DNA of 64,000 bases, taken from the IMG/VR virus record IMGVR_UViG_2913177423_000001, positions 19,415 through 83,414 of that record, one strand, 5' to 3'. The position numbers were made by a program, and so were the translations under genes. The first letter of the stretch is position 1. Each line of letters begins with the position of its first letter. The notes beneath the pieces were generated by a model. The model made no database searches. It was not told the DNA's origin and saw only the letters and a program-made list of their open reading frames with translations. The stretch comes from a virus. Taxonomy: Duplodnaviria; Heunggongvirae; Uroviricota; Caudoviricetes. Of this stretch, positions 1-64,000 are shown piece by piece.

Positions 1-1
1 A

Positions 2-424
2 ATCGATACCGTTAAACCGACAGAATCTTACCTTGAAGAAATTTTGCCGCAGGCGCTCAATGGCAGGAGTGAAGACGAGTTCCTGACAGTATATCTTGCT
101 GGGATGGTTGAAAGGCTAAAGAAAGATCCACAGCTTTATCACCTTTATGGTCCGTGGTGGCCTGCGCTTAAAACGATATTGCTGGAGCGCGGCGACACAT
201 CATTTGGACAGGTTGTAGATAGCGATGTGGCAGAGATCTACAGAATGAGTCGCCCGGCGCTTACGGTTTTAGCCGGGCATCTGTATTCGAGCGAGCGCCT
301 GGAAAATGACGCGGTATACAATCCAGTTCATGCTCTGGAAGTTGCACCTTATGCTGATGATACAGAGCCATACGTATACACTAGTTACGACGAGTCTATA
401 GAGAAATATCGAATTATGGGGTAG
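2..424 (+). CDS. hypothetical protein, 5' end probably outside window
   Basis: Frame is open from nt 2 with no stop before the TTG at 44 used by the ORF track; no motif recognised. Confidence 0.5.
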   Translation: MDTVKPTESYLEEILPQALNGRSEDEFLTVYLAGMVERLKKDPQLYHLYGPWWPALKTILLERGDTSFGQVVDSDVAEIYRMSRPALTVLAGHLYSSERLENDAVYNPVHALEVAPYADDTEPYVYTSYDESIEKYRIMG

Positions 425-426
425 TC

Positions 427-687
427 ATGCGAAAGAACCGTCGGTTTACGCTCGAAGACCTAAAGGAATATTCCATATCGAAGGGGTATGTCCTTGAGTT
501 CCACCGTTACAAGAAGGTTTTTACGCTGCGAAAAGCAGAAAAACCAGCGAGCTGGAGCTGGGTATACTTCCCTCATACAGAAGACAAACTGGTAGAGCTT
601 GTTGACGATTTGACCTATGAAGGTTGGCTAATCGCAATCGACAAGACAATCACAGAAATATCCGAACCGGATAAAATAAATCTTTAA
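427..687 (+). CDS. hypothetical protein (86 aa)
   Basis: ATG ORF starting 3 nt after the upstream stop; no motif recognised. Confidence 0.5.
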   Translation: MRKNRRFTLEDLKEYSISKGYVLEFHRYKKVFTLRKAEKPASWSWVYFPHTEDKLVELVDDLTYEGWLIAIDKTITEISEPDKINL

Positions 688-826
688 AAATAACAGGTTG
701 GGTAAATGCCATGCGATTTACCCGCCTTGTTGATTAAGGTCACTCTTTACTCTAAAAGCAAATCCGACCTGTTGCATATAGCCCAGCCTTGAGTAGTATC
801 TCTCTTGTTTTACAAATCTAACGTAG

Positions 827-1318
827 TTGTTATTATTTCGCTTATTTACTATCAATGGGTGTGTTAGAAAAATAGCGCGAAAAAGAAGGCGTCGCAGTGA
901 ATATTCTGAAACATCCCCACATGCCGCAGCTCTCAGAGAACTGGAGAAAAACCCAGATCTAATCAAAAGGAACCATGAGCATTACGAGCAGGTTCGCGTC
1001 CTGGACTGGTTGTATCGCAATATGCGCTATGTGTATGAGCATACTCACGCCACTCCAAACGGCGGTCTGCGAGGCATAAGGACGGCAATAAAGATGGTGG
1101 CAGAAGGCCAAAAGAAGGGATATCCCGATCTTTCTATAGACCTTGCTTGCGGGGGATACCACGGAATGCGCATTGAGATGAAACATGGGAGAAATCGCCT
1201 GACTCCCGAACAACTCGTCTGGATGACTCGCCTCACTGAAGCAGGTTACTACTGCTTTGAGGCGCGCAGTGCCGCTGAAGCCATAAAAGCTATCACGGAA
1301 TATGTTTGTCTTGATTAA
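827..1318 (+). CDS. VRR-NUC (PD-(D/E)XK) nuclease domain protein; start uncertain
   Basis: Residues HEHYEQVRVLDWL...PNGG...GYPDLSI...RIEMK...LTPEQLVW fit the VRR-NUC pattern. The only in-frame start upstream of the domain is a TTG at 827 without an SD; an operator-like 17-mer lies inside at 861. Confidence 0.6.
   Translation: MLLFRLFTINGCVRKIARKRRRRSEYSETSPHAAALRELEKNPDLIKRNHEHYEQVRVLDWLYRNMRYVYEHTHATPNGGLRGIRTAIKMVAEGQKKGYPDLSIDLACGGYHGMRIEMKHGRNRLTPEQLVWMTRLTEAGYYCFEARSAAEAIKAITEYVCLD
861..877 (+). promoter_or_regulatory. operator-like 17-mer GTGTTAGAAAAATAGCG
   Basis: Member of the GTGTTAGAAAATTAATT word family repeated about 16 times in the window. Confidence 0.45.
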
Positions 1319-1332
1319 ACGGAGAAATCGTT

Positions 1333-1533
1333 TTGCGTTTACTTAACGTGGCTGAACTTATCCCTGCTGGTGCTAACGTTGTTGCTCGCCGTCGGTCCTG
1401 GCAGCAACCATTGTGTGTTGAGTTGTCGAAACACAGCAATGGAACAATAGAGGCTCGCAATATTGTTACTGGTGATAAGGTTCACATTACCCCGGAAAGT
1501 ACAGGCGCTGATGATTGGGAGTTTGTACATTGA
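1333..1533 (+). CDS. minimal DUF2829 (Tad2-like) domain protein, 66 aa
   Basis: TTG start 8 nt after GGAG. The pattern ...VARRRSW...TGDK...ADDWEFV matches the DUF2829 signature (G..vaRr.W ... D.lA.DWe.v). Confidence 0.55.
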   Translation: MRLLNVAELIPAGANVVARRRSWQQPLCVELSKHSNGTIEARNIVTGDKVHITPESTGADDWEFVH

Positions 1534-1829
1534 GCAAAAAACATTATGTGAACCTGACGTTTGCTGATGACGCCGGGAGAACGCGGAGCATAACGCTCAA
1601 CACTGCCCGCAAGGTGGTAACCGCGCCGTTAATCCGTGAAGCCCTCAGGGAGCTGGATATGGGTGAGAACTCGGCCCTGTTGTCGGTTAGCTGGCTAGGG
1701 AAAATGTCAGAGAAAGAATACGTAGACGGACTTACTCCAATAACAGCTATGAGACTGCTTTCATTGTTGCAATGGGCTATCGTGCCTTTATGCATCGTGT
1801 ATTTTATCTACCAGGCAATGACACAATAA
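1530..1829 (+). CDS. hypothetical protein with C-terminal transmembrane anchor
   Basis: TTG at 1530 is preceded by GGGAG (8-nt spacing) and overlaps the upstream stop (TTGA). Hydrophobic C-terminus LLSLLQWAIVPLCIVYFIY. The track start at 1515 lacks an SD. Confidence 0.5.
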   Translation: MSKKHYVNLTFADDAGRTRSITLNTARKVVTAPLIREALRELDMGENSALLSVSWLGKMSEKEYVDGLTPITAMRLLSLLQWAIVPLCIVYFIYQAMTQ

Positions 1830-1835
1830 CCGCTC

Positions 1836-1865
1836 AAAAACCCGCCGACTAGCGGGTTTTTTGTT
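1836..1865 (+). terminator. intrinsic terminator
   Basis: AAACCCGC-cgacta-GCGGGTTTTTTG stem-loop plus T-run just after the stop at 1829. Confidence 0.8.
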
Positions 1866-1903
1866 TATCACATCTTTCGCTCTTGTTCTCATGCTAATAA
1901 AAT

Positions 1904-1920
1904 GTGTTAGAAAACTAATT
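1904..1920 (+). promoter_or_regulatory. operator-like 17-mer GTGTTAGAAAACTAATT
   Basis: Word-family member, 12 nt upstream of the 406-aa ORF. Confidence 0.55.
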
Positions 1921-1931
1921 TTGCAAAAGTA

Positions 1932-3152
1932 ATGGGAACTGCAATGAGTCAACAAACTGATACTTCTAATCTGGAAATCATCTCAGCCGCGATTGAAACG
2001 CTGCGGACACAGATCGCCCTTATTCAAAAGCGGAATCCGGGGGATGACCTGTCTAGGCGACTACATGAGAGCGTCATTGCCACTACTGATAACCTGGTCG
2101 CGGAGATCAACCAGCTACTTGAGGAAGGGACGGTTGATTACAACAAGCTGGTGGATCAGTTTGAGGAATATCAGCAAGCTGTTAATGATGGCCTGATTCG
2201 TTTTTCACAAGTCACAGGCGTATCAGCGACAGTTGAAAGCCTGGGCGATGCAGTTAATCAATTTGCCGCTAATATGCGTAGTGAGATCGGCAATCTGGAA
2301 GCGCGTCTTGAACAGGCAAATACACTGCGCAAATCTGCTGAAGCCGATTTGAGCCGTTACAAAAAAGACTATCCGCCCAGCCTGTCAAAACGTCTGGATG
2401 TTGCGGAGAAGGATAACCGCGCACTGAAAAGAGAGCGCCGGGAGCTGAAAGAGCGTTTAACAGAGCTGAATCAGCAATGTATTAAGTATCAAGGTGAAGG
2501 CGTCACTCTGCGTAAGAAGTTAGCAGCTGCGCAGAACATTATTGAAACTCTGAAACGAGAGTGCTCACAGCTTGGGCATGATCTGAATCGCGCTTGTGGC
2601 ATGGGGCAAAGACCAGAGACATTTCCGCTTATGTATGATGGGAGGGAAGCTATTGCCTATATCCATGAGTTTCCGCATGGCCTGGTCGCGGAGACTGGGC
2701 AGCGAGGAGAAGCATTACTGACGGCTAATTACCATCAGCAAATCAGAACTAGCCGCCTGCTGACTATGGATGTGATCCCATCTGTATGGGGAACGCCGCT
2801 TTACTATCGCCTCCCCGGCTTCGAAAAGGACTGGAACAACGACATAGACGAATGTCTGGCAGATAAAATAATGGCGTACCTGGAGACTGATTTCCCACGC
2901 CTGCATCGCCGGATTATGGACTCTAAGGACGCGCCGATCGATGAATTGAAAATGCGCCCAGAGACGCTGGAGGCAATCAAGCAGACGGAGTTTGACACTG
3001 TATTCAGTGTGGCCTGCATTCCAAGCTGTTTCCATGAAAGTATCCCGTTCATGCAAGGCGATCGTCGTCAGGAAATCATTGATGCTTGTCGCGTATGGGC
3101 GAACGAATGGGACAAGAAGAATGGGGGAGTAGAAGATCTTTACGGGAAATAA
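1932..3152 (+). CDS. coiled-coil protein, 406 aa, unknown function
   Basis: Long ORF; the N-terminal half is heptad-like and charged (LEARLEQANTLRKSAEADL...KRERRELKERLTELNQQ). Bracketed by operator-like sites at 1904 and 3154. Confidence 0.75.
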   Translation: MGTAMSQQTDTSNLEIISAAIETLRTQIALIQKRNPGDDLSRRLHESVIATTDNLVAEINQLLEEGTVDYNKLVDQFEEYQQAVNDGLIRFSQVTGVSATVESLGDAVNQFAANMRSEIGNLEARLEQANTLRKSAEADLSRYKKDYPPSLSKRLDVAEKDNRALKRERRELKERLTELNQQCIKYQGEGVTLRKKLAAAQNIIETLKRECSQLGHDLNRACGMGQRPETFPLMYDGREAIAYIHEFPHGLVAETGQRGEALLTANYHQQIRTSRLLTMDVIPSVWGTPLYYRLPGFEKDWNNDIDECLADKIMAYLETDFPRLHRRIMDSKDAPIDELKMRPETLEAIKQTEFDTVFSVACIPSCFHESIPFMQGDRRQEIIDACRVWANEWDKKNGGVEDLYGK

Positions 3153-3153
3153 T

Positions 3154-3170
3154 GTGTTAGAAATTTAATT
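3154..3170 (+). promoter_or_regulatory. operator-like 17-mer GTGTTAGAAATTTAATT
   Basis: Starts 2 nt after the stop at 3152; nearly identical to the site at 13374 (minus). Confidence 0.55.
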
Positions 3171-3309
3171 TCAACATACGAACATGTTGATTGTAGGTGT
3201 AACATAACATAGAATTTTCCTTGCTGGTGGAGCGTTGCCACATTTCGCTTGCTGGGCTTGATAGTCACTTATTGGTTGTTGTTCGCCCACCAGCAAATAA
3301 CAAATTAAA

Positions 3310-3326
3310 GTGTTAGAAAATTACAG
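3310..3326 (+). promoter_or_regulatory. operator-like 17-mer GTGTTAGAAAATTACAG
   Basis: Word-family member at the entry to the non-coding RNA island. A 10-bp stem, TTGCTGGTGG/CCACCAGCAA (3221-3297), lies between this site and the one at 3154. Confidence 0.5.
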
Positions 3327-3526
3327 GTATACAGGGACTCGCTTTGGCACCGAGCAAGCCAAAGTTCGGCAGGTTTAGTGCGTAAAGTGGTTTCAGAGAG
3401 AGCACTTTACGGAGTAAACGACAAGACATGTTGAGCCACGGAAGGTCTTTTTAAGATGTTCATTGATGATGGTCCGGAAGAGAGTAACGGGACTCACCGC
3501 ATCGAATCATCATCAATGCACATCCT

Positions 3527-3692
3527 CAACATTAAGGAGGCGCAGGGTTGGTTTTGTGCTCGCTTTTTTACTGACTCTGAGTCTCCTTAATGTTGCGGTA
3601 ATGCACCTATGCGGATGCGGCCTTGCATTGTGTCTTGAAAGAATGGGGTAAGGCCGGGGATATCCCCAGGGGGAGGCACCCCCGCCGCAACG
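3527..3692 (+). repeat. structured repeat unit, copy 1 (full)
   Basis: CAACATTAAGGAG...CTCCTTAATGTTG stem, CGGTAATGC tail, GGGGG-AGGCA-CCCCC hairpin, then GCCGCAACG. Confidence 0.5.
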
Positions 3693-3912
3693 AACAGCCA
3701 TAGACGGCAGTCGAGTGATGAAAACGTGAAAAGACTTTAAACCTCGTTACGGCTGGCGTGGCAAACGCGACAACCGGGATAGGACGGTGACGGGCGGAGA
3801 GAGTGCCGCATCAAGAAAGAAGCCGACTTGTGATTACTTTCTGCGGGCCTTTGAAAGTGAATCCAGCTCAGGCAGTCGGCTTCTTTCTTGTGTGAGATGT
3901 AGTAGCGTGTTT

Positions 3913-3936
3913 GCCCATCTTCGGGTGGGCTTTTTT
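3913..3936 (+). terminator. intrinsic terminator
   Basis: GCCCATC-ttcg-GGTGGGC followed by TTTTTT. Confidence 0.7.
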
Positions 3937-4119
3937 AGGGTTTTCGTCATTGTTAGCGACTTTGCGGCTGTTTATAAACTGACCATTAAAGTAAATGCAA
4001 ACGATGATCTGATGATGGTAGCGGCCTAATAAGCCTGACGCCACGGGGTATGAGTCGTCCCCCGTCAAAAAATCGACCACAGAGTGTCCCCGTCTGTGTA
4101 TTAGGGAACGGGGAGGCAT

Positions 4120-4196
4120 AACAGGCAAGGGCGCTGGTGTGATTAACCAGATGAATGAGAAGGGTCAGGTCTTTCTGGTCAGCGCCCTTACCTGTT
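4120..4196 (+). repeat. structured repeat unit, partial (stem module only)
   Basis: AACAGGCAAGGGCGCTG...CAGCGCCCTTACCTGTT, a 17-bp stem resembling the CAACAGGTAAG... stems of the other copies. Confidence 0.4.
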
Positions 4197-4397
4197 ACGT
4201 CCCTCCCGCGTAACAGCCATTGCTTGATGGTATAGGGGAAAGTTTGTTGGTTACGGGTATATCCCGTCATGCTGAAGGCGCTAATCACGCTGGAAGCCAG
4301 GGTTATGCATCCCCTGTTACCGAATTGCAGCCAGGGCGCGTTGCGCCGAAAAGCATACGGAGGTGGAAGCCCTCGCCGGAGACGTACCCGGCACAAT

Positions 4398-4474
4398 GGT
4401 GGTGTAGCTCAGTAGGATAGAGCAGCAGCCTTCTAAGCTGTCGGTCGGTGGTTCGAATCCACTCACCATCGCCA
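4398..4474 (+). tRNA. tRNA-Arg (anticodon UCU, reads AGA)
   Basis: Cloverleaf folded by hand: acceptor GGTGGTG/CACCATC, D arm GCTC/GAGC, anticodon loop CTTCTAA, T arm GGTGG-TTCGAAT-CCACT, encoded CCA. Confidence 0.9.
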
Positions 4475-4478
4475 AATT

Positions 4479-4554
4479 GCCGATTTAGCTCAGTTGGTAG
4501 AGCAGTCGCTTTGTAAGCGAATGGTCAGCGGTTCGATCCCGTTAATCGGCACCA
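4479..4554 (+). tRNA. tRNA-Thr (anticodon UGU, reads ACA)
   Basis: Acceptor GCCGATT/AATCGGC, anticodon loop TTTGTAA, T arm AGCGG-TTCGATC-CCGTT, encoded CCA; 4 nt after tRNA-Arg. Confidence 0.9.
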
Positions 4555-4557
4555 ACA

Positions 4558-4632
4558 CAACAGGTAAGGGCATTCTCCCTTATGGGGCTTGGCTTAAATG
4601 CATCGAGTGCTCTTACCGTTGTGATGAAGTGC
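4558..4632 (+). repeat. structured repeat unit, partial (stem plus tail)
   Basis: CAACAGGTAAGGGCA...TGCTCTTACCGTTG stem followed by TGATGAAGTGC; begins 4 nt after tRNA-Thr. Confidence 0.45.
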
Positions 4633-4813
4633 AGCTCTTTGAAGCAACCAGAAGATAAGCATCTGGCTTCACAACATAAACCGCAGGAACGACCAATAAA
4701 CGGTAGTCCGTATGGCGAACACCCCGTTGAGGAAGAGGCCTGGCCGGAACCGTAACCGGCACTACAACGTTGAGAGCATTGGCGTAACGGGGTCATATCC
4801 CAATCTATGAATA

Positions 4814-4900
4814 AATGTTGCGTTGCAGCGTGACAACCAGTGTTTTCAACATTGTGGTGAATGCACAGGCTGATGTGCCGCAACTACAGTAGTGCGCGCT
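4814..4900 (+). repeat. structured repeat unit, partial (stem, tail, CCGCAAC)
   Basis: AATGTTG...CAACATT stem, GTGGTGAATGC tail, GCACA-ggctga-TGTGC hairpin, then CCGCAACTAC. Confidence 0.4.
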
Positions 4901-4972
4901 TTGCGGGGCTTGCTACAACCCTGTGTCGGAGTTCAGCGCCGACCATCACAATTTATTTAGAAACTGTCATCC

Positions 4973-5386
4973 ATGAGCGCGAGAACAGTAATTATGCAGA
5001 AAGAGCAGTTTGTTATTTCTCTAGTGGTTAGCACCAGTTATCAGGTCGATAAAGTTTCGAAAGAAAGCGTACCTGAAATTGATGTTGTCGATGTGTTCGG
5101 CAATGAACTCAAAATACCACTTCGTGAATTTAATGAAATAGCAGCTCCGTTGGGCAAAATTGAAGGCCTGGAAGAATACCACAAGCGGATGATTATCGAG
5201 CGCGCCCAACTATGCCAGCGCATAAATAAGCTGGTTAGATTTATCGGAACAGATAACTTTCTCGCCATCGGCTTGGACAGTCAGTTGGAATTACAAAATC
5301 AGCTCGAAAGCATGATTGAGTATCGAAAAGCTCTTGATTCGCGGTTGATTAAATTAACCGAATATGACCCATCAGTAAGCGGTTAA
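4973..5386 (+). CDS. hypothetical protein, 137 aa, helical C-terminus
   Basis: ATG ORF with ordinary composition, embedded between RNA repeat units; no motif recognised. Confidence 0.55.
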   Translation: MSARTVIMQKEQFVISLVVSTSYQVDKVSKESVPEIDVVDVFGNELKIPLREFNEIAAPLGKIEGLEEYHKRMIIERAQLCQRINKLVRFIGTDNFLAIGLDSQLELQNQLESMIEYRKALDSRLIKLTEYDPSVSG

Positions 5387-5441
5387 TTATAAATTTGGGG
5401 CGGATGGTTAGTCCGCCGTTAACTCCATGAAACGGAGTACG

Positions 5442-5638
5442 CAACAGGTAAGAGCATTCTCCTGTAACGGGTTCATATCCCAATCTACAGGTCCACCAAG
5501 AATGCTCTTTCCGTTGCGGTGAATGCGGCTAAGCGCACGCGGAACAGTTAAAACAATCTTCCTTAATGTTTAAGTCAAACATCCCGGCGTTAATTGTTAA
5601 CTGGTTAACGTCACCTGGAGGCACCAGGCACCGCAATC
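5442..5638 (+). repeat. structured repeat unit, copy 3 (full)
   Basis: CAACAGGTAAGAGCATTCT...AGAATGCTCTTTCCGTTG stem, CGGTGAATGCGGCTAAGCGCAC tail, CCTGG-AGGCA-CCAGG hairpin, then CACCGCAATC. Confidence 0.5.
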
Positions 5639-5889
5639 TAATAAAGTTTCAAGCAATGGAGTTTTTGTTGTCAGACTACAGATATAGATGGTTGTGGAAG
5701 AATATCCTGTCCATATTCAAGTTTTTTCTTCCGCTATTTGTCTGCTTTGTCATGCTTCCTGAGCTGAAATACGCAATTTCAGACACCTTAAGCACTATCG
5801 TTACTTTTGTGTTTTATCTTTACTTTGATTACTTATTGAGCACTAAAATCTATGAATTATCCGATGAAATGCAAGGTGGCTGTAAGTGA
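5566..5889 (+). CDS. possible small membrane protein (AT-rich); weak call
   Basis: Hydrophobic segments (FKFFLPLFVCFVMLP, IVTFVFYLYF). The 5' third overlaps the conserved RNA hairpin, so a later start (ATG at about 5656) is more likely if the gene is real. Confidence 0.3.
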   Translation: MFKSNIPALIVNWLTSPGGTRHRNLIKFQAMEFLLSDYRYRWLWKNILSIFKFFLPLFVCFVMLPELKYAISDTLSTIVTFVFYLYFDYLLSTKIYELSDEMQGGCK

Positions 5890-6026
5890 TGAATTTTTGG
5901 GCGTTTGCCGATAAGAACCCTGGTTGGACATTTTTATTTCTGCTGGTGGTTGCATATGGGGTCGAGCAAGCGGCAAAAGCCTTACGCGGTTCTGGCAAAA
6001 AGCGTAAGCGGAATTGACAGTAATCT

Positions 6027-6102
6027 GGCCCCTTAGCTCAGTGGTTAGAGCTGGCGACTCATAATCGCACGGCCATCGGTTCAAATCCGGTAGGGGCCAC
6101 CA
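6027..6102 (+). tRNA. tRNA with CAU anticodon, Ile2 (ileX-like, AUA reader) rather than Met
   Basis: Acceptor GGCCCCT/AGGGGCC, D arm and anticodon stem-loop GGCGA-CTCATAA-TCGC match my memory of E. coli ileX/ileY; encoded CCA. Confidence 0.85.
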
Positions 6103-6290
6103 TATTTGGTTGTAACACGGCGTCTGGCACATGCGTCGTTAGCGGTCTGGTGACGTTAAAGGGATTCCCTCCCTCGCTTAGGCAAACAAATCAGGTAGCC
6201 GGAATGTGCAAGCCACCGTTTAGTTCTTTCTCGGATAAAGGGGCTCACCACCCTGGCGACGCGGTGTGACAGCCGGAAGAGCACGGCGCA

Positions 6291-6447
6291 CAACAGGAAA
6301 AGGCGTTTAATTAGCGTGAGCGCCGTTTCCGTTGTGGTAATTGCGGCTATGCGCTCGTGACGAAGCCATTTTCATTCATTGCGGTTCTGATAAGTGTCGT
6401 CGCCGGGCGTGGCTGACCTGGCAGGTGGAGGCACCACCGCCACAACT
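6291..6447 (+). repeat. structured repeat unit, copy 4 (full)
   Basis: CAACAGGAAAAGGCG...CGCCGTTTCCGTTG stem, TGGTAATTGCGGCTATGCGC tail, GGTGG-AGGCA-CCACC hairpin, then GCCACAACT. Confidence 0.5.
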
Positions 6448-6558
6448 CCTTTCAATTCATCATATAGCCGCTCAGGCTGTAACCCTTAATTAATACGAAG
6501 TTTCGACATCTCTATCGGTTTAACCGAGGGATGGTCGCGCGTGTAAAAAGGAGACGTT

Positions 6559-7134
6559 ATGTTAACGGCGAACGATAACGCGTATGCAGAAGCAGATCTC
6601 ATATTGAGTGACTTCATCGGTCAGCGGGAACGCTGGACACAAAAGCGAGAGGAACTTTATGCCTCGTTAGTTCGCAAAGGTGTCAACATTGAAACCGCTC
6701 AAAGCGGCGATATGACGGTAGTCAGTGTTGGATTACATGGTGTGAGCGTGTCCGCAGCCAATCATGAGCCATACGTAGCGTTATCCGAGTCGATGGCAAG
6801 GCTAATTAAGTTTCTGAAGCAAACAGAAGCCAATAATGTTTTCATCGCCAAAAAGAACATCAATTTTTCTGCCGCCGTGTTCTGGATGATGAAGGGGCTT
6901 GACGCCCGCCGGGCATCATGGCCTAAAGGGAGCTATATGTCGATGTTCCGTGGCAGTATTGGCAGTAAAGAAAAGCTCGTCGAATTCCTGCCGGAAGAAG
7001 CATTCGATATTGTGGAAGGGTGCGATGTGATGGTTATGCCTCGCCTGGTAATGATGAATGGAGATTTACAGGCACAGACAGACTGGTTCGCCACTGGCGT
7101 GGATATTATCGCGACTGACTGGGAGGCATTCTGA
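6559..7134 (+). CDS. two-domain protein with C-terminal DUF2829 (Tad2-like) module
   Basis: AGGAG RBS. C-terminal FSAAVFWMMKGLDARRASWPKG...TDWFATGVDIIATDWEAF fits DUF2829; the N-terminal ~100 aa is unrecognised. Confidence 0.75.
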   Translation: MLTANDNAYAEADLILSDFIGQRERWTQKREELYASLVRKGVNIETAQSGDMTVVSVGLHGVSVSAANHEPYVALSESMARLIKFLKQTEANNVFIAKKNINFSAAVFWMMKGLDARRASWPKGSYMSMFRGSIGSKEKLVEFLPEEAFDIVEGCDVMVMPRLVMMNGDLQAQTDWFATGVDIIATDWEAF

Positions 7135-7526
7135 TGTACGAGACTACAAAATTAAGCATTCATGAAGCCACCAATATGGAGTGGAATATCGTCACCTGTA
7201 AGATTGTATCGTGTAATGCTGCGCGTACTGATGCAGGCCATAAGAGCACGATAACAGGCTACATGGTAATGGCTTATAGGGGATTGAGAGTTCGCTTTAT
7301 CTGGAAAGCTCGGCAATTGACACCATTCAGAGAGCCGTCAATGCCATTAGAGGTAGAACAGGATTATTTAAGCCTGCCGGAAATAGACGGTGCAACGCTG
7401 GTGGATTCTGATGGTCGTAAGGCTGATTTTGAAGTCAGCTTAAAGGTGGCGCAGGCCGTAATTAATAACTCACGTGGTAAGTGGATCGCTAAGGTAAAAC
7501 ACGTCGTTCGCTTATCTCGCTGGTAA
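7134..7526 (+). CDS. hypothetical protein, 130 aa
   Basis: ATGA stop-start overlap with the upstream gene; no motif recognised. Confidence 0.65.
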   Translation: MYETTKLSIHEATNMEWNIVTCKIVSCNAARTDAGHKSTITGYMVMAYRGLRVRFIWKARQLTPFREPSMPLEVEQDYLSLPEIDGATLVDSDGRKADFEVSLKVAQAVINNSRGKWIAKVKHVVRLSRW

Positions 7527-7557
7527 TGTTAGATAAATGGAATTAATTTTCTAATAT
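7526..7557. promoter_or_regulatory. overlapping inverted pair of operator-like 17-mers
   Basis: ATGTTAGATAAATGGAA (plus) overlaps the reverse complement ATATTAGAAAATTAATT. Sits between the stop at 7526 and the gene at 7635. Confidence 0.55.
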
Positions 7558-7634
7558 AGCTAACTTTTTGCCAGTCTATACAGAAATAACATTCTCATTA
7601 TCATCCCCTCGGTCATTTCCTGCCTGGGGGATTA

Positions 7635-8027
7635 ATGGAGCATATCAGCAGCGCAGAAATTGCGGATATCATGATTAGGGCTGACTGCTATCTGACAGTC
7701 ACCGAAATCACCACTCTCGCTAAAGAAAAATATCCTCACCTTCATGTTTCACGCGTAAGTGTAACCAACATCATTCGGCATTTTGTGCGGTCAAGCCGAG
7801 CTATTTGTGAGCTTGATGATCGTGTTTACCCACGGAAATACTGGTTGCATGGCCTGAACGGATATCAGTTCAAGGTGCGCGGGCGTACCCCTGAATACGG
7901 CAGTTTGCTGGTTAAAAACTGTAGCAGGAAGTCTGCCGAACTGGCGCGACAAGAGCAGCGCGAGCTGGTGGACATGGCTAATAAGCTGTGGAATGCCGCA
8001 GTTAAAAAGCGTGGTGTTGCTTTATGA
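7635..8027 (+). CDS. putative late-gene activator (positional analogue of P1 Lpa)
   Basis: Small gene directly upstream of pacA and behind an operator pair, as lpa/Op86 is in P1. Assigned by synteny only; no sequence motif recognised. Confidence 0.4.
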   Translation: MEHISSAEIADIMIRADCYLTVTEITTLAKEKYPHLHVSRVSVTNIIRHFVRSSRAICELDDRVYPRKYWLHGLNGYQFKVRGRTPEYGSLLVKNCSRKSAELARQEQRELVDMANKLWNAAVKKRGVAL

Positions 8028-9388
8028 GCCTGGTTAATTGGGAAGAGCACCGCGCCAAATTTATAGCGTTGCGTGAAGAAAAAGGGATCACCGTAAAGGA
8101 ATACTGCGAGCAACACGACCTTAGCTTCAATACCGCCAGAAAGCATCTCAATATGAAAAAAAATGAGGTGCGGTCGCAGGTGAAGACTACAAAAAAAAGC
8201 ACCAAATCACCTGAAAAAAAACGGGCAGGAAGAGCAAAAAAAAGGCCAGAAGAGGGTACAGAAACAACAAAATTTACAGAAACTGACAATTCACAGAGCG
8301 GAAGTTCTTTCCGGAGCATGCCGAGAAAGAAAACTTCGGATCATAAAAATAACGACAATAATAACAATGAGATAAAAGAATCTGTCAGGAGATCATTGCG
8401 CGAAAAAATGGCGAAAATGATCCCCGCCGAAGATAAATGCGCCTCAAAAACCGAGGGATCTTCAGCAATGATCCCTGGCGGTGCTGTGCAGCGTGCCACG
8501 TTGCCCACTACGAGTGTGGCTCGCGACATGATGAAGAACGGCGCAGAAGAGCACCTGCGGTTAGCAATTCAAATGGCGCAAGAACGCGCACTTCAGTACC
8601 AAAGCATTGTTGATCAGGAGGCCGAACGCCTACAGGCGGAGATAGACGCCCTGGGTGATGAACAGCCAGAAGGAATGCACCCTGGGCAGCGACTTCTCGG
8701 TCTAATCAGTGACGCGGCCTACTACATGAACGATTTTATCAGTAGGTTGGCAGCGATATATCAGTCCGAACAAAAGCTGCGACAGGGTGATGAAAAACTT
8801 CGTCAGGGTGCTCGCCAGCAAGCATTCAGAGAGGCCGAGGCCAGAGAAAAACTCGAATTAGCACGCCTACAGGCCGAACAGCGCGGCAAAGAGATTGAAT
8901 ATCGAATTGGCGCTGACGCACGCGCAGCCAGAGTTATCGCCGCCGCTATACGTATGCGTGAGCGCGAGGAACTGGACGATATCGGTGTTGCTGAATACAT
9001 CGAGCGTCAGGGTGTCAGTGTCCCGGCTATCCTCGCGGCGCGCGCGGCAAAAGCTATCGATCTTCTCGAACCGCCAGTTTCTGACATCAATGATGTTGAT
9101 GATGAACAGCTGGACAAAGAGGCAAGGGAGTATGCATTGCTTCAGGCAAACCATTCTCAATGGCTGGCAGAGCGCCGGGCAGATGTGGCTACCATTGTTG
9201 AAGACCTGGGGTGCGGAGATTACGACAGCAATGGCGAGCGTAAGGCTGGGGAATTCGAGGCCAACGACGAAGAGTTAGATATTGACCCTTCGGCAACGGC
9301 TGAAATTTACGGTGATTATGATGCATCAGACGTAGGGTATGACGCCGGAGATGATGATATCGCGATAGAACCTCCGGAGGACGATTAA
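8024..9388 (+). CDS. pacA: PacA-like small terminase / pac-recognition subunit
   Basis: N-terminal HTH-like segment (ITVKEYCEQHDLSFNTARKHL), Lys-rich linker and acidic tail. ATGA-type coupling on both sides; sits directly upstream of the large terminase, as in P1. Confidence 0.7.
   Translation: MSLVNWEEHRAKFIALREEKGITVKEYCEQHDLSFNTARKHLNMKKNEVRSQVKTTKKSTKSPEKKRAGRAKKRPEEGTETTKFTETDNSQSGSSFRSMPRKKTSDHKNNDNNNNEIKESVRRSLREKMAKMIPAEDKCASKTEGSSAMIPGGAVQRATLPTTSVARDMMKNGAEEHLRLAIQMAQERALQYQSIVDQEAERLQAEIDALGDEQPEGMHPGQRLLGLISDAAYYMNDFISRLAAIYQSEQKLRQGDEKLRQGARQQAFREAEAREKLELARLQAEQRGKEIEYRIGADARAARVIAAAIRMREREELDDIGVAEYIERQGVSVPAILAARAAKAIDLLEPPVSDINDVDDEQLDKEAREYALLQANHSQWLAERRADVATIVEDLGCGDYDSNGERKAGEFEANDEELDIDPSATAEIYGDYDASDVGYDAGDDDIAIEPPEDD
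8339..8473. promoter_or_regulatory. candidate pac site: cluster of five GATC (Dam) sites inside pacA
   Basis: GATC at 8339, 8391, 8419, 8457 and 8470 within 135 bp (contexts GGATCAT, AGATCAT, TGATCCC, GGATCTT, TGATCCC). P1 pac is a cluster of TGATCA/G hexamers inside pacA. Confidence 0.35.
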
Positions 9389-10896
9389 TGGCTGGCGGGC
9401 GCAAGATTAAATGCGTCACCAGCGATCCACGCTGGCGCGATTGGGTAATCAAATACCGCTACAACTTTACCAAGGCTGTTATTGATATTTTTGGATTGTT
9501 TCCCTCACCTCAGCAGCAGGAGATTATCCAGTCCGTACAGCAAAAAGGGAGCAGAACCACTGTTACCTCTGGTCACGGTACAGGGAAATCGTCGTTAACG
9601 GCTATGTTGTTGCTGATTTATTTGATTCTGTTCCCCGATGCCCGTGTCATCATTGTTGCTAACAAGATAGGCCAGGTTAAAACAGGCGTATTCAAATACG
9701 TTAAACAGTATTGGGCGAATGCAGTTAAGCGTCACGGGTGGTTACAGACCTATTTTGTCCTGTCTGACACCATGTTTTATGAACGTTCCCGCAAAGGGAT
9801 CTGGGAAGTTCTCTGCAAAGGTTATCGACTCGGTAACGAAGAAGCACTGGCGGGGGAGCACGCGGCACATTTGCTTCTAATTCTGGATGAAGCATCAGGT
9901 ATATCTGATAAAGCGATCGGCGTAATGACTGGCGCTCTGACTGAAGAAGATAACCGAATGTTGATGCTATCCCAGCCAACAAGGCCAAGTGGTTATTTCT
10001 ACGATTCGCACCATTCTCAAGCTAAAACCCCAGACAACCCGAAAGGGATCTGGACAGCAATTGTTCTTAACTCAGAAGAATCACCGTTCGTCACACCACA
10101 ATTCATCAGGCAGAAACTCCTGGAATATGGCGGTCGCGATTCTATTGAGTACATGGTTAAGGTGCTTGGTCAGTTCCCTCGGGAGATTAACGGCTATTTG
10201 CTTGGTCGTGATGAATGCGATCGCGCAGCGCGGCGCAAGGTGTTGTTGGAGAAAAACTGGGGATGGGTGGCAACAGCTGACGTTGGTAACGGGCGAGACA
10301 AGTCAGTTCTTAATATCTGTAAAGTGTCTGGTCACCGGGAAAAGCGGCGTGTTGTTAACTTTAAGATAATGGAAATGCCAGGGACTATGGACCCGCTGGC
10401 TTTTGCTGACTTTATATACAACGAATGCACGCCGGATAAATACCCGAATATTACAATCGCGGTTGACGCTGATGGTTTTGGTTCAGATACCTGTGCGCAG
10501 TTGGTGCGCCGTGGTGCTAATCCGGTACGTATTCGGTGGGGGAAACCCATGTTTTCGAACAAAGACAAGGAGCGTTTTGTTAACCAGCGTGCCTACGCAA
10601 ATATTATGGCTCGTGATGCCATAAAGTCAGGCCGTATGCGTATAGACAGTGACCCTAAAACGGCAGAGCAAGCGTCAAAAATCCCTTTTTTACTGAATGA
10701 AGAAGGGAAGATGGCGATGATGCGCAAAGAGCACATGCGGCAAAAGCTAAACATCAAATCGCCTGACCGATGGGATACCTACTGCTTCACTATGCTGGTG
10801 GACTATGTGCCTGCAAATGAAGATATCGGTGCGGAAATGGCTACCTTCCGCGACCAGGTTCTTGCAGACATAGAAATGCCGGATCTGGATATATAA
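9388..10896 (+). CDS. pacB: PacB-like large terminase subunit (ATPase plus nuclease)
   Basis: Walker A SGHGTGKSS, Walker B LLLILDEASG, 502 aa; TAATG overlap with pacA. Confidence 0.85.
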   Translation: MAGGRKIKCVTSDPRWRDWVIKYRYNFTKAVIDIFGLFPSPQQQEIIQSVQQKGSRTTVTSGHGTGKSSLTAMLLLIYLILFPDARVIIVANKIGQVKTGVFKYVKQYWANAVKRHGWLQTYFVLSDTMFYERSRKGIWEVLCKGYRLGNEEALAGEHAAHLLLILDEASGISDKAIGVMTGALTEEDNRMLMLSQPTRPSGYFYDSHHSQAKTPDNPKGIWTAIVLNSEESPFVTPQFIRQKLLEYGGRDSIEYMVKVLGQFPREINGYLLGRDECDRAARRKVLLEKNWGWVATADVGNGRDKSVLNICKVSGHREKRRVVNFKIMEMPGTMDPLAFADFIYNECTPDKYPNITIAVDADGFGSDTCAQLVRRGANPVRIRWGKPMFSNKDKERFVNQRAYANIMARDAIKSGRMRIDSDPKTAEQASKIPFLLNEEGKMAMMRKEHMRQKLNIKSPDRWDTYCFTMLVDYVPANEDIGAEMATFRDQVLADIEMPDLDI

Positions 10897-10917
10897 AGCC
10901 CCGGCGATGCGGGGCTT
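10897..10917. terminator. hairpin between convergent pacB and the repressor-position gene
   Basis: AAGCCCCG-gcgat-GCGGGGCTT. Confidence 0.6.
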
Positions 10918-10921
10918 GTGA

Positions 10922-11959
10922 TTACCAGAGTTTGGCGGCGCGCTGTGTTTGGGAGAAAGTGAACCCGTAACGTTCTTCTATGGTTTTACCGTATCTTTTA
11001 CGGGCATCTGTCAGTTTTATGCCCGTAAGGTCATCTCCGGACATCATCATTACGTCTATTAACTCCAGATCCATTTTATTCAGTCTCGCCATTGCTTCGC
11101 GCGCAGTTTGTATTTTACGCTCAATGATATGGCGAATAGCCGGATCGGCTTCTTCAAGCATTTTGGTCGATTTGTTCTTTAAGCTCTCACTGCGGATATC
11201 GATGTTCCGCAAGATGTATGACTTCGCAACATAGCTTGGTTGGTGCTTCTCCAGATCGCGAACGCGATAAAGACTAAAATCACCAATCAGGCCACAAGGT
11301 ATCGACTCGACCCCAGAATAAATAGTAATGCTGCGACGTTCGCCGACATTATTAACAACGGGTACTGTGGTATCCGGAAGTTTTGCGAAAACTAAGGCGC
11401 CATGTGCGCCGACCCTGAATCGTGACAGAGTATTGCTGTCTTCGATGTTTGTTGTCAGCACGACATCTGTATATCCCTCTTTGCGCGCCCGGTAAATTTC
11501 ACCTTCAGGTTCCGCCGCAAAAAAGCGGCGCTCTTCTTCAAGCGCCCCAACAATTTGTGAAAAAATCTTGTTTTTCAGGCTCTTCTTAATAATTGCGTCA
11601 TACTTTTTGAGCAAATTTTCGCGTGTAAATGAGCGAGTAGTAGTCGCGCTTTGCACAACAATATGCGTGCTTTGATTCGTGTCCTCTATGATGATTGGGA
11701 TCGGAGAATATACAGACTCAACAATGTTAGACGCTTTGCCGTCGGCATTACGGCACAAGTCAACAAAGGCTTTCCATTCTGCGAGGCACTTTTCAGCTTC
11801 TTCTAGTACATTCTGGTCATGCGTTAGTGCAACGTGGCGGAATTCCTCGCCAGCATAACTGGTATCATGGAAAACAGAGTTTGCGACCACCAGCTCTTTC
11901 CACCGTTCAGCGGTTTGCAGGAACCGTTTGTACTCTTTCTCGATCGACTTCTTACTCAT
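10922..11959 (-). CDS. putative immunity repressor (positional analogue of P1 C1)
   Basis: Convergent with pacB and divergent from the recombinase gene, as c1 is in P1. Three operator-like words lie in its upstream region (11972-12166). Only faint sequence resemblance to C1 as I remember it. Confidence 0.45.
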   Translation of the reverse strand: MSKKSIEKEYKRFLQTAERWKELVVANSVFHDTSYAGEEFRHVALTHDQNVLEEAEKCLAEWKAFVDLCRNADGKASNIVESVYSPIPIIIEDTNQSTHIVVQSATTTRSFTRENLLKKYDAIIKKSLKNKIFSQIVGALEEERRFFAAEPEGEIYRARKEGYTDVVLTTNIEDSNTLSRFRVGAHGALVFAKLPDTTVPVVNNVGERRSITIYSGVESIPCGLIGDFSLYRVRDLEKHQPSYVAKSYILRNIDIRSESLKNKSTKMLEEADPAIRHIIERKIQTAREAMARLNKMDLELIDVMMMSGDDLTGIKLTDARKRYGKTIEERYGFTFSQTQRAAKLW

Positions 11960-11971
11960 TATTCCTACTCG

Positions 11972-11988
11972 ATTTAGTTTTCTAACAT
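11972..11988 (-). promoter_or_regulatory. operator-like 17-mer ATGTTAGAAAACTAAAT
   Basis: 13 nt upstream of the ATG of the 345-aa minus-strand gene. Confidence 0.55.
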
Positions 11989-12060
11989 AAAATTACTATG
12001 ACAAATCTATGTCGAATAACAGGGTGAGTAAAGGATCAAGATGCGTTTTTTTATCATCAA

Positions 12061-12077
12061 ATTTAGAAAATTCTGCT
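12061..12077 (+). promoter_or_regulatory. weak operator-like word ATTTAGAAAATTCTGCT
   Basis: Shares the TTAGAAAATT core only. Confidence 0.3.
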
Positions 12078-12149
12078 TAAAAACTGCCAGGCATAACTTA
12101 AAGCCCACGCCAGCAATGCATTGCCCATCTACGCGGGAAGGAAAAAAAT

Positions 12150-12166
12150 TCCTAATTTTCTAACTT
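12150..12166 (-). promoter_or_regulatory. operator-like 17-mer AAGTTAGAAAATTAGGA overlapping the rox-like site
   Basis: Word-family member; overlaps the left arm of the recombination site by 6 nt. Confidence 0.45.
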
Positions 12167-12192
12167 TAGATAATTGGCATTATTTAAAGTTA
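12161..12192. other. rox-like recombination target (14-bp arm, 4-bp spacer, 14-bp arm)
   Basis: TAACTTTAGATAAT-TGGC-ATTATTTAAAGTTA. The arms are inverted repeats with one mismatch (G at arm position 9). Equals the reverse complement of the D6 rox site as I remember it, except for that base. Lies 150 bp upstream of the recombinase gene. Confidence 0.8.
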
Positions 12193-12201
12193 GTATATAA
12201 T
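12174..12201 (+). promoter_or_regulatory. sigma70-like promoter overlapping the rox-like site, pointing at the recombinase gene
   Basis: TTGGCA (12174-12179), 16-nt spacer, TATAAT (12196-12201). Two GATC sites follow at 12204 and 12213. Confidence 0.4.
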
Positions 12202-12344
12202 AATGATCAAACGATCAGTATTGACAGACTCAAAAAGTCATGGTTCGAATCAAGGGCTTAAATTTTAAATTCTCACGGATAACTAGCCTGTCATTTTTTG
12301 TTTTTTCGCGTAGCGACACCAATTTATAGAGGTGAAATGATTAC

Positions 12345-13373
12345 ATGAGTAAACTTATTATCTCCGGTAATCCTGGCATGTTTCTTCGTGATATTGGTGC
12401 TGAGTACCAGGAAGCCGCCAAAAATTTCATGCAGTTCCTTAATGACCAGGGCGCTTACTCACCTAATACACTGCGCGATCTGCGCCTGGTCTTTCACTCC
12501 TGGGCGCGTTGGTGCCACGCTCGTGGTCTTGCGTGGTTTCCGATCTCCCCGGAAGCTGCCCGCGAATACCTGCTTCAACTGCATGATGCGGATCTGGCTT
12601 CAACCACCATTGAAAAGCATTACGCCATGCTCAATATGCTGTTGTCACAATGCGGACTGCCGCAACTCTCTGATGACAAAAGCGTATCCCTGGCGATGCG
12701 GCGCATCCGGCGCGAAGCTGCAACCGAAAAAGGCGAACGCACAGGCCAGGCTATACCGTTGCGGTGGAATGATCTGAAATGGCTCGACGTGTTGCTGTCC
12801 CGTTCCGAGCGGCTGGTGGACCTGCGCAACCGGGCGTTTCTCTTCGTGGCATACAATACCCTGTTGCGTATGGCTGAAATGTCCCGCGTGCGTGTTCGCG
12901 ATCTGGAACAGACTGGTGACACTGTAACGCTTCACGTATCCCACACCAAAACCATCACGACCGCCGCCGGACTTGATAAGGTGCTCTCCCTCCGGACAAC
13001 TGCGGTTCTCAATGACTGGCTGGACGAGTCCGGACTACGTGATCACCCGGATGCGATACTTTTCCCGCCAGTACACCGGAGCAACAAAGCGCGGATCACC
13101 ACCACGCCACTAACCGCGCCCGCGATGGAGAAGATTTTCAGTGACGCCTGGGCGCTGCTGGGTAAGAGTGATGCCACCCCAAATAAAGGCCGTTACCGGA
13201 CGTGGACAGGCCACAGTGCGCGTGTTGGTGCCGCCATAGATATGGCTGAAAAACAGGTGTCTTTGGTTGAAATTATGCAGGAAGGTACATGGAAGAAGCC
13301 CGAAACACTGATGCGTTATCTTCGTCGTGGCGGTGTGACAGCAGGTGCCAATAGCCGCCTCATGGATTCATGA
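12345..13373 (+). CDS. dre: Cre-family tyrosine recombinase, Dre-like
   Basis: Colinear with Cre over its full length (AFLFVAYNTLLRMAE, GHSARVGAA, W...LMRYLRR with the catalytic Tyr). The sequence matches my memory of D6 Dre closely. Confidence 0.9.
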   Translation: MSKLIISGNPGMFLRDIGAEYQEAAKNFMQFLNDQGAYSPNTLRDLRLVFHSWARWCHARGLAWFPISPEAAREYLLQLHDADLASTTIEKHYAMLNMLLSQCGLPQLSDDKSVSLAMRRIRREAATEKGERTGQAIPLRWNDLKWLDVLLSRSERLVDLRNRAFLFVAYNTLLRMAEMSRVRVRDLEQTGDTVTLHVSHTKTITTAAGLDKVLSLRTTAVLNDWLDESGLRDHPDAILFPPVHRSNKARITTTPLTAPAMEKIFSDAWALLGKSDATPNKGRYRTWTGHSARVGAAIDMAEKQVSLVEIMQEGTWKKPETLMRYLRRGGVTAGANSRLMDS

Positions 13374-13390
13374 GATTAAATTTCTAACAC
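13374..13390 (-). promoter_or_regulatory. operator-like 17-mer GTGTTAGAAATTTAATC
   Basis: Starts 1 nt after the recombinase stop codon and upstream of the 13448 operon. Confidence 0.5.
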
Positions 13391-13447
13391 ACCTTTTTAG
13401 ATTGTTATCTTTGCTGTAAAGTACCCTCTCCTATTTCGGAGGGTGCT

Positions 13448-13792
13448 TTGCAGAGTCAAATCACGGAATCAAGACGCTTTAAGGTTGATGGTTACACCGT
13501 AACCTTCGCCGCTGGTGTTAAGAACAGTCATGCTGTCGTTGTATTTGGCATCATGACCGGACTTGAGGCCGTCCCTGTGTTTACCCTCGAAAAAAACTGG
13601 CGAAATCTGGAGGAAGCGGAAAGCTACGTCCGGAGAGTAACCATCGCTGCCGCCGAAAAACTCCTGTCCCACTATCAGGAAAATTATCGCACTATGGTCG
13701 AGAAGATTAATCTCGCTTTCACTCGCCCCACTACAGGCTTTATCGCCCCGGAGACTAATGCAGGTCGCTATCCTGCAAGGGGGCGTCGGTGA
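13448..13792 (+). CDS. hypothetical protein, 114 aa
   Basis: TTG start preceded by GGAGGG; first gene of a tightly packed plus-strand operon. Confidence 0.55.
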   Translation: MQSQITESRRFKVDGYTVTFAAGVKNSHAVVVFGIMTGLEAVPVFTLEKNWRNLEEAESYVRRVTIAAAEKLLSHYQENYRTMVEKINLAFTRPTTGFIAPETNAGRYPARGRR

Positions 13793-14265
13793 AAAATTAT
13801 TACCCATCTCTGAATTGTTACCCGTCTTCGTATCCGGAATTGTCCGGGAAGCTGTTAGCTCTATTGGCTAAATCACCAACTGAATGGTTTAGGCCAGTCG
13901 TTATCAATCCGCACTTCCTGGATTACGGATCTGTTCGCACTCGTAACGAACTCAAAAACCTGCTGGCGCATGGATTCATTCGACATCGCGCCGGGAAAGG
14001 CTATCAGTTAGCGATTGCGCCAGAAGAGGCCGTGCGGCTATTCGCATATCGTGACAGCCAGACAAAAGCGCGGGTAATAGCTCAAATACTTCATAACGGC
14101 AGCACCTATGCCCGCCAGTTTGGCGGCGACACGTCGCAGTTCTTGCGGGCTGTGCGATCGCTGGAAGAACAAGGAGTTATTGAAAGTTCCTGTCTTCCTG
14201 TTCCTACCGTTCCACATATCAAACGTCGGGTTTACACCTTCACGCAGAGAGCAAAAAAACAATGA
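13789..14265 (+). CDS. hypothetical protein, possibly winged-helix DNA binding
   Basis: GTGA overlap with the upstream gene; two segments look wHTH-like (weak). Confidence 0.55.
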   Translation: MKNYYPSLNCYPSSYPELSGKLLALLAKSPTEWFRPVVINPHFLDYGSVRTRNELKNLLAHGFIRHRAGKGYQLAIAPEEAVRLFAYRDSQTKARVIAQILHNGSTYARQFGGDTSQFLRAVRSLEEQGVIESSCLPVPTVPHIKRRVYTFTQRAKKQ

Positions 14266-14756
14266 TTTACGTAAAAGTGAAACGCCTACATCCGGCAGCG
14301 AAACTTCCAGCTTATGCCACTGCCGGATCGGCGGCGATGGATTTTGAGGCTGTTGAAATAACACCGTGCGTCGATAGCAATGGTGCAATTTCCTCAAGCT
14401 GGTGGGTGCATACCGGGCTGGCTATGGAGATCCCGCCCGGCTGGTGTCTGAAACTCTATCCGCGTTCCGGATTGGGCTGCAAAAAACATACTCGCCTGGC
14501 TAACTGTGTAGGAATTATCGACTCCGATTATCGCGGTGAAATCATGGCAAAACTGATTACTGATCCCGGCGGTGAAGGCGTTTGCCTCAAGCCAGGAATG
14601 GCGGTCATGCAAGGCATTTTTGAGCGTGTTGAACAAGTCTCTCTTGTCGAAGTTGAGGAACTCAACGAAACGGAACGTGGTGCTGGTGGCTTTGGTAGCA
14701 CATCAGAAGGCCGCTTTGAAATTAAGCGTTCACCGCTTCAGTACGAAAAGTTATAA
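14262..14756 (+). CDS. dut: dUTPase (trimeric Dut family)
   Basis: Motifs AGSAAMD, GIIDSDYRGE and RGAGGFGST. Confidence 0.85.
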   Translation: MIYVKVKRLHPAAKLPAYATAGSAAMDFEAVEITPCVDSNGAISSSWWVHTGLAMEIPPGWCLKLYPRSGLGCKKHTRLANCVGIIDSDYRGEIMAKLITDPGGEGVCLKPGMAVMQGIFERVEQVSLVEVEELNETERGAGGFGSTSEGRFEIKRSPLQYEKL

Positions 14757-14770
14757 GCAGAGGGACAACT

Positions 14771-15457
14771 ATGAAGGAAAAGCTTTTGAAGACGCTCCCT
14801 GAGTACAAATACCACGGAACCATTCGCGCATCGAAAATCAAAAAGATCAAGCCTATTGGCGGATTAATTCCTCTCTGGGGTGATATTGAGGTCACCGAAC
14901 CAAAAGGGGTAACGATTCGTGTTGATTTAATGTTTTTACAAAAATACCGACCACAAATTGGCGGGTATTTGGTCGTTCATGAGGACGGATATTTGTCCTA
15001 TTTATCAGAAAAAACATTTAAAGAGGGCTTTAGTCGAATTGATGACATCTCAGAAAATGAAACAACAGTCATCATTGCCGATGACAAAGGCATGATGATT
15101 AATCTTGCCGGGATCGTATCTATTTATGCTGATGACATCACTAACCAACAAGAAGAAATCGACCTTGAGGCAGCCGACTTTTCTGACGCGCTGATGTGGC
15201 TGAAGGATGGCAAGAAAGTTGCTCGACGCGGGTGGAACGGCGAAAACCAATTCTGCTGGCTGGTTCCTGACAAACAGGGCGCTTCAAGACTAACCCCTAT
15301 AAAACATGCCGCAAGCGGAGAGCTTGAAATCAATTTCGGCTCGCCCCTTGCTCCTTATGGAGAGCATTTCACTTTGAAAAATGCACAAGGTGTCTTTCTT
15401 CCGTGGCTACCTTCTGTCGGCGACCTGCTGGCATGTGACTGGTTTGTAGTGGAGTGA
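14771..15457 (+). CDS. two-domain protein with C-terminal DUF2829 (Tad2-like) module
   Basis: C-terminal FSDALMWLKDGKKVARRGWNGENQF...PWLPSVGDLLACDWFVVE is a textbook DUF2829 pattern; the N-terminal ~135 aa is unrecognised. Confidence 0.8.
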   Translation: MKEKLLKTLPEYKYHGTIRASKIKKIKPIGGLIPLWGDIEVTEPKGVTIRVDLMFLQKYRPQIGGYLVVHEDGYLSYLSEKTFKEGFSRIDDISENETTVIIADDKGMMINLAGIVSIYADDITNQQEEIDLEAADFSDALMWLKDGKKVARRGWNGENQFCWLVPDKQGASRLTPIKHAASGELEINFGSPLAPYGEHFTLKNAQGVFLPWLPSVGDLLACDWFVVE

Positions 15458-15463
15458 TTTGAC

Positions 15464-16237
15464 ATGGAAAGCACCAAAACAACTCAATACCGCTTGCGTA
15501 ATGGCCTGCTGGTGGCTGTTAACGCCGACATGTCACTGCCGTTTGACACGATAGAACGCACTATCATGACGTATCTCGGCTTTAATGAAGAGCTGAATGA
15601 AGAGCATGGCGTAGCTATATGGAGTGATGCAGACAGCGGCGTTCGTCGTTACATCACTGCCAGAGGCAAAGACTACTCTCTGGAAGAACTGTTTACCCTT
15701 GCGCAGTCTTTCGAATGTGTAGCATTGGACCTGTTTAATGATCCTGCTATAGCGCAACGACTTATCCGCGAGCTTGGGCTGTCGGTTACCCCAATTATCT
15801 TTAAAAATGGCAGCCTGACTGGCACATGGCGCGTAGAGCGCATCTCAAACTACCTTCCATATAACCGCCAGTTAAACGGGGTAATTTCCGGCGTCAATCA
15901 GCCTGTAGCGTGTGAAAACGCAAACCTGGTTGTCGCTGTTTTGGCAACTGCATGTCGCGTTATTGGTTTGACTAAACAGGCATTTATCCATTTTCCCAAT
16001 GGTGCAGAAGGTGGCGTAGAAATTATCGCGTGTGATTTCGAATTTACCTGGATGCTTCGTGAATATCTGGACCGAACAGTGTTCCGCGCCGAAGAACTGG
16101 ATCTGTATATCACGTCAACGATTCCTGATGATGTGCGAGCTGAAGCAATCGCTACAGCCAGAGCGAAATGCCGTGCGTCGATTGCAGAACAAGCCAAAGA
16201 AGAAGTTACAGTTAAGGAAGTGGCAGATGGTAACTAA
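15464..16237 (+). CDS. hypothetical protein, 257 aa
   Basis: ATG ORF in the operon; its 3' end overlaps the next gene's ATG at 16227. Confidence 0.65.
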   Translation: MESTKTTQYRLRNGLLVAVNADMSLPFDTIERTIMTYLGFNEELNEEHGVAIWSDADSGVRRYITARGKDYSLEELFTLAQSFECVALDLFNDPAIAQRLIRELGLSVTPIIFKNGSLTGTWRVERISNYLPYNRQLNGVISGVNQPVACENANLVVAVLATACRVIGLTKQAFIHFPNGAEGGVEIIACDFEFTWMLREYLDRTVFRAEELDLYITSTIPDDVRAEAIATARAKCRASIAEQAKEEVTVKEVADGN

Positions 16238-17321
16238 GAGCAATATTTATAAAGATCCGCGCTGGCTGTCGCTGGTGGAGAAATATAAAGACAATTGGGT
16301 ACTGGCAGCAAAAGAATTGTTTGATATTGATTTAAGCCACCAGCAACAACAAATTGTTGAAGCTATACAGCCCAATAATGCAAAAGCTACTGTCACCACT
16401 CCGCATGGGATCGGACGACCGCAAGTGCTTGCTGTTATTAGTACCCTTTATACGATTATGTATCCTGATTCCCGGACAGTAATTGTTTATCCAAAATCAA
16501 ATGCTTGCAAAAGAGGAATTGTTGCATATGTGTGGCAATGTTGGGAGGCATTGCTGAAAAAACAACCTTTTATCATTGAGTATTTTAAGGTCGGTGATAG
16601 CGGTCTGATGTTCAATGAATTTTGGGGAATGTGCTTTTGTAACTACCGCCTTAACTATGAAGATAGCATTGCAGGTCACTACGCCGACCATCTTTTATTC
16701 ATTATTGTGGATTCCGCACATATCAGCGATCGGGCATACAGTATTGTGTGGGCAAGCATGACTAGTGGTGATTCACGCATATTGCTCACTTCAATTCCGT
16801 CACCAGAGGAAATAGGCTTTTTTTATGATTCACATCATGGACGTGCTTTAGCTGAAGATAATCCGAGTGGTGTCTATAAAGCCATTAAGCTGAGTGCTGA
16901 GGATTCACCATTTATTACCCAAGAATATCTTGATCATTTTGCCGAAAGGTATGGCGGGCGAAATAGTGATGACTATCGTCGTATGATTCTTGGTGAGTTC
17001 CCTGGTATTAGGGAGGCTGTTCTTGAATCAGATATGCCGAAGACAATGCGCTTTTCGATGCCTGATGGTAGTGAATGGACAATGCCATTACGAGTGATAG
17101 CCCGGCATCATGCGCAGCACCACGCCAAAAAACATAGCGTCACGACATTAGAATGGTTGAAATCGCACACTATTCCACTCTTCACTGCAGATCACAATGC
17201 TATCGTTGAGTGGGCCAAAACAATTCCGTGGGAGCATGTCGCTGAATACGCTCACATGCTAAAACCGCCGAAAGACAGACACGAAATTAGCTGGCTGACA
17301 GCCGAAAAAATCATTGAATGA
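16227..17321 (+). CDS. paralogue of the PacB ATPase domain with degenerate Walker motifs and an unrelated C-terminus
   Basis: Colinear with PacB residues ~10-290 (DPRW, QQQxI, FYDSHH, DNPxG, SPFxT, YGGRxS, LGxFP). Walker A is TPHGIGRPQ (PacB: SGHGTGKSS) and Walker B is LLFIIVDSAH (PacB: LLLILDEASG). The last ~90 aa are His-rich and unrelated to the nuclease half. Confidence 0.75.
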   Translation: MVTKSNIYKDPRWLSLVEKYKDNWVLAAKELFDIDLSHQQQQIVEAIQPNNAKATVTTPHGIGRPQVLAVISTLYTIMYPDSRTVIVYPKSNACKRGIVAYVWQCWEALLKKQPFIIEYFKVGDSGLMFNEFWGMCFCNYRLNYEDSIAGHYADHLLFIIVDSAHISDRAYSIVWASMTSGDSRILLTSIPSPEEIGFFYDSHHGRALAEDNPSGVYKAIKLSAEDSPFITQEYLDHFAERYGGRNSDDYRRMILGEFPGIREAVLESDMPKTMRFSMPDGSEWTMPLRVIARHHAQHHAKKHSVTTLEWLKSHTIPLFTADHNAIVEWAKTIPWEHVAEYAHMLKPPKDRHEISWLTAEKIIE

Positions 17322-17330
17322 TATCAACAA

Positions 17331-17360
17331 AAAGCCCGCCTGGTCTGGCGGGCTTCTTTT
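17331..17360 (+). terminator. intrinsic terminator
   Basis: AAAGCCCGCC-tggtct-GGCGGGCTTCTTTT. Confidence 0.8.
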
Positions 17361-17749
17361 CATAACACAGGGCAATCGTCAAATTCCCCACTCCGGGCAT
17401 CATTGATGATGTGGGTGATCACGCCAAACACAGCATTGCTGCCTGTATATCCATCGTCATCCTTCGGCAACGCTTCCTTCTTGCCGGATCTTAAATCCTC
17501 CAGGTGCTGATGCGGATGCTTCCGGTATCTCTTTACGCGATATTCCCCCTCTATAGCACATACAAGCAGCGAACCATCAACTGGAGTGAGTGAGGAATCG
17601 ACCACAAGCAACGCTCCTTGCAATATGCCTTCGCGGTAATGGCTGTCAGCCGCCCGCATGAAGTAGGTGGCTGATGGATGCCTGATTAGGTGCTGATCAA
17701 GAGATATGCGGCGTTCAGCGTAATCCGCCGCAGGAGAAGGGAAGCCCAT
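17360..17749 (-). CDS. humD: UmuD'-like SOS mutagenesis protein (P1 HumD-like)
   Basis: Starts MGFPSPAADYAE, which corresponds to the processed UmuD' N-terminus; S24 peptidase core. Confidence 0.85.
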   Translation of the reverse strand: MGFPSPAADYAERRISLDQHLIRHPSATYFMRAADSHYREGILQGALLVVDSSLTPVDGSLLVCAIEGEYRVKRYRKHPHQHLEDLRSGKKEALPKDDDGYTGSNAVFGVITHIINDARSGEFDDCPVL

Positions 17750-17767
17750 AGCGTTTTCACCTCTAAA

Positions 17768-17787
17768 TACTGTTTATATATACAGTA
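17768..17787. promoter_or_regulatory. LexA SOS box
   Basis: TACTGTTTATATATACAGTA, a perfect CTG-N10-CAG palindrome 19 nt upstream of humD. Confidence 0.85.
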
Positions 17788-17847
17788 TACATTAAAGAGG
17801 CTTGAAGTGTGCAATAGAGCGATGCTTTGCGCTCGCCTGGTGGCGCG

Positions 17848-18099
17848 TTATTTTTTGGCTATATCATCTTTCTGATATACCGGATCGTTCCCTTTTGGCA
17901 GCTGGAGGCTTAACTGCCGGTAGTGCCGTAGCCGTTCCATGAAATAGGTGCGCAGGTTCTCCGGCTGCTCACGGGCTACCTGTTCCGCTATGACGGGTAT
18001 GTTCAATCGCTCTTTGTAGGCTACGCCGCTGGCAGCAAGATCTACGTTTACCTTGTCTCGCTCTTCCTGATTTTTAGCCGCAATATTCCAGTCTGACAT
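17848..18099 (-). CDS. hypothetical protein, 83 aa (last gene of the leftward accessory operon)
   Basis: ATG ORF with ordinary composition. Confidence 0.55.
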
Positions 18100-18120
18100 A
18101 AAATAGCCCTAATTTATTGA

Positions 18121-18534
18121 TTAGTGTTCATCCCAGGGAGACATATCCGGAAGGGTATCAACAATACGGAATTTACCGGGATAACGGTATCTACAGCCCG
18201 CCTGAGTCCATACAGTAACGACAAATCCCCCGCCCTGTTCATCTTCAGGTAGCAGGCGATCTGCTTGCTCGGAAACCATGTGGACCACAAAAGGAGCATC
18301 ACTACCGTCTTCGAATAGCACCTCAAGGGCGTCCCGGCCTTCCAGGCTACCTCTGCTGATGATGACATATTCTGCACCGCGCATTTCTTTCAACAAATGC
18401 TTTGCGGAGTCAGGCACAAGCAACCTGGCTGCGCCAGCGTTCCACGAGAGATACACATATCCAGCTCGTGCATTTTCTGACTTCCAGTAGTCAGTTTCCT
18501 TTAACGCCTGACCTTCGTTCTTAATGAAAAACAT
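18121..18534 (-). CDS. hypothetical protein, 137 aa
   Basis: ATG at 18534 is preceded by GGGAG with 5-nt spacing; the track start at 18567 lacks an SD. Confidence 0.6.
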   Translation of the reverse strand: MFFIKNEGQALKETDYWKSENARAGYVYLSWNAGAARLLVPDSAKHLLKEMRGAEYVIISRGSLEGRDALEVLFEDGSDAPFVVHMVSEQADRLLPEDEQGGGFVVTVWTQAGCRYRYPGKFRIVDTLPDMSPWDEH

Positions 18535-18616
18535 AAAAACTCCCTTTTCAAATTTTCGAGTAAACAACTTAGCGCGGAATCAGTATTCGCCCCAAGATGT
18601 AAAAAGTCCACCAGCG

Positions 18617-18889
18617 TTATGGTTCGCATTTCCATATGGTGTTCTGAACGCCAGTACCGGGCGCGAGATGGGGGTTAGCGTTCGCGCTATGCTGATATAC
18701 GGCTTTAGACTTTCCATATTGCTGACAGGCTTTATCTGCGGTTTTTTGCAGGCTATCCAGCCCATACCAGCCATCTGACTGAATGCTTACCTTTTCACCG
18801 TCGTTGTATTGCACCATCGCACACCCGGACATAGCCAACATCGCACCGACAATAACGCTTTTCCATAAAACTCTATGCAACATATACAA
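18617..18889 (-). CDS. putative lipoprotein
   Basis: Signal peptide ending in the lipobox LAMSGC. Confidence 0.6.
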   Translation of the reverse strand: MYMLHRVLWKSVIVGAMLAMSGCAMVQYNDGEKVSIQSDGWYGLDSLQKTADKACQQYGKSKAVYQHSANANPHLAPGTGVQNTIWKCEP

Positions 18890-18952
18890 AAATCCCCTCT
18901 GTGAATTAAGGGGATTTTAACATGGTGATCGGATATCAGCTTTATCCGGAAT

Positions 18953-19687
18953 TTAATCAGCCTCCAGTGGCAATAACGCCTTAGCCATTTCATGAATCAG
19001 CATGGCATCAATGACGCCTAGCGTATGGCCCGGCTTAATCTTTAATGCGGCCTCAAGATAGCCTCTTTCCAGAGTGGTTTTTACGCTTTTCCTGGGCGCT
19101 TGTTGGGGACTATCCGGAAGATCCGGATGGTTGCCAGCCTCATAAGCTACCCGCAACCAGTGCATGAATGTTTCCGCAGACACACAACCACAGTCCACAT
19201 CGATTTTCCCGCGTTGCTGTTCCAGCCATTGCTCAAAATCTAACTTGCAAGCCTTACTTTCAAGTTCATCACCATTGAACTCGACTTTCTGCGACGCTAT
19301 GAGAGCGGCTTCGTACTGTTCGCGAGAGACAACTGACTGGTATTCATCGCTATCAAGGTCACGAATTGGAAGCTCAATCTCACGACAAAAATTCCGCCCA
19401 TAGAACTGGTCTTTTTTGTGGTCTGAGCCAAAAGCAAAAGTCGCGCATGGCGCCATTAAATTGACACTGAGTATGTGACAATAACTCATGCCATCAGGCC
19501 ATCCGCCGCACTTAGGCAACTCCTTCACTAATAAGTCGATCAGCTTCATTGTTTTACCATCTTTGCAAGTCGCCAAAGCCATTTGAGCAAGCGCCAATAC
19601 TTCATCTGCCGTATATCCAGCACCGTGACCATACATTTCTATTCGGGAAATAATCTCTGATATACGCTCTTTATTGATTCTGATCAT
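18953..19687 (-). CDS. hypothetical protein, 244 aa
   Basis: ATGA overlap with the upstream gene at 19684-19687. Confidence 0.65.
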   Translation of the reverse strand: MIRINKERISEIISRIEMYGHGAGYTADEVLALAQMALATCKDGKTMKLIDLLVKELPKCGGWPDGMSYCHILSVNLMAPCATFAFGSDHKKDQFYGRNFCREIELPIRDLDSDEYQSVVSREQYEAALIASQKVEFNGDELESKACKLDFEQWLEQQRGKIDVDCGCVSAETFMHWLRVAYEAGNHPDLPDSPQQAPRKSVKTTLERGYLEAALKIKPGHTLGVIDAMLIHEMAKALLPLEAD

Positions 19688-19908
19688 AGTTCTATTTCCT
19701 TGCATGGTTCGCCTTTACGGCACACAGTAGCGCGATCATTTCTCACATTAACCACTGTCACCGTCCCATCATCACATTGAGTAACAATGAAAGGGTATTC
19801 GCTCTCTTTTATGCAATGTTGCTGTTCTCCAGCCGTTACAACAAAGGGGATTAATAAAGTCAAAAGCACTGCTAATTTACTAAATGTAGCCATAGCGATC
19901 GTTACCAT
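19684..19908 (-). CDS. small secreted Cys-containing protein
   Basis: N-terminal signal-like segment FSKLAVLLTLLIPFVVTAG. Confidence 0.5.
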   Translation of the reverse strand: MVTIAMATFSKLAVLLTLLIPFVVTAGEQQHCIKESEYPFIVTQCDDGTVTVVNVRNDRATVCRKGEPCKEIEL

Positions 19909-20108
19909 AACTTTCCTCCTGACTCAAAGTCAGCTATAAGCCAGGCTGCAAAAAGCGGAAACCCGCTCCAAAAACCACACGCCTCCGTACCCCATGTCAC
20001 ACCACCAGCCAACAAAACAAATAAACCGCAAAAGCATACAAACAAAAAAGTAATCCAAATTTCTTTCTGTTTTTCATTATGGTTGACTCCAGTTATCTTC
20101 AATAACAA
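19902..20108 (-). CDS. small membrane protein (two TM segments)
   Basis: Hydrophobic stretches ITFLFVCFCGLFVLLAGGV and GFPLFAAWLIA. Confidence 0.5.
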   Translation of the reverse strand: MLLKITGVNHNEKQKEIWITFLFVCFCGLFVLLAGGVTWGTEACGFWSGFPLFAAWLIADFESGGKLW

Positions 20109-20370
20109 TACTTAACCTCTGAAGCCATTCAGCTAATTTCAACATGGCTTCTCTTTCGCTTAAACCACGCGGAAAATCATCAAGCGAAATTGCTGGCTTG
20201 ATGATCCCCGAATTATCCATTTCAACGGTCAGATTTTGCTCCAGCACGGTATTCCTTACGCGGCTATTGTGCCGAAGCAAATATACTGAACGTGATTTAT
20301 TGGTTTTGTGGTCGAACGTATATTCGGTAAGTATCATCTGGCTTCCGCCATGATTATTACCGCGCCACAT
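20077..20370 (-). CDS. hypothetical protein (start uncertain; ATG at 20337 is possible)
   Basis: ORF in the operon; no motif recognised. Confidence 0.5.
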   Translation of the reverse strand: MWRGNNHGGSQMILTEYTFDHKTNKSRSVYLLRHNSRVRNTVLEQNLTVEMDNSGIIKPAISLDDFPRGLSEREAMLKLAEWLQRLSIVIEDNWSQP

Positions 20371-20382
20371 AATTACTCCGTG

Positions 20383-20799
20383 TTAATAAGAGAAATAGAC
20401 CGTTGCAACACTGTTATATTGGTCGAACGAAATAGCATTTACTTCATAGCTGGTGGGCAGCTTCTTACCAAGAATGTAGCCTGGCCATGAGTTCCACGGA
20501 ATTTCTGCACGGTCGTCGTCTTGCCACATTACGCAACCAAGAGAGCCAACCATTTCACCATATCGCTTGCCACAAGTAACAAAGCCGATATTCGGCTTTT
20601 CTTGTGTTACTGATACCGTGGTGGTATTGGCAGATGCATTGATTGCAGTACGCCGCGCTTGCTCGCTAGCGATAGAAGCATTTACTGCCGCCGTGGTCGC
20701 TGCTGTTGCCGCCGCTCCAGCGGCAATAACTGACGCGTGGGATAAATGACTGGCTGATAACATAGCCAGAAAAATAATAGCTCTTTGAAATTTAGCCAT
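20383..20799 (-). CDS. secreted protein with Ala/Thr-rich linker
   Basis: Signal peptide MAKFQRAIIFLAMLSASHLSHA. Confidence 0.55.
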   Translation of the reverse strand: MAKFQRAIIFLAMLSASHLSHASVIAAGAAATAATTAAVNASIASEQARRTAINASANTTTVSVTQEKPNIGFVTCGKRYGEMVGSLGCVMWQDDDRAEIPWNSWPGYILGKKLPTSYEVNAISFDQYNSVATVYFSY

Positions 20800-21073
20800 T
20801 GATATTCACCTTTATTGCGTACACCTTTACCGGATTCTCTCCAAAGTGCGGATGTGTAATTGTCTTTATTTCATACCCTTCATACGGGACGTCTATTCTG
20901 CGACTGGAGTCGTCGCGCTTCGGATATCCCCTTGTGATAATCAGGCGGTCATACTCCCGGAACATAATTCGCTTATTCCAGTAGTCATTACACAGGCGAT
21001 ACTCTTCCGTTTTCTCTCCGCGAATGATGGCATCGAAGTATTCACCTTTAACGGCAAGTTGCAGGTTAGCCAC
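20792..21073 (-). CDS. ASCH-domain-like protein
   Basis: GTG at 21073 is preceded by GGAG and overlaps the upstream stop. The pattern KGEYFDAIIRGEKTEEYR...ITRGYP resembles ASCH. Confidence 0.5.
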   Translation of the reverse strand: MANLQLAVKGEYFDAIIRGEKTEEYRLCNDYWNKRIMFREYDRLIITRGYPKRDDSSRRIDVPYEGYEIKTITHPHFGENPVKVYAIKVNING

Positions 21074-21575
21074 GGTTAACTCCTTGCTGTGTGGCGTCGA
21101 GTAATAAATCCCACAACCGCTGAGAGCAATTTCCGCATGTACAGCGTTGACCCACAACGTTTATCGCGTTGCTGATTTCCGGCGTTACCTGTTTAGGAAC
21201 CATAACCCAACCATCCGGAGTTACCGGAGAGTTGCGCATTGCGACCTTTAATGCCTCATAGAAGCAACTTTTCAGATTGTTGAACTGACGCCCATTTAGA
21301 GGGCCGTGTTCAGTCAGCATGTTGTGTAATTTCCATGCCGCGTCGTTTACTTCGTTGGATGACAGGGGAGGCAGCTTGTAAGCCTGGCTTACAGGCTCGT
21401 CACCATTAAGCATGGCAGCGCGGAGTTTCTGTATCTCCCGTGCCATTATTGCGTCCTGACGAGGAGTGAACATATCACCTGCAATAATTCTGTTTAGTTC
21501 CTCGTCAGTGAACTCATAATCATCAGGAACATTGTTAACCTCAGCATAAAGAGGCTTTTTGGTAGAAATGGTCAT
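21066..21575 (-). CDS. hypothetical protein, 169 aa
   Basis: ATGA overlap with the upstream gene. Confidence 0.65.
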   Translation of the reverse strand: MTISTKKPLYAEVNNVPDDYEFTDEELNRIIAGDMFTPRQDAIMAREIQKLRAAMLNGDEPVSQAYKLPPLSSNEVNDAAWKLHNMLTEHGPLNGRQFNNLKSCFYEALKVAMRNSPVTPDGWVMVPKQVTPEISNAINVVGQRCTCGNCSQRLWDLLLDATQQGVNRG

Positions 21576-22198
21576 CGTAAAACACCCTCCACACTTACCA
21601 GTCCGTTCCGCAAAAGATAATCCATCGCCCTATCTGGTAATTTGCAATCAGGTTTTGCTTTTTTCAGTTGGCTGACCAATTGTTTAACCAGCATTGTTAA
21701 TTCGATAACCTGGTAGCGCGGCAATGGTGAATTATCGGATTTGTCCTGACTGTCTGCGCTGCATGAATGCCCTTCCAGCCAAGCCAATGCTTGTCGCATG
21801 AAATACGCAATATGTTTGCCGTGGTAATCGTCTTCATCGATGTGAAAAGCGATACTGCGGATGTATTCAATTGCGTTTTCAATGGCCTCCGGCGTTATCG
21901 GCGCTGACATATTTTGATTTTGGAATGCCAAGACGCGGCTGGCATCCTCAACACCTTTAACTGCATCTGCGCAGTAGTTATAGCGATTGCATTCCACTAA
22001 CTTCTGCTTGAGATTTTCAATTGCTTGCGCGATTTTATCCGGCACTGGCGGTTCTGCCCGGCCTTTCCAGCCTTCCCACATGGCAGCCATCATCACGAAC
22101 CAGGTGTTTCCACAGCCATCTTTTTTGTTATCAAAGAACCAGTCAGCGAACTCTAGGCTCATGCCATTTTGTTCTGCTATTTCATATCGATTATCCAT
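21572..22198 (-). CDS. hypothetical protein, 208 aa; C-terminal module shared with the DUF4406 protein
   Basis: C-terminal KLPDRAMDYLLRNGLVSVEG parallels PLPNDAMNYLKSCGVVSEDA in the gene at 25272..25895. Confidence 0.65.
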   Translation of the reverse strand: MDNRYEIAEQNGMSLEFADWFFDNKKDGCGNTWFVMMAAMWEGWKGRAEPPVPDKIAQAIENLKQKLVECNRYNYCADAVKGVEDASRVLAFQNQNMSAPITPEAIENAIEYIRSIAFHIDEDDYHGKHIAYFMRQALAWLEGHSCSADSQDKSDNSPLPRYQVIELTMLVKQLVSQLKKAKPDCKLPDRAMDYLLRNGLVSVEGVLR

Positions 22199-22213
22199 TG
22201 TTCATCTCCTTGT

Positions 22214-22495
22214 TTAGCATGGCGGCGCGGCGTATAGCTTACGGGTCTGAACGCCTTCCCCAAGGCGTTTCTCTCCCTCGGCAAACCATTCGAAAGCACA
22301 TTCCCCGCAATCTTCCCATTCCCCCCATTCATCATTTTCTGCATCCCACTGGCGATACTGATATGCCACAGGCTCTGCTCCCAGCGATGCCAGCGCAATT
22401 TCATAAGCACGGCGCTCAATATTGTCTCTAACGTCCAGGCTACCGATTCGCTCTTTGATTTCTTTAATCAGTTCTTTGTCTGTAAAAGTGTTCAT
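22214..22495 (-). CDS. hypothetical protein, 93 aa
   Basis: ATG ORF in the operon. Confidence 0.6.
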   Translation of the reverse strand: MNTFTDKELIKEIKERIGSLDVRDNIERRAYEIALASLGAEPVAYQYRQWDAENDEWGEWEDCGECAFEWFAEGEKRLGEGVQTRKLYAAPPC

Positions 22496-22498
22496 AGG

Positions 22499-22687
22499 TT
22501 ATCCTCTAAGTGCCACAACGCGCACTTCCGGGTCAAAGGATGATGAATTTTCATCTGTAATATCAGCGACATGGACTACGAAATCGTTATAGTCACCCTC
22601 TGATTGGTCATAGCCCTGCCAGACCACGACAGCCTCAGGAGGCATTTTTCTGAGCTTGCTGATTAACTGCCTCACTGTCAGTGACAT
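22499..22687 (-). CDS. hypothetical protein, 62 aa
   Basis: ATG at 22687 is preceded by AAGGAG and overlaps the upstream stop; the longer track ORF overlaps its neighbour. Confidence 0.55.
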   Translation of the reverse strand: MSLTVRQLISKLRKMPPEAVVVWQGYDQSEGDYNDFVVHVADITDENSSSFDPEVRVVALRG

Positions 22688-22688
22688 A

Positions 22689-23243
22689 TCACTCTCCTTT
22701 GATGCGAATGCCAGCGGCGCGGATAGATTTCCATTGTTCCCACATTCGGTTGAAGTCTGTGCCTGATAAGGTTGCGTTACGGTATCCAGTTTCGGTACGC
22801 AATCCTTCAAGCGTCGATTTGGAGATACAAATTGAATGCATTACCCATGATTCAAACAAATCACGCTCCCGAGCTTCGCAACTTTGCTTACTCATATATT
22901 CGATACGATCAGCCATCGCAGCGCACTCTTCAAAGTTGCTAAATGCCTTTCGCTCCCATTCAGCGCATTGTTTTCTAAGCTCTGCAATCAGCTTGTCTTT
23001 GCCTTCCAGCTCAACGCGCAGCTTCCCTACCGTTAGCGCAATATCCTCATTCTCCTGATCGCGGTGTTTGATGTATTGCTGGTTTCTTTCCCGTTCATCC
23101 AGAAGCGCTAGCACAATGTGTGGCGTTATCAAGGACTCAAATTCGGTAACAGCTTGCTCACCTCGCTTGTAATTCTTAATCCCACCTAAATTTTTCGCGT
23201 TCTGTGCCGCCTCACGCAGTGCCTGGTAATTAATTTCGCTCAC
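22689..23243 (-). CDS. Ead/Ea22-like coiled-coil protein (paralogue A)
   Basis: The segment ALTVGKLRVELEGKDKLIAELRK is shared with the gene at 24267..24968. Confidence 0.65.
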   Translation of the reverse strand: MSEINYQALREAAQNAKNLGGIKNYKRGEQAVTEFESLITPHIVLALLDERERNQQYIKHRDQENEDIALTVGKLRVELEGKDKLIAELRKQCAEWERKAFSNFEECAAMADRIEYMSKQSCEARERDLFESWVMHSICISKSTLEGLRTETGYRNATLSGTDFNRMWEQWKSIRAAGIRIKGE

Positions 23244-23947
23244 TGGCTGCCTCCTTTGCGAAGCTCTGCGGCAAAGTCAGTGGCATGTTCACCGAGTAGT
23301 TTCCAGTTATCGCGTATATCAGATGCAAGCGACTGTTCGGATTTTGAGTTACATTTCTGTGCAAACATCTCCACCCCCTGCGCCCGCACTTCAGCCAGGA
23401 AAGCGCCAGTAGCAGGAGTGTCAATGCAAACACTGTCACGAAGGATGAAGAACGCATTAAGCATTCCTCTTTCTGGTACATCGTCCTGGCATTCCTCATA
23501 TGCAGCCAATGCATCCATCATTTTCTGACCGAATTGCGGAGGTTGTGCAGATTTCAGTGCTATATTCTCCGCCGCCAGCGTCGCGCGATTGCTCTCCAGT
23601 TCTGCAATGCGCTGTTTTGCGGCATCAAGTTCAATCGACAATTTTTCCAACTGCTCTTTATGCTTTTTGTATGCCTGATATGCGTGCCAGGACTGTCCTT
23701 TGCGCACACTTTCAGTAATATCAGAAATCTGTTCTGGTGTTAGCGTGGTCAGTGGCTGCGCCGGGAAAATCAGCACTTTCCCGGCATCCCAATCAAAACC
23801 CGCCTGAATTGACTGAACCTCAACTGATGGTGTTGAACCAATGCTACCTGGTGAATGGATAACAATCGCCATGTCCATATCACGATGCTGGCAGTGTTTG
23901 TTGGACAAGATACGATTCACCAACTCAGAAAATTTGGAAAATTTCAT
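23240..23947 (-). CDS. Ead/Ea22-like coiled-coil protein (paralogue B)
   Basis: ATGA overlap at 23944-23947. [23 protein letters not shown] parallels [23 protein letters not shown] in paralogue C. Confidence 0.65.
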
Positions 23948-24270
23948 GCTGATTCCCTTTGCTCTTCTTGGATAATGTTGTTGCAATCTTTCACGCACTC
24001 GTCACAGATGAAAACGTTGTCCCCGGCAATTAACTTTTTGACGGTGTGCTGGGATTTATTGCAGAAGCTGCAATAAAGCGTTGGACTGGCTGATACGGAT
24101 GGTGCTCCGGATGTCAGCCGCGCGATGTCGTCCTTGCGGCGCAACATCACACGGCAGCACTCAGCAAGTTTCTCCGGGGAGATTCCTTCCTCCGTGGCGA
24201 GTGCCTCCAGTCGTTCAAGCACGTGGAAGGCTTTTTCCTGGGTAAATGCAGAATGTGATATGGCCATCAT
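23944..24270 (-). CDS. small protein carrying a ClpX-type C4 zinc-binding domain
   Basis: C-terminal [39 protein letters not shown] is nearly superimposable on the E. coli ClpX N-domain ([39 protein letters not shown], from memory). Confidence 0.8.
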
Positions 24271-24968
24271 CTCTCCCCTTCAAAGTTCGGGCGCAGGCAG
24301 GATTGTCCTTTACGAAGCAGGGCTGCGAACCTGTCAGCCGCATCCGCGCAAGCAGAAGCAACGGAATCAAAAAATGGATCATCTCCGGTATCGCGCATCG
24401 TCAAAGCGAATGCCTCCAATCCCTGAGCCTGTATTTCTACAAGATAAGCCTCAGATATAGTGCTTTTCGCTTCACCTAACTCGTTATGAGCTATGTTCGC
24501 TACACATGCGATGTCTATATCTGGATGATTAATTGGGAGATGGCTAAGAATTGCCTCAAGTGCTGCTTTTTTGTTTTGGCATTCCGCCACCAGCGCCCCG
24601 CTATTGCTTTCCAGCTCTGCAATACACTTTTTAGCGGCCTCCAGCTCAACACGCAGCTTCTCAAGCGTTAGGGCCATCTCCACTTTCTCGTCCAGCAGTT
24701 CAATCACATCAGGATCGCTACCATCAACTACTGATATGCGCGAATTTTTGTAATGCTCGTCAGCATAAGTTCGTCCAGTTTTGAAGCGTCCGTCAGCCTC
24801 CATGCCGGAACAGGCATAAACAACATGTGATCCAGATATGCGTTCCATTGACATTTCCTCGCCACAAACAGAGCATTTAGGCGCTGGTTTCGGTGAATAA
24901 CGTTCACGTAACGGATAGTAAAGCTCGATCTCCGCCAGTTGCTCTGGCGTTAAACCTTCAGACTTCAT
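24267..24968 (-). CDS. Ead/Ea22-like protein with N-terminal zinc ribbon (paralogue C)
   Basis: CSVCGEE...YACSG Cys cluster plus the shared coiled-coil segment. Confidence 0.65.
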
Positions 24969-25275
24969 GCACTCTCCTTTCGAAATAAACGTACTGATTA
25001 ATCATGCCCAGGGGCATTTCGAGTTTTTCCGCGATCTCACGGCGGGGAACGCCACACTGATGAAGCTGCCGCGCCAGCTCTATATCGCTCTGCCGATATT
25101 TGGCTGACTGGTGAAAGTCACCTTTCAGAATCATTCTGATCCCCAGTTCCCGCGCTTTAGTCCTGACAGCATCTCCGGTACGCCCGATCAGCCTCCCGAT
25201 ACTCTCGACTGTCATAGTTCCGGCGCACTGGCGGAGTATCATGATTTCTGCCCTTCTCCATCCCCGCCATCTCAC
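24958..25275 (-). CDS. small DNA-binding-like protein (two HTH-like segments)
   Basis: GTGA overlap with the upstream gene; contains MTVESIGRLIGRTGDAVRTKARELGI and RREIAEKLEMPLGMINQY. Confidence 0.55.
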   Translation of the reverse strand: MRWRGWRRAEIMILRQCAGTMTVESIGRLIGRTGDAVRTKARELGIRMILKGDFHQSAKYRQSDIELARQLHQCGVPRREIAEKLEMPLGMINQYVYFERRVHEV

Positions 25276-25895
25276 GCTGACATCCTCTGAGACATAAACT
25301 CCACAAAACGAACTGCATCTTCAGAAACAACGCCGCATGACTTCAGATAATTCATTGCGTCATTAGGTAGCGGATTAGTTGGTTCGGCATTTGCCAGGGG
25401 TTGAGATAAACGCGTGATTAATTTGACCATTCTCCGCTGCCGGAGGTTGTATCCTTCAGCTAAAGACAGGTAACTGGAAAGGGTATTGCTTAAGCGGGCG
25501 CGAAGCTGATCCGTGCCGTGACATTCAATAGCAACATCACGTAACGCATCGACCAGTTCACGGTAAATATGCGCAGCCATTCTGCAATCTGAGTCAGACG
25601 GCGCTTCATAAATTACCGTCAGCTCCAGTTTTTCAGCCAGGGCGTGTTCTGCTCGTGCTCCTGCGGACGCTTCCCAGCCATTAAGCAGATAGATAGCATC
25701 AGCAGAACGCACCATTGCCAGGCAAATATCCATGTATTCGCTCTGACAAAGGCCACCAGGTAATACCGCCGGATTAAGAACGATATGCCCTTCAGCCATC
25801 AGCTCGCTCGCTTTCGCATTAAACGCCGCGCGGTTGTAATCTGGATAACCAGTCATCGGACCCGCGATGTAAATTTTCAAAACACGTTTCACCAT
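25272..25895 (-). CDS. DUF4406 (nucleoside 2-deoxyribosyltransferase-like) protein with C-terminal extension
   Basis: KIYIAGPMTGYPDYNRAAF...NPA...AIYLLNGWEASAGARAEHALA fits DUF4406. The ATG at 25895 overlaps the upstream stop (TGATG). Confidence 0.7.
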   Translation of the reverse strand: MVKRVLKIYIAGPMTGYPDYNRAAFNAKASELMAEGHIVLNPAVLPGGLCQSEYMDICLAMVRSADAIYLLNGWEASAGARAEHALAEKLELTVIYEAPSDSDCRMAAHIYRELVDALRDVAIECHGTDQLRARLSNTLSSYLSLAEGYNLRQRRMVKLITRLSQPLANAEPTNPLPNDAMNYLKSCGVVSEDAVRFVEFMSQRMSA

Positions 25896-26050
25896 CAAAA
25901 TTTCCCCAGCATCGTGACGCAAAACATAAGCACTGCAAAAAGCTCAATACCAAGCTCAAGTAGCGCCAACGCGCCGAAAAACAGCACATAAAACAGGCCG
26001 ATCTCATTCACAGGTGGCTGGTGGATCGCACTTAAGGCTATAAGCATCAT
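25895..26050 (-). CDS. 51-aa membrane peptide, first gene of the leftward operon (not in the ORF track)
   Basis: GGAGGAC then ATG. Translation is MMLIALSAIHQPPVNEIGLFYVLFFGALALLELGIELFAVLMFCVTMLGKF. Its stop overlaps the next ATG. Confidence 0.5.
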   Translation of the reverse strand: MMLIALSAIHQPPVNEIGLFYVLFFGALALLELGIELFAVLMFCVTMLGKF

Positions 26051-26089
26051 GTCCTCCAAACAGTAAACAGCGACTGATATTAATGTTTT

Positions 26090-26121
26090 GTGTTAGAAAA
26101 TCAATTTTGAATATCTAACAA
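26090..26121. promoter_or_regulatory. overlapping inverted pair of operator-like 17-mers in the divergent control region
   Basis: GTGTTAGAAAATCAATT (plus) and TTGTTAGATATTCAAAA (minus). Located between the leftward operon (start 26050) and ref (start 26169). Confidence 0.6.
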
Positions 26122-26168
26122 ATATGATCAATCATAAAAAAATCGCTGATAAGTAAGAGGCAGCCAAC

Positions 26169-26747
26169 ATGCAGAGACAGAGTTATTGGGAGAAACAGAG
26201 ACAAAAAGCCATGCAAAAACTGGCTGATCCGGAATGGCGGGAAGAGCAAAGGGCAAAACGTCTTCAGCAGGCTCAACGCCAGCAGCAACGCGCAAGGGAA
26301 AAAGCCGCATCGCCTGAATATCGTCAAAAGAAACTTGAAAAAGTGAGGCAAAGTGAACAGCGCAGAAGAGAGAGGGCGGCGTCAGCCCTCCCCAAAAAAA
26401 CGCGCCCGTCACGCGGATTAAAAGGGAGATCACTCACAGCAGAAGAGCGCCGGATACAGGAGGCTATAGGCAAACTCCCCTGTATTGCCTGCCATCTTCA
26501 CGGGAAGCATAGCCCTGTCGTATCTCTCCACCACATATTTGGCAGAACGGCTAAAGATGCCCATAAATACGTTCTCCCTTTGTGTAAATGGCACCACCAG
26601 CACGCAGCGCCAGCAGAGATCCGCGAACAATATCCCTGGTTGGTTCCTGTTCATGCTGATGGAAAAATAGGCGGGAAAGCAGATTTTATACGGCACAATG
26701 CCGAAGAGATGACGCTCTATCAGACGGTGCAAGAAATGGTGAATTAA
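26169..26747 (+). CDS. ref: Ref-like RecA-dependent HNH endonuclease
   Basis: Charged N-terminus, then SRGLKGRSLTAEERRI, LPCIACH, VSLHHI, LPLCKWHHQHAAPAEIREQYPWLVPVHADG; matches P1 Ref as I remember it. Confidence 0.85.
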   Translation: MQRQSYWEKQRQKAMQKLADPEWREEQRAKRLQQAQRQQQRAREKAASPEYRQKKLEKVRQSEQRRRERAASALPKKTRPSRGLKGRSLTAEERRIQEAIGKLPCIACHLHGKHSPVVSLHHIFGRTAKDAHKYVLPLCKWHHQHAAPAEIREQYPWLVPVHADGKIGGKADFIRHNAEEMTLYQTVQEMVN

Positions 26748-26758
26748 TTTTCTAACAT
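26742..26758 (-). promoter_or_regulatory. operator-like 17-mer ATGTTAGAAAATTAATT
   Basis: Overlaps the ref stop codon and sits just upstream of a possible promoter (TTGAGT...TGTACATT) for the immI-like region. Confidence 0.55.
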
Positions 26759-26875
26759 TTTATGTTGAGTTTGAAATTTACTGATTGTACATTTTGATTA
26801 GATTGGTTCACCGCTCGACGCAACGAGACAAATCCTCAAGGATTTCGTATGATTGCCAATGTCATAGTTATGGCA

Positions 26876-26942
26876 GCGCAATACAGGTGGCTAAAAGCCC
26901 CCGTTGACTCACGGTGTTCCAACCTGTATTGCGCCGCCACCA
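26876..26942 (+). ncRNA. candidate C4-like (tRNA-like) antisense regulatory RNA
   Basis: Perfect 13-bp closing stem GCGCAATACAGGT/ACCTGTATTGCGC enclosing two small hairpins (GGC-taaaa-GCC and CCGT-tgactc-ACGG), followed by CGCCACCA. Position (operator, RNA, small ORFs, antirepressor-like gene) mirrors P1 immI. Confidence 0.35.
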
Positions 26943-26986
26943 GACCGTGGAACAGTCTGTGACGGCTTCGAAAGCAAGGAGTCACT

Positions 26987-27082
26987 ATGAACAATTACAA
27001 ACTTTTCCCATCACTCACCGTCTACTCACGCAATAACCTGCGTTCTTTGCTCCCATCAAAACTGGAGGGAGTATCAAAATGA
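26987..27082 (+). CDS. 31-aa leader ORF (weak call)
   Basis: AAGGAG RBS; its stop overlaps the next ATG (ATGA). Confidence 0.3.
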   Translation: MNNYKLFPSLTVYSRNNLRSLLPSKLEGVSK

Positions 27083-27246
27083 CCGTTCGCTACCTGAATT
27101 ATCAAATCCAGAACATCACTGGCGGTTGCTATGACTGGTTTGTCACTCTTGGTAAAGAAGTGATCACCGGGAAGCTGGATGAAGTGAAAGCTAAAGCAAT
27201 GGCCTACGCCTGCAAGCAAGCCCAAAAGAAGAAAAGAAAAGCATAA
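27079..27246 (+). CDS. 55-aa basic-tailed protein (not in the ORF track)
   Basis: GGAGGGAG RBS 7 nt upstream. Translation is MTVRYLNYQIQNITGGCYDWFVTLGKEVITGKLDEVKAKAMAYACKQAQKKKRKA. Confidence 0.5.
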   Translation: MTVRYLNYQIQNITGGCYDWFVTLGKEVITGKLDEVKAKAMAYACKQAQKKKRKA

Positions 27247-27352
27247 GAAAACACACTGTTGCGCCCTGGCATTATCGTGGGGTATATTTCTACGGCACCT
27301 TAGAAAAACGGGTGCCGGGATTGGTCTCCCGGTAATGTCAAAGGCGACACAT

Positions 27353-27374
27353 AGACGCCGCAAGCGTCTTTTTT
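27353..27374 (+). terminator. intrinsic terminator inside the immI-like leader
   Basis: AGACGC-cgcaa-GCGTCT followed by TTTTT. Confidence 0.7.
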
Positions 27375-27538
27375 GTTGTCGGCGCACTCGCACACCTATC
27401 AATGGTGGGCTGTGTGGTGGCTTCCTCGGAAGCGCCGGTTCCCTTTGACGCCGGTAAGACCAACTCCACACAGTCCACCGCCAGTAAGATTGGTCTCTTC
27501 GGCGGTGGTATCGTTCACTGTCAAAGGAGGCTGCCAAT

Positions 27539-27754
27539 ATGGCTACTACCCCTACCCCAACTCATTCTGAATTTATCTGGCGTTTCTATTCCTGCCAAAA
27601 ACACCTGTATATCTGCGTAATGGCTGCTACCGAAGCAGAAGCTCGCTCATACCTTCCTGATACTCCCTGCATTTTTGCTGCCCGCTTCACTCTTGATGCG
27701 ATGGAGATCCTCAATTACTGGAATCTGCCGATGAACTGCGTGGAGGTGCACTGA
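27539..27754 (+). CDS. 71-aa protein in the position of P1 icd
   Basis: AAGGAGG RBS; its stop overlaps the ATG of the antirepressor-like gene (TGATG). Assigned by position only. Confidence 0.5.
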   Translation: MATTPTPTHSEFIWRFYSCQKHLYICVMAATEAEARSYLPDTPCIFAARFTLDAMEILNYWNLPMNCVEVH

Positions 27755-28680
27755 TGAATCTGTCCATCTCTCAAAAAGCGACAATGACCAGCATTGAGAT
27801 CGCGGAGCTGGTAGGTAAGCGTCCTGATAACGTTAAACGCACCATTGAACACCTAGCGGAACGGGGCGTAATATCTTTTCCTCAAATTGAGGAAAAGCCC
27901 ACCGCAGGGCGCCCGGCGAGCTATTACGTCTTCGAAGGCGAGCAAGGCAAGCGCGACAGCATTATTGTCGTCGCACAGCTTTCTCCTGAATTTACCGCCC
28001 GGCTGGTGGACCGCTGGCGCGAACTGGAGAATGCCAGGGGACCGTTAAAAACAAAGGCCGAAATTCTGGCTGAAATGGCGCAAATGCATCTTGAGCATGA
28101 ACGCAGGATCAACGCCGTAAATGCCCAGGTAGCCGAAGTTTCGGCACAAGTGTCCAGGGTCGCTGAAACCGTCGAGCAAATAAAGAAAGGCAATATGCCG
28201 GAAGGTTACATTGGCTACCGCCAGCTGGCGGCGAAATGTGGCTTGACTGAAGCCAAATGTCGCAACCTGGTCAACGCTTACCGTATCCCCACCGATACGC
28301 ATGAGTTTTTAACGCCCGATGGTTTGCTTGCCCGACGCTCCATTGTGGCCCTGGCCCCCTTCCGGAAAGCCTTTAAGCAGGTTATGTCGGAGGCCGAACC
28401 ACGTAATAAACGCTGGTATCATCCAAAAATGGGCCTCTTTCAGGCAATCCACCATCCTTTACCGAAAATCCCAAAAGATAATCTGTCACTGCATACAGCC
28501 AGAGAGAAGATCAGAAGTGGATATGCAACGGTATGCCGTCGTGCCTCATGGTCTGAAGGTGTATGGGTATGGCCCGAAGGCGGATCAAGGAAGCACTGGC
28601 GCACTATCCGAGATGGTAAAATTCATGCTATTGATTTAGCGCCAGAGGATATGGTTGCTATGGACTGGATTGTTAGTTAA
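27754..28680 (+). CDS. Rha-family antirepressor-like protein fused to a C-terminal DUF2829-like module
   Basis: N-terminal MTSIEIAELVGKRPDNVKRTIEHL fits Phage_pRha. C-terminal ...CRRASWSEGVWVWPEG...APEDMVAMDWIVS fits DUF2829. Confidence 0.7.
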   Translation: MNLSISQKATMTSIEIAELVGKRPDNVKRTIEHLAERGVISFPQIEEKPTAGRPASYYVFEGEQGKRDSIIVVAQLSPEFTARLVDRWRELENARGPLKTKAEILAEMAQMHLEHERRINAVNAQVAEVSAQVSRVAETVEQIKKGNMPEGYIGYRQLAAKCGLTEAKCRNLVNAYRIPTDTHEFLTPDGLLARRSIVALAPFRKAFKQVMSEAEPRNKRWYHPKMGLFQAIHHPLPKIPKDNLSLHTAREKIRSGYATVCRRASWSEGVWVWPEGGSRKHWRTIRDGKIHAIDLAPEDMVAMDWIVS

Positions 28681-28688
28681 TTACTGTT

Positions 28689-28710
28689 GCCCCGGCCTGT
28701 CCGGGGCTTT
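28689..28710 (+). terminator. intrinsic terminator
   Basis: GCCCCGG-cctgt-CCGGGGC followed by TTT. Confidence 0.7.
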
Positions 28711-28739
28711 AACTGCTAAATAATCGGATTCTCCGCACG

Positions 28740-29051
28740 ATGAAGAAAATAGATTTCACTTACTCTGCCGCCACAGTCCAGCGACGTTTCAGTCTCATAA
28801 GGGAAGTGGAACTATCAAAAACCGGGTATCAGGTTCTGTTGGATGAAGAGTTATCACTGATGGTAATAGCAGAAAAATTGGCTATGCCGAATGATCGGCA
28901 CAAAGTCATTGCAAGCCTTGACCTGGTAACAAACAGATACTGGGAAGCAGAGGGACCACATGGAGATGGTGTAATACGCGAAATGATTGAACAAGCGACG
29001 CCCCTACGCTATCGGATACGAAATGAAGTCACCATAATTGAAAGGTCTTAA
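28740..29051 (+). CDS. hypothetical protein, 103 aa
   Basis: ATG ORF; no motif recognised. Confidence 0.5.
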   Translation: MKKIDFTYSAATVQRRFSLIREVELSKTGYQVLLDEELSLMVIAEKLAMPNDRHKVIASLDLVTNRYWEAEGPHGDGVIREMIEQATPLRYRIRNEVTIIERS

Positions 29052-29182
29052 CGATAGTCTGCCACGAATAGTAACTTCCACTGCCTTAAGTTATTTAATT
29101 GCATTACAAAGTGTAAATTAGTAATATTAGAGTCTCACACAGCACTATAACTATATGTTTTTTATGTAAAAGGACGATAATT

Positions 29183-29533
29183 TTGGCTACTAAAGTTAAA
29201 CTAGAAAATCCGCAAACTGGCGAGTCAATAACAGGTTTTTATGGCTTTTCCTGGACTACATTCTTGTTTGGCGCTTTTCCAGCTTTGTTCAGGAAAGACT
29301 TTATAACTTTTGTTGGGGTATTCGTTGTGATGCTGATACTGGCATGCCTCACATTCGGAATTGGCCCTTGGATAGCCTCGTTTATCTGGGCGTTCATGTA
29401 CAATAAATATTTCACCGTAAATAAGATAAAACAAGGATTCGTATTTGCTAGTTCTCACACAGAAAATGAGTTAGCCGCCAGCAAACTTGGATTAGCCTTA
29501 AATCAAAACAACTGCAAAACTATTACCGCGTGA
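29183..29533 (+). CDS. small inner-membrane protein (DUF2628-like), AT-rich moron
   Basis: TTG start; two TM segments after the FYGFSWTTFLFGAFPALFRKDF motif. Confidence 0.5.
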   Translation: MATKVKLENPQTGESITGFYGFSWTTFLFGAFPALFRKDFITFVGVFVVMLILACLTFGIGPWIASFIWAFMYNKYFTVNKIKQGFVFASSHTENELAASKLGLALNQNNCKTITA

Positions 29534-29537
29534 AACC

Positions 29538-29570
29538 AAAAAAGCAGGCTTATTTTAAGCCTGCTTTTTC
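29538..29570. terminator. bidirectional intrinsic terminator
   Basis: AAAAAAGCAGGCTTA-tttt-AAGCCTGCTTTTT between convergent genes. Confidence 0.8.
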
Positions 29571-29575
29571 GATTA

Positions 29576-30451
29576 CTAGTCCTGCTGACAATTAAGGAAC
29601 ATAAACGCACGTTTGTCCGTTAAATCAGTAACATAATATTCACGAATACCATTCGGTTTTATGCGGCGAGCATACACAAACTTATGAACTGGCTGGTCGC
29701 TGCCATAACTAACCTCAGTGCGAAATTCATCGACCGTGCTACCATCCTTTTCTGTCTCTTTGCGTATCAGTTTATTGTTCAGATCTGGCTGAGTCTCATC
29801 CATTCCGCTAAATGCATCTTGCCCGGTACTATTACCCCGGTTGCCACGTGGTAAATCCCACGAAAAATAAGTCCCATAGTCTGTAATTACCTGATCCCAC
29901 GCCCCGGTTTCATCCATATAATGACTACGCTTCCCTTGGTATGTTACGTCAACCTTACAGGAAAACGTTGGCGCGCTATTACTTGCAGCTGAGGCCGTTG
30001 AAGATTGTGTAACACTGCCATTGTTGGCATTTCCATAGTTCCAGCCATCATGCAACGCTTTAACCCACAGATTAGTCAGGGATAGCGTAACATCATTCCC
30101 CAACGCCTGGCTGATTCGAAGCCTCTGTATCCGGCGTAACCCATACTCATAGGCTTCATCGTCATTAATCACTCGCCCACGTTGAGCGGCTACCACCCCA
30201 GATTGCCACGCACGATTAATTTCACGAATAAGATACACTTGTGGATCAACGCCGTATCTGTTGTATTCATAGTAAAGGCTCATTGCGCCGTGTTGGCTCT
30301 GGTATTCATTAGCCCATGATATAACCGCGTTTCTTCCATAATCCGCGAGCGCAGAATGACTTGACAGAAGAAGAGCAACGCCAACAGTCTTCAGTAATTT
30401 GAATCGGCACAACTTTTTAATAATACGATTGGGAAATGTTTTTTTGCTCAC
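29576..30451 (-). CDS. secreted protein of unknown function, 291 aa (moron)
   Basis: Signal peptide LLKTVGVALLLSSHSALA; own terminator; surrounded by AT-rich DNA. Confidence 0.65.
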   Translation of the reverse strand: MSKKTFPNRIIKKLCRFKLLKTVGVALLLSSHSALADYGRNAVISWANEYQSQHGAMSLYYEYNRYGVDPQVYLIREINRAWQSGVVAAQRGRVINDDEAYEYGLRRIQRLRISQALGNDVTLSLTNLWVKALHDGWNYGNANNGSVTQSSTASAASNSAPTFSCKVDVTYQGKRSHYMDETGAWDQVITDYGTYFSWDLPRGNRGNSTGQDAFSGMDETQPDLNNKLIRKETEKDGSTVDEFRTEVSYGSDQPVHKFVYARRIKPNGIREYYVTDLTDKRAFMFLNCQQD

Positions 30452-30573
30452 TTTTCAACCTTTTGCCACAAATCCAGACCAACTACCTAATAATAATAAC
30501 TAACCACTCTGTTTTTTTGATAAGCACCAAATCGTTTACAAAAAAAATAGCAAATGACTATTGACACTATTCT

Positions 30574-30596
30574 GGAAATCACAAACTGCACATAAT
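30574..30596 (+). promoter_or_regulatory. late-promoter-like box GGAAATCACAAACTGCACATAAT
   Basis: 20 of 23 positions identical to the box at 62260; family consensus is GAAATCACAAA, N6-7, then a -10-like hexamer. Confidence 0.55.
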
Positions 30597-30680
30597 CCAT
30601 CGCGCTAACGGCTCCCGTTGAAGGTTCTTTTGACGATTAACTTTCAGCCGAAGCGCGGTAGGGAGTCATAACGCCAAAGC

Positions 30681-30706
30681 AGGCCGCCATGTGCGGCCTT
30701 TTTTTG
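30681..30706 (+). terminator. intrinsic terminator between a late-promoter-like box and its first gene
   Basis: AGGCCGC-catgt-GCGGCCT followed by TTTTTTT; lies 27 nt before the ATG at 30733. Confidence 0.7.
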
Positions 30707-30732
30707 TATCCGTCATCCGTGGAGGAAGGACA

Positions 30733-31386
30733 ATGGAAAAGATCGCAATATTCAGCCTGACCACCAGCAAACCGCAAATGCTCACTGCAATACTGAAAGA
30801 CGGCGCTCTCGTGATTAACGAAGTAAAACCCCTTCCCGCGTCAGCATTGGAACAAAAGCAAAAAATTCCTCCAGCTATAGCAGCCCTGCGGAAAAGCAAA
30901 TTTAAGGTGCTGGTTGACGAAATTACGCCAACGATCTCCGCTGGCACCGGAGCAAGCCAGGTAACACTCAAGACACGTCATGCCGACGGCAGAGCTGCGA
31001 TCATCGTAGGGATGGAAAGATACAGAGAGCTAAAACTCCAGAAGCTATTATCCCTGCCGCAAAATAACAAAGGAGCTTTCGAAATCCCCGACTCCATCGT
31101 TGACACCGAATACAACGGTAACGGAGAAGAAGTCTACCGAGTGAACTGGCAGGATATCAGGCCGGAACATATTCTGATGATCCTGTGTTGCTACGCGACC
31201 GTATACCACAACGTTGCCAGCGCGGATTACGTGGAACAGATGACAGGCACAGTCGAGAAAGAGCACAAAACAGGCATCCTCGCTTCGTTCCTGTCCATTA
31301 TTGGGCATGAAAAGGTTAAAGCAGGCACCTCCCAGCCAAAGTCACTGGCTGGGAAAGAAGTTGATGAAGATACCGTGATACTTTGA
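30733..31386 (+). CDS. hypothetical late protein, 217 aa
   Basis: ATG preceded by GGAGGAAGGA; the track start at 30691 lies inside the terminator. Confidence 0.65.
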   Translation: MEKIAIFSLTTSKPQMLTAILKDGALVINEVKPLPASALEQKQKIPPAIAALRKSKFKVLVDEITPTISAGTGASQVTLKTRHADGRAAIIVGMERYRELKLQKLLSLPQNNKGAFEIPDSIVDTEYNGNGEEVYRVNWQDIRPEHILMILCCYATVYHNVASADYVEQMTGTVEKEHKTGILASFLSIIGHEKVKAGTSQPKSLAGKEVDEDTVIL

Positions 31387-31715
31387 TCACATCAGTAGCT
31401 TTGTTAACTCCCTCAATACCAGGTAGAAGAGTAACAAAAATACTGACGCCAGTATTTGCGTGGTCAATGAAGCGTTCATAAACAGATCAATTAGCATTAT
31501 TAATTCGAAAATAACATCCATGTCATTCGCTCAGTTTAATTTTTAATCTACTGCCAGTAAGTAATGAAGCTGGCCCCGCATAAAGATTAATGAAAGTCAC
31601 TTGTCACCAGTGAGGGGATTTATGAATCACATCTCCCTGAGCTGGTGGCCTGTCTGTTTCTCGCATTTCACACCCTGCATACAGTTTCCCCAGGTTATGA
31701 CTGAGGATTTTTGTT

Positions 31716-32045
31716 ATGGGCTATAGCAGACTCGACGATCGATACATTGAAGACGATATTCTGCGCGCACTGTTCCACCAGGAGATGATTAAACGGGTAT
31801 CGGAATATCACCCGGATAACTTCCAGTACACGATAAAAATTGATGAAGTCTATCGTTCAGACCTGGCTGCCTACCGGGCGTATGGGAACGCAGATTTACG
31901 CTGGGTATTCAGAGTGCTGGTGGGGCATGAATCAGAAATGGAAGAAATGCCCGCCGGGACCACGTTAACTCTCCCTGATGTGGCATGGCTGAGAAACAAG
32001 ATCCGTGATTATGCTGGCGCTGAACCGGAGATAAAAAATGCCTGA
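31716..32045 (+). CDS. hypothetical late protein, 109 aa
   Basis: ATG ORF; overlaps the next gene by 8 nt. Confidence 0.6.
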   Translation: MGYSRLDDRYIEDDILRALFHQEMIKRVSEYHPDNFQYTIKIDEVYRSDLAAYRAYGNADLRWVFRVLVGHESEMEEMPAGTTLTLPDVAWLRNKIRDYAGAEPEIKNA

Positions 32046-33234
32046 TTTCCTGAAAAACCAGGACGGGCGCTATATCACTGACGGCCTGTCCTCTAAGGAC
32101 TTCACGCGTATATTCGACCTTATCAGGAAAGAACAAACCCGTAAGCGCCGACAAGCTCACCGAACGCTTACACCTGGCAGACTGAGGAACAAATCCGCCG
32201 AAGATATTCTCAAGTTAGGGAAGAAGAAAGGCGGCACGTTCTTTACGCGAGACGATCTGAAAGGTTTCGAAAAGCTACGGAGTAAAACGCGCGAAAAATA
32301 TGACAGCAAGACGGCTGGCATTACATACGCCCAGCTGGTGGCGTCCAGCCAGGCTATCGATATTAAGCGTGCAAATAACGCCGTAGACGACGGTTCCGGT
32401 ATCAAAAGAGCTACGCCCGTATCTCTTCGCCACAACGTGATTAATATCCGCGTAGAAGCATCAGATATATCCGTCCACCAGCATCATATCGTCCGGATAC
32501 GCTTTGAAGAATGGGATCAGATGGTCGATGACATCGCAGAAGACGATAAATCAGCCCTGAAAGTCACTAAATCACTGTGTGCTGGGCGGGTATCTTTCGA
32601 TTGTGACTGTGGTCGTCATCAATACTGGTATCGTTACATCGCCACTGCGGGTAACTTTGCCCTGGCACCGCCAAAAGAATACGCCTATCCAAAAGTTCGC
32701 AACCCGAAGCTGCAAGGCGTCGCCTGTAAACACGTGATCCACTCAATGACGCGGTTACAGTCCGCCAGTTGGCAAATGAGTATTGCTCGTGCGCTACAAA
32801 AGGCTGCAACGCAAATTGCATTTGGTGACGATCGCCGCCGTACAACCAAACACTTCTCAAAAGAAGACGAGAAGGAGTTTAATCGCAATCGTAGCAGTAA
32901 AACGAACGTTGAAGCCGCCAAACGCGAATGGAGGCTCTATCAGAAACGCCAGGCCGCTTTAAGCACAAAACTGGCAAAGGACAACGGCAAGATTGACATG
33001 CTACGTGACCAGCTGACCAGGGCCAGAAAGTTGTCAGACGCACAGAAAAAACGAGCGGCAGCAAAAGAAGCGGCCTTGCAACGCGAGAAACAGAAAAACA
33101 AGGAGCTTCAGCAACGCCTTGCCGATCAGTTCGCACTGAAGAAGCAGGCGTTCATTGATGCGCTTGTCATGGCAGGAACGTCACCTGAGCAAGCTGAAAA
33201 AATGTTTATGGAGTATGTGAAGAAAGGTTCTTAA
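32038..33234 (+). CDS. SWIM-zinc-finger-like protein with basic coiled-coil tail
   Basis: CDCGRHQYWY...GVACKHVIH matches the CxC...CxH SWIM pattern; the C-terminus is Lys/Arg/Gln-rich coiled coil. Confidence 0.6.
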   Translation: MPDFLKNQDGRYITDGLSSKDFTRIFDLIRKEQTRKRRQAHRTLTPGRLRNKSAEDILKLGKKKGGTFFTRDDLKGFEKLRSKTREKYDSKTAGITYAQLVASSQAIDIKRANNAVDDGSGIKRATPVSLRHNVINIRVEASDISVHQHHIVRIRFEEWDQMVDDIAEDDKSALKVTKSLCAGRVSFDCDCGRHQYWYRYIATAGNFALAPPKEYAYPKVRNPKLQGVACKHVIHSMTRLQSASWQMSIARALQKAATQIAFGDDRRRTTKHFSKEDEKEFNRNRSSKTNVEAAKREWRLYQKRQAALSTKLAKDNGKIDMLRDQLTRARKLSDAQKKRAAAKEAALQREKQKNKELQQRLADQFALKKQAFIDALVMAGTSPEQAEKMFMEYVKKGS

Positions 33235-33267
33235 TTTACAACAAAGGCGGTTATCCCGCCTTTTATA

Positions 33268-34005
33268 TTACTTGTCCTTTGATGTCGATTGAGACTCATA
33301 TATTGCCTCTACGTCATCTATTAGTTTATTAATACCCCACAATCCAGTGTCTTTATAAAAATCGCTTTCTTCAATTGCTTTTAATAAATCGGCAAAATCT
33401 TCTTGGGTGGAAATTCTTTTCTTTTTTGCTTTATATACATCGACAATTACTTTTATGCCGTGATACAGAGCCACTCTGGCACTCTCAATCTCTCTCTTCT
33501 TCTCTTCAATTGCAGACAATAATTTATATTGATCTTCTGTTTGCTTTTCTAGACTTAAAAGCTTGTTCTCTTTTTGCTTCAGGTTGATCTGCAATTCTTT
33601 TATTCTTGCTCTCTCTTCTAAATCAAACTCATAGTCAATGTATCTGATTCTTGCATAGTTCCTCCCTGTTGCTTTTGATATACACATTGTTATATAAGGC
33701 ATTACCACTGACGCAGTGGTTCCATATATAAATGGCATAACAAAATGAGCCACAAACGGAGATACAACGATGGGACCAATATAAGGAAAGTGATATTTCT
33801 CGCCAACCCATACTATAGACAATGTTGTATATATATCGTACTTTGATTTAAATAAAATAATAATATCCTGCCAGTTAACGACAAAAAAAGAAACCACAAC
33901 ATATGCAAACAACTTATTAAATAACTTGTCTCTTATGGCTTCTTCGATTGTGTTCTTGACTGTGACATTTTCATCTTTATTTTCTAGTGATGAATCTTTG
34001 CTCAT
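33268..34005 (-). CDS. membrane-anchored coiled-coil protein on an AT-rich island; candidate exclusion/abortive-infection factor
   Basis: Three hydrophobic segments followed by heptad-rich LEERARIKELQINLKQKENKLLSLEKQTE. Visibly lower GC than its neighbours. Start could be the ATG at 34005 or the TTG at 34017. Confidence 0.6.
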   Translation of the reverse strand: MSKDSSLENKDENVTVKNTIEEAIRDKLFNKLFAYVVVSFFVVNWQDIIILFKSKYDIYTTLSIVWVGEKYHFPYIGPIVVSPFVAHFVMPFIYGTTASVVMPYITMCISKATGRNYARIRYIDYEFDLEERARIKELQINLKQKENKLLSLEKQTEDQYKLLSAIEEKKREIESARVALYHGIKVIVDVYKAKKKRISTQEDFADLLKAIEESDFYKDTGLWGINKLIDDVEAIYESQSTSKDK

Positions 34006-34066
34006 ATAAACAATCAAACCTTCTTATCTTTATTTTTGGTAAAGGCGGTCATCCAGACCGCCAAAC

Positions 34067-34426
34067 TCAAACACCAACCAGGCTTTCAAGAGGAATACCA
34101 AACTGGGAATGTAAACGACGAATCATAGGTAACGTCAAATTTCGTGTCCCATTAAGCACTTCGTAAACACGGTTTGACTTACCAATTGCCGGTTCCAGAT
34201 CCTTCACTGTCAGCCCTTGCTGTTCCATACGAAACTTAATGGCTTCAATAGGTGATGGTGGCTCTATTGGGTAATGCTTTTTCTCGTACTCTTCAATGAG
34301 CAGGCACATTACTTCAAAGAAATCGCCTTCCGGTGTGTTCATTTCCGGTTCGTTATCGAACATCGGTTCGACCGCACGCAGTGCGGCCTCATAATCTTGT
34401 TCTGTACGGATAGGTTTAATGTTCAT
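34067..34426 (-). CDS. higA: HigA antitoxin (XRE HTH)
   Basis: C-terminal GLTVKDLEPAIGKSNRVYEVLNGTRNLTLPMIRRLHSQFGIP resembles E. coli HigA; lies downstream of higB in the reversed TA order. Confidence 0.8.
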   Translation of the reverse strand: MNIKPIRTEQDYEAALRAVEPMFDNEPEMNTPEGDFFEVMCLLIEEYEKKHYPIEPPSPIEAIKFRMEQQGLTVKDLEPAIGKSNRVYEVLNGTRNLTLPMIRRLHSQFGIPLESLVGV

Positions 34427-34429
34427 GAT

Positions 34430-34732
34430 TTACTCCAGTTCTATTGTATCCGCTTCAATGGCATCGTATTCCTTATGTGTTCCAATAAACTTAACGAACA
34501 TCCATCCTCGCTGATAAGCAATTGCGACAATTAACCTGTAATCATTTCCCTTAATATTGAACACCACGCGCCTGTTTTTAAGGATGCTGGCTGTCCGGTA
34601 CTGTTCTTTGATCTCAGCCGGATTTTTCCAGTCAGCCTTTGTTGCTTCATCAACCCATGCCTTTAATGGCTGTTCTGCATCGGGATTCTTCGCCCAGAAA
34701 TCCCTTAGTGTTTTTACCGAAATTATTTTCAT
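34430..34732 (-). CDS. higB: HigB mRNA-interferase toxin
   Basis: MKIISVKTLRDFW...FNIKGNDYRLIVAI...GTHKEYD; GAAGGAA RBS before the ATG at 34732. Confidence 0.8.
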   Translation of the reverse strand: MKIISVKTLRDFWAKNPDAEQPLKAWVDEATKADWKNPAEIKEQYRTASILKNRRVVFNIKGNDYRLIVAIAYQRGWMFVKFIGTHKEYDAIEADTIELE

Positions 34733-34762
34733 CACAGATTCCTTCTCTCTGAAAGCAGAGTA

Positions 34763-34807
34763 GTCCCAATATGGGACAATGTAAAGCACTTTAGTCCCAT
34801 GCTGGGA
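34763..34807. promoter_or_regulatory. two palindromes upstream of higB (likely HigA operators)
   Basis: GTCCCAATATGGGAC (34763-34777) and TCCCATGCTGGGA (34795-34807). Confidence 0.55.
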
Positions 34808-34814
34808 TATGAAT

Positions 34815-34837
34815 TGAAATCACAATCTCCAGACAAT
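34815..34837 (+). promoter_or_regulatory. late-promoter-like box TGAAATCACAATCTCCAGACAAT
   Basis: Family member; its -10 overlaps the track ATG at 34836, which argues for a downstream start. Confidence 0.5.
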
Positions 34838-34877
34838 GCACCTTCGATACCTGATACATCGACCTTTGAGGATGCTT

Positions 34878-35669
34878 ATGGGCCGTTTTGACGAATGGTT
34901 TGCTGACGATGCAAACCTGGTAAGTAAGGAGTCAGAACATGACAGCACGCAGAGAGAAACGCCAGCGCCGATTGAAGAGGATGCAGGAGGCGCGCCGGAA
35001 CATGGCAATACCGGATCGGATTCATTCAGCATTCTGGAAGAGCAATCCACCGCCGAAGCTGATCGCCATGATAATTTCCCTGGTAGCGGCGGTAGTTTTA
35101 CTCCGGACACTGGAGAACCTGATATAGCCATTCTGCCATCTTCCCTGGCAGGCAGAGAACCAACTCCACAGCTAAAAACACGCTATAACGGGCATAAAGC
35201 CTTTAACGACCAGATCCGTGCTGACTGGATGTTAATTATTGAATCCAGCCCAGACGCGTTCCAGGCGCTCTTATACCGACCTGATGTCGGCACATATGGC
35301 GTGGTCAGCGACGAAACTGGAGAAGAGTCATTCACTGAACTGGATAACAACCAGCGCGAACTGACTTACCAGGAACCTGAAATCGTTTATGTGCTGGATA
35401 ACCCTGATGGGCGTGACTCTTTCCATGCTCTTGACTCAGACGGTGAGCAGGACGGTCTGACTGATGACGTCCTTATTCTGCGAATCGCCGCAAATAACGT
35501 ACCCGTCGGCTCAATTCTTGAGTGGAATGAAGAGATGGCAAATGGTGTAGCTCGCCGCTGGTGGTATGTACACCGTATTTTCAGTTACGGCACACAGCAT
35601 GTCGGCTCGCTTTACTACTGCATACCCGCAAGAAACTTTGATACGACTCAGAATGGGGTGATCGAGTAA
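34878..35669 (+). CDS. acidic late (virion/baseplate module) protein
   Basis: ATG at 34878 lies 6 nt after GAGG and downstream of the promoter box; TAATG overlap with the next gene. Confidence 0.6.
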   Translation: MGRFDEWFADDANLVSKESEHDSTQRETPAPIEEDAGGAPEHGNTGSDSFSILEEQSTAEADRHDNFPGSGGSFTPDTGEPDIAILPSSLAGREPTPQLKTRYNGHKAFNDQIRADWMLIIESSPDAFQALLYRPDVGTYGVVSDETGEESFTELDNNQRELTYQEPEIVYVLDNPDGRDSFHALDSDGEQDGLTDDVLILRIAANNVPVGSILEWNEEMANGVARRWWYVHRIFSYGTQHVGSLYYCIPARNFDTTQNGVIE

Positions 35670-36433
35670 TGTCAAACAATACCCTCCTGGCGCGGATCGG
35701 CGAATGGCAGACAACACGCACAGGGAAATTCCAGACTACTGGCCTTGAGAGCGTGGATAACGCGTTCGCTTCGCTCATTAGCAACATTTTTTCAGATATC
35801 TTGCTGGTGGAACCTACGCGAGAAGAAAAGCGTTTTGCATCGTTTCTGAATCGCCCACCAGCCGAACGTGTTTACGTGGCTCGTTTCGATAATGCTATTG
35901 AGTTTCTTAAAGCCGTGCGCCGCGCAAATGCCGGGCAAGGAAGAAAACCGGAAAACCAGAACATTAATCGCGATGCCTTGCCGTTGATCAACATCTCCCG
36001 GTCTATGGATATCAGCTATATCAATGATGATCAGCAGATAGACCGCAGGCAAACTGCCAGTTTTTGCAACCCGGATACTGGAATGCCTTTAGCGACTCTG
36101 GAATACACCCAGGCTATCCTGACTTATGACGTTACGTTAATGGCTACTGATAAAGCAACCATGAGTCTGATGTGTAATTCGCTGGGCGCGCGGCTCCGCC
36201 TGATGACCGGAACACAATTTGAGGCAAACACTAACCTGGTGCGTGTTCCTGTTCCTCTGATTTGCTCCATTCAGGATGCTAAAGACGTTGGATTTACGGA
36301 TGTTTCGGCACCCGTGGGAGAAGAGAGGATTTATGCTACTCAGGCACCTGTAAGCGTCATTGCGGATGTAATCACAGCCTGGGAATTGGACGCGAAACGC
36401 GTTGTTACTGAAACCTCGCTGGCTATGGGGTAA
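35669..36433 (+). CDS. late structural-module protein, 254 aa
   Basis: Translationally coupled within the baseplate gene block; no motif recognised. Confidence 0.6.
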   Translation: MSNNTLLARIGEWQTTRTGKFQTTGLESVDNAFASLISNIFSDILLVEPTREEKRFASFLNRPPAERVYVARFDNAIEFLKAVRRANAGQGRKPENQNINRDALPLINISRSMDISYINDDQQIDRRQTASFCNPDTGMPLATLEYTQAILTYDVTLMATDKATMSLMCNSLGARLRLMTGTQFEANTNLVRVPVPLICSIQDAKDVGFTDVSAPVGEERIYATQAPVSVIADVITAWELDAKRVVTETSLAMG

Positions 36434-36436
36434 TCA

Positions 36437-37417
36437 ATGTCCCAGGAGTTACAACAATACTTCCTCCAGTCAGTCACAATTAACGATAACAAAGTGCCAC
36501 GAGACTGGATTTTTACCGCAGTGTACGTGGAAAAGAGCAGCCTTAAAGCGCCGTTATTGAAGCTGGAAATTCATGACATGACAGGCACCATAATTGATGA
36601 CTGGAAAGCTAAATACGGTGCATCGCTGGTGGCTGAAATGGGCGATCCAAACGGTAATGCTGGCACTTTTAAAACAACTTTTTTTGTTACGTCAGCAATG
36701 CTGGCTGGGGATGTAGTTACCGTTATTGCGGTCAGTGAAGACGTGCATCGGTTTAAGATCCCCTCCCCTCGCACCAATCTACACACGAACAAAACGCCGG
36801 ACACCATATTCAAGGCGTATAGCGGCAATCTTAAAATTTCCAGCAGTGTCCTAAAGCGTGCGGTTACATATCACCTGAACGCAGGCGACAAGCCGTCAAA
36901 AATGCTCTCAGAGATAGCACGCGACAAAGGTGCATTGTGTTGGGTCTGCCGGGGAGAATTTAACTTTTACACCCTGGCTGATCTGATGAAGCAAACTCCA
37001 TCCTTCACCTACGAAGGTAATAATCCACAAGCGAAATACACCTTGTCAAAAATGCGCATGATTCAACAGGAACATGCGACAACAGCAAAGAATCAGTACC
37101 GTTTTGTGGGCTATTCCATGACTGATGGTTATATCGAATATGGCGATAGTTCCCTGCCTGTACGTTACATATCCGATTCCGATATGGAAACTCTTCGCAA
37201 TATGCAGCTGTCTCTCGTCCCCAAAATGGATATAGAAGTTGCAGGCAATCCGGATATAAAGCCAGGAATGCTGATAGAGATTCTTGTATACCGTTATGAT
37301 CAAGAAAACCGTATCGATGAATCAATGCCACGTAAGCTCATAGTGAAAAACGTCGCTCACTTTGAAGATCGTATAGGCTACACAACCAGAATGATATTAG
37401 GAGTGCCAAATAAGTGA
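36437..37417 (+). CDS. baseplate hub / gpD-like tail protein
   Basis: The size, position before the spike gene, and C-terminal ...VKNVAHFEDRIGYTTRMILG resemble P2 gpD-family ends. Confidence 0.5.
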   Translation: MSQELQQYFLQSVTINDNKVPRDWIFTAVYVEKSSLKAPLLKLEIHDMTGTIIDDWKAKYGASLVAEMGDPNGNAGTFKTTFFVTSAMLAGDVVTVIAVSEDVHRFKIPSPRTNLHTNKTPDTIFKAYSGNLKISSSVLKRAVTYHLNAGDKPSKMLSEIARDKGALCWVCRGEFNFYTLADLMKQTPSFTYEGNNPQAKYTLSKMRMIQQEHATTAKNQYRFVGYSMTDGYIEYGDSSLPVRYISDSDMETLRNMQLSLVPKMDIEVAGNPDIKPGMLIEILVYRYDQENRIDESMPRKLIVKNVAHFEDRIGYTTRMILGVPNK

Positions 37418-38067
37418 AGCGTAGAGCGCAGATAGTAGGAACCGAACACCCGGCAGGACTCATGCGCGCTCAGGTTCGAATTTTACCTGACTGGAATGGA
37501 GTTCCCGACGATGATCTCCCCTGGGCAGAATACCAGTTACCCATAGGTAACGCGTTTGTACCTACAGTAAAAGGCGACCTGGTATGGGTAGAGTTTCCTT
37601 ATCTGGATGTTAATGGTCGAATTGATACCAGACGCCCAATGATAGTTGGCGCGGCTCAGGATGCGCCTGGTGGAGTACCAAACGTCGCGCCGGAGGCGTC
37701 AGGCAATGGTAGCGGCTGGACGCCACCTGAAGTAGACGGAGCGCCTCCCCGCCCGCAATTTTCGGCGACAAAAGATTTCGTTATTCACCGCAACAATGTG
37801 CTCGAAGTGCGAACGGTTGGCGGTGGATATGAAATAGCGAATACGGCAGCAGGCTCAAGGATAGGAATGAATGAATCAGGGCAGATATACATCATTGGCC
37901 CGGCTGATGTAGTAGTGAATGCGGGAGGGAGTGTTAACGTCAAATCAGCCGATAACATCAGCGTTAATGGCAAAAACATTTCTGTGACAGCCGACGAAAA
38001 TATTGATTTCAAGGCAGGAGGCACCTTCCAGGCTATCGCAAGCAACTTTGATTTCAAGAAGGGATAG
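37414..38067 (+). CDS. baseplate spike (gpV / Mu gp45-like)
   Basis: N-terminal OB-like GDLVWVEFPYLD...PMIVGA, then a repetitive beta-helix-like tail (VVNAGGSVNVKSADNISVNGKNISVTADENIDFKAGG). Confidence 0.65.
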   Translation: MKRRAQIVGTEHPAGLMRAQVRILPDWNGVPDDDLPWAEYQLPIGNAFVPTVKGDLVWVEFPYLDVNGRIDTRRPMIVGAAQDAPGGVPNVAPEASGNGSGWTPPEVDGAPPRPQFSATKDFVIHRNNVLEVRTVGGGYEIANTAAGSRIGMNESGQIYIIGPADVVVNAGGSVNVKSADNISVNGKNISVTADENIDFKAGGTFQAIASNFDFKKG

Positions 38068-38077
38068 AAAACACATC

Positions 38078-38120
38078 CAATTGTGTTAGATAATTGAATA
38101 GAATTTTCTAACACAATTGG
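38078..38120. promoter_or_regulatory. 43-bp palindrome containing an inverted pair of operator-like 17-mers
   Basis: CCAATTGTGTTAGATAATTGAATAGAATTTTCTAACACAATTGG, located 7 nt upstream of rdgC. Confidence 0.65.
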
Positions 38121-38126
38121 TGAAAC

Positions 38127-39032
38127 ATGAGATCTGTCGCTTTCAAAAACATCTTCATCTATCGTCTTTCACGTGAAGTTAACTGGAGTGCCGCAGAAGT
38201 ATCCGATGCTCTTAGCAAATTCGTGTTTACTCCTTGCGGTTCTCAGGACACAGCTAAAGTCGGTTGGACACCTGTTCTTGGTGACAACCTCACCCATGAA
38301 TACCAGGGTTTTCTGCTAATACAGCATAAGCGAGAAGAAAAAATTCTCCCTTCGCAGGTGCTCAAGGAAGAGTTGCAGAAAAAAGTCCTGAAACTCGAAG
38401 AAGAGCAAGCACGCAAGCTGAAGAAAACGGAAAGAGACAGTCTTAAAGATGAAGTCCTGCATTCCCTTTTGCCTCGCGCGTTCACGAGAAAATCACTCGC
38501 CAAAATCCTGATCGACCGCAGCAACCATCTGGTATTCGTTGAGGCAAGCAGCGCCAAAAAGGCAGAGGATCAGCTGGCTTTATTGCGAAAATCGCTCGGC
38601 AGCCTGCCCGTCATTCCATTCACACCACGCGAACCGCTGGAAATCACAATGACCGAGTGGTTTAAAAACGGCTTCCCTGCCGGATTCACAGCAGGTGAAG
38701 ATGCCACATTAAAGGCTCTGTTTGATGATGGTGGTGCCGTTCGCTGCAACAAAGTTGATCTACAGTCCGACGAGATTATGTCTCACATTGAGGCGGGGAA
38801 AGTAGCTACGACCGTTGCAATTAACTGGATGGACCGCGCGTCGTTCAGAGTAAACGATGATATGAGTATCAAAGCCCTGACATTCTGTGATGATCTCTAT
38901 GACCAGAATGACGATATCGACCGGGAGGATGTAGCACAACGATTTGATGCTGATTTCGTGCTCTTTACGGGCGAATTATCTGCACTGTTTAACGCGCTGG
39001 TGGAGGCCATTGGCGGTGAAGCAGAACGATAA
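38127..39032 (+). CDS. rdgC: RdgC recombination-associated protein
   Basis: Colinear with E. coli RdgC as remembered ([67 protein letters not shown]). Confidence 0.9.
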
Positions 39033-39048
39033 TAACCGACCGCTTGTT

Positions 39049-39696
39049 GTGAGTGTGTGTGATTTTACGGGGGGAATGGTTGCCCCCTGGCTGGAATACG
39101 GTGTCGATGCCGCTATCGTCGATCCACAGCACTTATCGACCAGTGACGAGCTGATGCAATCAGGTGCCGTTCTGACGCGTATTAGTGCGATCATCGATAG
39201 CGATGAAGTATACGCTTTTCTCCGTAAGAATTTGCAGCGCATCGTGTTTCTGGCCGGGTTCCCACCGTGTACTGACCTGGCTGTTTCCGGCGCGCGCTGG
39301 TTTTCGGACAAGGCTAATAAAGATCCGGTCTTCCAGTTCAAAGCAATGCAGGTTGTCTGGCAGTGTTATGACATTGCAAAGATGATCGGTTGTCCGTACA
39401 TGATTGAAAATCCGGTCAGCAAAATATCGACATTCTGGCGTAAGCCAGATCACATCTTTCACCCTTACTTCTTCACTGCATATTGTCAGGAAGATAACTA
39501 CACCAAAAAAACATGCCTCTGGAGCGGCCAGGGCTTTGTCATGCCTGATGCCCTAATGGACGAATCATTAGGCAAGCCAGATAACAGAATCCATGCCGCG
39601 CCACCAGGGCCTGACAGGGCTAATTTTAGAAGTGCTACTCCACATGGATTCGCAAAGGCAGTTTTCGAAGCGAATAAGGGGGTGCTCTATGAGTAA
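39049..39696 (+). CDS. C5-cytosine-methyltransferase-like protein (short)
   Basis: CDFTGGM (motif I-like), GFPPCTDLAVSG (motif IV, PC dipeptide) and MIENPV (motif VI, ENV). GTG start chosen just after the rdgC stop; start uncertain. Confidence 0.6.
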   Translation: MSVCDFTGGMVAPWLEYGVDAAIVDPQHLSTSDELMQSGAVLTRISAIIDSDEVYAFLRKNLQRIVFLAGFPPCTDLAVSGARWFSDKANKDPVFQFKAMQVVWQCYDIAKMIGCPYMIENPVSKISTFWRKPDHIFHPYFFTAYCQEDNYTKKTCLWSGQGFVMPDALMDESLGKPDNRIHAAPPGPDRANFRSATPHGFAKAVFEANKGVLYE

Positions 39697-40594
39697 ATCT
39701 ATAGCAAGCATAGCCATAGAAAAACGGGATACGATGGCTGAAATTAGCTATATGCGCACCATTCGGACTCCGGATGAATATGAGCGTCCGATCTTCAAAT
39801 GGGTAGGTGGTAAATTCTCAGAATTGCCTACAGTGCTTGAGCATCTACCACACGGCAAGCGGTTAATAGAACCGTTCGTTGGTGGCGGTTCCGTATTTAC
39901 GAATGCAGGATTTCGCCACAACCTGCTTAATGATATTAACGGTGACCTGATTAACTTCTATCAGACATTGCAGCGGGAAGGACATTCGCTCGTCACGCTG
40001 TCATATAGTTTTTTCAAAAATTACAACAACGCTGACGCTTACCTCGAAGTGCGTGAGGCATTTAACAGAGGAAAGTATGACCAGCTACATCATGCTGCCG
40101 CCTTTTTGTACCTTAATCGGCACTGTTTTAATGGCGTAACACGGTACAACCAAAATGGCGATTTCAACGTGGGGTATGGCAAATACAAAGCGCCCTACTT
40201 CCCACATGCAGAGATGGAGGCGTTTTTGGCTGATGACGTACTCAAAAACACATCCTTTGTATCAGGTGACTTTGCTGGCGTCATCGAGGCGGCTGGTGAA
40301 GACGATGTGATTTTTTGCGATCCGCCGTATGAACCGCTGCCGGATACAGAGGGATTTACCAGCTATTCAGGAAATAGCTTCCGTTTCGATGAACAAAAAA
40401 GGCTTGTATCACTGTTGGTGGCTGCCCACCAGCGCGGCGCGAAGGTAGTGATAACAAACAGTGGCGCGCCCAAAATTCGCGAATTGTACGAAAGAAACGG
40501 TTTTAAGCTGTACCACATGCCAGCCAGACGGTCCGTGTCATGCAAAGCATCCACGCGAATAGTCGCTAACGATATCATTGCAACGCTCAAATAG
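39689..40594 (+). CDS. dam: Dam-type N6-adenine DNA methyltransferase
   Basis: FKWVGGK, EPFVGGGSV and DPPY motifs; its ATG overlaps the upstream stop. Confidence 0.9.
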   Translation: MSKSIASIAIEKRDTMAEISYMRTIRTPDEYERPIFKWVGGKFSELPTVLEHLPHGKRLIEPFVGGGSVFTNAGFRHNLLNDINGDLINFYQTLQREGHSLVTLSYSFFKNYNNADAYLEVREAFNRGKYDQLHHAAAFLYLNRHCFNGVTRYNQNGDFNVGYGKYKAPYFPHAEMEAFLADDVLKNTSFVSGDFAGVIEAAGEDDVIFCDPPYEPLPDTEGFTSYSGNSFRFDEQKRLVSLLVAAHQRGAKVVITNSGAPKIRELYERNGFKLYHMPARRSVSCKASTRIVANDIIATLK

Positions 40595-40595
40595 A

Positions 40596-40617
40596 AAAAG
40601 CCCCAGGCGGGGCTTTT
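40596..40617 (+). terminator. intrinsic terminator
   Basis: AGCCCC-aggc-GGGGCT followed by TTT. Confidence 0.7.
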
Positions 40618-40661
40618 GATGCCGATACAGTGTCAATTTGATATCAATATGGTTGTATATT

Positions 40662-40720
40662 AACACCATTACGGCACCACTTTGACACCATTATTGCACC
40701 GGTACATGATAGACACCAAT
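40662..40720. repeat. RCACCA repeat cluster downstream of the ParA/RHH operon
   Basis: aaCACCAtt, ggCACCAct, gaCACCAtt, tgCACCggt and gaCACCAat at roughly helical spacing. Confidence 0.5.
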
Positions 40721-40737
40721 GAGGCATCAAATCGGTA

Positions 40738-41022
40738 TCATTTTGCATCCTCTGACTCAGCAAGCATGAGGATGGCATGTCGAATCAGGTTCAATTTGCT
40801 GCGGTTAAGCTTTTTGCTTAACGCATCGAGCACCCCGTACTCATATTCATTAAAGCTCACGCGTATGGATTTAAAGTCACGCGGCGCATCTTTATCTGGA
40901 GTTTGAGTTGCAGCCTCAACGCCCGGCACCAAATCGGCTTTAATGGCGAACTCTTCAATGCGGCGCTCTAGTTCAGGGTCTTTTACAGCTTGTGCATTCA
41001 CTGGCTCACGGCGCTTAATCAC
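40738..41022 (-). CDS. ribbon-helix-helix partition/centromere-binding protein (ParG-like)
   Basis: C-terminal RVSFNEYEYGVLDALSKKLNRSKLNLIRHAILML is RHH-like; overlaps the parA stop. Confidence 0.65.
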   Translation of the reverse strand: MIKRREPVNAQAVKDPELERRIEEFAIKADLVPGVEAATQTPDKDAPRDFKSIRVSFNEYEYGVLDALSKKLNRSKLNLIRHAILMLAESEDAK

Positions 41023-41651
41023 GATAACAACTCCTTAATCAACATCTGGATCTCGCCCTTTGCTTTCCCGTTGTCCATTTCAACAACACCCTTCCCTTCT
41101 GCCATGCAGTCACGATAAATCTTACGGTCACGGACGACAGTTTTCAGGAGTTCAAGTTGCGGGTATTCAGCAAGATATTCCCTTGCCTCATTGGCTTCGT
41201 TAACGACCGGGTTGGATGGTGCCATAGTCAGCATGGCATACGCCTTAAGTTTAGGGTTGAAATCCATCGCCTCAGCTATAACCTCAACAAGGTGCGGTAG
41301 AGTATCCAGATCCGGCTGGGAAGGACGGAACGGCACCAGAAGCACATCTGCCGCTGTCATGCCTGTACGCATCTCACGACTGTCGCGACCAGCAGTATCG
41401 ACGACAACGTACTCGTAACGTTTATCCAGATCGAGCAGCGTCTCACGAATATTATCGAACTTCTGCACGCAGTGAATGACAGGGGCAACCTCACCTGCAT
41501 TACGGTCTGACGCCCATCGAGCTGCCGTTCCCTGTTTATCAGCATCAATCAAGACGACATCTTTGTTTTTTCGGGCCAGCTCGGCACAAATATTGACGCT
41601 GGTGGTTGACTTGCCACAGCCTCCCTTTTGACTTGCTACCAGGATAATCAT
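41019..41651 (-). CDS. parA: small ParA-family partition ATPase (type Ib, ParF-like)
   Basis: Deviant Walker A SQKGGCGKST; 210 aa with no N-terminal HTH. Confidence 0.85.
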   Translation of the reverse strand: MIILVASQKGGCGKSTTSVNICAELARKNKDVVLIDADKQGTAARWASDRNAGEVAPVIHCVQKFDNIRETLLDLDKRYEYVVVDTAGRDSREMRTGMTAADVLLVPFRPSQPDLDTLPHLVEVIAEAMDFNPKLKAYAMLTMAPSNPVVNEANEAREYLAEYPQLELLKTVVRDRKIYRDCMAEGKGVVEMDNGKAKGEIQMLIKELLS

Positions 41652-41727
41652 GTCCGCACCTCGGCTTTATTACGGCTCTATTTTCACACTAAAACAGTAC
41701 CGATTTAACACATCAACGGTACAGCAA

Positions 41728-41890
41728 TAGCACCATTCTTAATGCCAGGAGTATAACATCAAATCCGATGGATACTGGTACACGTTTTGCGCCTGAATAG
41801 CACTAAATTAGCACCAAATATGCACCAGTACATTAACAACACCAATTCGGCGTTGTTTTGGTGCCACTTCAACACCATTTTGACACCAAA
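41728..41890. repeat. RCACCA repeat cluster upstream of parA (candidate centromere/operator)
   Basis: agCACCAtt, agCACCAaa, tgCACCAgt, aaCACCAat, inverted GGTGcc, aaCACCAtt, gaCACCAaa. Confidence 0.55.
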
Positions 41891-41897
41891 ACTGAAC

Positions 41898-41922
41898 AAA
41901 AAAGGCTGCAATTTGCAGCCTT
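41898..41922 (-). terminator. intrinsic terminator of the parMR operon
   Basis: On the minus strand: AAGGCTGCA-aat-TGCAGCCTT followed by TTTTT. Confidence 0.75.
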
Positions 41923-41940
41923 AAGATAGTGTATGAACCG

Positions 41941-42285
41941 TCAATCAGGTAGAGAGTCAGCCAGATTGCGCGCCGACGCGCTTTTGGCAACAACTTGCTC
42001 CTTCACTGGCTCAATGGAGGCAGGTCGCTCTTCAACCGCAGCAGGTAGTTCCAGGAAGGACGCCAGCATTTTTCGGATCAGATCCGGGTTATTGTCTTCG
42101 GTTAGCAGGGAAGCCAGTAATCCTGGAAGCCTGCTATCGACTTCTCCCAGCGCAAGCCCTGCCAACAATGCAGTTCTTGCCATATCGCTATGTTTTTTTA
42201 TCTTCTCGCTCGCCGCCTTTTCATTGGCATAAGCCTCTGGGCGAAGATAAATCATCACTTTCTTACGTTCCTGAGACATGGACAT
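41941..42285 (-). CDS. parR: ParR-like centromere-binding protein
   Basis: Small RHH-like N-terminus (KKVMIYLRPEAY) directly downstream of parM. Confidence 0.6.
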   Translation of the reverse strand: MSMSQERKKVMIYLRPEAYANEKAASEKIKKHSDMARTALLAGLALGEVDSRLPGLLASLLTEDNNPDLIRKMLASFLELPAAVEERPASIEPVKEQVVAKSASARNLADSLPD

Positions 42286-42291
42286 ACCTCG

Positions 42292-43248
42292 TTAACCGAT
42301 TGCTTTCAGGCCATGAACAAGAGCAAGTTGCGGGTCATCCGCCACGAAGAAACGGTCATCGCGAATATTAACTTGCTCGCGAATTGCATCAGCCACCAGT
42401 GGTGCGCCGCCACCGATCACCATGACATGCGTATATCCTTTAAAGTCGCCAATCACATCAAGAACGCGGGTACGCAGACGGTCAATACTTGCAGCAATGG
42501 CCTTTTTCACATCACCAATAGCTGATGGGTCATTGATATTGTCGTTCAGATAATCTTCATCGTGGCGGTTAATAATGAGCTGATCGACATTGTAATTTGA
42601 CGTTTCGGTATTGGCTCTGGCAAGTGCTTGCCTTACTTCCCTGGTAACCAGAGAGACGCCAAGATTCGAATCGCCAAAAACACGGGAAACTGCCGTCATT
42701 TGCCCGGCGACCATTGAAACATCAAGGGTAGTTCCACCCAAATCGACGATAAGAACAGAGTGGGCAGGGTTCAGATTGTCGCACAGGCCAATTCCTGCCG
42801 GAATAGACTCCGGGCGTACCGTAACTTTCTTAATCGTGAACACATTGCCTTTATTCAGCGTGACGGGGCGCATAAGGCTGGCTTTTTTGCGCTCGATGTT
42901 ATCGAGATTGTATTGCGCGTCGTCGTCGTAAAACTCCGCCAGAGGCAGCGTGACCACGATTTCTACTTCCTGCGGCTCAATGCCACTGGTCAGCAAAGCA
43001 TGGTGAACAGCCAGGACGTTAAGCGGGCTGTATTGCCATTCCACGTTATTCGTCGGCAGAACATCTGGCGAGATCAAATCATACGAATACTTTTCGTCGT
43101 CAATGACATAGTTAAACGGCTTGCCAGCACCAAATGTTGCGGACCAGCCGCGCTTAAAGCTGTTAGGACTGATGTGCGTGCGAGTTTCCCCGTCGTGTTC
43201 CCACAGCATTTTGATATTTGTTGAACCATCGTCGATAAAAATGCGCAT
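42292..43248 (-). CDS. parM: ParM actin-like segregation ATPase
   Basis: MRIFIDDGSTNIKMLW matches the ParM/StbA N-terminus. The ATG at 43248 follows GGAG with 8-nt spacing. Confidence 0.85.
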   Translation of the reverse strand: MRIFIDDGSTNIKMLWEHDGETRTHISPNSFKRGWSATFGAGKPFNYVIDDEKYSYDLISPDVLPTNNVEWQYSPLNVLAVHHALLTSGIEPQEVEIVVTLPLAEFYDDDAQYNLDNIERKKASLMRPVTLNKGNVFTIKKVTVRPESIPAGIGLCDNLNPAHSVLIVDLGGTTLDVSMVAGQMTAVSRVFGDSNLGVSLVTREVRQALARANTETSNYNVDQLIINRHDEDYLNDNINDPSAIGDVKKAIAASIDRLRTRVLDVIGDFKGYTHVMVIGGGAPLVADAIREQVNIRDDRFFVADDPQLALVHGLKAIG

Positions 43249-43272
43249 CTTCTTGCTCCACTTCTGAGACAC

Positions 43273-43430
43273 ATTTGAGAATCAAATCATGATTTTAAAA
43301 GAGAAGGAATCGAAAATCCACACAATTCGAGATGAAAGAGAGTCGTTATTGAGATTATTTTGAGAATATCTTTAACCACTTTCTGGGTTTGATGCAAAGG
43401 TGAGAACAATTCGAGAATAAAACGAGAATT
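43273..43430. repeat. parC-like iteron array (YGAGAAT words, partly at 11-bp phase)
   Basis: TGAGAAT 43276, CGAGATG 43328, TGAGATT 43350, TGAGAAT 43361, TGAGAAC 43401, CGAGAAT 43412, CGAGAAT 43423. Confidence 0.6.
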
Positions 43431-43449
43431 TTAAATATTTCGTGATTTC
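43428..43449 (-). promoter_or_regulatory. late-promoter-like box on the minus strand (GAAATCACGAAATATTTAAAAT)
   Basis: Matches the family spacing with a TAAAAT -10; points through parC towards parM. Confidence 0.3.
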
Positions 43450-43466
43450 ACTCTCTCTTTGAGTGA

Positions 43467-43489
43467 CGAAATAACAAAGTGATGACAAT
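43467..43489 (+). promoter_or_regulatory. late-promoter-like box CGAAATAACAAAGTGATGACAAT
   Basis: Family member 25 nt upstream of the PAAR gene. Confidence 0.5.
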
Positions 43490-43513
43490 AGGCGAATAAC
43501 CAGGAGATGAAGA

Positions 43514-43798
43514 ATGAGCGCAATAGCCACCAGCGACACACTTTGTTCCGGTCACGGAGGATTCCCGCCGCGGCTGGTTGCTGAAACCGTTCCCTGGTTC
43601 ACCGTCAACGGTAAGCCAGTTGTTGTGGATGGTGCCATGTTCCCCAGCCATACAGACGGTAACAGCACACATCCGGGATCGGCTGTATCGACGCGGGCAT
43701 GGTATTCAATAGGTGGAAAGGGAGTCGTCTGCGTAGGCGATCCGCTTTCTTGTGGTTCTGTTATCGCCAACGGCGAGGATATTTTTCAGGTCGCATAA
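43514..43798 (+). CDS. PAAR-domain spike-tip protein
   Basis: CSGHGG...VNGKPVVVDGAMFPSH...H...IGGKGVVCVGDPLSCG fits the PAAR repeat pattern. Confidence 0.75.
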   Translation: MSAIATSDTLCSGHGGFPPRLVAETVPWFTVNGKPVVVDGAMFPSHTDGNSTHPGSAVSTRAWYSIGGKGVVCVGDPLSCGSVIANGEDIFQVA

Positions 43799-44601
43799 TG
43801 CTTGATTCAATAGGTGAAGTTAAAGCCTTCCAAATTCTGTCCGGCGCTGGTGCCTCCACACCGGAATCAATATCCATAAGCCGGGCGGCTTCTTCAAAAG
43901 CTTCGTCACTCGCAAGCGACATACAGGAAATGGTTCATCCTGATAAAACCTATCCTGATTCAGTGTCTGCCTGGACGACTCAATTGCTTGGATTTTCCGA
44001 ACAACTCAATGAGGCAAGCAAGGCATCATCAGCCCTGGCTGACTCTCTTTCCCCATACACGACGCCATCAGAGCTGTTACAGATGAAGATTGGCTGGGAG
44101 TGCCACGCAAAAGGTAATGAACTGATCCCCACGCCAGCGTTCGCCCTGGTTGAGGGGATGGGGAATGTTTCCATACCGCAATCACTAACGGACGCATTGG
44201 CGGCGCTGAAACTTGACGATCTGAATACCGCCATGAACGCCATAAACGCAAAAATTGAAGCTGCCGGGAGTGCTGGGGGTGATAGTGATGGTGGACAGGC
44301 TGGTGGTGGGGCAGCTCAGGCTCCGGACATTACTCAGGATGAAATTGATGATTTACGGGAAGCTGTAACAGTAGCTGAAGTTTCACTCTCCGGGATTAAT
44401 TCAGCAAGTGAGAGTGTCGTAGCCCTTGCTGACCGCATTAAAACGTCAACAACTCAGGCCGCCAAGGGGCTAGAGAACGCTGTAGCCATCACCTTAACAG
44501 GTTCTCTACTGGGCGATGCAGTAATGAGTCCGGCAATCAGTTTAATCATGCCACAAGGCGTTATCGATGCGCTCCAAAAGAGCACCAAAAAGGAACCATA
44601 G
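43798..44601 (+). CDS. hypothetical late protein, 267 aa
   Basis: ATG overlaps the PAAR stop (TAATG); the track start at 43699 would overlap the PAAR gene. Confidence 0.6.
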   Translation: MLDSIGEVKAFQILSGAGASTPESISISRAASSKASSLASDIQEMVHPDKTYPDSVSAWTTQLLGFSEQLNEASKASSALADSLSPYTTPSELLQMKIGWECHAKGNELIPTPAFALVEGMGNVSIPQSLTDALAALKLDDLNTAMNAINAKIEAAGSAGGDSDGGQAGGGAAQAPDITQDEIDDLREAVTVAEVSLSGINSASESVVALADRIKTSTTQAAKGLENAVAITLTGSLLGDAVMSPAISLIMPQGVIDALQKSTKKEP

Positions 44602-44656
44602 CAGCACCACTTAGGCACATAAACGGATGTAAATTGGTACATGTTTAACACCAAAA

Positions 44657-45130
44657 GTGAACCTGAAGAGGATGGTTTTGAAAAAGATAATTTTGATTGT
44701 AATTGCGCTTTTAGCCATTTCTGGAATTTACCGAACAACGACGGCAGTTATCGAACACATCAGGTATGTCCGGTCGCTTGAAGACTCAAAATCACTACTG
44801 GAAAGCACAAACAACACGCTTTCTACCGCATTACAGTTAAGTGAGAACGCTCGCTCTGCCATGCAGGCCGAAAACGAAAGAGTCAAAGCTCTGGAAAAGG
44901 AGTACCAGCGAAAAACAGCAGAACTGAATACCAAACTGATCAAACAACGGGAGGAAAGCCAGAATGAAATCACTCGTCTTGAAACTGCGTTACGCCGTGC
45001 TGGGATTAACGATGTGCGTGTGCCTGATGACGTTATCAGGATGCAGCGGGAACGGGCAAAAGCCATCAACCAGCGTGCCAGTGAAAATTACCGTAGAAGC
45101 CACCAGCAAGCCGCAGGCAAATCTGATTGA
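44657..45130 (+). CDS. i-spanin (Rz-like)
   Basis: N-terminal TM anchor KKIILIVIALLAISGIY followed by coiled coil; the o-spanin gene is overlapped in another frame. True start is probably the TTG at 44678 (GAAGAGG with 6-nt spacing) or the ATG at 44672. Confidence 0.7.
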   Translation: MNLKRMVLKKIILIVIALLAISGIYRTTTAVIEHIRYVRSLEDSKSLLESTNNTLSTALQLSENARSAMQAENERVKALEKEYQRKTAELNTKLIKQREESQNEITRLETALRRAGINDVRVPDDVIRMQRERAKAINQRASENYRRSHQQAAGKSD

Positions 45131-45296
45131 TTACTCCCCTTGTTTAGTGCCAGAGGACACGCCAGTGCTGTTAAACAAGTATCCAACATACACAGAACAG
45201 TTATTCAGCACGATCGATGAATGCAACCAACGAAACGCACTGAATAACCAAAGGAATAGGGAGATTTGGGAAGGGAAGGGGGATCACGGCTCCTGA
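44964..45296 (+). CDS. o-spanin (Rz1-like lipoprotein), overlapped architecture
   Basis: Lipobox LMTLSGC and a Pro-rich mature part; starts inside the i-spanin gene in a different frame. Confidence 0.7.
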   Translation: MKSLVLKLRYAVLGLTMCVCLMTLSGCSGNGQKPSTSVPVKITVEATSKPQANLIDYSPCLVPEDTPVLLNKYPTYTEQLFSTIDECNQRNALNNQRNREIWEGKGDHGS

Positions 45297-45742
45297 AGCC
45301 AGATATCCTGGCTGTCAGCTTCTTCGAAACCGTGGCAGACGTTAAAGTCACTCAAACGATACTGACGCTGACGGCCTCTATTTCGCTCATGCCAATGCAT
45401 ATATCCACCAGCAAATGCCAGCGGGCAATCGCTATAGTCTATATAGCCAATACCATTCCCCAGGCGGGCCTCGCGTGCGCCAGCTTTCCAGGACAACAAA
45501 AACGAGTCACGATCTGCCAGCATGACAACAAAATCATCCGGCTCACCTATGCAGTGAAGAATCCCTGCTTTACATAACTGTTTTAGCGCCTTCGATTGGC
45601 CCAGGATGTCTTCGCCATAATACTGAAAACAATCATCAACAACAGCGGGATAACCAGCAGGGGGATTCAGGCTGGTTGGTATCGCTGACGCGATTGCCAG
45701 CATTAAGCGATATTGTGATTTTGATGGATTTGCGTGACTCAT
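45284..45742 (-). CDS. hypothetical protein (about 152 aa)
   Basis: ATG at 45742 follows AGGCAGGAAAAA; the alternative ATG at 45769 overlaps the upstream gene. Confidence 0.55.
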   Translation of the reverse strand: MSHANPSKSQYRLMLAIASAIPTSLNPPAGYPAVVDDCFQYYGEDILGQSKALKQLCKAGILHCIGEPDDFVVMLADRDSFLLSWKAGAREARLGNGIGYIDYSDCPLAFAGGYMHWHERNRGRQRQYRLSDFNVCHGFEEADSQDIWLQEP

Positions 45743-45756
45743 TTTTTCCTGCCTGT

Positions 45757-46149
45757 TCACTGTCGCCATGCGTTTTTTAACTCTGGGATATCAGCCATTT
45801 CAATTAACTTTCGCAGTCCAGCACTGACTTTCCCATTGCCAATCATAGCAAGCCAGTCTCTCACAGCTTTCGGCATATAGAGCGTAGCTGTTACCGGCTC
45901 TTCAACTCTCGCGGGACATCCGCATACAGGCCATTTAATTGATTCCATAACTTCGGAGGCCGGGGTGAGGGCGGGAACATTAAGAATATCTCTACCAGAA
46001 AACTGGATGACGATTCGTTCAGCGAGGGAGAGTATCTCACTTTCAGCAAGAATTGATGCCAGTTGCGCCTCAACAAGAAAGCGGCTCGTTGTGTTCAGGG
46101 AGTGGCTTTTCGCGCCATTTTTATACGAAACAAAGATCCGATACGCCAT
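45757..46149 (-). CDS. hypothetical protein, 130 aa, operator-controlled
   Basis: ATG ORF with an operator-like word 15 nt upstream. Confidence 0.6.
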   Translation of the reverse strand: MAYRIFVSYKNGAKSHSLNTTSRFLVEAQLASILAESEILSLAERIVIQFSGRDILNVPALTPASEVMESIKWPVCGCPARVEEPVTATLYMPKAVRDWLAMIGNGKVSAGLRKLIEMADIPELKNAWRQ

Positions 46150-46163
46150 AACCGTAATGATTT

Positions 46164-46180
46164 ATGTTAGAAAATTAAAA
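46164..46180 (+). promoter_or_regulatory. operator-like 17-mer ATGTTAGAAAATTAAAA
   Basis: Word-family member in the divergent region between the 45757 operon and the head-like gene. Confidence 0.5.
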
Positions 46181-46235
46181 TTAAACCACATAACAACGTG
46201 CGTGTTAATAGATTTTATTTTACTAATGCTATTGA

Positions 46236-46258
46236 CTAAATCACAAAGTTGGTATTGT
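46236..46258 (+). promoter_or_regulatory. late-promoter-like box CTAAATCACAAAGTTGGTATTGT
   Basis: Family member 50 nt upstream of the 565-aa ORF. Confidence 0.5.
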
Positions 46259-46307
46259 TAGCGCGTCAAAAGAACCTTCACGCCGCGCCCGAATTTAGGG
46301 CTTAACC

Positions 46308-48005
46308 GTGAATAAAAACATTCAGCCAGCTCGTGATCGCGAGCGCGATATTATGAATCGGGCGGCAAGCGTCATGGCTATGACCGTCGATCCGACCACC
46401 GATGCTGCGGGCAATATGATTGCTGATCAGGCAGTGATGATGGAGAACCTGGACAAAGCTATCCAGAAGGAGGCTATGTTTGAAGGCGTAAATCCAGAGG
46501 TTGCACGTCAGATCGCTGGTGGGTGGGCTATGTCTCTGCATGAGTACAAGCGCCAGCATGGTCACTACCCGGCAAGCGACATCCTGGCAAACGCACACAT
46601 GGCACTTGAGCGCCTGATGACTGAATGTGCCAGCGATAAGCATGAAGGTACTGGCAGGGCAATGTTTGAGTCTGTCGCTCAATCGATGCGCAGCTCTGAT
46701 GGTGTAATGAAAGTAGCTCAGTATGCAGCTCTGATTCTGCCTGCATCGCTGGGTGCTGCTACCAGTGATGCCTGTACTTTTGTTCCTTGTGAACGTGACG
46801 AGTCAAATATCTATGAACTGGTCAACGTAGCAGGCACAAAATTCGGCACCTTCAAGCAAGGTGACGAACTGAATATGCAGTCCGCAGGTGTTTATTCTCA
46901 AATGAAACGCCTGTATACCCTTTCCACTAAAGGTGATGGCAGCACCAAAACTTTCCAGTTCGACATCCAAAATTTTGAGGGCCAATCCTGCCCGCTGCGC
47001 GCTGGTTATAACAAACTGCTGATCAACCGCAAACCGTCCAAGGTTGACGACGGCGATGGCAACCTTTATTTCAATGATAAAGACAGCAAAGGCAATGCTT
47101 TCTCCGCCACCGCAAAAGTCGCTTATGACACTGGCGTCATCGACATTACCTTCACTCAAGCGCCAGCAGAAGGGACTGAAATTGCTGTTCAGGTCGAAAT
47201 TAACATCGAGCGCAATCCAAGCCTGATTCCGGTAATCAACCAGGCTATGCGCAAGTATGAAGTTCGCCCATCTCAGTACGTAATTGCTTCCGAACACACA
47301 GTAATGTCCGCTTCCGATTTAAGCCGCGAACACGGCCTTGAATTGGCAGCTCTTCAGTTCTCTGCAATGCGCAACTGGATCTCCCATGAAACCGACATCA
47401 TGCGTCTTCGCACCCTGGTATTCCATACCGTTTATGGTCGTGAATTTGATGTGGCTCTGCCTGAAGCTCAAAACTATGAGTCCTGGGTCGGCCTCCTGCG
47501 CCACGCAGTAAACGCCCTGTCTCAGGAAATGGCAAACCGCACCCTGACCACGGGTATTCGCGGCGGCTTCGCAGGTGGTGACGCAGCTAACTTCCTGCGT
47601 TCTCTGCCTCCACAGCACTTCCAAATCGCGCCGGGCTACGTTCAGTCACCGTATGTGCAGTACATCGGCACCCTGTTTGGCACGATTCGTATTTACGAAG
47701 TGCCGCAGCCTGTATGTGAGCAATTCCAGGCACAGGGATATGACTTAGGTCTGGATGACATTTATTTCTATGGTCGCGGTGAAGGCATCGGTAAAGCCGG
47801 GCTGATCGCTGGTGATGCGGTCCCAGCAATCCCGTATGTGCACGAAACCAATCCATCTCTCGTTAACCGCACCACTCTCTGGGGTAGTGCTATCAACGAA
47901 GTCCACCCGCGCAACGGTGAGAATTATTTCGCCCGCCTGCGTCTGACTCGTGCCAAAGAAGGTGCAATCGACATGCTGACCGGGAAGGTCAACGAAAAAA
48001 AGTAA
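46308..48005 (+). CDS. putative major head protein precursor (P1 gp23-sized)
   Basis: 565-aa late ORF behind a late-promoter-like box, followed by an Ig-like decoration ORF, and ending in a -1 slippery site (a head/tail-structural habit). No direct motif; the start could be the GTG at 46308 or the ATG at 46353. Confidence 0.5.
   Translation: MNKNIQPARDRERDIMNRAASVMAMTVDPTTDAAGNMIADQAVMMENLDKAIQKEAMFEGVNPEVARQIAGGWAMSLHEYKRQHGHYPASDILANAHMALERLMTECASDKHEGTGRAMFESVAQSMRSSDGVMKVAQYAALILPASLGAATSDACTFVPCERDESNIYELVNVAGTKFGTFKQGDELNMQSAGVYSQMKRLYTLSTKGDGSTKTFQFDIQNFEGQSCPLRAGYNKLLINRKPSKVDDGDGNLYFNDKDSKGNAFSATAKVAYDTGVIDITFTQAPAEGTEIAVQVEINIERNPSLIPVINQAMRKYEVRPSQYVIASEHTVMSASDLSREHGLELAALQFSAMRNWISHETDIMRLRTLVFHTVYGREFDVALPEAQNYESWVGLLRHAVNALSQEMANRTLTTGIRGGFAGGDAANFLRSLPPQHFQIAPGYVQSPYVQYIGTLFGTIRIYEVPQPVCEQFQAQGYDLGLDDIYFYGRGEGIGKAGLIAGDAVPAIPYVHETNPSLVNRTTLWGSAINEVHPRNGENYFARLRLTRAKEGAIDMLTGKVNEKK
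47996..48002 (+). promoter_or_regulatory. canonical -1 frameshift heptamer A_AAA_AAG in the zero frame
   Basis: The last sense codons are gaA AAA AAG, then TAA. An SD-like GGAAGG lies 7 nt upstream. The -1 frame is open for 35 codons, to 48109. Confidence 0.5.
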
Positions 48006-48152
48006 TGGTGGCGAACGTGTCGGTATCACCTACGTCAGTTGACGTAAATGAAGGTGAAACTATCGCCGCGAGCACTTCAAAGGCACAGAAAAAAACAAAG
48101 CAGAAGTAAGGCAAAAACACGCCCCTGAATAAGGGGCGTTCAGGAGAAAAGA

Positions 48153-48431
48153 ATGGCAAACATTCAAGTAACTATCACGCCATCTGACGCAACAGACAAA
48201 TCTTTCACTGTTGAGTCCGATCACCCTGAAATTGTCCAGGTTGATGGCACTACATGTACCGCTCTTAAGGCAGGGCAGGCAGTGCTGACAATCAAAACTA
48301 ATGACGGCAATAAAACCGCACAGTGCACGGTCACTGTTAGGGAGGCACCTAAAAGCGTAAGCGCCGTCAGTGTTGAACCGACTACGAAAGAAGTAACCGT
48401 AGGCGACAACTTCACGGTAAGCGAATCCTGA
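48153..48431 (+). CDS. Big_2 (bacterial Ig-like) domain protein, likely decoration
   Basis: ITPSDATDKSFTVESDHPEIVQVDGTTCTALKAGQAVLTIKTNDGNKTAQCTVTV fits Big_2. It ends with the opening strands of a second Ig-like repeat (VSVEPTTKEVTVGDNFTV). Confidence 0.75.
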   Translation: MANIQVTITPSDATDKSFTVESDHPEIVQVDGTTCTALKAGQAVLTIKTNDGNKTAQCTVTVREAPKSVSAVSVEPTTKEVTVGDNFTVSES

Positions 48432-48499
48432 TCAGAGGCTACCCATTAACCGTGGGTAGCCTTGCCTCGTTCTCTCGCTTTAGAGGATAAGAACACAGC

Positions 48500-50155
48500 A
48501 TGAATAAGATTAGTTTTTCGGTAGGGCAGGCAGCTGGCGTTGCTGTAATGGCGGTAAATGCTGACGCTACCCTCACCAATACCAGCGGTGGCGCATCCGT
48601 CTTTGCTGGACTTGTAATATCGCGTCGTGGCGCACCGGGTAAAGTGCTGAAAGTTGACGATACGACTTTTCAAAGCGTATTAGGTTCACCTATTCACCCT
48701 CGCCAGGGATCGGCATTTGAACCATACCGCCACGTGGAACGTGCCGTAAAAGGCGGCTCTGGTTATGTCGTTCGTGTTTGCGCTAAAGACATGAAGGTGC
48801 CGGGTATTTCTGTTTCCGTTGCGGGCAGAGCAAAAGCGGCTAAGGCGAACAAAACACTTACCGTGGAACCTACTGAAACCACAGTAAATCCAGGTGACAC
48901 ATTGAGCGTTGCCGTTGCTTCAACTGCAACAACGAAATCAGTAACCTTCACTCCAAAAGAGACACCCCAGATTGATGATGGGATGGCCGTATTCTTCATC
49001 AAAGATGGTGATGCATCTCAAAACCGCATGTTATCACTAACTCGCGATGATGAAGAAAGCGAACTCTTTACGCTGACGCTGAAAGAAAAACAAACCGATG
49101 GGTCCGTTGAGGTGCTGGAAAGCCACCAGGTGTCCTTCAATCCAGAAGGCACTAACGACATGGGCCAACCAGCATGGATTCCGACACTGCTTGAAAGCCA
49201 GTCCACTCGCATTGGTGCCGTCCTGGCAGATAATGCGGAAGCATCTGCTGCTCAACTCATGTTTGAGGATGTGGCTTTTGAAGGCGGCACTGATGGCGAT
49301 CTGTCCACCATTGACACTGAAGACTATCTGGAAGCATTAAAAGTCCTCGAAGCTTCAGAGGTTAATTACACCGCATTGCTGTCACTGGGCTGCTATGACG
49401 CTTCCGTCTTAGCCGCGCTCAAAAATCTGGCTGAAGACGTTCGCGTAGACATGTTCTACGACCTGAATGGCAATCAGATGCCAGAAAATGCCATTTCAGA
49501 AGCCAAAAGCCATAGTTTTGGTGGCTCACATCAACCAAGTCGTTATTACTTCCCATTCTCCTGTCGAGACACCTTCACTGGTATGAATGTTGTTTACGGC
49601 ATCAGTTGCGACGCATTTGTCGCAAAAGCGAAAGGTGTTGCGCTGGTTTCTGATGTTGGTGGCTGGCACTACGCTCCGGCAGGTGTATCTCGCGCGACGA
49701 TTGATCGACAGAATATTGCCCGAATACCAAATATCGGTGCCGTTGATCGCGAAGCGTTCGTCCTTGCACGCATTAATCCAGTTTCTGTTGCTGCTGATGG
49801 TTCTGTCTACATCGACGACTCTTTAACAACTTTCAGTAAAAACAACTACCTGCGATTCCAGCACGTTTCGTCTCTGATGAATGCTATTGCCCGCAATTTC
49901 TATGAAGTTGCTCAGACAATTAAGCATGAACCTGACGGCATTACCCAAGCGACGCTGATGAAAGCAATGACTGAATTGCTTGATCGATTCTATGCCTCAG
50001 GTGCGCTAGTGACGCCTCGTGACAAGTCTCAAGGCGAAGATCCATATGTTGTCCAGGTTGTCCAAAAAGACATCGACCTGTGGGAAGTATCCTGGTCTGT
50101 CTGCCCAACTGGAACTGCTCGCCGAATTGTCGGCAAACCAATTCTGATGCGCTGA
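48500..50155 (+). CDS. contractile tail sheath protein
   Basis: 551 aa. The N-terminal region (...VISRRGAPGKVLKVDDTTFQSVLG) and overall size are sheath-like; contains an inserted Ig-like stretch (LTVEPTETTVNPGDTLSVAV). Confidence 0.65.
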   Translation: MNKISFSVGQAAGVAVMAVNADATLTNTSGGASVFAGLVISRRGAPGKVLKVDDTTFQSVLGSPIHPRQGSAFEPYRHVERAVKGGSGYVVRVCAKDMKVPGISVSVAGRAKAAKANKTLTVEPTETTVNPGDTLSVAVASTATTKSVTFTPKETPQIDDGMAVFFIKDGDASQNRMLSLTRDDEESELFTLTLKEKQTDGSVEVLESHQVSFNPEGTNDMGQPAWIPTLLESQSTRIGAVLADNAEASAAQLMFEDVAFEGGTDGDLSTIDTEDYLEALKVLEASEVNYTALLSLGCYDASVLAALKNLAEDVRVDMFYDLNGNQMPENAISEAKSHSFGGSHQPSRYYFPFSCRDTFTGMNVVYGISCDAFVAKAKGVALVSDVGGWHYAPAGVSRATIDRQNIARIPNIGAVDREAFVLARINPVSVAADGSVYIDDSLTTFSKNNYLRFQHVSSLMNAIARNFYEVAQTIKHEPDGITQATLMKAMTELLDRFYASGALVTPRDKSQGEDPYVVQVVQKDIDLWEVSWSVCPTGTARRIVGKPILMR

Positions 50156-50196
50156 TTTATTACCCCCGCAGGAATGCGGGGGAGAGAGGTTTGAAA

Positions 50197-50931
50197 ATGA
50201 AAAATTATACTGCTGATCCTTTTATGCGTGCGATTTTTGGTTCTGGCTGCTTTGAAAGCGGTGATAAATCCACGCTGGGAAATGATGATAAAGCCATGCT
50301 GGAAAGCGCCGAACAGAAAGGAACTAACACTCAAGCAAAGCCAAAAGAAGATATTGAAACCGCGATGATGGAAGCGGTTGAGTCTCGCGCACAAGGAGAT
50401 ATGCGCAGCCTGGCGGCTTCCATGCTTGCTGGCTGGATTGAGGATGGCGATCCGGAAGCTGACTCATTTGATGCGTTAGCAATCACTATGGCTGGCCTGG
50501 CTGATATCGATGAAGACACCGATTTTACCGATGAACAAGTCGATGCTTATAACGATGCTCTTGCAGCCCTTGCAGATGCTGCTGTTGCGCTTGGCGCAGA
50601 CCAGGACGACGTAACCGAGATGATCGACGATGAAGATGACTCTGCTGCCGAACGTGTATATGACGCGCTTTCCGAAAGCGACGCCGACATGATGGAAGCG
50701 GCTATTGCCATTTACACCGTTGCTGGTGGTGACAGCGCAATGCTGGAAGCGGTACGTAAAAAAGTGGTCCGTGATGGCAAGGTTACCATTATCCGTAAGC
50801 GCCCGCGCCCTCGCCGCATGACATCATTGCAAAAACAGGCGCTGAAAAAAGCACGCCGCAAAGCGCACACATCCGTAGCAAATATCAACCGCAAAAAATC
50901 AATGCGCATTCGCAAAAAACGCGGTTTGTAA
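50197..50931 (+). CDS. very acidic protein with a strongly basic C-terminal tail (scaffold/internal-protein-like)
   Basis: ATG at 50197 follows GGGGAGAGAGG. The Asp/Glu/Ala-rich body ends in IRKRPRPRRMTSLQKQALKKARRKAH...RIRKKRGL. Confidence 0.6.
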   Translation: MKNYTADPFMRAIFGSGCFESGDKSTLGNDDKAMLESAEQKGTNTQAKPKEDIETAMMEAVESRAQGDMRSLAASMLAGWIEDGDPEADSFDALAITMAGLADIDEDTDFTDEQVDAYNDALAALADAAVALGADQDDVTEMIDDEDDSAAERVYDALSESDADMMEAAIAIYTVAGGDSAMLEAVRKKVVRDGKVTIIRKRPRPRRMTSLQKQALKKARRKAHTSVANINRKKSMRIRKKRGL

Positions 50932-50979
50932 GTGACACAGGCCGCCTGCAAAGGTGGCCTCTTTCTGGGAGGAATAGCT

Positions 50980-51576
50980 GTGTATTGCGGGGCAAGTTTA
51001 GCTGATGGCATAAGCCCTTTTTTAAAGGTTTATATTATAAACGAGTCCAATACAGATATGGTGGTTGGCTATATCGGAGAAGGTTCGTCTGCGGAATTAG
51101 CATCACTATGGCAATCTCCATTTGAAGATAAAGCTATGGGAAGTTTGTTAGGAACAATTAGTGATGCAGCTTCATCATTGACTGGCATAGTACAAACTTT
51201 AAGTGGCCGTACAAGCAAAAGCCGATTCAATTCCACGTTAATCTGGGAAGGGCAACAACCACCAGAGTTCAATCTAGTGCTGGATTTCTTAGCAACATCC
51301 AATGCGAAAATTGAAGTTAATGACGCAATTACAACCTTATTAAAAATGGCCTCTCCAGAGTTAAATGACGTTGCGCCAATGGGAAGGATTCCTGAAACAG
51401 TCACAATTAATATTGGCAGAAACGTCCTGCTGACTGGCGTTGTTATCAAAAGCGTAAGTTACCAGCTGGACGCCCCGCGCACACCGGAAGGCTATTTCAC
51501 TCATAACACGGTAACCCTGCAATGCAGCGGAAATACCTCGATTAACCGTAGCAACATATCATCTGTTTTTGTGTAG
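50980..51576 (+). CDS. tail-module structural protein, 198 aa
   Basis: GTG at 50980 is preceded by GGGAGGAA with 7-nt spacing; the track start at 50932 lies inside a hairpin. Confidence 0.55.
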   Translation: MYCGASLADGISPFLKVYIINESNTDMVVGYIGEGSSAELASLWQSPFEDKAMGSLLGTISDAASSLTGIVQTLSGRTSKSRFNSTLIWEGQQPPEFNLVLDFLATSNAKIEVNDAITTLLKMASPELNDVAPMGRIPETVTINIGRNVLLTGVVIKSVSYQLDAPRTPEGYFTHNTVTLQCSGNTSINRSNISSVFV

Positions 51577-51584
51577 GAGTATTT

Positions 51585-52076
51585 ATGTCCGGTTTTGCAA
51601 ATACAAAAGCCGATATCGCCTTTCTGAAATCTCGGTTTAATAAAAACCTGGCTGCGGGCGAAAAACTTATTGGCTCTGAATATTGGATGACCATTAAAGG
51701 TTATGAGCATTTGTCTGTGCTGGTTCGTACTGCTCAGTTACCAGAAATGACACGCGAAGATGTGGAAGATTACGCTCCTGGTGGCATGAAATTCAACCAG
51801 CACGGACCACTACGCAACTCTGGTGAATTTCAGGTCACATGTGCGGAAACCATCGAGGGCGCAGTTCTCGCTGCTGTAAAACAAATGGTATACGGCAAAG
51901 AATATCTGGAAATTACATTACAGGCAGCTGCTGAATCCAATAGCGGTAACCATAAAGGTCTGATCCGCACATATTCTCACTGCAAAGTGTATTCCGACGC
52001 CGTGGACTTCTCCTCCGAAGACGTAACGGCTGTTGTTAAACCTTCTCTGCGTATTGTTTACAACTGGGCAGAATAA
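51585..52076 (+). CDS. possible tail tube protein, 163 aa
   Basis: Size and position downstream of the sheath gene; no strong motif. Confidence 0.4.
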   Translation: MSGFANTKADIAFLKSRFNKNLAAGEKLIGSEYWMTIKGYEHLSVLVRTAQLPEMTREDVEDYAPGGMKFNQHGPLRNSGEFQVTCAETIEGAVLAAVKQMVYGKEYLEITLQAAAESNSGNHKGLIRTYSHCKVYSDAVDFSSEDVTAVVKPSLRIVYNWAE

Positions 52077-52130
52077 TCCCCGCTCCCGCCCTTGTGGCGG
52101 GAACATCTTTGTTTTGGAGTTGTAGGCACG

Positions 52131-52682
52131 ATGACACCAACCGAATTATTAGAAAGCGTTAAGGCACGATTTAATCCACTGCTTGTGCGTGAAGAAGAAA
52201 CGCTGAAAGCCTTCCTGATCAAAGCTCTGACCACGTATCAGGACAGGGCAGGGGTAGTGAAAACGTTAAAACTTGAAAAAGCTGGTGGTACTGCAATTCC
52301 ATTGCCAGAAGATTATCTCTCTCTGGTTCATGTTACCGACAACAATGGCCTGTTGGTCTATTCGGATGAATTATCCGGCTTTATTGAATTAGAGCTAACA
52401 GGTTCAGAACGCTGGCCTTTTCGGATGCTCTATCTGGTTAATCTACGCGACAGAAAGCTGGATGAATGGCAAGTGCCTCCTGCAATCATTGGAATGCTGG
52501 AGGAATATCTGGAGGCGCTTATCAATGTCAGAAATGTCGCCCGGCAGCGTAGAGCGTCCATCGACGGGAAATTTGACTACTCCGATCTGCCCGATGAAGC
52601 CACGCTATATGCCCGCGTGCAGGAGATTGAGGAAAAAATGTCCTCAAACCGGGCCATTATTCCGGGGGCTACCATTTTTTAA
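52131..52682 (+). CDS. late structural-module protein, 183 aa
   Basis: ATG downstream of the hairpin CCCGCC-cttgt-GGCGGG. Confidence 0.55.
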   Translation: MTPTELLESVKARFNPLLVREEETLKAFLIKALTTYQDRAGVVKTLKLEKAGGTAIPLPEDYLSLVHVTDNNGLLVYSDELSGFIELELTGSERWPFRMLYLVNLRDRKLDEWQVPPAIIGMLEEYLEALINVRNVARQRRASIDGKFDYSDLPDEATLYARVQEIEEKMSSNRAIIPGATIF

Positions 52683-52697
52683 CGCTGGAGGCGCAGA

Positions 52698-53405
52698 GTG
52701 AGTATTTTCAGCAGCGTTGGTAGAACGTTGACCACCGCATTGTCATTTAACACGAAATCATTCACCAGCAACCTCATTAGCGACATTCTTGATAAAGCCA
52801 TATCAGGCGGCGGGGTAAGCGGGAATTACAGTAGCGATATTGCCTACGGGAAAAATATTGTTGCTACCGCTATGCGTATCCGTTACGCCCAGGGGTGGCA
52901 GTGGACCGTTGAAGTGGATGGTCTGAACGGCTTCGATATGTTCGTGAAGGATATCACCTACAGCAGTGGGAACATTGAGACAGAAAGCAAGGTGATAGGC
53001 AGCGTGGAGTTCAGTAAGCCAACCTACGTTAGCGCCGGGCCTGTCACTATGACCGTAAGGGATACCGAAGACGGCAAGATCATGAACTGGTTCAAAGAGC
53101 GTCGCTCTCGCGTAACAAATCCGGACGGAACAATAAACCTTCCTCCTGAATATCTGATGAAAATCCGTCTCTACCGGGTAACTCAGGACGGAGGAAAAGA
53201 ACTGGAAGAAGAAATGCGCGTATTTCCTACGCAACTTGGGGAAATCACACGTTCACGTGATCAGGTGTCAGAGTTCTTGTCATACCCAATCACTTTCCAG
53301 AAATACACATCCGCAGGCTCAGGTGTTTCTGCTTTGGTCAACGGTGCAGCAGGTATGGCCACAAGTGCGTTAAAGGGGGCTATCAGTGGAGTGATCAAAT
53401 TCTGA
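52698..53405 (+). CDS. late structural-module protein, 235 aa
   Basis: GTG start after GGAGG; no motif recognised. Confidence 0.55.
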   Translation: MSIFSSVGRTLTTALSFNTKSFTSNLISDILDKAISGGGVSGNYSSDIAYGKNIVATAMRIRYAQGWQWTVEVDGLNGFDMFVKDITYSSGNIETESKVIGSVEFSKPTYVSAGPVTMTVRDTEDGKIMNWFKERRSRVTNPDGTINLPPEYLMKIRLYRVTQDGGKELEEEMRVFPTQLGEITRSRDQVSEFLSYPITFQKYTSAGSGVSALVNGAAGMATSALKGAISGVIKF

Positions 53406-53495
53406 AACGCTTTAATTATGTGTGCTGGCGGGATGATCATTTCCCGTCAGCAACCACGCCCCCAACGATAGCGGGTAGGGAAGGATGCGCAATTT

Positions 53496-53789
53496 TGAGG
53501 GCATTTTTTACATCATCAATCCATCTGTAATGATGGCATTCTTTACACATTCCAATGTAATCAATAAGTTAACCTAACAAACGATTAAGGAAAATAGCAA
53601 TAAGAATGCCAGACACACACGATATAGACTGAGGGTGATTTTTACATAATCATTGTATATCAATAGGTTACATGAAAACCTAAACTATAAACGACAAGAT
53701 ACATGCGATTTAGATGTAAAAATTGCCCTCAATTGCCGATCGTTGAGGGCAAATTCTACACCTACAGAGTGGTGTAAAAATTGCCCTTA
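53496..53789. repeat. incA-like iteron field downstream of repA (five 19-bp iterons, mixed orientation)
   Basis: TGAGGGCATTTTTTACATC 53496(+), TGAGGGTGATTTTTACATA 53630(+), 53713-53731(-), TGAGGGCAAATTCTACACC 53744(+), 53771-53789(-). Confidence 0.7.
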
Positions 53790-54542
53790 AGACTGTTGAT
53801 AGGTAAATTTTATCCTGGAAACTTTGCCGCCTTCCGTCACTTCTGAGAAGACTATTTTCATTTTTGTATTTTTTTCAATCTCTGCTACAGCCTTCGTTAA
53901 AAAACTTCTCTTAAATTCAGCATACCGCTGGTAGCTTTTTGGCAGCCCGTAACGCTCCCGCATCCATTCGACGCCCAGTATGGCAAAACCGCTTCCATCA
54001 TCCTTTCTGTACTGGCATAAGGACTCATAAAGCCGCATAGAATAAGGATTTGTTAGGCGAGATACTTCGGTAAAATTCAGCCTTGTGAATCTCTTATCAA
54101 GCAGAGTAAAAAATGGCATGAGATATGGATTCAGATGAATAATGTAAGTCCCGCGCCGTGGTGAATAGGCATCCTTAATCATCCAAGGATAAGACTCATA
54201 ACTGTCTTCTGATTCAGTCGATTCATCAGGGTTATATATCGTGACTTTCTTCTCGCTAAGTCCTGAGATGGCCTTACGAATATCCTTGCTGGCTTCGGCA
54301 GAGGGCAAATTATACATCTCTGCATATTCGTTGACCGTTAACTCACAGGCACCTGAACCAAGAACGCCATCCTTAGAAGCATAACGAAGTCTTCCCACCA
54401 CAATAAACAACAATCGCTTTTGGTCGCGCGTCAGGTGATAAGCCGCCTCTGTGATCTCGTTGGCCTGGGCCAGACTACGACTAATTGGTGTCGCTGATTC
54501 AATAAGACTGACGGCTTTTGCCGTTAATTCCGCTCTGTTCAT
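53787..54542 (-). CDS. repA: iteron-binding replication initiator RepA (Rep_3-like)
   Basis: Flanked on both sides by 19-bp iterons. ATG at 54542 chosen; the track TTG at 54575 lies inside an iteron. Confidence 0.75.
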   Translation of the reverse strand: MNRAELTAKAVSLIESATPISRSLAQANEITEAAYHLTRDQKRLLFIVVGRLRYASKDGVLGSGACELTVNEYAEMYNLPSAEASKDIRKAISGLSEKKVTIYNPDESTESEDSYESYPWMIKDAYSPRRGTYIIHLNPYLMPFFTLLDKRFTRLNFTEVSRLTNPYSMRLYESLCQYRKDDGSGFAILGVEWMRERYGLPKSYQRYAEFKRSFLTKAVAEIEKNTKMKIVFSEVTEGGKVSRIKFTYQQS

Positions 54543-54566
54543 AACCCTGTGTGATCCTTCAAATGG

Positions 54567-54684
54567 TGAGGGCAATTTTTACATCACTTTGAGGGTAATT
54601 ACTACACCTTTTGAGGGCAAATCTTACACCTTCTGAGGGCAAATCTTACACCGATCACGCTTAGTTGAGGGCAAATCTTACACC
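54567..54684 (+). repeat. incC-like array of five direct 19-bp iterons upstream of repA (origin core)
   Basis: TGAGGGCAAATCTTACACC-type repeats starting at 54567, 54590, 54612, 54634 and 54666. Confidence 0.8.
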
Positions 54685-54724
54685 TTCCTCCTCTACAGGC
54701 CGCGCCACCACTGGCTCCAGCGAT

Positions 54725-54788
54725 GCCTAAAAAGGATCTAAAAATGATTAAAAATGGAAAAAGGTTTATAAAAATACTCTGTGGATAT
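54725..54788. promoter_or_regulatory. AT-rich unwinding-type block with one GATC, followed by a DnaA-box-like 9-mer
   Basis: Tandem A5-rich words AAAAAGGATC, TAAAAATGATT, AAAAATGGAA, AAAAGGTTTA, TAAAAATACT. TGTGGATAT at 54780-54788 matches 8 of 9 positions of TGTGGATAA. Confidence 0.55.
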
Positions 54789-54806
54789 GTGAATAGCGTC
54801 ACTTAA

Positions 54807-54825
54807 GGTGTAAAAATCACCCTCA
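54807..54825 (-). repeat. inverted outlying iteron
   Basis: Reverse complement is TGAGGGTGATTTTTACACC. Confidence 0.6.
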
Positions 54826-54868
54826 ATAATCACTACACGATTGACAAAATCATCACTCAATCCCCCTC

Positions 54869-54891
54869 CGAAATCACACACTCCCTATCCT
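54869..54891 (+). promoter_or_regulatory. late-promoter-like box CGAAATCACACACTCCCTATCCT
   Basis: Family member 39 nt upstream of the 54930 gene. Confidence 0.45.
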
Positions 54892-54929
54892 CTGGAAAAT
54901 GAACAGATACCTGCTTATCGGAGGAATAC

Positions 54930-55751
54930 TTGAACATTCCAAAATTCCCATTGCCTTCCCGCCCTGAGACAGAAATTCAGTTCCACGCACCCACCGTGAA
55001 GGATGCGCTGAAATATTCTGACCTGAACCCGGCAGAAGATGAAGCAACTACTACAGAGTACCTGAACTCTATGCAGGATGGCGAAATTAACGACAGTGCT
55101 TACTGGACAGTCCAGGATCGCAGAACTGCCCTTTGGTGGATATTTGTTAATTCACGTCCCGATGCAGTAATGACCTACTCCTATGAGTGCAGTCACTGCG
55201 GTAATACGCATCACGCTGATATAAACCTGAGCGATCTGGCTCAAACAGTAGAGATACTCACTGTACCGCCTTACGTAAAAACCAACGTACCGGTAAACGG
55301 TGTACCAACTGACTGGATACTTAAACCATTAACCGGGAAAGGCGCGGAACTCCTTGAACGTATGCGTGCGTCACTTCCTGATATGAAAAGCCCTGAATAC
55401 AGTGCAGGCGTGGCCCGTATGCGCATTGCAGAACTCGCTTTATGCACGGCACTGGACGACGATCCGGAAGACTTCACTCAAGCAGCTAACCGCCGTTTCG
55501 ACATCATTGAAAGCATGGCGCTTGAAACGGAGTTTACTCCGCTTGTAGCTCGCATACAGCTTATGCAAAAAGACCTTCGCCACGGCCTGAAAATGTCTAT
55601 TGAGAGAGGCAAAAGCCGCCTAATCCTGCCTCCGCAACATTGCAAAAACGCTAAGGAGGGTGCAGACGTGACTACCACGCTGTACGTCCCCTTTCTCAAT
55701 AGAGAGTTTATCCCATCAATTAGATCTGAATGGATGGCTAACCATTATTAA
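54930..55751 (+). CDS. putative tail assembly chaperone (gene preceding the tape measure)
   Basis: TTG start, position immediately upstream of the tape-measure gene, and a CSHCGNTHH Cys/His cluster. A second frame continues to the tape-measure start. Confidence 0.5.
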   Translation: MNIPKFPLPSRPETEIQFHAPTVKDALKYSDLNPAEDEATTTEYLNSMQDGEINDSAYWTVQDRRTALWWIFVNSRPDAVMTYSYECSHCGNTHHADINLSDLAQTVEILTVPPYVKTNVPVNGVPTDWILKPLTGKGAELLERMRASLPDMKSPEYSAGVARMRIAELALCTALDDDPEDFTQAANRRFDIIESMALETEFTPLVARIQLMQKDLRHGLKMSIERGKSRLILPPQHCKNAKEGADVTTTLYVPFLNREFIPSIRSEWMANHY

Positions 55752-55871
55752 CAACCTGACTCTGTATGGATATCAGCCTGTTAGTGACGTTGAACAATTA
55801 CCGCAATGGCGAGCACTCCACATGTCAAAAGCCCTGGAAGAAAAATACAAAGCTCAAGCCGGGAATAAACG

Positions 55872-58800
55872 TTGATCGCCGCTGGCAAAAGAGAGGTTAT
55901 TTTGAAAGAGAATAAAGACCGCATCGCAATAATTGACGCTATTCAGGGGGCGAGCACAAACGAACTCAAGGCTCTTGCTGAGATCAAAGACGCCATTCTC
56001 TCTGGTAGAGGGTCTATAACTCAACTTAATGAAAGGCAGGGTAAAGTTAGTCAAAGACTATCCCGTAGACGCATAGCAAGCGAACCCGATGCCTCTGATG
56101 ATGCCAAGAATACCCAGGCCAACCCATATATAAAGCGCCTTCCGATGAAAAAAGGGAGGACACAGGTCAACAACGGAGAAAAACGACTCATTGTTGCAAC
56201 CAACACATCAGAGCGCGTTCATTTTGCGTCATCACGCCAGTCCGCCCAAAAGTTGAAAGGTTCTGTACCAGTAGCCGCCAATTCTGCCCCTCTTGAACCA
56301 CAATCCCCCCAAAGCCAAAAAGGACCGCTTCGGGATAGTAATGGACGCTTTGTATCCCAGAAAAACAACGAGGATATAGCCAGAAAAAAAGAATGGCAGA
56401 ACGCACGTAAGGCCGACGCCAAACTACAAGAAGGCTTCCTCCGGAAATTAGGCTCCATTATGGGGGTAGATGGCAATCGGTCTTCCAGTGAAGAGTCCTT
56501 AACAGATGCCGCAGGTGTCGGCGCTGGTGGCCCGTTGTGGATGGCTGCTCGCGGCATGTACGACATTACTAAAGAGATCACAGGTAAAGCAGAATCTCTT
56601 AAAGAATGGGTAGAAAAGGGGAAAGGTGAGGCTTCAGCTTCAAAAGTGACATCGCCAGCAATCACTTATCCGGCAGCGGTGAATGCTCAAAAAGCAACAT
56701 CCGCAAAAGCGTTTAATAATGCTGTTGAGACAAAATCCACACAGGCAGTAGAAGAGCAAACAAAAATCCTTCAGACCAATGACAACAAAATAATTGATGG
56801 TCTGGAAAATGTCTCTGACGAAGTAGTTAAACTCCGCAAATCGGTGTCTTCTGGGAATAAGTTCGGCTTAAGTGATCTCTGGAGAAATCGACAAGGCGGA
56901 AGAAATAAAATCAATTTTGGCGATCAGACAAGTAAAAACAAAAGGCGTAAATCGAAAAGGAAAGGTCGCAATCTGGGGAAAAAAGCCCTTTCCGTTGGTG
57001 AAAAAGCCGCTGCCGGAACCGCTGCCGCTGGAGCTGGTGCCGGAGCTGCAAAGACTGTTAAAACAAAGGTTAGTAAAGCCAAAGACATCAGCACCACTAG
57101 CGACGTATCTAAGGGTATTGGTAAAGAGGCAAAAAACACTGCAAAGGCAGTTAAGCCAGTAGGTGTAGTTGCCGAAGAGGCCACAATTAAAACAGGTGAA
57201 ACTGTTGCAAAGAAAAAAACCGAATCCGTAGCCCTCAAAAGTGCTGCAAAAATAGGCGTTAAATCAGCTGCATCTACAGCTGCAAGAGCTATCCCGATCA
57301 TCGGATCGCTGGCTATGGCGGGATATGACGCAATAGATGGTTACACTGATACAGATGCGCAAAAGGCAGCCTTTGGCTTAAGTGATGATGATGCAGTATC
57401 CACACAGCAAAAATCCGCTTACGCAACAGCTAATGTGCTTGATATGGGCGGCTTAGTGTCGGGCGCAACCAACCTGATAGGCAAAGGGATTTCTGCGTTA
57501 GGCTTCGAAAGGGCAGGTGAAAAACTTCAGAATTTTGATACCGGAGATATTGCTCGTGGTGTTAATGGCGCAGTAGATATCACTAAATCTGCTTTTGGAA
57601 GCCTTAAGGATAAATTTTTATCCACTGATGAAAACACGAAGCAAGTAAAAAAAGCGGTTGAGGATGGCACCAAGAAGACTGTCGATGCGATTCATTCTTT
57701 AGGTGAGCAGCTACAAGGCGGGCGTGATGGTGAAGATGGTGTTGGTGAGCACGGGTATACTTCCCCGGCTGAATTTAATGCCCCTACCAGCAACACCATT
57801 GCAGCGGATCTGAATATTGGTGGCAGCAACGCTAAAAACCGCAATTACCGGAATAATAATCTCGGCAACCTTGTTTTCGCTAATCAGGAAGGGGCGACGC
57901 TGGAAGCGCCAAATGCAAAAGGTGAGCAACGTTTTGCGCGATTTAACACGCCTGAAGAAGGGATCAGGGCGCTGGCAAACCAGGTGTCAAGCTATTACAA
58001 CGGCACCAGTGCCGCAGCGGGACACCAGAAGTTACAGACGGTATCAAGCATCATTTCCAAATGGGCGCCGCCAAATGAGAACAATACCAATCAATATATT
58101 GATAACGTCAGTAAATATCTTGGCGTCTCGCCTAATGAAAAAATAGATGTCAGCAACCCAGAGGTTATGACGCAATTAGTTCGTGCAATAGCAACGAAAG
58201 AAGGCGGAAACCCGGCGGTTAACAATGAGTTCATAAAGAATGCTCTTGGGACATTCAACGCAAATACTGGTCGTTGGGAAGGGCGTTTCTCCGATGAAAC
58301 ATTGGCGCGACTTAATAAAATTCAGAAAGAGAATGGCGGTCAGCTAATTGCTCGTGATTCGCAATATAGCGTTGGTCGCAAGGTGAAATATGCTGATGGA
58401 ACATCTCCGGCAAAATCTGTATTGAATGCAGTTCCAACAGCAACACCTAAGCCAATTGAAGTTGCACAACATGCCCAGGCAGCCAAAAAGCCACTAAAAC
58501 CAGGCAACCAACCACAACCGATTAATCCAGAGAACGCTGATGTTAATACCGGCACGCCATCAAGTTTGCCTGAGCGGTTAATCGCCATAAATGAAAGCGG
58601 AATTAGTGGCGTAACTAATTTGTTTGGCGGCGCGGCTACCAGCCTTGCTGGAACACACCTGGACTTGGTGAAGGATTTTGCGTCGGCTACTTCATTAGGT
58701 TCTGTATCTTCGCTTTCCGAAAAAGCGAAGGGAATGGACCAGGCTCTGACTGAAAAAATATCCGGATTAACAGGCAAACCTTTTGGATTCAAAAAAGCCT

Positions 58801-59561
58801 CCCAGGTAGCTGATATCAGAGAGGCTATACAAAAAAGGCCAACCCATGAACGCGATATATCTTCAGTCGATCTTCTCGCTGGCGCGTCACAGCCAACAGA
58901 GAATAAAAAAACACCTGTAAACCCAAAAGGGATTCCGGTCTATGACAATGGCTACAAGGTAATAGACGGCGAAGATAAGGGATTTCTTGGCTCTTTGTTT
59001 GATTCGTCATTAACAGGCATGAAGCGCATTGGTTCGGCTGTATTACCTGCAATTGGTGACAACGTTTCACAACTTGTAGGCGGCATCGATGGCACTGGCA
59101 TATTGAATGATTTTGTCTATCAGGCTACAGGGCAGAATTCAACAATCGCCAGGGCGATTAGCCCACTTACAAGAAGTGCTGGTGGTTGGCTAAATAATGG
59201 CATTCAACAAACCGCTGATAGCATCAGGGGAATATCAACTGAGGCAAATAATGCCATATTTGGCTCTGCGTCAGCCGTGCAGGAACCTTTTCTTGCTATG
59301 CCGCCACAGCTTCCCACTGTAACCGATCTTGCTCGAAGCGGAATAAGGCAACCATTAACTACTGACACTGCAAATAACGATCCTGCTATGTTGAAGGCAT
59401 TGGATAACGTCTGTTCTATCCTGAACGACCTTCTGAATGTGAGCAAAAATAATACGAAAGGCGATCCGGATAAGGTTGTCAAAACATCGCAGCCACAGCC
59501 GCGACCACGTGCGAGCACAACCATTAATGACCCGTCGCTGGATGCTCTGCTTGAGGATTAA
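55872..59561 (+). CDS. tape-measure / injection protein (P1 Sit-like), 1229 aa
   Basis: Very long Ala/Lys/Gly-rich ORF with an internal globular module (NLGNLVFANQEGATLEAPNAKGEQRFARFNTPEEGIRALANQV...ISKWAPPNENNT). TTGA coupling to the upstream alternative frame. Confidence 0.75.
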   Translation: MIAAGKREVILKENKDRIAIIDAIQGASTNELKALAEIKDAILSGRGSITQLNERQGKVSQRLSRRRIASEPDASDDAKNTQANPYIKRLPMKKGRTQVNNGEKRLIVATNTSERVHFASSRQSAQKLKGSVPVAANSAPLEPQSPQSQKGPLRDSNGRFVSQKNNEDIARKKEWQNARKADAKLQEGFLRKLGSIMGVDGNRSSSEESLTDAAGVGAGGPLWMAARGMYDITKEITGKAESLKEWVEKGKGEASASKVTSPAITYPAAVNAQKATSAKAFNNAVETKSTQAVEEQTKILQTNDNKIIDGLENVSDEVVKLRKSVSSGNKFGLSDLWRNRQGGRNKINFGDQTSKNKRRKSKRKGRNLGKKALSVGEKAAAGTAAAGAGAGAAKTVKTKVSKAKDISTTSDVSKGIGKEAKNTAKAVKPVGVVAEEATIKTGETVAKKKTESVALKSAAKIGVKSAASTAARAIPIIGSLAMAGYDAIDGYTDTDAQKAAFGLSDDDAVSTQQKSAYATANVLDMGGLVSGATNLIGKGISALGFERAGEKLQNFDTGDIARGVNGAVDITKSAFGSLKDKFLSTDENTKQVKKAVEDGTKKTVDAIHSLGEQLQGGRDGEDGVGEHGYTSPAEFNAPTSNTIAADLNIGGSNAKNRNYRNNNLGNLVFANQEGATLEAPNAKGEQRFARFNTPEEGIRALANQVSSYYNGTSAAAGHQKLQTVSSIISKWAPPNENNTNQYIDNVSKYLGVSPNEKIDVSNPEVMTQLVRAIATKEGGNPAVNNEFIKNALGTFNANTGRWEGRFSDETLARLNKIQKENGGQLIARDSQYSVGRKVKYADGTSPAKSVLNAVPTATPKPIEVAQHAQAAKKPLKPGNQPQPINPENADVNTGTPSSLPERLIAINESGISGVTNLFGGAATSLAGTHLDLVKDFASATSLGSVSSLSEKAKGMDQALTEKISGLTGKPFGFKKASQVADIREAIQKRPTHERDISSVDLLAGASQPTENKKTPVNPKGIPVYDNGYKVIDGEDKGFLGSLFDSSLTGMKRIGSAVLPAIGDNVSQLVGGIDGTGILNDFVYQATGQNSTIARAISPLTRSAGGWLNNGIQQTADSIRGISTEANNAIFGSASAVQEPFLAMPPQLPTVTDLARSGIRQPLTTDTANNDPAMLKALDNVCSILNDLLNVSKNNTKGDPDKVVKTSQPQPRPRASTTINDPSLDALLED

Positions 59562-59941
59562 TGCTGATGCTTTACGAAATAGACGCAAGACTTCAAACGA
59601 ATGAGAGTGGCGTCATTATTGCAGAGGGTAGTAACGCTACCTGGATGGCCCGCCTTGACGAGTGGCTACGAACCCCCGAAGGGAGCGTTTATGGCTTACC
59701 GTCATGGGGAAACCCAATGGAAGAGTTTAAGCACGAACCATTCGGTTCTGAAACTTCGCACATAGTTGAAGTGGCTATCGAAGGGAGAATGATGACAAAA
59801 CTACGACAAGACCTGCCCGGTTTAGATGTGCAGGGGATTCGCTGTACATCCATTTCTGAAGATTCTTTATTAATCAGTTTTTATGCGAAAGGGGGGAGCA
59901 TGGATATTGTTATGCAGAAATCAAGCGAGGTGGGTGCGTGA
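59561..59941 (+). CDS. gp25/gpW-like baseplate wedge protein
   Basis: 126 aa with the pattern ...G..YGLPSWGNP......IVEVAIEGRMMTKLRQDLPGL.V; ATGA-type couplings on both sides. Confidence 0.55.
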   Translation: MLMLYEIDARLQTNESGVIIAEGSNATWMARLDEWLRTPEGSVYGLPSWGNPMEEFKHEPFGSETSHIVEVAIEGRMMTKLRQDLPGLDVQGIRCTSISEDSLLISFYAKGGSMDIVMQKSSEVGA

Positions 59942-61368
59942 CGATTACCGAATTACTCGACAAATTTAATACCAAGCTGAATGAAAACCCCTGGTGGTCA
60001 CGTTTTGTAAACAGTCAGTTTGTACAGATGCAGGCGGTGTTCGGTGCGCAGGTGATTTATATTGCGCGCACATTTGCAAGTCGCGCTCTGACCGAGGGAT
60101 TTATTTCAACGGCCACACGGAGAGCAAGCATTTTAGCGGGAGCTGAAGACCGCAGTTACGTCGGGCGATTTGTGAGTGCTTCATACGGCACAATTTCGAT
60201 AACGAATAAAACAGATCGGGATATAACGTTGCCTGCGGGAGCAGAGTTGCTTGCCAGCGACCAAACGCCACTTGCAATTATTAACAGTGTTATTGTTCCT
60301 GCCGGGGGAGCTGTTCACGGTGTTGAAACCAAACAGCATGAAGCCGTGAGCGTGACATTTGATGTTGAAAAAGAAACCGCCTTTCTTACGCTGTTGCTTT
60401 CCAGGGAACTGACAAAAGAAGTGTCCAGCCTCGATGTTACTGTGATTATTAATGGTGCAGAAGAGAAATGGACCTACAACCCATTATTTCGAATGTCCAG
60501 AGACAAGAGCAAACACTATGTATTGGCATATAAGCCAACGGAACAACTTGGCGTCAAATTTGGTGATGGTTCTATGGGGATGATGCCGCCAGCTGGGTGC
60601 CAGGTGCGAATTGATGTAATGGCAAGTCTCGGTGACTACACTTTGGCTGAAGGACAAAAGTTAGAACCTGCTGGAAATATTGCTCAATATGTAGAGTCAC
60701 TGGAAATTAAAACCGATTCGATTATTACCGGAGGCGGTGGAATGGAAACCACAGAAGAAACCCGAAACCGTGCACAGTATTATGTTGCATACGATGAACA
60801 AGTCGTATGGGGAGGTGATTATCGTCAATTCATCCAGAACGTGGTACACGGCACGTCATGGCTTAACGTTTGGGGGGAAGCGTTACAAGAAAAAATAACC
60901 GGATTTGATGTGCGCAACATCAATAAGATTTTCTTTTGTGGGCATAAGCCGGGCGTAAGCCAGGAACAACTAAAGTCAGAAATACTTAAAGCCCTGGAGA
61001 ATGTGCCAAACGAATTGAACAAGCGGTTCGAATATGTGGACACAAATGAGCAGCCATTTACTATAACTTTCACAGGCATTGCACGTAAAAACGTTCTGAT
61101 AGATGACGCTAAAAACGCCATTAGAAAGGCGTTAGAGGATAATTTTGGTCGTGATTCGTCTTCATTTAGTTTGTTGTTACAGAGCGATGATGATTCCCAG
61201 CAATGCTATGCGCAGGTAAAAGTTAAAGACATTTGGCGCGTTATAGAATCACTGGATATGTTTCTCTCTTACGATATTACAACACAGAATATGAAGGATG
61301 CTGTTTACTTCAATGACTTTATATACCTTGACGTAAATTCATCTACCTTCAGTATTTCCTATCCGTAA
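59938..61368 (+). CDS. baseplate J-like protein
   Basis: 476 aa immediately after the gp25-like gene, the conserved myovirus order. Confidence 0.55.
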   Translation: MTITELLDKFNTKLNENPWWSRFVNSQFVQMQAVFGAQVIYIARTFASRALTEGFISTATRRASILAGAEDRSYVGRFVSASYGTISITNKTDRDITLPAGAELLASDQTPLAIINSVIVPAGGAVHGVETKQHEAVSVTFDVEKETAFLTLLLSRELTKEVSSLDVTVIINGAEEKWTYNPLFRMSRDKSKHYVLAYKPTEQLGVKFGDGSMGMMPPAGCQVRIDVMASLGDYTLAEGQKLEPAGNIAQYVESLEIKTDSIITGGGGMETTEETRNRAQYYVAYDEQVVWGGDYRQFIQNVVHGTSWLNVWGEALQEKITGFDVRNINKIFFCGHKPGVSQEQLKSEILKALENVPNELNKRFEYVDTNEQPFTITFTGIARKNVLIDDAKNAIRKALEDNFGRDSSSFSLLLQSDDDSQQCYAQVKVKDIWRVIESLDMFLSYDITTQNMKDAVYFNDFIYLDVNSSTFSISYP

Positions 61369-61378
61369 TGAGGCTGAA

Positions 61379-62224
61379 ATGAAAGAGAATTGGTTTAAGG
61401 AGCGGTTAACTAAAGCAAAACAGGATTCTAAGCTCTGGAGCGCCTTCATAGGCGCTTTACAGGACGTCTGGGATGAAGCTGTAGAACCGATATTAACCAG
61501 AATAAGTAACAGAAAATCATTCTTCACGATGGCAAGTGAAGATATGGATACTCGTATCGCGGAATACGGGCGCTTTTTCGTTATTACCGAAAAAGATAAG
61601 ACCCGTAGACCAATGCTTCTGGCCCAACGTTTAGATGAAGTGCATTTTAAAGGAACTCTCCGCCCGATTGAGCAGACGTTCTGGCGTGAATTCGGCACAA
61701 TCCCTGTAACATGGGAGCCTCTTTACGCCCCCGTAGATTTAGAAAAGCATCCCTATGGTTCGTATTTTGCTACAGCAATTGAGATACCTACAGCGCAGGC
61801 CCAATTTGGAGAATTCTTTCTAACATCACGAGGGCTGGTTGTTGTTGATCAGAATAAGCTCTATCGCTCATATGGCGAGTATAATAAAGGTACGGCAGTA
61901 CAGAAATTATTAGCAGATTTTGAAACAGTAATCGCGCCTTTGTTACCGCTGCATATTGTTTTTGATGGAGTGTCCTTCCAGCTTAGTGCTGTATTCCCTG
62001 AAGTGGCAGAAATACTAAATTGCTTGTCTACGGACGTTTCGGTAATTGAAGGTGTTTATGTTACTGATAGTATGACTGATATGCTATCCCGTAGTGATAA
62101 CTCCTGCCAGGTAGACAATATTTCGCTTGATGCTATTCCGAACAGAACGGCAGAAAAGCAACTACATCTTGATATAATCCCACTAGATGCCTGGCCTTTA
62201 GATTACCACCTTCAGCCTGTTTGA
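61379..62224 (+). CDS. baseplate/tail protein (gpI-position)
   Basis: Position after the J-like gene and before the fibre genes. Confidence 0.5.
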   Translation: MKENWFKERLTKAKQDSKLWSAFIGALQDVWDEAVEPILTRISNRKSFFTMASEDMDTRIAEYGRFFVITEKDKTRRPMLLAQRLDEVHFKGTLRPIEQTFWREFGTIPVTWEPLYAPVDLEKHPYGSYFATAIEIPTAQAQFGEFFLTSRGLVVVDQNKLYRSYGEYNKGTAVQKLLADFETVIAPLLPLHIVFDGVSFQLSAVFPEVAEILNCLSTDVSVIEGVYVTDSMTDMLSRSDNSCQVDNISLDAIPNRTAEKQLHLDIIPLDAWPLDYHLQPV

Positions 62225-62259
62225 TAATTCTTCCCCCGGGCGTGCGGGGGAAGAACAAC

Positions 62260-62282
62260 GGAAATCACAAACTGAGCATACT
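62260..62282 (+). promoter_or_regulatory. late-promoter-like box GGAAATCACAAACTGAGCATACT
   Basis: Family member following the hairpin CTTCCCCC...GGGGGAAG (62230-62253); 39 nt upstream of the gene at 62321. Confidence 0.55.
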
Positions 62283-62320
62283 CTCCTTCGGTTCATTGCT
62301 TATGAAGGGGCTATGTTCGT

Positions 62321-62767
62321 ATGGCAGAAAATTTAAAGGCAAGAGATGGCAATAGCCTGTATAAGGCACAATTGCTTTCCTACTACTATTCACGCCGTGC
62401 CGAATCAGCGATCGGTAAAGGTGCGCGTTTCGTTATCTCTAAGGCGTATTGGTGCAAATCTGGACTGGTAACTGCAAATGGTGCTGGTGGCTGGAATATT
62501 GCTGACATTCCACTCGATTTTAAATTGAGTGACGCTCAACAGTTTGCTGCTTCCGATCTGATATTGTCCAGTGTGGATGGAATTATCACTATCAATGCTG
62601 CCTTCCCTCAAGAAAGAATGCCGGATAACACGCCCTATGACTTTAACACGCTTGTGCTTGTTGATGCTGAAGATCAGGCTTTTGGCGTGCTTTGTACCCA
62701 ACAGGATACTCTCTACAAAGGTAAGCGTTACAGCATTCTCATGACAATCGAGCAAGTTGAGGGATGA
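62321..62767 (+). CDS. tail-fibre-associated protein (P1 R-position)
   Basis: 148-aa gene directly upstream of, and coupled to, the tail fibre gene. Confidence 0.5.
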   Translation: MAENLKARDGNSLYKAQLLSYYYSRRAESAIGKGARFVISKAYWCKSGLVTANGAGGWNIADIPLDFKLSDAQQFAASDLILSSVDGIITINAAFPQERMPDNTPYDFNTLVLVDAEDQAFGVLCTQQDTLYKGKRYSILMTIEQVEG

Positions 62768-62769
62768 TT

Positions 62770-64000
62770 ATGGGAGCTGATAAAACGAAAAGCATAATGA
62801 CACTATCTTCACGTGTCACGCAGCCACTGCTTGCTGATGTTCAATATTTCGAACTGTATAGTAGTTCGGCTCTTAACAGGAAGTTAAAAAATATTGTTTT
62901 GCCAGGTTTTTACTGCGGATTTGAACCAGTTCCCGGCACAGGATTGAGTGTCCGTATTACTTCTGAAAATTCAGATGGTAAGGGTGCTGCTTCAGTAGAT
63001 GTAAATAATGTTCAGATATCCGTTCAACAAATAGAAGATGTGATTGTTCCGGTAAAGGCCGGGGCTACGAACATTATTGTGCTGGAAGCTAATTTTGAAC
63101 ATGGTGTAAAAACTACCCAGGTAGATATCACATCTTCTGTCAGTGCTGCCAGAATATACGCTCGCACGGACAACACTATCGGGCAGAATCAAATTGAATT
63201 ATGTCGAGTTGTCGTGCCTAGCGGTGCTACAGCCGTGACTAAAGAAATGATTGTGCTTAAATACCGCGTCAATCGTGCTGTTGGCGTTGAGTTCTCTAAT
63301 GAAATAAGCAGTACAGAAGAGAGAAAAGCGGCTACTCCCCTGGCTGTCAAAACCCTCCATGATTTGGTTGATACAAAAGCCCCGATCGACAGCCCGAATC
63401 TGACAGGGACGCCAACTTCGCCTACACCAGAACCTGGTACAAACAACACACAGATCGCAAATGCGGCCTTTGTCTATGCGGCTATAAATGCGCTGATCAA
63501 TGGCGCACCAGGGACTCTGGATACACTGAAAGAAATTGCGTCCGCCATCAACAACGATCCGAAGTTCAGTGAAACTATTAATAAAGCACTGGCTCTTAAA
63601 GCACCTTTGGCAAGTCCTGCATTAACGGGAATCCCTACTGCGCCTACCGCTGCACAGGGAACAAATAATACTCAGATCGCTACGACTGCTTACGTACGGG
63701 CTGCTATATCTGCATTGGTCGGCTCATCACCAGAAGCTCTTGATACCCTGAATGAGCTTGCAGCAGCACTTGGCAATGACCCGAACTTTGCGACAACAAT
63801 GACAAATGCGCTGGCAGGCAAACAGCCCCTTGACGCAACTTTAACCGCACTTGCGGGGCTTGCAACTGGCGCAAATAAATTGCCGTACTTTACAGGTAAA
63901 GATACTGTTGCCCAGACTGATTTAACTTCAGTCGGTCGCGATATCCTGGCTAAAACAAGTGTCCTTGCTGTTATCCAATACCTTGGTTTAAGAGAACTCG
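62770..64000 (+). CDS. tail fibre protein (P1 S / Mu S-like), 3' end outside window
   Basis: My own translation from the ATG at 62770 stays open to the window end. Contains SPNLTGTPTSPTPEPGTNNTQIANAAFV and SPALTGIPTAPTAAQGTNNTQIATTAYV repeats plus DTLNELAAALGNDPNFA, typical of these fibres. Confidence 0.8.
   Translation, partial: MGADKTKSIMTLSSRVTQPLLADVQYFELYSSSALNRKLKNIVLPGFYCGFEPVPGTGLSVRITSENSDGKGAASVDVNNVQISVQQIEDVIVPVKAGATNIIVLEANFEHGVKTTQVDITSSVSAARIYARTDNTIGQNQIELCRVVVPSGATAVTKEMIVLKYRVNRAVGVEFSNEISSTEERKAATPLAVKTLHDLVDTKAPIDSPNLTGTPTSPTPEPGTNNTQIANAAFVYAAINALINGAPGTLDTLKEIASAINNDPKFSETINKALALKAPLASPALTGIPTAPTAAQGTNNTQIATTAYVRAAISALVGSSPEALDTLNELAAALGNDPNFATTMTNALAGKQPLDATLTALAGLATGANKLPYFTGKDTVAQTDLTSVGRDILAKTSVLAVIQYLGLREL

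What the first reader, a model, noticed from the sequence alone, without database searches (positions are those of the whole stretch)
3330..3936. Discrete ~600-nt structured transcript candidate ending at a canonical terminator
A chain of perfect stems starts just after the operator at 3310 and runs to an intrinsic terminator (GCCCATC-ttcg-GGTGGGC-TTTTTT, 3913-3936). The chain includes a 17-bp perfect helix, CAAGAAAGAAGCCGACT/AGTCGGCTTCTTTCTTG. This defines a plausible stand-alone RNA upstream of, and separate from, the tRNA precursor. It contains one full copy of the repeated element. No ORF with a start context exists on either strand.
Basis: seen in the sequence. Interest (0 to 1): 0.7.

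Follow-up and report, generated by a model that had tools for sequence, protein, structure and literature searches.

The report
Structured leader RNA with STnc100-like module
The stems and terminator are real, but they form the modular, unannotated 5' leader of a repressor-controlled tRNA/anti-defence operon in a D6-like (P1-family) phage-plasmid, and its best-conserved 100 nt are a diverged copy of the prophage small RNA STnc100, whose function is still unknown.

Summary
Window 3330-3936 folds far better than shuffles (z -6.9). It contains the perfect 17-bp helix and ends at a canonical terminator conserved across P1-like phages.

It is probably not one discrete 600-nt RNA. It is a mosaic of independently folding modules in the leader of an early operon. 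A sigma70-like promoter (3187-3215) sits between two repressor-operator-like sites, so the likely start is about 3222, not 3330.

The best-conserved part is a long hairpin (3527-3595) plus a 100-nt core (3592-3691). That core is one of three paralogues in the operon, with 5513-5637 and 6331-6446. A covariance model built only from the second copy finds the core at E 2e-7, and finds genuine STnc100 of an Stx2 phage at E 3e-13. Rfam's own STnc100 model does not detect the core.

Covariation across paralogues and an excess of G.U over A.C mismatches support plus-strand RNA. No ORF is conserved. Only D6-like plasmids carry the region (99 of 5426 E. coli genomes), where it is unannotated.

Function is inferred, not shown: processed small RNA(s) plus partial termination.

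Just downstream (3997-4032) lies a conserved tmRNA-tag-like template, ANDDLMMVAA**. It deserves its own study.

The parts
3154..3167 (+). Repressor-operator-like site O1 (GTGTTAGAAATTTA), just upstream of the promoter
   Evidence: The motif GTGTTAGAAAWTTA has 14 matches in the window against 1.16 expected. It is conserved in all homologues.
3187..3215 (+). Sigma70-like promoter (TTGATT-17-TAGAAT); likely start of the leader transcript near 3222
   Evidence: It is the only promoter-like site found in 3000-6400. Both hexamers are conserved across the 36 distinct homologues. The start site itself is inferred.
3221..3296 (+). 5' hairpin H0 (TTGCTGGTGG / CCACCAGCAA) with a variable interior
   Evidence: I14. 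The stem is kept in all 20 distinct variants, with G.U variants. z -2.8.
3310..3323 (+). Operator-like site O2, about 90 nt downstream of the inferred start and 156 bp from O1
   Evidence: (D4).
3373..3419 (+). Hairpin H2 (5+9+4 bp)
   Evidence: z -7.1. Kept in all variants, with G.U substitutions.
3455..3524 (+). Hairpin H3 (13-bp ATTGATGATGG core stem); overlaps the non-conserved 44-aa ORF
   Evidence: z -3.8. The stem is kept while its interior carries 3-, 6- and 7-nt indels.
3527..3595 (+). Hairpin H4: conserved 13-15 bp stem (CAACATTAAGGAG / CTCCTTAATGTTG) with a hypervariable tip (3542-3580) that is inverted in some relatives. Its 3' arm overlaps the closing stem of the core by 4 nt.
   Evidence: z -8.1. 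Mean pairwise identity is 95% for the stem and 66% for the tip. Compensatory A-U to G-C change in 6 of 23 sequences. The tip is reverse-complemented in L017 and L062.
3592..3691 (+). Core A: diverged STnc100/PasD-like RNA module. It has an 8-bp closing stem, a small 5' hairpin with a CUAUGCG loop, interior hairpins, and a 3' hairpin GGGGG-AGGCA-CCCCC.
   Evidence: Model R1, built only from copy B, scores it 40.9 bits, E 2.1e-7, end to end. It is the most conserved module, at 97.5% mean pairwise identity. The independent MFE fold gives the same architecture as copy B. Covariation over the paralogues is shown.
3692..3805 (+). Linker module of unknown role. It is absent from the L006/L007 lineage, and 3716-3786 is 81% identical to a non-coding stretch of Klebsiella phage Kp4865-1.
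   Evidence: No significant fold (z -1.5).
3812..3890 (+). Hairpin H6 with the perfect 17-bp helix. In relatives and in P1 it is followed by a ~100-nt 'dicF-like' module that is deleted here.
   Evidence: I6. z -4.75. The helix is kept with three different sequences: CAAGAAAGAAGCCGACT, CAAGATAAAAGCCGACT and CAACATACAAGCCGATT with matching 3' arms.
3913..3936 (+). Intrinsic terminator (GCCCAUC-UUCG-GGUGGGC-U6), homologous to the 3' end of P1's annotated 'dicF-like region'
   Evidence: P1 homology starts at window 3909, which equals P1 68854 inside the dicF-like region 68791-68892. It is conserved in all relatives, with G.U/G-C switches in the stem.
5513..5637 (+). Paralogue B of the core. This is the copy Rfam calls STnc100, just below threshold.
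   Evidence: RF02076 scores 42.4 bits here (gathering score 47), E 4e-7, and 47.8 bits in L004. R1 scores it 149 bits.
6331..6446 (+). Paralogue C of the core
   Evidence: R1 43.1 bits, E 6.6e-8. Its closing stem covaries with copy A (GTTGTGG / CCACAAC against GTTGCGG / CCGCAAC).

Best explanation
Window 3330-3936 is most of the 5' leader of an early operon of a D6-like, P1-family phage-plasmid.

Shown:
- The window is 90% identical to phage D6 here. The locus corresponds to the C1-controlled ban/tRNA operon of P1.
- A conserved sigma70-like promoter (3187-3215) lies between two copies of a motif that is about 12-fold over-represented in the window and sits where P1 has C1 operators.
- The leader is a chain of independently folding plus-strand RNA modules.
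- Its most conserved unit is a long hairpin plus a 100-nt core that belongs to the STnc100/PasD superfamily of prophage small RNAs. There are three paralogues per genome in this one operon.
- The leader ends at an intrinsic terminator shared with P1.

Inferred:
- When the repressor is lost, transcription starts near 3222.
- Part of it stops at 3936, giving a leader RNA of about 715 nt. The rest reads through into the tRNA-Arg/Thr genes and the downstream anti-defence-type genes.
- The long near-perfect hairpins (15-25 bp) act as RNase III/E processing or stabilising sites that release the STnc100-like core as a stable small RNA.
- By analogy with Hfq-bound STnc100/PasD, that small RNA then acts in trans.

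The target and physiological role are unknown.
For: Identity and synteny:
- 90% identity to phage D6, and P1 homology from window 3909.

Operator motif and promoter:
- 14 motif matches against 1.2 expected. Other copies lie before the lpa-like gene and near the C4 RNA, as P1 operators do.
- One conserved promoter-like site.

Structure:
- z -6.9 on the plus strand, which folds 42 kcal/mol better than the minus strand.
- Per-module z-scores run from -3.3 to -8.1.

Strand:
- With scoring that treats G.U and A.C alike, stems hold 101 G.U against 27 A.C cells over the distinct variants. The window alone has 12 against 4.
- In the consensus structure, 19 pair positions carry G.U against 5 with A.C.

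Family link:
- R1, built only from copy B, finds copy A at E 2e-7 and copy C at E 7e-8 in the whole window. Nothing else scores better than E 4.9.
- R1 also finds genuine STnc100 of phage PA28 at 64.8 bits, E 3e-13. Rfam scores that same locus 207.7 bits.
- Over 34 distinct paralogue sequences, 98.2% of cells pair and 14 of 24 pairs change on both sides. The covariation score is 0.41 against 0.17 for shuffles (0 of 500 reach it) and at most 0.10 for slid partners.

Conservation:
- The core is 97.5% identical and the H4 stem 95%, against 66-88% for the flanks.
- No ORF is conserved.
- Genuine STnc100 is likewise preceded by a hairpin, followed by a terminator, and sits in a tRNA-containing regulated phage operon.
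Against: - There are no transcript data, so the start site, termination efficiency, processing and stability are all inferred.
- Rfam's own STnc100 model does not detect copy A, even at E 10.
- The alignment was fitted to the model, and the sequences are related, so the covariation figures are inflated.
- The perfect inverted repeats, and the inverted hairpin tip in L017 and L062, show that DNA-level template switching acts here. That process can create 'compensatory' changes without RNA selection.
- The function of STnc100 itself is unknown, so the trans-acting role is analogy only.
- No significant complementarity to other transcripts of the window was found.
Confidence: 0.6

Rival explanations
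1. One reading: one discrete, stand-alone structured RNA of about 600 nt. It would be a single functional molecule, separate from the tRNA precursor, made from a promoter at the 3310 operator and ended at 3936.
For: - The terminator is canonical and conserved.
- The whole region folds with z -6.9.
- PGAP annotates nothing in any of the 99 E. coli plasmids that carry it.
Against: - Modules are gained, lost and swapped independently. 3692-3805 is absent in L006/L007, a ~120-nt module is inserted in L004-L007, and the first 50 nt are replaced in some lineages.
- The predicted long-range pairs are not conserved. One example is 3442-3453 with 3727-3738.
- No convincing promoter sits at 3310. The conserved one is at 3187-3215.
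- P1 has the same terminator after a leader of only about 180 nt.
Confidence: 0.15
2. Purely cis-acting leader. The hairpins and terminator would form an attenuator or checkpoint: they block leaky transcription in the lysogen, or serve as a put-/tR'-like antitermination site. No trans-acting RNA product would be involved.
For: - The terminator lies between a repressor-controlled promoter and the tRNA/anti-defence genes.
- This layout parallels pR'-tR' and the downstream RNA modules in lambdoid late leaders, which share modules with this operon.
- The second operator lies inside the transcribed leader.
Against: - The conserved unit A has paralogues downstream of ORFs, where there is no terminator to control.
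- Members of its family are detected as stable small RNAs in other hosts (PMC12370729; bioRxiv 10.64898/2026.05.13.724894).
- P1 keeps the terminator without unit A.
Confidence: 0.2
3. DNA-level feature. The stems would be palindromes kept by template switching, or small palindromic mobile insertions, with no function as RNA.
For: - The hairpin tip 3542-3580 is exactly reverse-complemented in L017 and L062.
- The inverted repeats are perfect.
- Modules show presence/absence polymorphism.
Against: - G.U exceeds A.C about 4 to 1 in the stems on the plus strand only. In the inverted tips the ratio flips to A.C, as RNA-level selection on the usual orientation predicts.
- The multi-helix core, which is not a palindrome, is the most conserved part.
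- The core is related to a known small-RNA family.
Confidence: 0.06
4. The region encodes a small protein, the 44-aa ORF at 3456-3590.
For: An ATG ORF is present in the window. The frame is kept between the window and the L004 group despite a 6-nt indel.
Against: - It is cut to 16 aa in 13 D6-type sequences.
- It has no start codon and only 12 aa in the L006 group.
- Its C-terminus lies in the hypervariable, invertible hairpin tip.
- It has no good Shine-Dalgarno sequence.
Confidence: 0.02

Closest known systems
STnc100 (Rfam RF02076) and PasD, prophage-encoded small RNAs of Salmonella and of Stx/lambdoid prophages in E. coli
   Same: - Same core architecture: a 7-9 bp closing stem, a short 5' hairpin with a CURWGCG loop, a variable interior, and a 5-bp 3' hairpin with an AGGCA loop abutting the closing stem.
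- Also preceded by a hairpin.
- Also located in a regulated phage operon that contains tRNA genes.
   Different: - Copy A is not detected by the Rfam model.
- Its interior is different and shorter (100 nt against 117 nt for the core).
- It lacks the family's own 3' tail and terminator (model positions 148-206); the nearest terminator is 220 nt away.
- It sits in an early, repressor-controlled operon of a P1-family plasmid prophage, with three copies per operon.
Leader of the phage P1 ban operon (Oban/P1ban, 'dicF-like region', trnA, trnT; GenBank NC_005856 annotation)
   Same: - Same genomic role: a repressor-controlled promoter, a non-coding leader ending at the same terminator, then two tRNA genes.
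- Sequence is homologous from window 3909 onwards.
   Different: - The P1 leader is only about 180 nt and consists of the 'dicF-like' module, which is deleted in the window.
- 3330-3908 has no counterpart in P1.
- The operator sequence differs from P1's.
- The 'dicF-like' module in relatives gets no Rfam DicF match.
Late-operon leaders of lambdoid phages (pR'-tR' followed by non-coding modules, tRNAs and cargo genes)
   Same: - A short terminated leader RNA followed by shared modules.
- The shared modules include a near-identical copy of the window 4556-4625 hairpin, CACAACAGG-hairpin-CCGTTGTG units, and the tmRNA-tag-like element.
   Different: - That system is regulated by Q antitermination in the late operon.
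- No Q-like factor is known or seen here.
- 3330-3936 itself has no chromosomal (lambdoid) homologue in 5426 E. coli genomes.
Stable RNAs C and D (species 1 and 2) of the phage T4 tRNA gene cluster (own knowledge, not tested)
   Same: Structured stable RNAs of unknown function that are co-transcribed with phage tRNAs and released by processing.
   Different: This is an analogy only.

Membership tests
STnc100 (Rfam RF02076) | Score at or above the curated gathering threshold (47 bits) with the Rfam covariance model | tested here: not met
   Copy A (3592-3691) gets no match even at E 10 in a 241-nt search. Paralogue B scores 42.4 bits in the window and 47.8 bits in L004. Genuine STnc100 scores 207.7 bits.
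STnc100 (Rfam RF02076) | Core secondary structure: closing stem, 5' hairpin, interior hairpin(s), and a 3' hairpin with an AGGCA loop adjacent to the closing stem | tested here: met
   R1 aligns copy A end to end at 40.9 bits, E 2e-7. The same model finds genuine STnc100 at E 3e-13. The MFE fold of copy A alone gives these helices. Covariation is shown.
STnc100 (Rfam RF02076) | Own 3' tail with an intrinsic terminator directly after the core (model positions 148-206) | tested here: not met
   Matches of the P1/D6 copies cover model positions 31-147 only. In the window the terminator lies 220 nt downstream, after two other modules.
STnc100 (Rfam RF02076) | Expressed as a stable, Hfq-associated small RNA | not testable with these tools
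   No transcript or binding data are available. The literature covers Salmonella and E. coli prophage copies only (PMC12370729; 10.64898/2026.05.13.724894).
Rho-independent (intrinsic) terminator | G+C-rich stem-loop immediately followed by a U tract, on the transcribed strand | tested here: met
   Stem 3909-3930, UUCG loop, then T6. It is conserved with G.U/G-C switches in P1, D6 and all relatives. Its activity was not tested.
P1-type C1-controlled early operon (ban operon homologue) | Repressor operator(s) at the promoter, with synteny to leader, tRNA genes and early genes | tested here: met
   Operator-like motif enriched, 14 matches against 1.2 expected, with copies at 3154 and 3310. Promoter-like site. 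tRNAs. P1 and D6 synteny. Repressor binding was not tested.
DicF (Rfam RF00039) | Match to the DicF covariance model | tested here: not met
   No DicF match in the window, nor in relatives that keep the 'dicF-like' module. The module itself is deleted in the window.
Known large ornate or structured RNAs (GOLLD, ROOL, OLE, group I/II introns, riboswitches) | Match to any Rfam 15 family in 3330-3936 | tested here: not met
   Nothing at gathering thresholds. At E up to 10 there are only chance-level microRNA/snoRNA matches.
tmRNA (for the adjacent element 3924-4032) | tRNA-like domain (acceptor stem, T arm, CCA) together with a resume codon and tag reading frame | tested here: inconclusive
   The tag and resume signal are present (ANDDLMMVAA**). 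Rfam tmRNA_permuted scores 26.2 bits against a gathering score of 47. ARAGORN finds nothing by default, and at 80% thresholds gives three inconsistent tRNA-like domains.

The most novel reading that the evidence does not exclude
The STnc100-like element may be a constant RNA frame carrying a swappable interior. The frame is the closing stem, the 5' hairpin, and the AGGCA hairpin placed like a T arm next to an acceptor-like stem. Some copy-B variants keep identical frames around wholly unrelated interiors. D6-like phages carry three such scaffolds in one repressor-controlled operon, together with tRNAs, a tmRNA-tag-like template and a Tad2-like protein. On this reading the operon is an RNA-based counter-defence or translation-rescue island, and the scaffolds act as decoys, sponges or tRNA-like processing punctuation rather than as ordinary base-pairing small RNAs.
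Probability: 0.12. Interest if true: 0.8.

Novelty: new variant of a known kind. Interest (0 to 1): 0.45.

Why it matters
STnc100/PasD-type RNAs are common in pathogenic E. coli and Salmonella prophages, but they have no established function.

This work shows three things:
- P1-family phage-plasmids carry diverged copies that Rfam misses.
- There are three copies per genome, inside a repressor-controlled operon with tRNAs and anti-defence-type genes.
- The family has a constant frame and a fast-changing interior.

D6 and P1 are genetically tractable, so this gives a system in which deletion, induction and processing experiments are easy. It also shows that P1-family early-operon leaders and lambdoid late-operon leaders draw on a shared pool of RNA modules.

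About 2% of complete E. coli genomes carry this unannotated region.

Tried and rejected
- **Known RNA families.** Rfam found nothing in 3330-3936 at gathering or permissive thresholds. That covers DicF, GOLLD/ROOL-type RNAs, introns and riboswitches.
- **Small protein.** The 44-aa ORF is not conserved.
- **One global fold.** The predicted long-range helices (3442-3453 with 3727-3738; 3232-3248 with 3892-3908) are not kept in relatives.
- **Antiterminator pairing.** 3760-3769 could pair with 3906-3915 (I25), but the upstream partner is missing in L006/L007 and P1, which keep the terminator.
- **A second promoter at the 3310 operator or after the terminator.** No conserved -35/-10 pair was seen.
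- **Antisense targets within the window.** Only operator copies and chance-level 11-13-mers turned up. The 11-nt match to 5560-5570 lies inside paralogue B, at a non-conserved ATG.
- **Distant homologues.** The genome-contig scan with an 18-mer returned only chance matches. Metagenome and viral scans returned only D6-like contigs plus chance matches.
- **Chromosomal copies.** None for 3330-3940 in 5426 E. coli genomes.
- **A tRNA-like domain for the tag-like element.** Not found.
- **Literature.** The P1 genome paper is not held. No paper on a D6/P1 leader RNA or a P1 tmRNA-like element was found.

Full report
**Where the window comes from.**
- The 1.8-kb stretch 3150-4980 is 90% identical to Escherichia phage D6. 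From window 3909 onward it is 89-92% identical to P1, P7 and other P1-like phages.
- A C4 antisense RNA at 27398-27485 fits a P1-family immunity region.
- The finding lies in a gap without conserved ORFs, between a pmgS-like gene (1932-3152) and an ORF at 4973. The gap holds tRNA-Arg(UCU) at 4398-4474 and tRNA-Thr(UGU) at 4479-4554.
- In P1 this position is the C1-controlled ban operon. It runs: operator Oban, promoters P1ban/P2ban, an annotated 'dicF-like region', trnA, trnT, tciABC, trnI, ban.
- P1 homology begins at window 3909, which equals P1 68854. That point is inside the dicF-like region (68791-68892). So the finding's terminator is the 3' end of P1's short leader, and 3330-3908 is specific to the D6 lineage.

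**Checking the observation.**
- The region folds at -246.7 kcal/mol against -202.4 +/- 6.4 for dinucleotide shuffles (z -6.9). The opposite strand reaches only -204.6.
- Folded one by one, the hairpins at 3371-3421, 3453-3526, 3525-3597 and 3806-3892 have z-scores of -7.1, -3.8, -8.1 and -4.75. The 100-nt core 3592-3691 has -3.3. The linker 3692-3805 is not significant.
- ORFs do exist, for example ATG 3456-3590 (44 aa). In relatives that one is cut to 16 aa (the D6 group), or loses its start and stops after 12 aa (the L006 group). Its C-terminus lies in a hypervariable hairpin tip. The region is therefore non-coding.

**The 5' boundary.**
- The motif GTGTTAGAAAWTTA occurs 14 times in the window against 1.2 expected. 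Copies lie before the lpa-like gene and near the C4 region, as P1 C1 operators do.
- Two copies, at 3154 and 3310, flank the only sigma70-like site in 3000-6400: TTGATT-17-TAGAAT at 3187-3215. That site is conserved in all relatives.
- A conserved hairpin (3221-3296) follows it directly.
- The transcript therefore most likely starts near 3222, and the 3310 site lies inside the leader. This is inference; no start-site data exist.

**Comparative anatomy.**
- The plasmid collection holds 121 records with a homologue of 3300-3940.
- Of 5426 complete E. coli genomes, 99 carry 3330-3940. All copies are on plasmids, none on a chromosome, and none is annotated.
- Scans of viral and metagenome contigs added more D6-like contigs, giving 36 distinct sequences at 72-94% identity.
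- Aligned, the leader is a mosaic:
  - the first ~50 nt after the operator are replaced in two lineages;
  - 3692-3805 is missing in L006/L007;
  - a ~120-nt module, P1's 'dicF-like' body, sits before the terminator in L004-L007 and P1 but is deleted in the window, D6 and L003.
- Predicted long-range helices are not conserved. The local hairpins are.
- Mean pairwise identity is 97.5% for 3592-3691 and 95% for the stem of the 3527-3595 hairpin. The other modules show 66-88%.

**RNA or DNA, and which strand.**
- I scored G.U and A.C mismatches equally when tracing each hairpin in every distinct variant. The stems then hold 101 G.U against 27 A.C cells, and 12 against 4 in the window alone.
- In the RNAalifold consensus, 19 pair positions show G.U variants and 5 show A.C. 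Two of those five occur only in the sequences with an inverted tip.
- There are true compensatory changes: A-U to G-C in the 3527-3595 stem, and three different sequences for the 17-bp helix.
- Caveat: the tip of the 3527-3595 hairpin is exactly reverse-complemented in L017 and L062. DNA-level template switching between the arms therefore happens, and it can generate paired changes by itself.
- The strand asymmetry and the non-palindromic conserved core still argue for selection on a plus-strand RNA.

**The repeated element and what it is.**
- The core 3592-3691 resembles 5513-5637 and 6331-6446 at both ends. The 5' ends read GTTGYGGTRAWTGC..CTAWGCG. The 3' ends read GGNGG-AGGCA-CCNCC..CCRCAAC.
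- Rfam matches the second copy to STnc100 (RF02076) at 42.4 bits, just under the 47-bit threshold. The homologous copy in L004 scores 47.8 bits. It does not detect the first or third copy.
- I built a covariance model (R1) from 13 sequences of the second copy only.
  - Over the whole 64-kb window, both strands, it finds exactly three matches, all end to end: itself, 6331-6446 (43.1 bits, E 6.6e-8) and 3592-3691 (40.9 bits, E 2.1e-7). The next match has E 4.9.
  - The same model finds the genuine STnc100 of Stx2 phage PA28 at 64.8 bits, E 3e-13. Rfam scores that locus 207.7 bits.
- On 34 distinct paralogue sequences, 98.2% of cells pair and 14 of 24 pairs change on both sides. The covariation score is 0.41 against 0.17 for shuffles and at most 0.10 for slid partners. 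That alignment was fitted to the model, which inflates these figures.
- The core is therefore a diverged member of an STnc100-like superfamily, but it fails the Rfam membership threshold.
- P1 has only the second copy, upstream of tciA.

**Unit architecture.**
- Each copy is preceded by a long hairpin whose 5' arm starts with CAAC and whose 3' arm ends in GTTG. Those four bases are also the start of the core's closing stem, whose partner is another CAAC.
- The same kind of hairpin follows tRNA-Thr (4556-4625).
- In relatives, the 17-bp hairpin is followed by GTTGTGG and the 'dicF-like' body, closed by CCACAAC. So 3812-3890 looks like the hairpin of a unit whose core was deleted in this lineage.
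- Genuine STnc100 also starts inside the 3' arm of an upstream hairpin and carries its own terminator. It sits after tRNA genes and stx2 in the Q-dependent late operon.
- Some copies of the second paralogue keep identical frames around entirely different interiors.

**Mechanism.**
- Shown: position, promoter-like and operator-like sites, plus-strand structure, family relationship, conserved terminator.
- Inferred: derepression starts transcription near 3222. Part of it ends at 3936 and the rest continues into the tRNAs and downstream genes. The 15-25 bp hairpins serve as RNase III/E processing or stabilising sites that release the STnc100-like core.
- From my own recollection of the P1 literature, not checked here: the P1 bac-1 operator mutation expresses ban through the homologous terminator in lysogens.
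- Trans action through Hfq is analogy with STnc100/PasD. These are reported as prophage small RNAs of still unclear role (PMC12370729; bioRxiv 10.64898/2026.05.13.724894).
- A search for complementary targets inside the window found nothing beyond chance.

**Verdict.** The region is real, structured, transcribed-strand RNA. It is a modular operon leader containing a new, Rfam-invisible variant of a known prophage small-RNA family, not a single novel 600-nt RNA. Interest is moderate.

**Side finding.**
- Directly after the terminator, Rfam's permuted-tmRNA model aligns 3924-4029 at 26.2 bits, well below the 47-bit threshold (E 0.002-0.011). The match rests on its tag template: UAAAU-GCA AAC GAU GAU CUG AUG AUG GUA GCG GCC UAA UAA, which reads ANDDLMMVAA**.
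- The tag is invariant in P1 and all D6-like relatives.
- It recurs at 80-83% identity in 139 chromosomal places. The two examined (L075, L076) lie in lambdoid prophages between the Q gene and the holin gene. There it reads ANDDLMLMAA*, with frame, length and ends preserved.
- No tRNA-like domain could be established.
- This may be the more surprising object in the neighbourhood.

Noticed in passing
window 3924-4032 (tag frame 3997-4032); also L002 (P1), L075 3036-3090, L076: A tmRNA-tag-like template lies right after the terminator. A resume-codon context UAAAU is followed by GCA AAC GAU GAU CUG AUG AUG GUA GCG GCC UAA UAA, which reads ANDDLMMVAA**. That is the same length and the same ends as the E. 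coli ssrA tag. It is invariant in all P1/D6-like loci. Homologous stretches occur at 139 chromosomal places; in the two examined (lambdoid prophage Q-to-holin leaders) the tag is kept as ANDDLMLMAA*. Rfam tmRNA_permuted scores 26.2 bits (gathering score 47). ARAGORN finds no tmRNA at default settings, and no tRNA-like domain was established.
   Followed up: partly
window 3542-3580; L017 and L062 homologous positions: The ~40-nt tip of the 3527-3595 hairpin is exactly reverse-complemented in two relatives, relative to D6. The flip lies between 13-bp perfect inverted repeats. The tip is also the least conserved part of the leader (66% identity).
   Followed up: partly
window 5513-5637 homologues in L055 13707-13831 and L028 727-850: Copies of the STnc100-like paralogue B keep identical 5' (~30 nt) and 3' (~26 nt) frames, but carry completely unrelated interiors of similar length. 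The interior looks like an exchangeable cassette.
   Followed up: no
window 4556-4677; L075 2918-2985; L073 ~2720-2790: A hairpin unit, CACAACAGG-GTAAG(G/A)GCATTC...GTGCTCTTA-CCGTTGTG, follows tRNA-Thr. It is nearly identical in a lambdoid prophage late leader and is recognisable in Klebsiella phage Kp4865-1. P1-family early leaders and lambdoid late leaders therefore share RNA modules. In P1 this stretch is annotated as the minus-strand genes plp and upl, which may be spurious.
   Followed up: partly
window 4973-5386, 6559-7134, 7635-8027: Genes of or near the same operon include a crAss001_48-related protein (E 2e-12) and a protein with a Thoeris anti-defence Tad2-like domain (E 3e-9). The late-promoter activator Lpa follows. 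The operon looks like an anti-defence/tRNA island.
   Followed up: partly
window 4398-4474 against P1/D6: The first tRNA of the pair is tRNA-Arg(UCU) here, but tRNA-Asn(GUU) in P1 and D6. L004 has four tRNA-like genes at this spot. The tRNA cargo of the operon is being exchanged.
   Followed up: no
window 3716-3786; L073 2501-2572: A 72-nt piece of the otherwise D6-specific linker is 81% identical to a stretch of Klebsiella phage Kp4865-1 (Uetakevirus) that appears non-coding. That record is unannotated and a 113-aa ORF overlaps the start of the match. The stretch also carries CACAACAGG-hairpin units.
   Followed up: partly
window 27295-27374 and 27398-27485: Rfam isrK (61 bits) lies directly upstream of the C4 antisense RNA (73.7 bits). 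This is the expected P1-type immI region.
   Followed up: no
window 38083-38114: Two operator-like motifs lie in inverted orientation 5 bp apart. This may be a bivalent operator of the D6-type repressor.
   Followed up: no

Follow-up and report, generated by a model that had tools for sequence, protein, structure and literature searches.

The closest described relatives of the repeated element considered here belong to the STnc100 family (Rfam RF02076), known in the Stx phages of EHEC as EcOnc27 or sRNA103, a family with members detected as discrete RNAs bound to Hfq (PMC4104026, PMC8550237). Like the copies in our window (the whole 64-kb stretch of viral DNA that was analysed), STnc100 RNAs are phage-borne, often adjoin tRNA genes and are confined to the Enterobacterales, and the two share a closing helix, a GGUGAAU junction, helices P2 and P4, and a 5-bp helix P5 with an AGGCA loop. 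The window copies differ in lacking model positions 1–30 (the 5′ leader) and 148–206 (the linker plus terminator), in carrying a P2 of the GCGGC type where STnc100 has the CCCCC type, and in being parts of an operon, each preceded by a long hairpin, and not genes of their own. PasD1 and PasD2, sRNAs of EPEC E2348/69 (Pearl Mizrahi 2021), are reported to be structural homologues of STnc100 (Zhu, Shabalina & Storz 2026 preprint), and their likeness to the window copies is drawn from description. PasD is encoded by a prophage, and in it a long structured 5′ body leads into a short seed and then a terminator; unlike the window copies, it is an Hfq-dependent sRNA of 172–173 nt with its seed, UGUGAG, and its chimeras in the 3′ tail.

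Another relative lies in the spacer between dicF and dicB or kil in lambdoid prophages of the Qin and Rac types, where a core about 80–86% identical to copy 2 of the window is likewise embedded, terminator-less and 28–45 nt upstream of an accessory ORF. Of 5426 complete E. coli genomes, 4634 have this core, which carries no annotation of its own, dicB being the only feature annotated under the match. In contrast to the window copies, it occurs singly and not as four tRNA-interleaved paralogues, it follows the DicF terminator and not a long leader hairpin, and its P1 is extended to about 22 bp. Further parallels are the RNase III processing stems of the T7 early region, rRNA and the dicBF operon, which, like the window leaders, are long duplexes between units of one transcript; in dicBF the documented site lies upstream of dicF and not at the core, whereas the window leaders are putative substrates.

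Four copies of a five-helix RNA domain

The repeats are real: they are four paralogous plus-strand copies of one autonomous RNA domain with a compact fold. It is the conserved 5′ body of a family of enterobacterial prophage sRNAs already described as STnc100, EcOnc27 and sRNA103, to which PasD is related, and the window form is the core only, without the family's own seed-plus-terminator tail. Its setting, in a D6/P1-like phage-plasmid, is an operon rich in non-coding sequence that carries accessory genes and tRNAs, and all of the features lie on the plus strand. A covariance-model search, of a kind that an earlier note on this sequence had proposed, was carried out with a model (R1) trained on 38 sequences, none of them from the window, from a collection whose checked loci are bona fide STnc100 (52–161 bits in Rfam). 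It recovered copy 2 at 5511–5639 (83.3 bits, E = 3e-22), copy 1 at 3590–3693 (49.2 bits, E = 1.9e-12), copy 3 at 6329–6448 (40.0 bits, E = 8.9e-10) and a weak, divergent copy 4 at 4849–4954 (15.4 bits, E = 0.01), with no further match in the 64 kb. With the Rfam STnc100 model itself, copy 2 scores 42.4 bits (E = 4e-7, model positions 31–147) against a threshold of 47, and copies 1, 3 and 4 give no Rfam match at E up to 10.

The domain consists of a closing helix, P1, around four hairpins, P2 to P5; the loops of P3 and P4 form a kissing pseudoknot, except in copy 1, where a nested helix is found, and P5 abuts the 3′ strand of P1. The sequences quoted in the earlier note all occur where it placed them, and its AGGCA hairpins with covarying stems are P5 of copies 1, 2 and 3, the only other such 5-bp hairpin in the 64 kb being one chance match on the minus strand. 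The words that it had read as independent modules before and after this hairpin (its modules b and d) are instead the 5′ and 3′ strands of P1, which covaries as GUUGCGGU/GCCGCAAC, GUUGCGGUG/CACCGCAAU and GUUGUGGU/GCCACAAC; the first word is present in all three full copies, in a version one base shorter in copy 1 (CGGTAATGC). Its analogy with boxB is not supported, AGGCA not being a boxB-type GNRA-like pentaloop and the hairpin forming just one of the arms of a domain with five helices, in which it adjoins the closing helix. The closing helix, helices P2–P4, the pseudoknot and the known family RF02076 had escaped it.

Copy 2 is the best preserved, with P1 at 5513–5521/5629–5637, P2 at 5525–5540, P4 at 5586–5612, P5 at 5614–5628 (CCUGG-AGGCA-CCAGG) and a pseudoknot of CAGUUAA (5545–5551) with UUAACUG (5597–5603). 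Copy 3 has P1 at 6331–6338/6439–6446, P2 at 6343–6358, P4 at 6402–6422, P5 at 6424–6438 (GGUGG-AGGCA-CCACC) and a pseudoknot of AGCCAU (6364–6369) with GUGGCU (6409–6414), which in a Klebsiella homologue is altered on both sides, from AGCCA/UGGCU to GGCCA/UGGCC. In copy 1 the helices are P1 at 3592–3599/3684–3691, P2 at 3603–3618, P4 at 3656–3667 and P5 at 3669–3683 (GGGGG-AGGCA-CCCCC); the pseudoknot check found no P3/P4 kissing interaction, its place being taken by a nested helix of GGCCUU (3619–3624) with AAGGCC (3650–3655), and the minimum-energy fold gives the same helices. A copy of this type in a Salmonella plasmid looks degenerate (21 bits). The stretch at 4814–4900 that had been listed as a partial copy combines leader-hairpin sequence (4769–4850) with the beginning of copy 4, which is a full though divergent domain. 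Copy 4 has P1 formed by UUGUGGUG (4852–4859) and CAUCACAA (4944–4951), P2 at 4863–4878 with loop GGCUGA, and a P5-like hairpin at 4925–4943 (GUCGG-AGUUCAGCG-CCGAC) with a loop complementary to that of P2 (GCUGA/UCAGC). Its helices are kept in the phage P1 and D6 orthologues, although it is possibly degenerate. Given the weak score of copy 4 and the missing pseudoknot of copy 1, some of the window copies may be decaying.

Covariation and strand asymmetry

The earlier note had argued for selection on RNA structure and not on coding or on duplex DNA, and had named a covariation test on a wider alignment among its tests. Such a test, run on three alignments, found 89.8–94.8% of helix cells paired against 73.5–75.9% after shuffling, and every helix covaries strongly across some 160 distinct homologues, taken from viral contigs and from genomes of Enterobacterales. 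Among 98 distinct viral-contig sequences (alignment A3), 94.8% of cells are paired versus 73.5% shuffled, both partners change in 23 of the 29 pairs, and the covariation score is 0.551 versus at most 0.137 with partners slid, none of 500 shuffles being as good. An alignment made with MAFFT and not fitted to the model (A2) gives 89.8% versus 75.9%, and 61 independent sequences taken from species-representative genomes (A6) give 92.5% versus 75.1%. The pseudoknot reaches at least 5 bp in 92 of the 98 viral-contig and 58 of the 61 species-representative sequences. Its helix has 51 and 49 different sequences in the two sets and mean lengths of 6.9 and 6.4 bp, respectively, compared with 4.6–4.7 bp after loop shuffling. 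Helix P3 is hypervariable on a conserved scaffold, and the junction and loop nucleotides are invariant while the peripheral helices vary.

These data bear directly on the view that the repeats are duplex-DNA sites for protein binding or recombination, or functionless relics such as decayed tRNA-cassette flanks left by the shuffling of phage modules. The region is indeed mosaic, all four copies being shared with D6-like elements but just 2 and 4 with phage P1 too; the hairpin after tRNA-Thr in P1 and D6 encloses a tRNA remnant with a GGGTTCGAATCCC T-arm; and GCAAC recurs at both ends of each unit. This recurrence, however, is a necessary by-product of GUUGC pairing with both of its neighbours. 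Helix cells hold 176 G-U or U-G pairs versus 33 A-C or C-A, so that the pairing works on one strand only, which excludes a strand-symmetric DNA site and identifies the plus strand as the RNA. Compensatory changes in every helix and in the pseudoknot across many genera, together with the detection of homologues as RNAs, tell against relics as well, and strand asymmetry and covariation largely refute this view, which we regard as highly improbable. Coding is excluded by domain lengths that range from about 100 to 141 nt through indels that are not multiples of three.

Leader hairpins and what follows the core

Every copy has a long hairpin just 5′ of the core, the long stem (module a) of the earlier note, and these stems do fold far better than shuffled sequences: the five at 3527–3595, 4120–4196, 4556–4623, 5441–5517 and 6289–6336 have z scores of −5.1 to −7.7, with 0 of 200 shuffles equal in each case, and the range becomes −3.5 to −7.7 when the leader of copy 4 is included. 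They are near-perfect duplexes of 17–25 bp between functional RNA units, and similar leaders occur in an unrelated lambdoid context (the L005 type). The leader of copy 1, CAACAUUAAGGAGGC/GUCUCCUUAAUGUUG (3527–3595; −38.5 kcal/mol, z = −7.7), ends in GUUG, which is also the first four bases of P1; the base of each leader competes with the P1 of its core for the same GUUG. The leaders of copy 2, GCAACAGGUAAGAGCAUUCU/AGAAUGCUCUUUCCGUUGC (5441–5517; z = −7.6), and copy 3, CACAACAGGAAAAGGCG/CGCCGUUUCCGUUGUG (6289–6336; z = −5.7), likewise overlap P1, and that of copy 4 is GUUGAGAGCAUUGG/CCAGUGUUUUCAAC (4769–4850; −31.3 kcal/mol, z = −3.5). Two further regions had been listed as partial copies. The one at 4120–4196, AACAGGCAAGGGCGCUG/CAGCGCCCUUACCUGUU (z = −5.1), is a leader-type hairpin and nothing more, with no core or covariance-model match after it; the other, listed at 4558–4632, has a leader-type hairpin at 4556–4623 (z = −6.1) that begins 2 nt past tRNA-Thr, with nothing of the core after it but a decayed remnant of its 5′ end (GUUGUGAUGAAGUGC), which is what is left there of the earlier note's module b. 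Of the mini-hairpins that the note saw recurring, the one at 3656 is P4 of copy 1, and those at 4790 and 5469 belong to a separate 21-nt motif, ACGGGNUCAUAUCCCAAUCUA, enclosed by the leaders of copy 4 (ACGGGGUCAUAUCCCAAUCUA, 4787–4807) and copy 2 (ACGGGUUCAUAUCCCAAUCUA, 5467–5487).

Across the family, what follows the core is variable: among 83 distinct contexts 3′ of it, the first feature is a terminator in 42, mostly 15–35 nt after P1, and a Shine-Dalgarno site with an ORF in 16, mostly 28–37 nt after P1, the ORFs including dicB, kil and tciA. Tandem cores also occur, and some transcripts consist of three cores in direct tandem before one terminator. In the window, no copy has a terminator within 130 nt; an ORF begins at 5656, 19 nt 3′ of copy 2, with no obvious Shine-Dalgarno sequence. 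About 220 nt downstream of copy 1 lies an sRNA-like 3′ end (3812–3936; −55.5 kcal/mol, z = −5.5), made up of a 17-bp perfect hairpin (3812–3828/3874–3890), a short single strand with UGUGAG (3891–3896) and an intrinsic terminator (3913–3936), and homologous to the end of a region annotated as 'dicF-like' in phage P1.

It could be that the copies are excised from the operon transcript and act in trans as Hfq-associated base-pairing sRNAs, with seeds in P3 or in flanking single strands. The relatives STnc100/EcOnc27 and PasD are Hfq-bound and Northern-validated and have RIL-seq targets (PMC4104026, PMC7873438, PMC8550237), P3 is hypervariable on its scaffold, and the terminator past copy 1 is genuine and preceded by the predicted PasD seed hexamer. 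That hexamer is, however, a single match that could be due to chance; the PasD seed and RIL-seq chimeras sit not in the core but in the linker-plus-terminator tail, which copies 2, 3 and 4 lack within 130 nt; and Rfam aligns copy 2 to only 31–147 of 206 model positions. Overall, we consider this rather unlikely. A still smaller chance attaches to the domain working as a sensor, like a riboswitch aptamer or a leader that responds to a protein, whose folding gates a terminator or ribosome-binding site 15–40 nt downstream. A complex pseudoknotted fold whose peripheral helices vary while its junction and loop nucleotides stay invariant would suit such a role, as would tandem arrangements and a terminator or SD-ORF at typical expression-platform distances. 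Against this, the 3′ strand of P1, the linker and the core show no general complementarity to the 5′ arm of the terminator (mean z −0.8, 6 of 45 below −2), SD sequences are not visibly sequestered, the downstream genes (dicB, kil, tciA, the Tad2-like gene, membrane peptides) are functionally unrelated, and the terminated products are stable and Hfq-bound with conserved seeds.

The best explanation, which we hold to be somewhat more probable than not, is that the four STnc100-type cores are operon-embedded, processed 5′ modules. For the mechanism, we infer that the copies would be co-transcribed with the tRNAs and small ORFs, with the leader hairpins as RNase III-type substrates and the tRNA ends cut by RNase P/E. 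After cutting, the folded domain would form the 5′ end of the next RNA segment, be it an mRNA or an sRNA-like tail, and could serve as a protective and/or factor-recognition module for the next 20–40 single-stranded nt, a stretch that across the family holds a ribosome-binding site or else an Hfq-type seed followed by a terminator. Points that count against this reading are the single weak promoter match upstream, the possible decay of some copies, the ORF after copy 2 with no obvious Shine-Dalgarno sequence and the dispensability of the homologous phage P1 region for plaque formation. Stabilisation alone under-explains the conservation, because a simple 5′ protective hairpin needs no elaborate sequence-invariant fold; the invariant face (inner P1, the AAU junction and the loops of P2 and P5) may be a surface for a conserved host or phage factor.

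tRNAs, promoter and accessory genes

The copies are interleaved with genes for tRNA-Arg(UCU) (4398–4474), tRNA-Thr(UGU) (4479–4554) and a tRNA with a CAU anticodon (6027–6102), whose phage P1 orthologue is annotated as tRNA-Ile2, and among 131 viral-contig copies there are 43 with a tRNA gene no more than 1 kb away. The core also resembles tRNA and tRNA-like RNAs, among them the RNase P-processed C4 RNA of P1/P7, in having a closing helix stacked on a 5-bp hairpin and a second hairpin three nt after that helix. The domain might then mimic the top half of a tRNA, P1 being acceptor-like and stacked on a T-arm-like P5 while a D-arm-like P2 docks on the loop of P5; such a mimic would serve as a decoy or sponge for an enzyme that binds tRNA (e.g., an anticodon nuclease or RNase P), its capacity raised by arrays, or as an RNase P processing signal. 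The linker-free junction of P5 with P1, the three-core tandem transcripts, the Tad2-like anti-defence domain nearby and the 5-bp complementarity of the P2 loop (GGCUGA) to the P5 loop in the copy-4 type (UCAGC, or UCAGU in D6) are all in keeping with it. Yet neither ARAGORN nor the tRNA covariance model recognises the cores, even at E up to 10; the loop of P5 is 5 nt long where a T-loop has 7; there is no 3′ CCA, and two kissing hairpins stand in place of an anticodon arm; P1 varies from 8 to about 22 bp where the acceptor/T stack is fixed at 12; and in canonical members the P2–P5 loop complementarity is only 2–3 bp, at positions that hardly vary, so that covariation cannot test it. We judge such mimicry very unlikely.

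For the operon-embedded modules that we favour, a candidate start of the element-carrying transcript is the only sigma-70-like promoter match in 3000–6700 (TTGATT-17-TAGAAT, plus strand, 3187–3215), which is weak because one site was found against a shuffle mean of 4.5, fewer than expected by chance. It is flanked by two copies (3153–3167 and 3309–3323) of a dispersed 15-nt box, TGTGTTAGAAAWTTA, of which the window has 10 against 0.31 expected. Downstream, an ORF with a Tad2-like domain (6559–7134) starts about 110 nt past copy 3. In phage P1 the homologous region belongs to the annotated ban operon, shares its strand with the tRNAs and is dispensable for plaque formation (PMC10695390). The window also holds a C4 RNA.

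Anatomy of the core domain

All of the sequences quoted in the earlier note on this stretch were found at their coordinates, and two of its descriptions carry over directly: the long stems that open the units are highly significant folds (z = -5.1 to -7.7), and the 64 kb hold three plus-strand 5-bp hairpins with an AGGCA loop, all in this region and each followed by the trailing word that the note had quoted. What changes is the way the parts are joined. An Rfam scan aligned 5515-5635, within copy 2, with the prophage sRNA family STnc100 (42.4 bits against a gathering threshold of 47, E = 4e-7, a local match to model positions 31-147 of 206), and this alignment shows that the word behind the long stem and the trailing word pair with each other as a closing helix, P1, whose 3′ strand is abutted by the AGGCA hairpin, P5. 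The two words are the mutually paired strands of one helix and not separate modules, and individual folding of each copy gives the same arrangement of P1 and P5. In each unit the final GUUG of the leader hairpin also forms the opening four bases of P1; since these bases are shared, the leader stem and P1 compete for them, and the same sharing accounts for the GCAAC "direct repeat" that flanks the unit on either side.

A pattern scan of viral contigs yielded 120 loci with 146 elements and 101 distinct cores. The order of the domain, worked out by eye and afterwards by formal modelling, is P1, an AAU junction, P2 (3+2 bp with a bulge and the loop UNNGC), a short P3 closing helix, a kissing strand immediately inside P3 whose partner is the P4 loop, P4 itself, a single unpaired A, P5 and the 3′ strand of P1. 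The covariance model R1, built from 38 sequences of which none came from the window, finds four copies on the plus strand and no further match in the 64-kb window: copy 2 at 5511-5639 (83.3 bits, E = 3e-22), copy 1 at 3590-3693 (49.2 bits, E = 2e-12), copy 3 at 6329-6448 (40.0 bits, E = 9e-10) and, weakly, copy 4 at 4849-4954 (15.4 bits, E = 0.01). By R1 the STnc100 core fold (closing helix, GGUGAAU junction, P2, P4 and the 5-bp AGGCA hairpin) is present in copies 1-3. The segment 4814-4900, formerly described as a partial copy, is explained by the weak fourth core, which has its own leader hairpin (4769-4850) and orthologues in phages P1 and D6.

The boxB of lambdoid nut sites is an isolated 5-bp hairpin with a GNRA-like pentaloop (GAAAA or GAAGA type) that is read by the N protein. 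The proposed likeness of the AGGCA hairpin to boxB is not supported, as the loop of this hairpin is not GNRA-like and the hairpin itself forms a single arm of a domain with five helices, set against the closing helix. The P5 loop is AGGCA in nearly all homologues and AAGCA in phage P1, with other loops in divergent copies.

Copy 2 falls short of the Rfam threshold for STnc100 (RF02076), as do its orthologues in P1 (33.4 bits) and D6 (39.6 bits) and the closely related cores in the dicF-kil spacers of phages Evi (34.4 bits) and 75/02 Stx (32.9 bits); copies 1, 3 and 4 give no match at E ≤10. Ten loci checked from the viral-contig scan score 52-161 bits, above the threshold. Rfam's current threshold misses a whole subgroup of cores whose P2 is of the GCGGC type; among its members are copy 2 and the orthologues of this copy in P1 and D6, the Evi and 75/02 Stx cores, and the L005 type, which is found in an unrelated lambdoid context. 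A permissive Rfam scan of 3100-6600 returned tRNAs and STnc100, and otherwise noise-level matches to microRNAs, tmRNA and YrlA. The kind of RNA is already known, from RF02076 and from PasD, an sRNA of EPEC that a 2026 preprint ties structurally to STnc100; the form found here is a set of four divergent, sub-threshold, terminator-less cores with leader hairpins. In the papers that we read, we found no description of the pseudoknotted five-helix architecture or of the separability of the core from the Hfq tail. Copies 1 and 3 are present without annotation in about 120 D6-like plasmids from Escherichia, Salmonella and Shigella. The annotation of P1-like plasmids and prophages could be improved.

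Covariation and the pseudoknot

The claim that these elements are under selection for RNA structure is borne out on a much wider alignment. Among 98 distinct viral-contig sequences, 94.8% of helix cells are paired, against 73.5% after shuffling; 23 of 29 pairs show changes on both sides, and the covariation score is 0.551 compared with at most 0.137 when the partners are slid. A MAFFT alignment made independently of the model gives 89.8% versus 75.9% paired and scores of 0.406 versus 0.158, and RNAalifold recovers P1, P2, P3 and P5. A second scan, run separately on species-representative genomes, produced 61 model-confirmed copies with comparable figures (92.5% versus 75.1% paired; 0.513 versus 0.179). 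These copies lie in Enterobacterales genera, save one on a 388-bp scaffold labelled Prolixibacteraceae that we take to be a contaminant; pattern matches in other phyla of this genome set were in no case confirmed by the covariance model, and we therefore regard the raw non-enterobacterial matches as chance.

The kissing helix between P3 and P4 reaches at least 5 bp in 92 of the 98 viral-contig sequences and in 58 of the 61 distinct genome sequences, and it is built from 51 and 49 different helix sequences, respectively. It averages 6.9 and 6.4 bp in length, whereas loop-shuffled controls average 4.6-4.7 bp, and none of 500 shuffles matches the observed value. The signal is clear when the search is restricted to the first 12 nt inside P3, and a longest-helix search across the whole P3 interior does not discriminate (7.1 versus 5.7 bp). 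Among the window copies, the kissing helix is CAGUUAA/UUAACUG in copy 2 and AGCCAU/GUGGCU in copy 3, and a Klebsiella relative of copy 3 has GGCCA/UGGCC, with both sides changed; copy 1 carries a nested helix in place of the kissing interaction.

Helix cells with G-U or U-G number 176 and those with A-C or C-A only 33, an excess which indicates that the pairing takes place on the plus strand only, as RNA. This strand asymmetry, together with the covariation, contradicts an account of the repeats as sites in duplex DNA or as relics. A protein-coding reading is likewise rejected, by indels that are not multiples of three and by the coding potential, which amounts to short overlapping ORFs only. 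We take it as established that the window elements belong to the STnc100 class, as a folded RNA domain encoded on the plus strand.

Settings of the core

The window comes from a P1/D6-like phage-plasmid, and its best match is phage D6 (90.5% identity across 72% of 3100-6600). The region with the cores lies between pmgS (1932-3152) and a plus-strand 191-aa ORF (6559-7134; phrog_7362) whose domain resembles Tad2, Thoeris anti-defence 2 (PF11195, 37.7 bits, cut-off 25), so that the RNA island adjoins a candidate anti-defence gene. It holds few coding sequences and three plus-strand tRNA genes, tRNA-Arg(UCU), tRNA-Thr(UGU) and one with a CAU anticodon. Between copies 4 and 2 a plus-strand 137-aa ORF (4973-5386; phrog_15270) with a crAss001_48-related domain (PF21825, E = 2e-12) stands where P1 and D6 have tciA. 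The homologous segment of P1 is annotated as belonging to the C1-controlled ban operon (a dicF-like region, tRNAs, tciABC, a tRNA and ban) and is dispensable for plaque formation by CRISPRi (PMC10695390). The variant setting of the window cores is a tRNA operon of the P1/D6 type. More widely, 43 of 131 viral-contig copies have a tRNA gene no more than 1 kb away.

A stand-alone STnc100 gene consists of the core, a single-stranded linker and an intrinsic terminator (model positions 148-206), whereas the 130 nt downstream of each window copy hold no terminator-like site. Of 83 distinct contexts downstream of cores, 42 have an intrinsic terminator as their first feature, mostly at 15-35 nt, and 16 have a Shine-Dalgarno sequence and ORF first, mostly at 28-37 nt; in the window, copies 4 and 2 end 19 nt ahead of ORFs and copy 3 about 110 nt ahead of the Tad2-like ORF. 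In PasD, both the predicted seed UGUGAG and the chimeras seen by RIL-seq fall within the fifty nt at the 3′ end, downstream of the core. Taken together, these counts and the PasD tail show that the core is a separable 5′ module ahead of a short functional single strand, which is either a seed or a ribosome-binding site.

STnc100 is the Hfq-bound sRNA EcOnc27/sRNA103, located 75 nt downstream of stx2B, and it belongs to the sRNA "dyads" of lambdoid prophage late regions (PMC12370729, PMC12711010, PMC7873438, PMC4104026); relatives of the window copies are known as discrete Hfq-associated transcripts from Northern blots, Hfq-CRAC and RIL-seq (PMC4104026, PMC8550237). The case for the window copies as Hfq sRNAs acting in trans is weakened by their want of a seed-plus-terminator tail. 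A riboswitch-like role, in which part of the core would pair alternatively with the terminator or the Shine-Dalgarno sequence, is weakened as well, by the unrelated downstream genes and by a weak or absent pairing signal: duplex energies of the core or linker with the 5′ arm of the terminator beat shuffles only slightly (mean z -0.8, 6 of 45 below -2). Many stand-alone members have a TTGAC-like hexamer upstream by eye, but in a simple scored scan sigma-70 promoters close upstream of P1 are not enriched relative to shuffles.

Cores also occur commonly in arrays, with up to five copies per viral locus and six at one genome locus (L219, 947-1991, minus strand), where they form two units of three directly adjoining cores, with spacers of 6-51 nt and, behind each unit, one terminator. 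One of these cores alters the otherwise conserved inner P1 (GGAACG.../...CGUACC) and one alters the P5 loop. Further arrays are found at L208, L194, L214, L091, L043, L028 and L013 of our collected loci.

A further tail-less setting is in E. coli itself. At L076 (4405-4640), and in genomes of E. coli generally, the core stands in a compact unit with DicF and the DicF terminator before it and dicB (or kil) after it. The dicF-core-dicB/kil arrangement is found in 4634 of 5426 complete E. coli genomes at a median of 2 places per genome, with dicB the sole RefSeq annotation under the match. We considered whether the long P1 of the dicF-type core might be the RNase III site that forms the 3′ end of DicF, and rejected this, as published work puts the RNase III site on the upstream side of dicF and explains the 3′ end by termination; the main text of two RNase III cleavage-map papers makes no mention of the dicF-dicB spacer.

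Candidate functions and accompanying elements

The mechanism that we infer for the window is one in which a single transcript would carry the core copies along with the tRNAs and ORFs, this transcript would be cut at the leader hairpins, as RNase III-type duplexes, and at the tRNA ends, and each domain would be left as a protective and/or factor-recognition 5′ module for the adjoining RNA. In duplex length and stability the leader hairpins fit RNase III stems (about two helical turns, near-perfect).

A tRNA mimic or decoy fits the topology of the fold and its neighbourhood of tRNA and anti-defence genes, and in copy-4 type cores the P2 loop (GCUGA) is complementary to the P5 loop (UCAGC/UCAGU) over 5 bp. 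In canonical members these loops can pair as GC/GC only (2-3 bp), at positions that scarcely vary and are uninformative for covariation, and the mimic fails every sequence-model test. Degenerate tRNAs, in particular, can be rejected: ARAGORN and Rfam RF00005 find the three genuine tRNAs only, even at E ≤10.

A bolder reading, which we put forward tentatively and consider rather improbable, is that the core is no passive body of base-pairing sRNAs but an autonomous tRNA-shaped recognition domain for a small molecule or for some conserved factor of host or phage, carried about by enterobacterial phages as a portable module. In such a domain P1 and P5 may stack into one arm, with P2 docked on the P5 loop, beside the kissing P3-P4 pair. 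It may be deployed singly ahead of toxic or accessory ORFs (dicB, kil, tciA), fused to Hfq seeds, or set in arrays of three to six beside tRNA genes as a sponge, decoy or sensor. If this were true, STnc100-type RNAs would be a new functional class of RNA, hidden in the dicF-dicB spacer of most E. coli. 

STnc100, EcOnc27 and PasD rank among the most abundant annotated sRNA families of enterobacterial genomes, and one member of the family adjoins Shiga toxin genes. What is added here is that their conserved part is an elaborate double-interaction fold, separable from the Hfq-pairing seed-plus-terminator tail and reused by phages without it in P1/D6-like phage-plasmids and, in about 85% of complete E. 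coli genomes, between dicF and dicB/kil. Its binding or sensing partner can now be addressed with defined pseudoknot and loop mutants, and the main value of the finding lies in this lead to what the conserved fold of a very widespread family does.

Several smaller elements accompany the cores. About 220 nt downstream of copy 1, the plus-strand segment 3812-3936 holds a 17-bp perfect hairpin, UGUGAG (3891-3896) and an intrinsic terminator; it resembles the "dicF-like" end of P1, and its layout is similar to that of the dicF precursor, in which an sRNA comes after an RNase III stem. The match of this single UGUGAG to the predicted PasD seed may be coincidental. A motif ACGGGNUCAUAWCCCAAUC(Y)A, found at 4787-4807 and 5467-5487 and also in P1, in D6 and upstream of a putative yfdR-like HD-domain gene in an unrelated lambdoid context (L005-type loci), forms a 3-bp mini-hairpin with a T-loop-like 7-nt loop inside leader-type hairpins, closed by a covarying inner stem (CCUGUA/UACAGG, CGUA/UAUG, CCGGA/UCCGG). 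The hairpin behind tRNA-Thr in P1 and D6 (L001 3150-3235, L002 2945-3030) contains the remnant of a tRNA, in which a GGGTTCGAATCCC T-arm and an acceptor-like stem of 7 bp can be recognised, and the orthologue of this hairpin in the window (4556-4623) has the same arms and an unrelated interior; the leader hairpins may be sockets left by the gain and loss of tRNAs. In D6 an 85-nt tRNA-like gene, missing from the window, directly follows that phage's longer copy-4 core (L002 3406-3493); it is annotated as tRNA-Ser UGA and scores 43 bits against the tRNA-Sec model.

Elsewhere in the window, Rfam places isrK at 27295-27374 (61 bits) and, directly after it on the same plus strand, the C4 antisense RNA at 27398-27485 (73.7 bits), a segment (27295-27485) which is the region for the immI-type immunity RNA in phages of the P1/P7 kind. 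A 15-nt box, TGTGTTAGAAAWTTA, is dispersed over ten sites with no more than 2 mismatches, against 0.31 expected (860, 1903, 3153, 3309, 26089 and 46163; on the minus strand 12153, 13377, 26745 and 38101). Two boxes flank the sole sigma-70-like promoter upstream of copy 1 and another lies 15 nt before pmgS, and the box probably marks the phage's own promoter or operator sites, such as late promoters.
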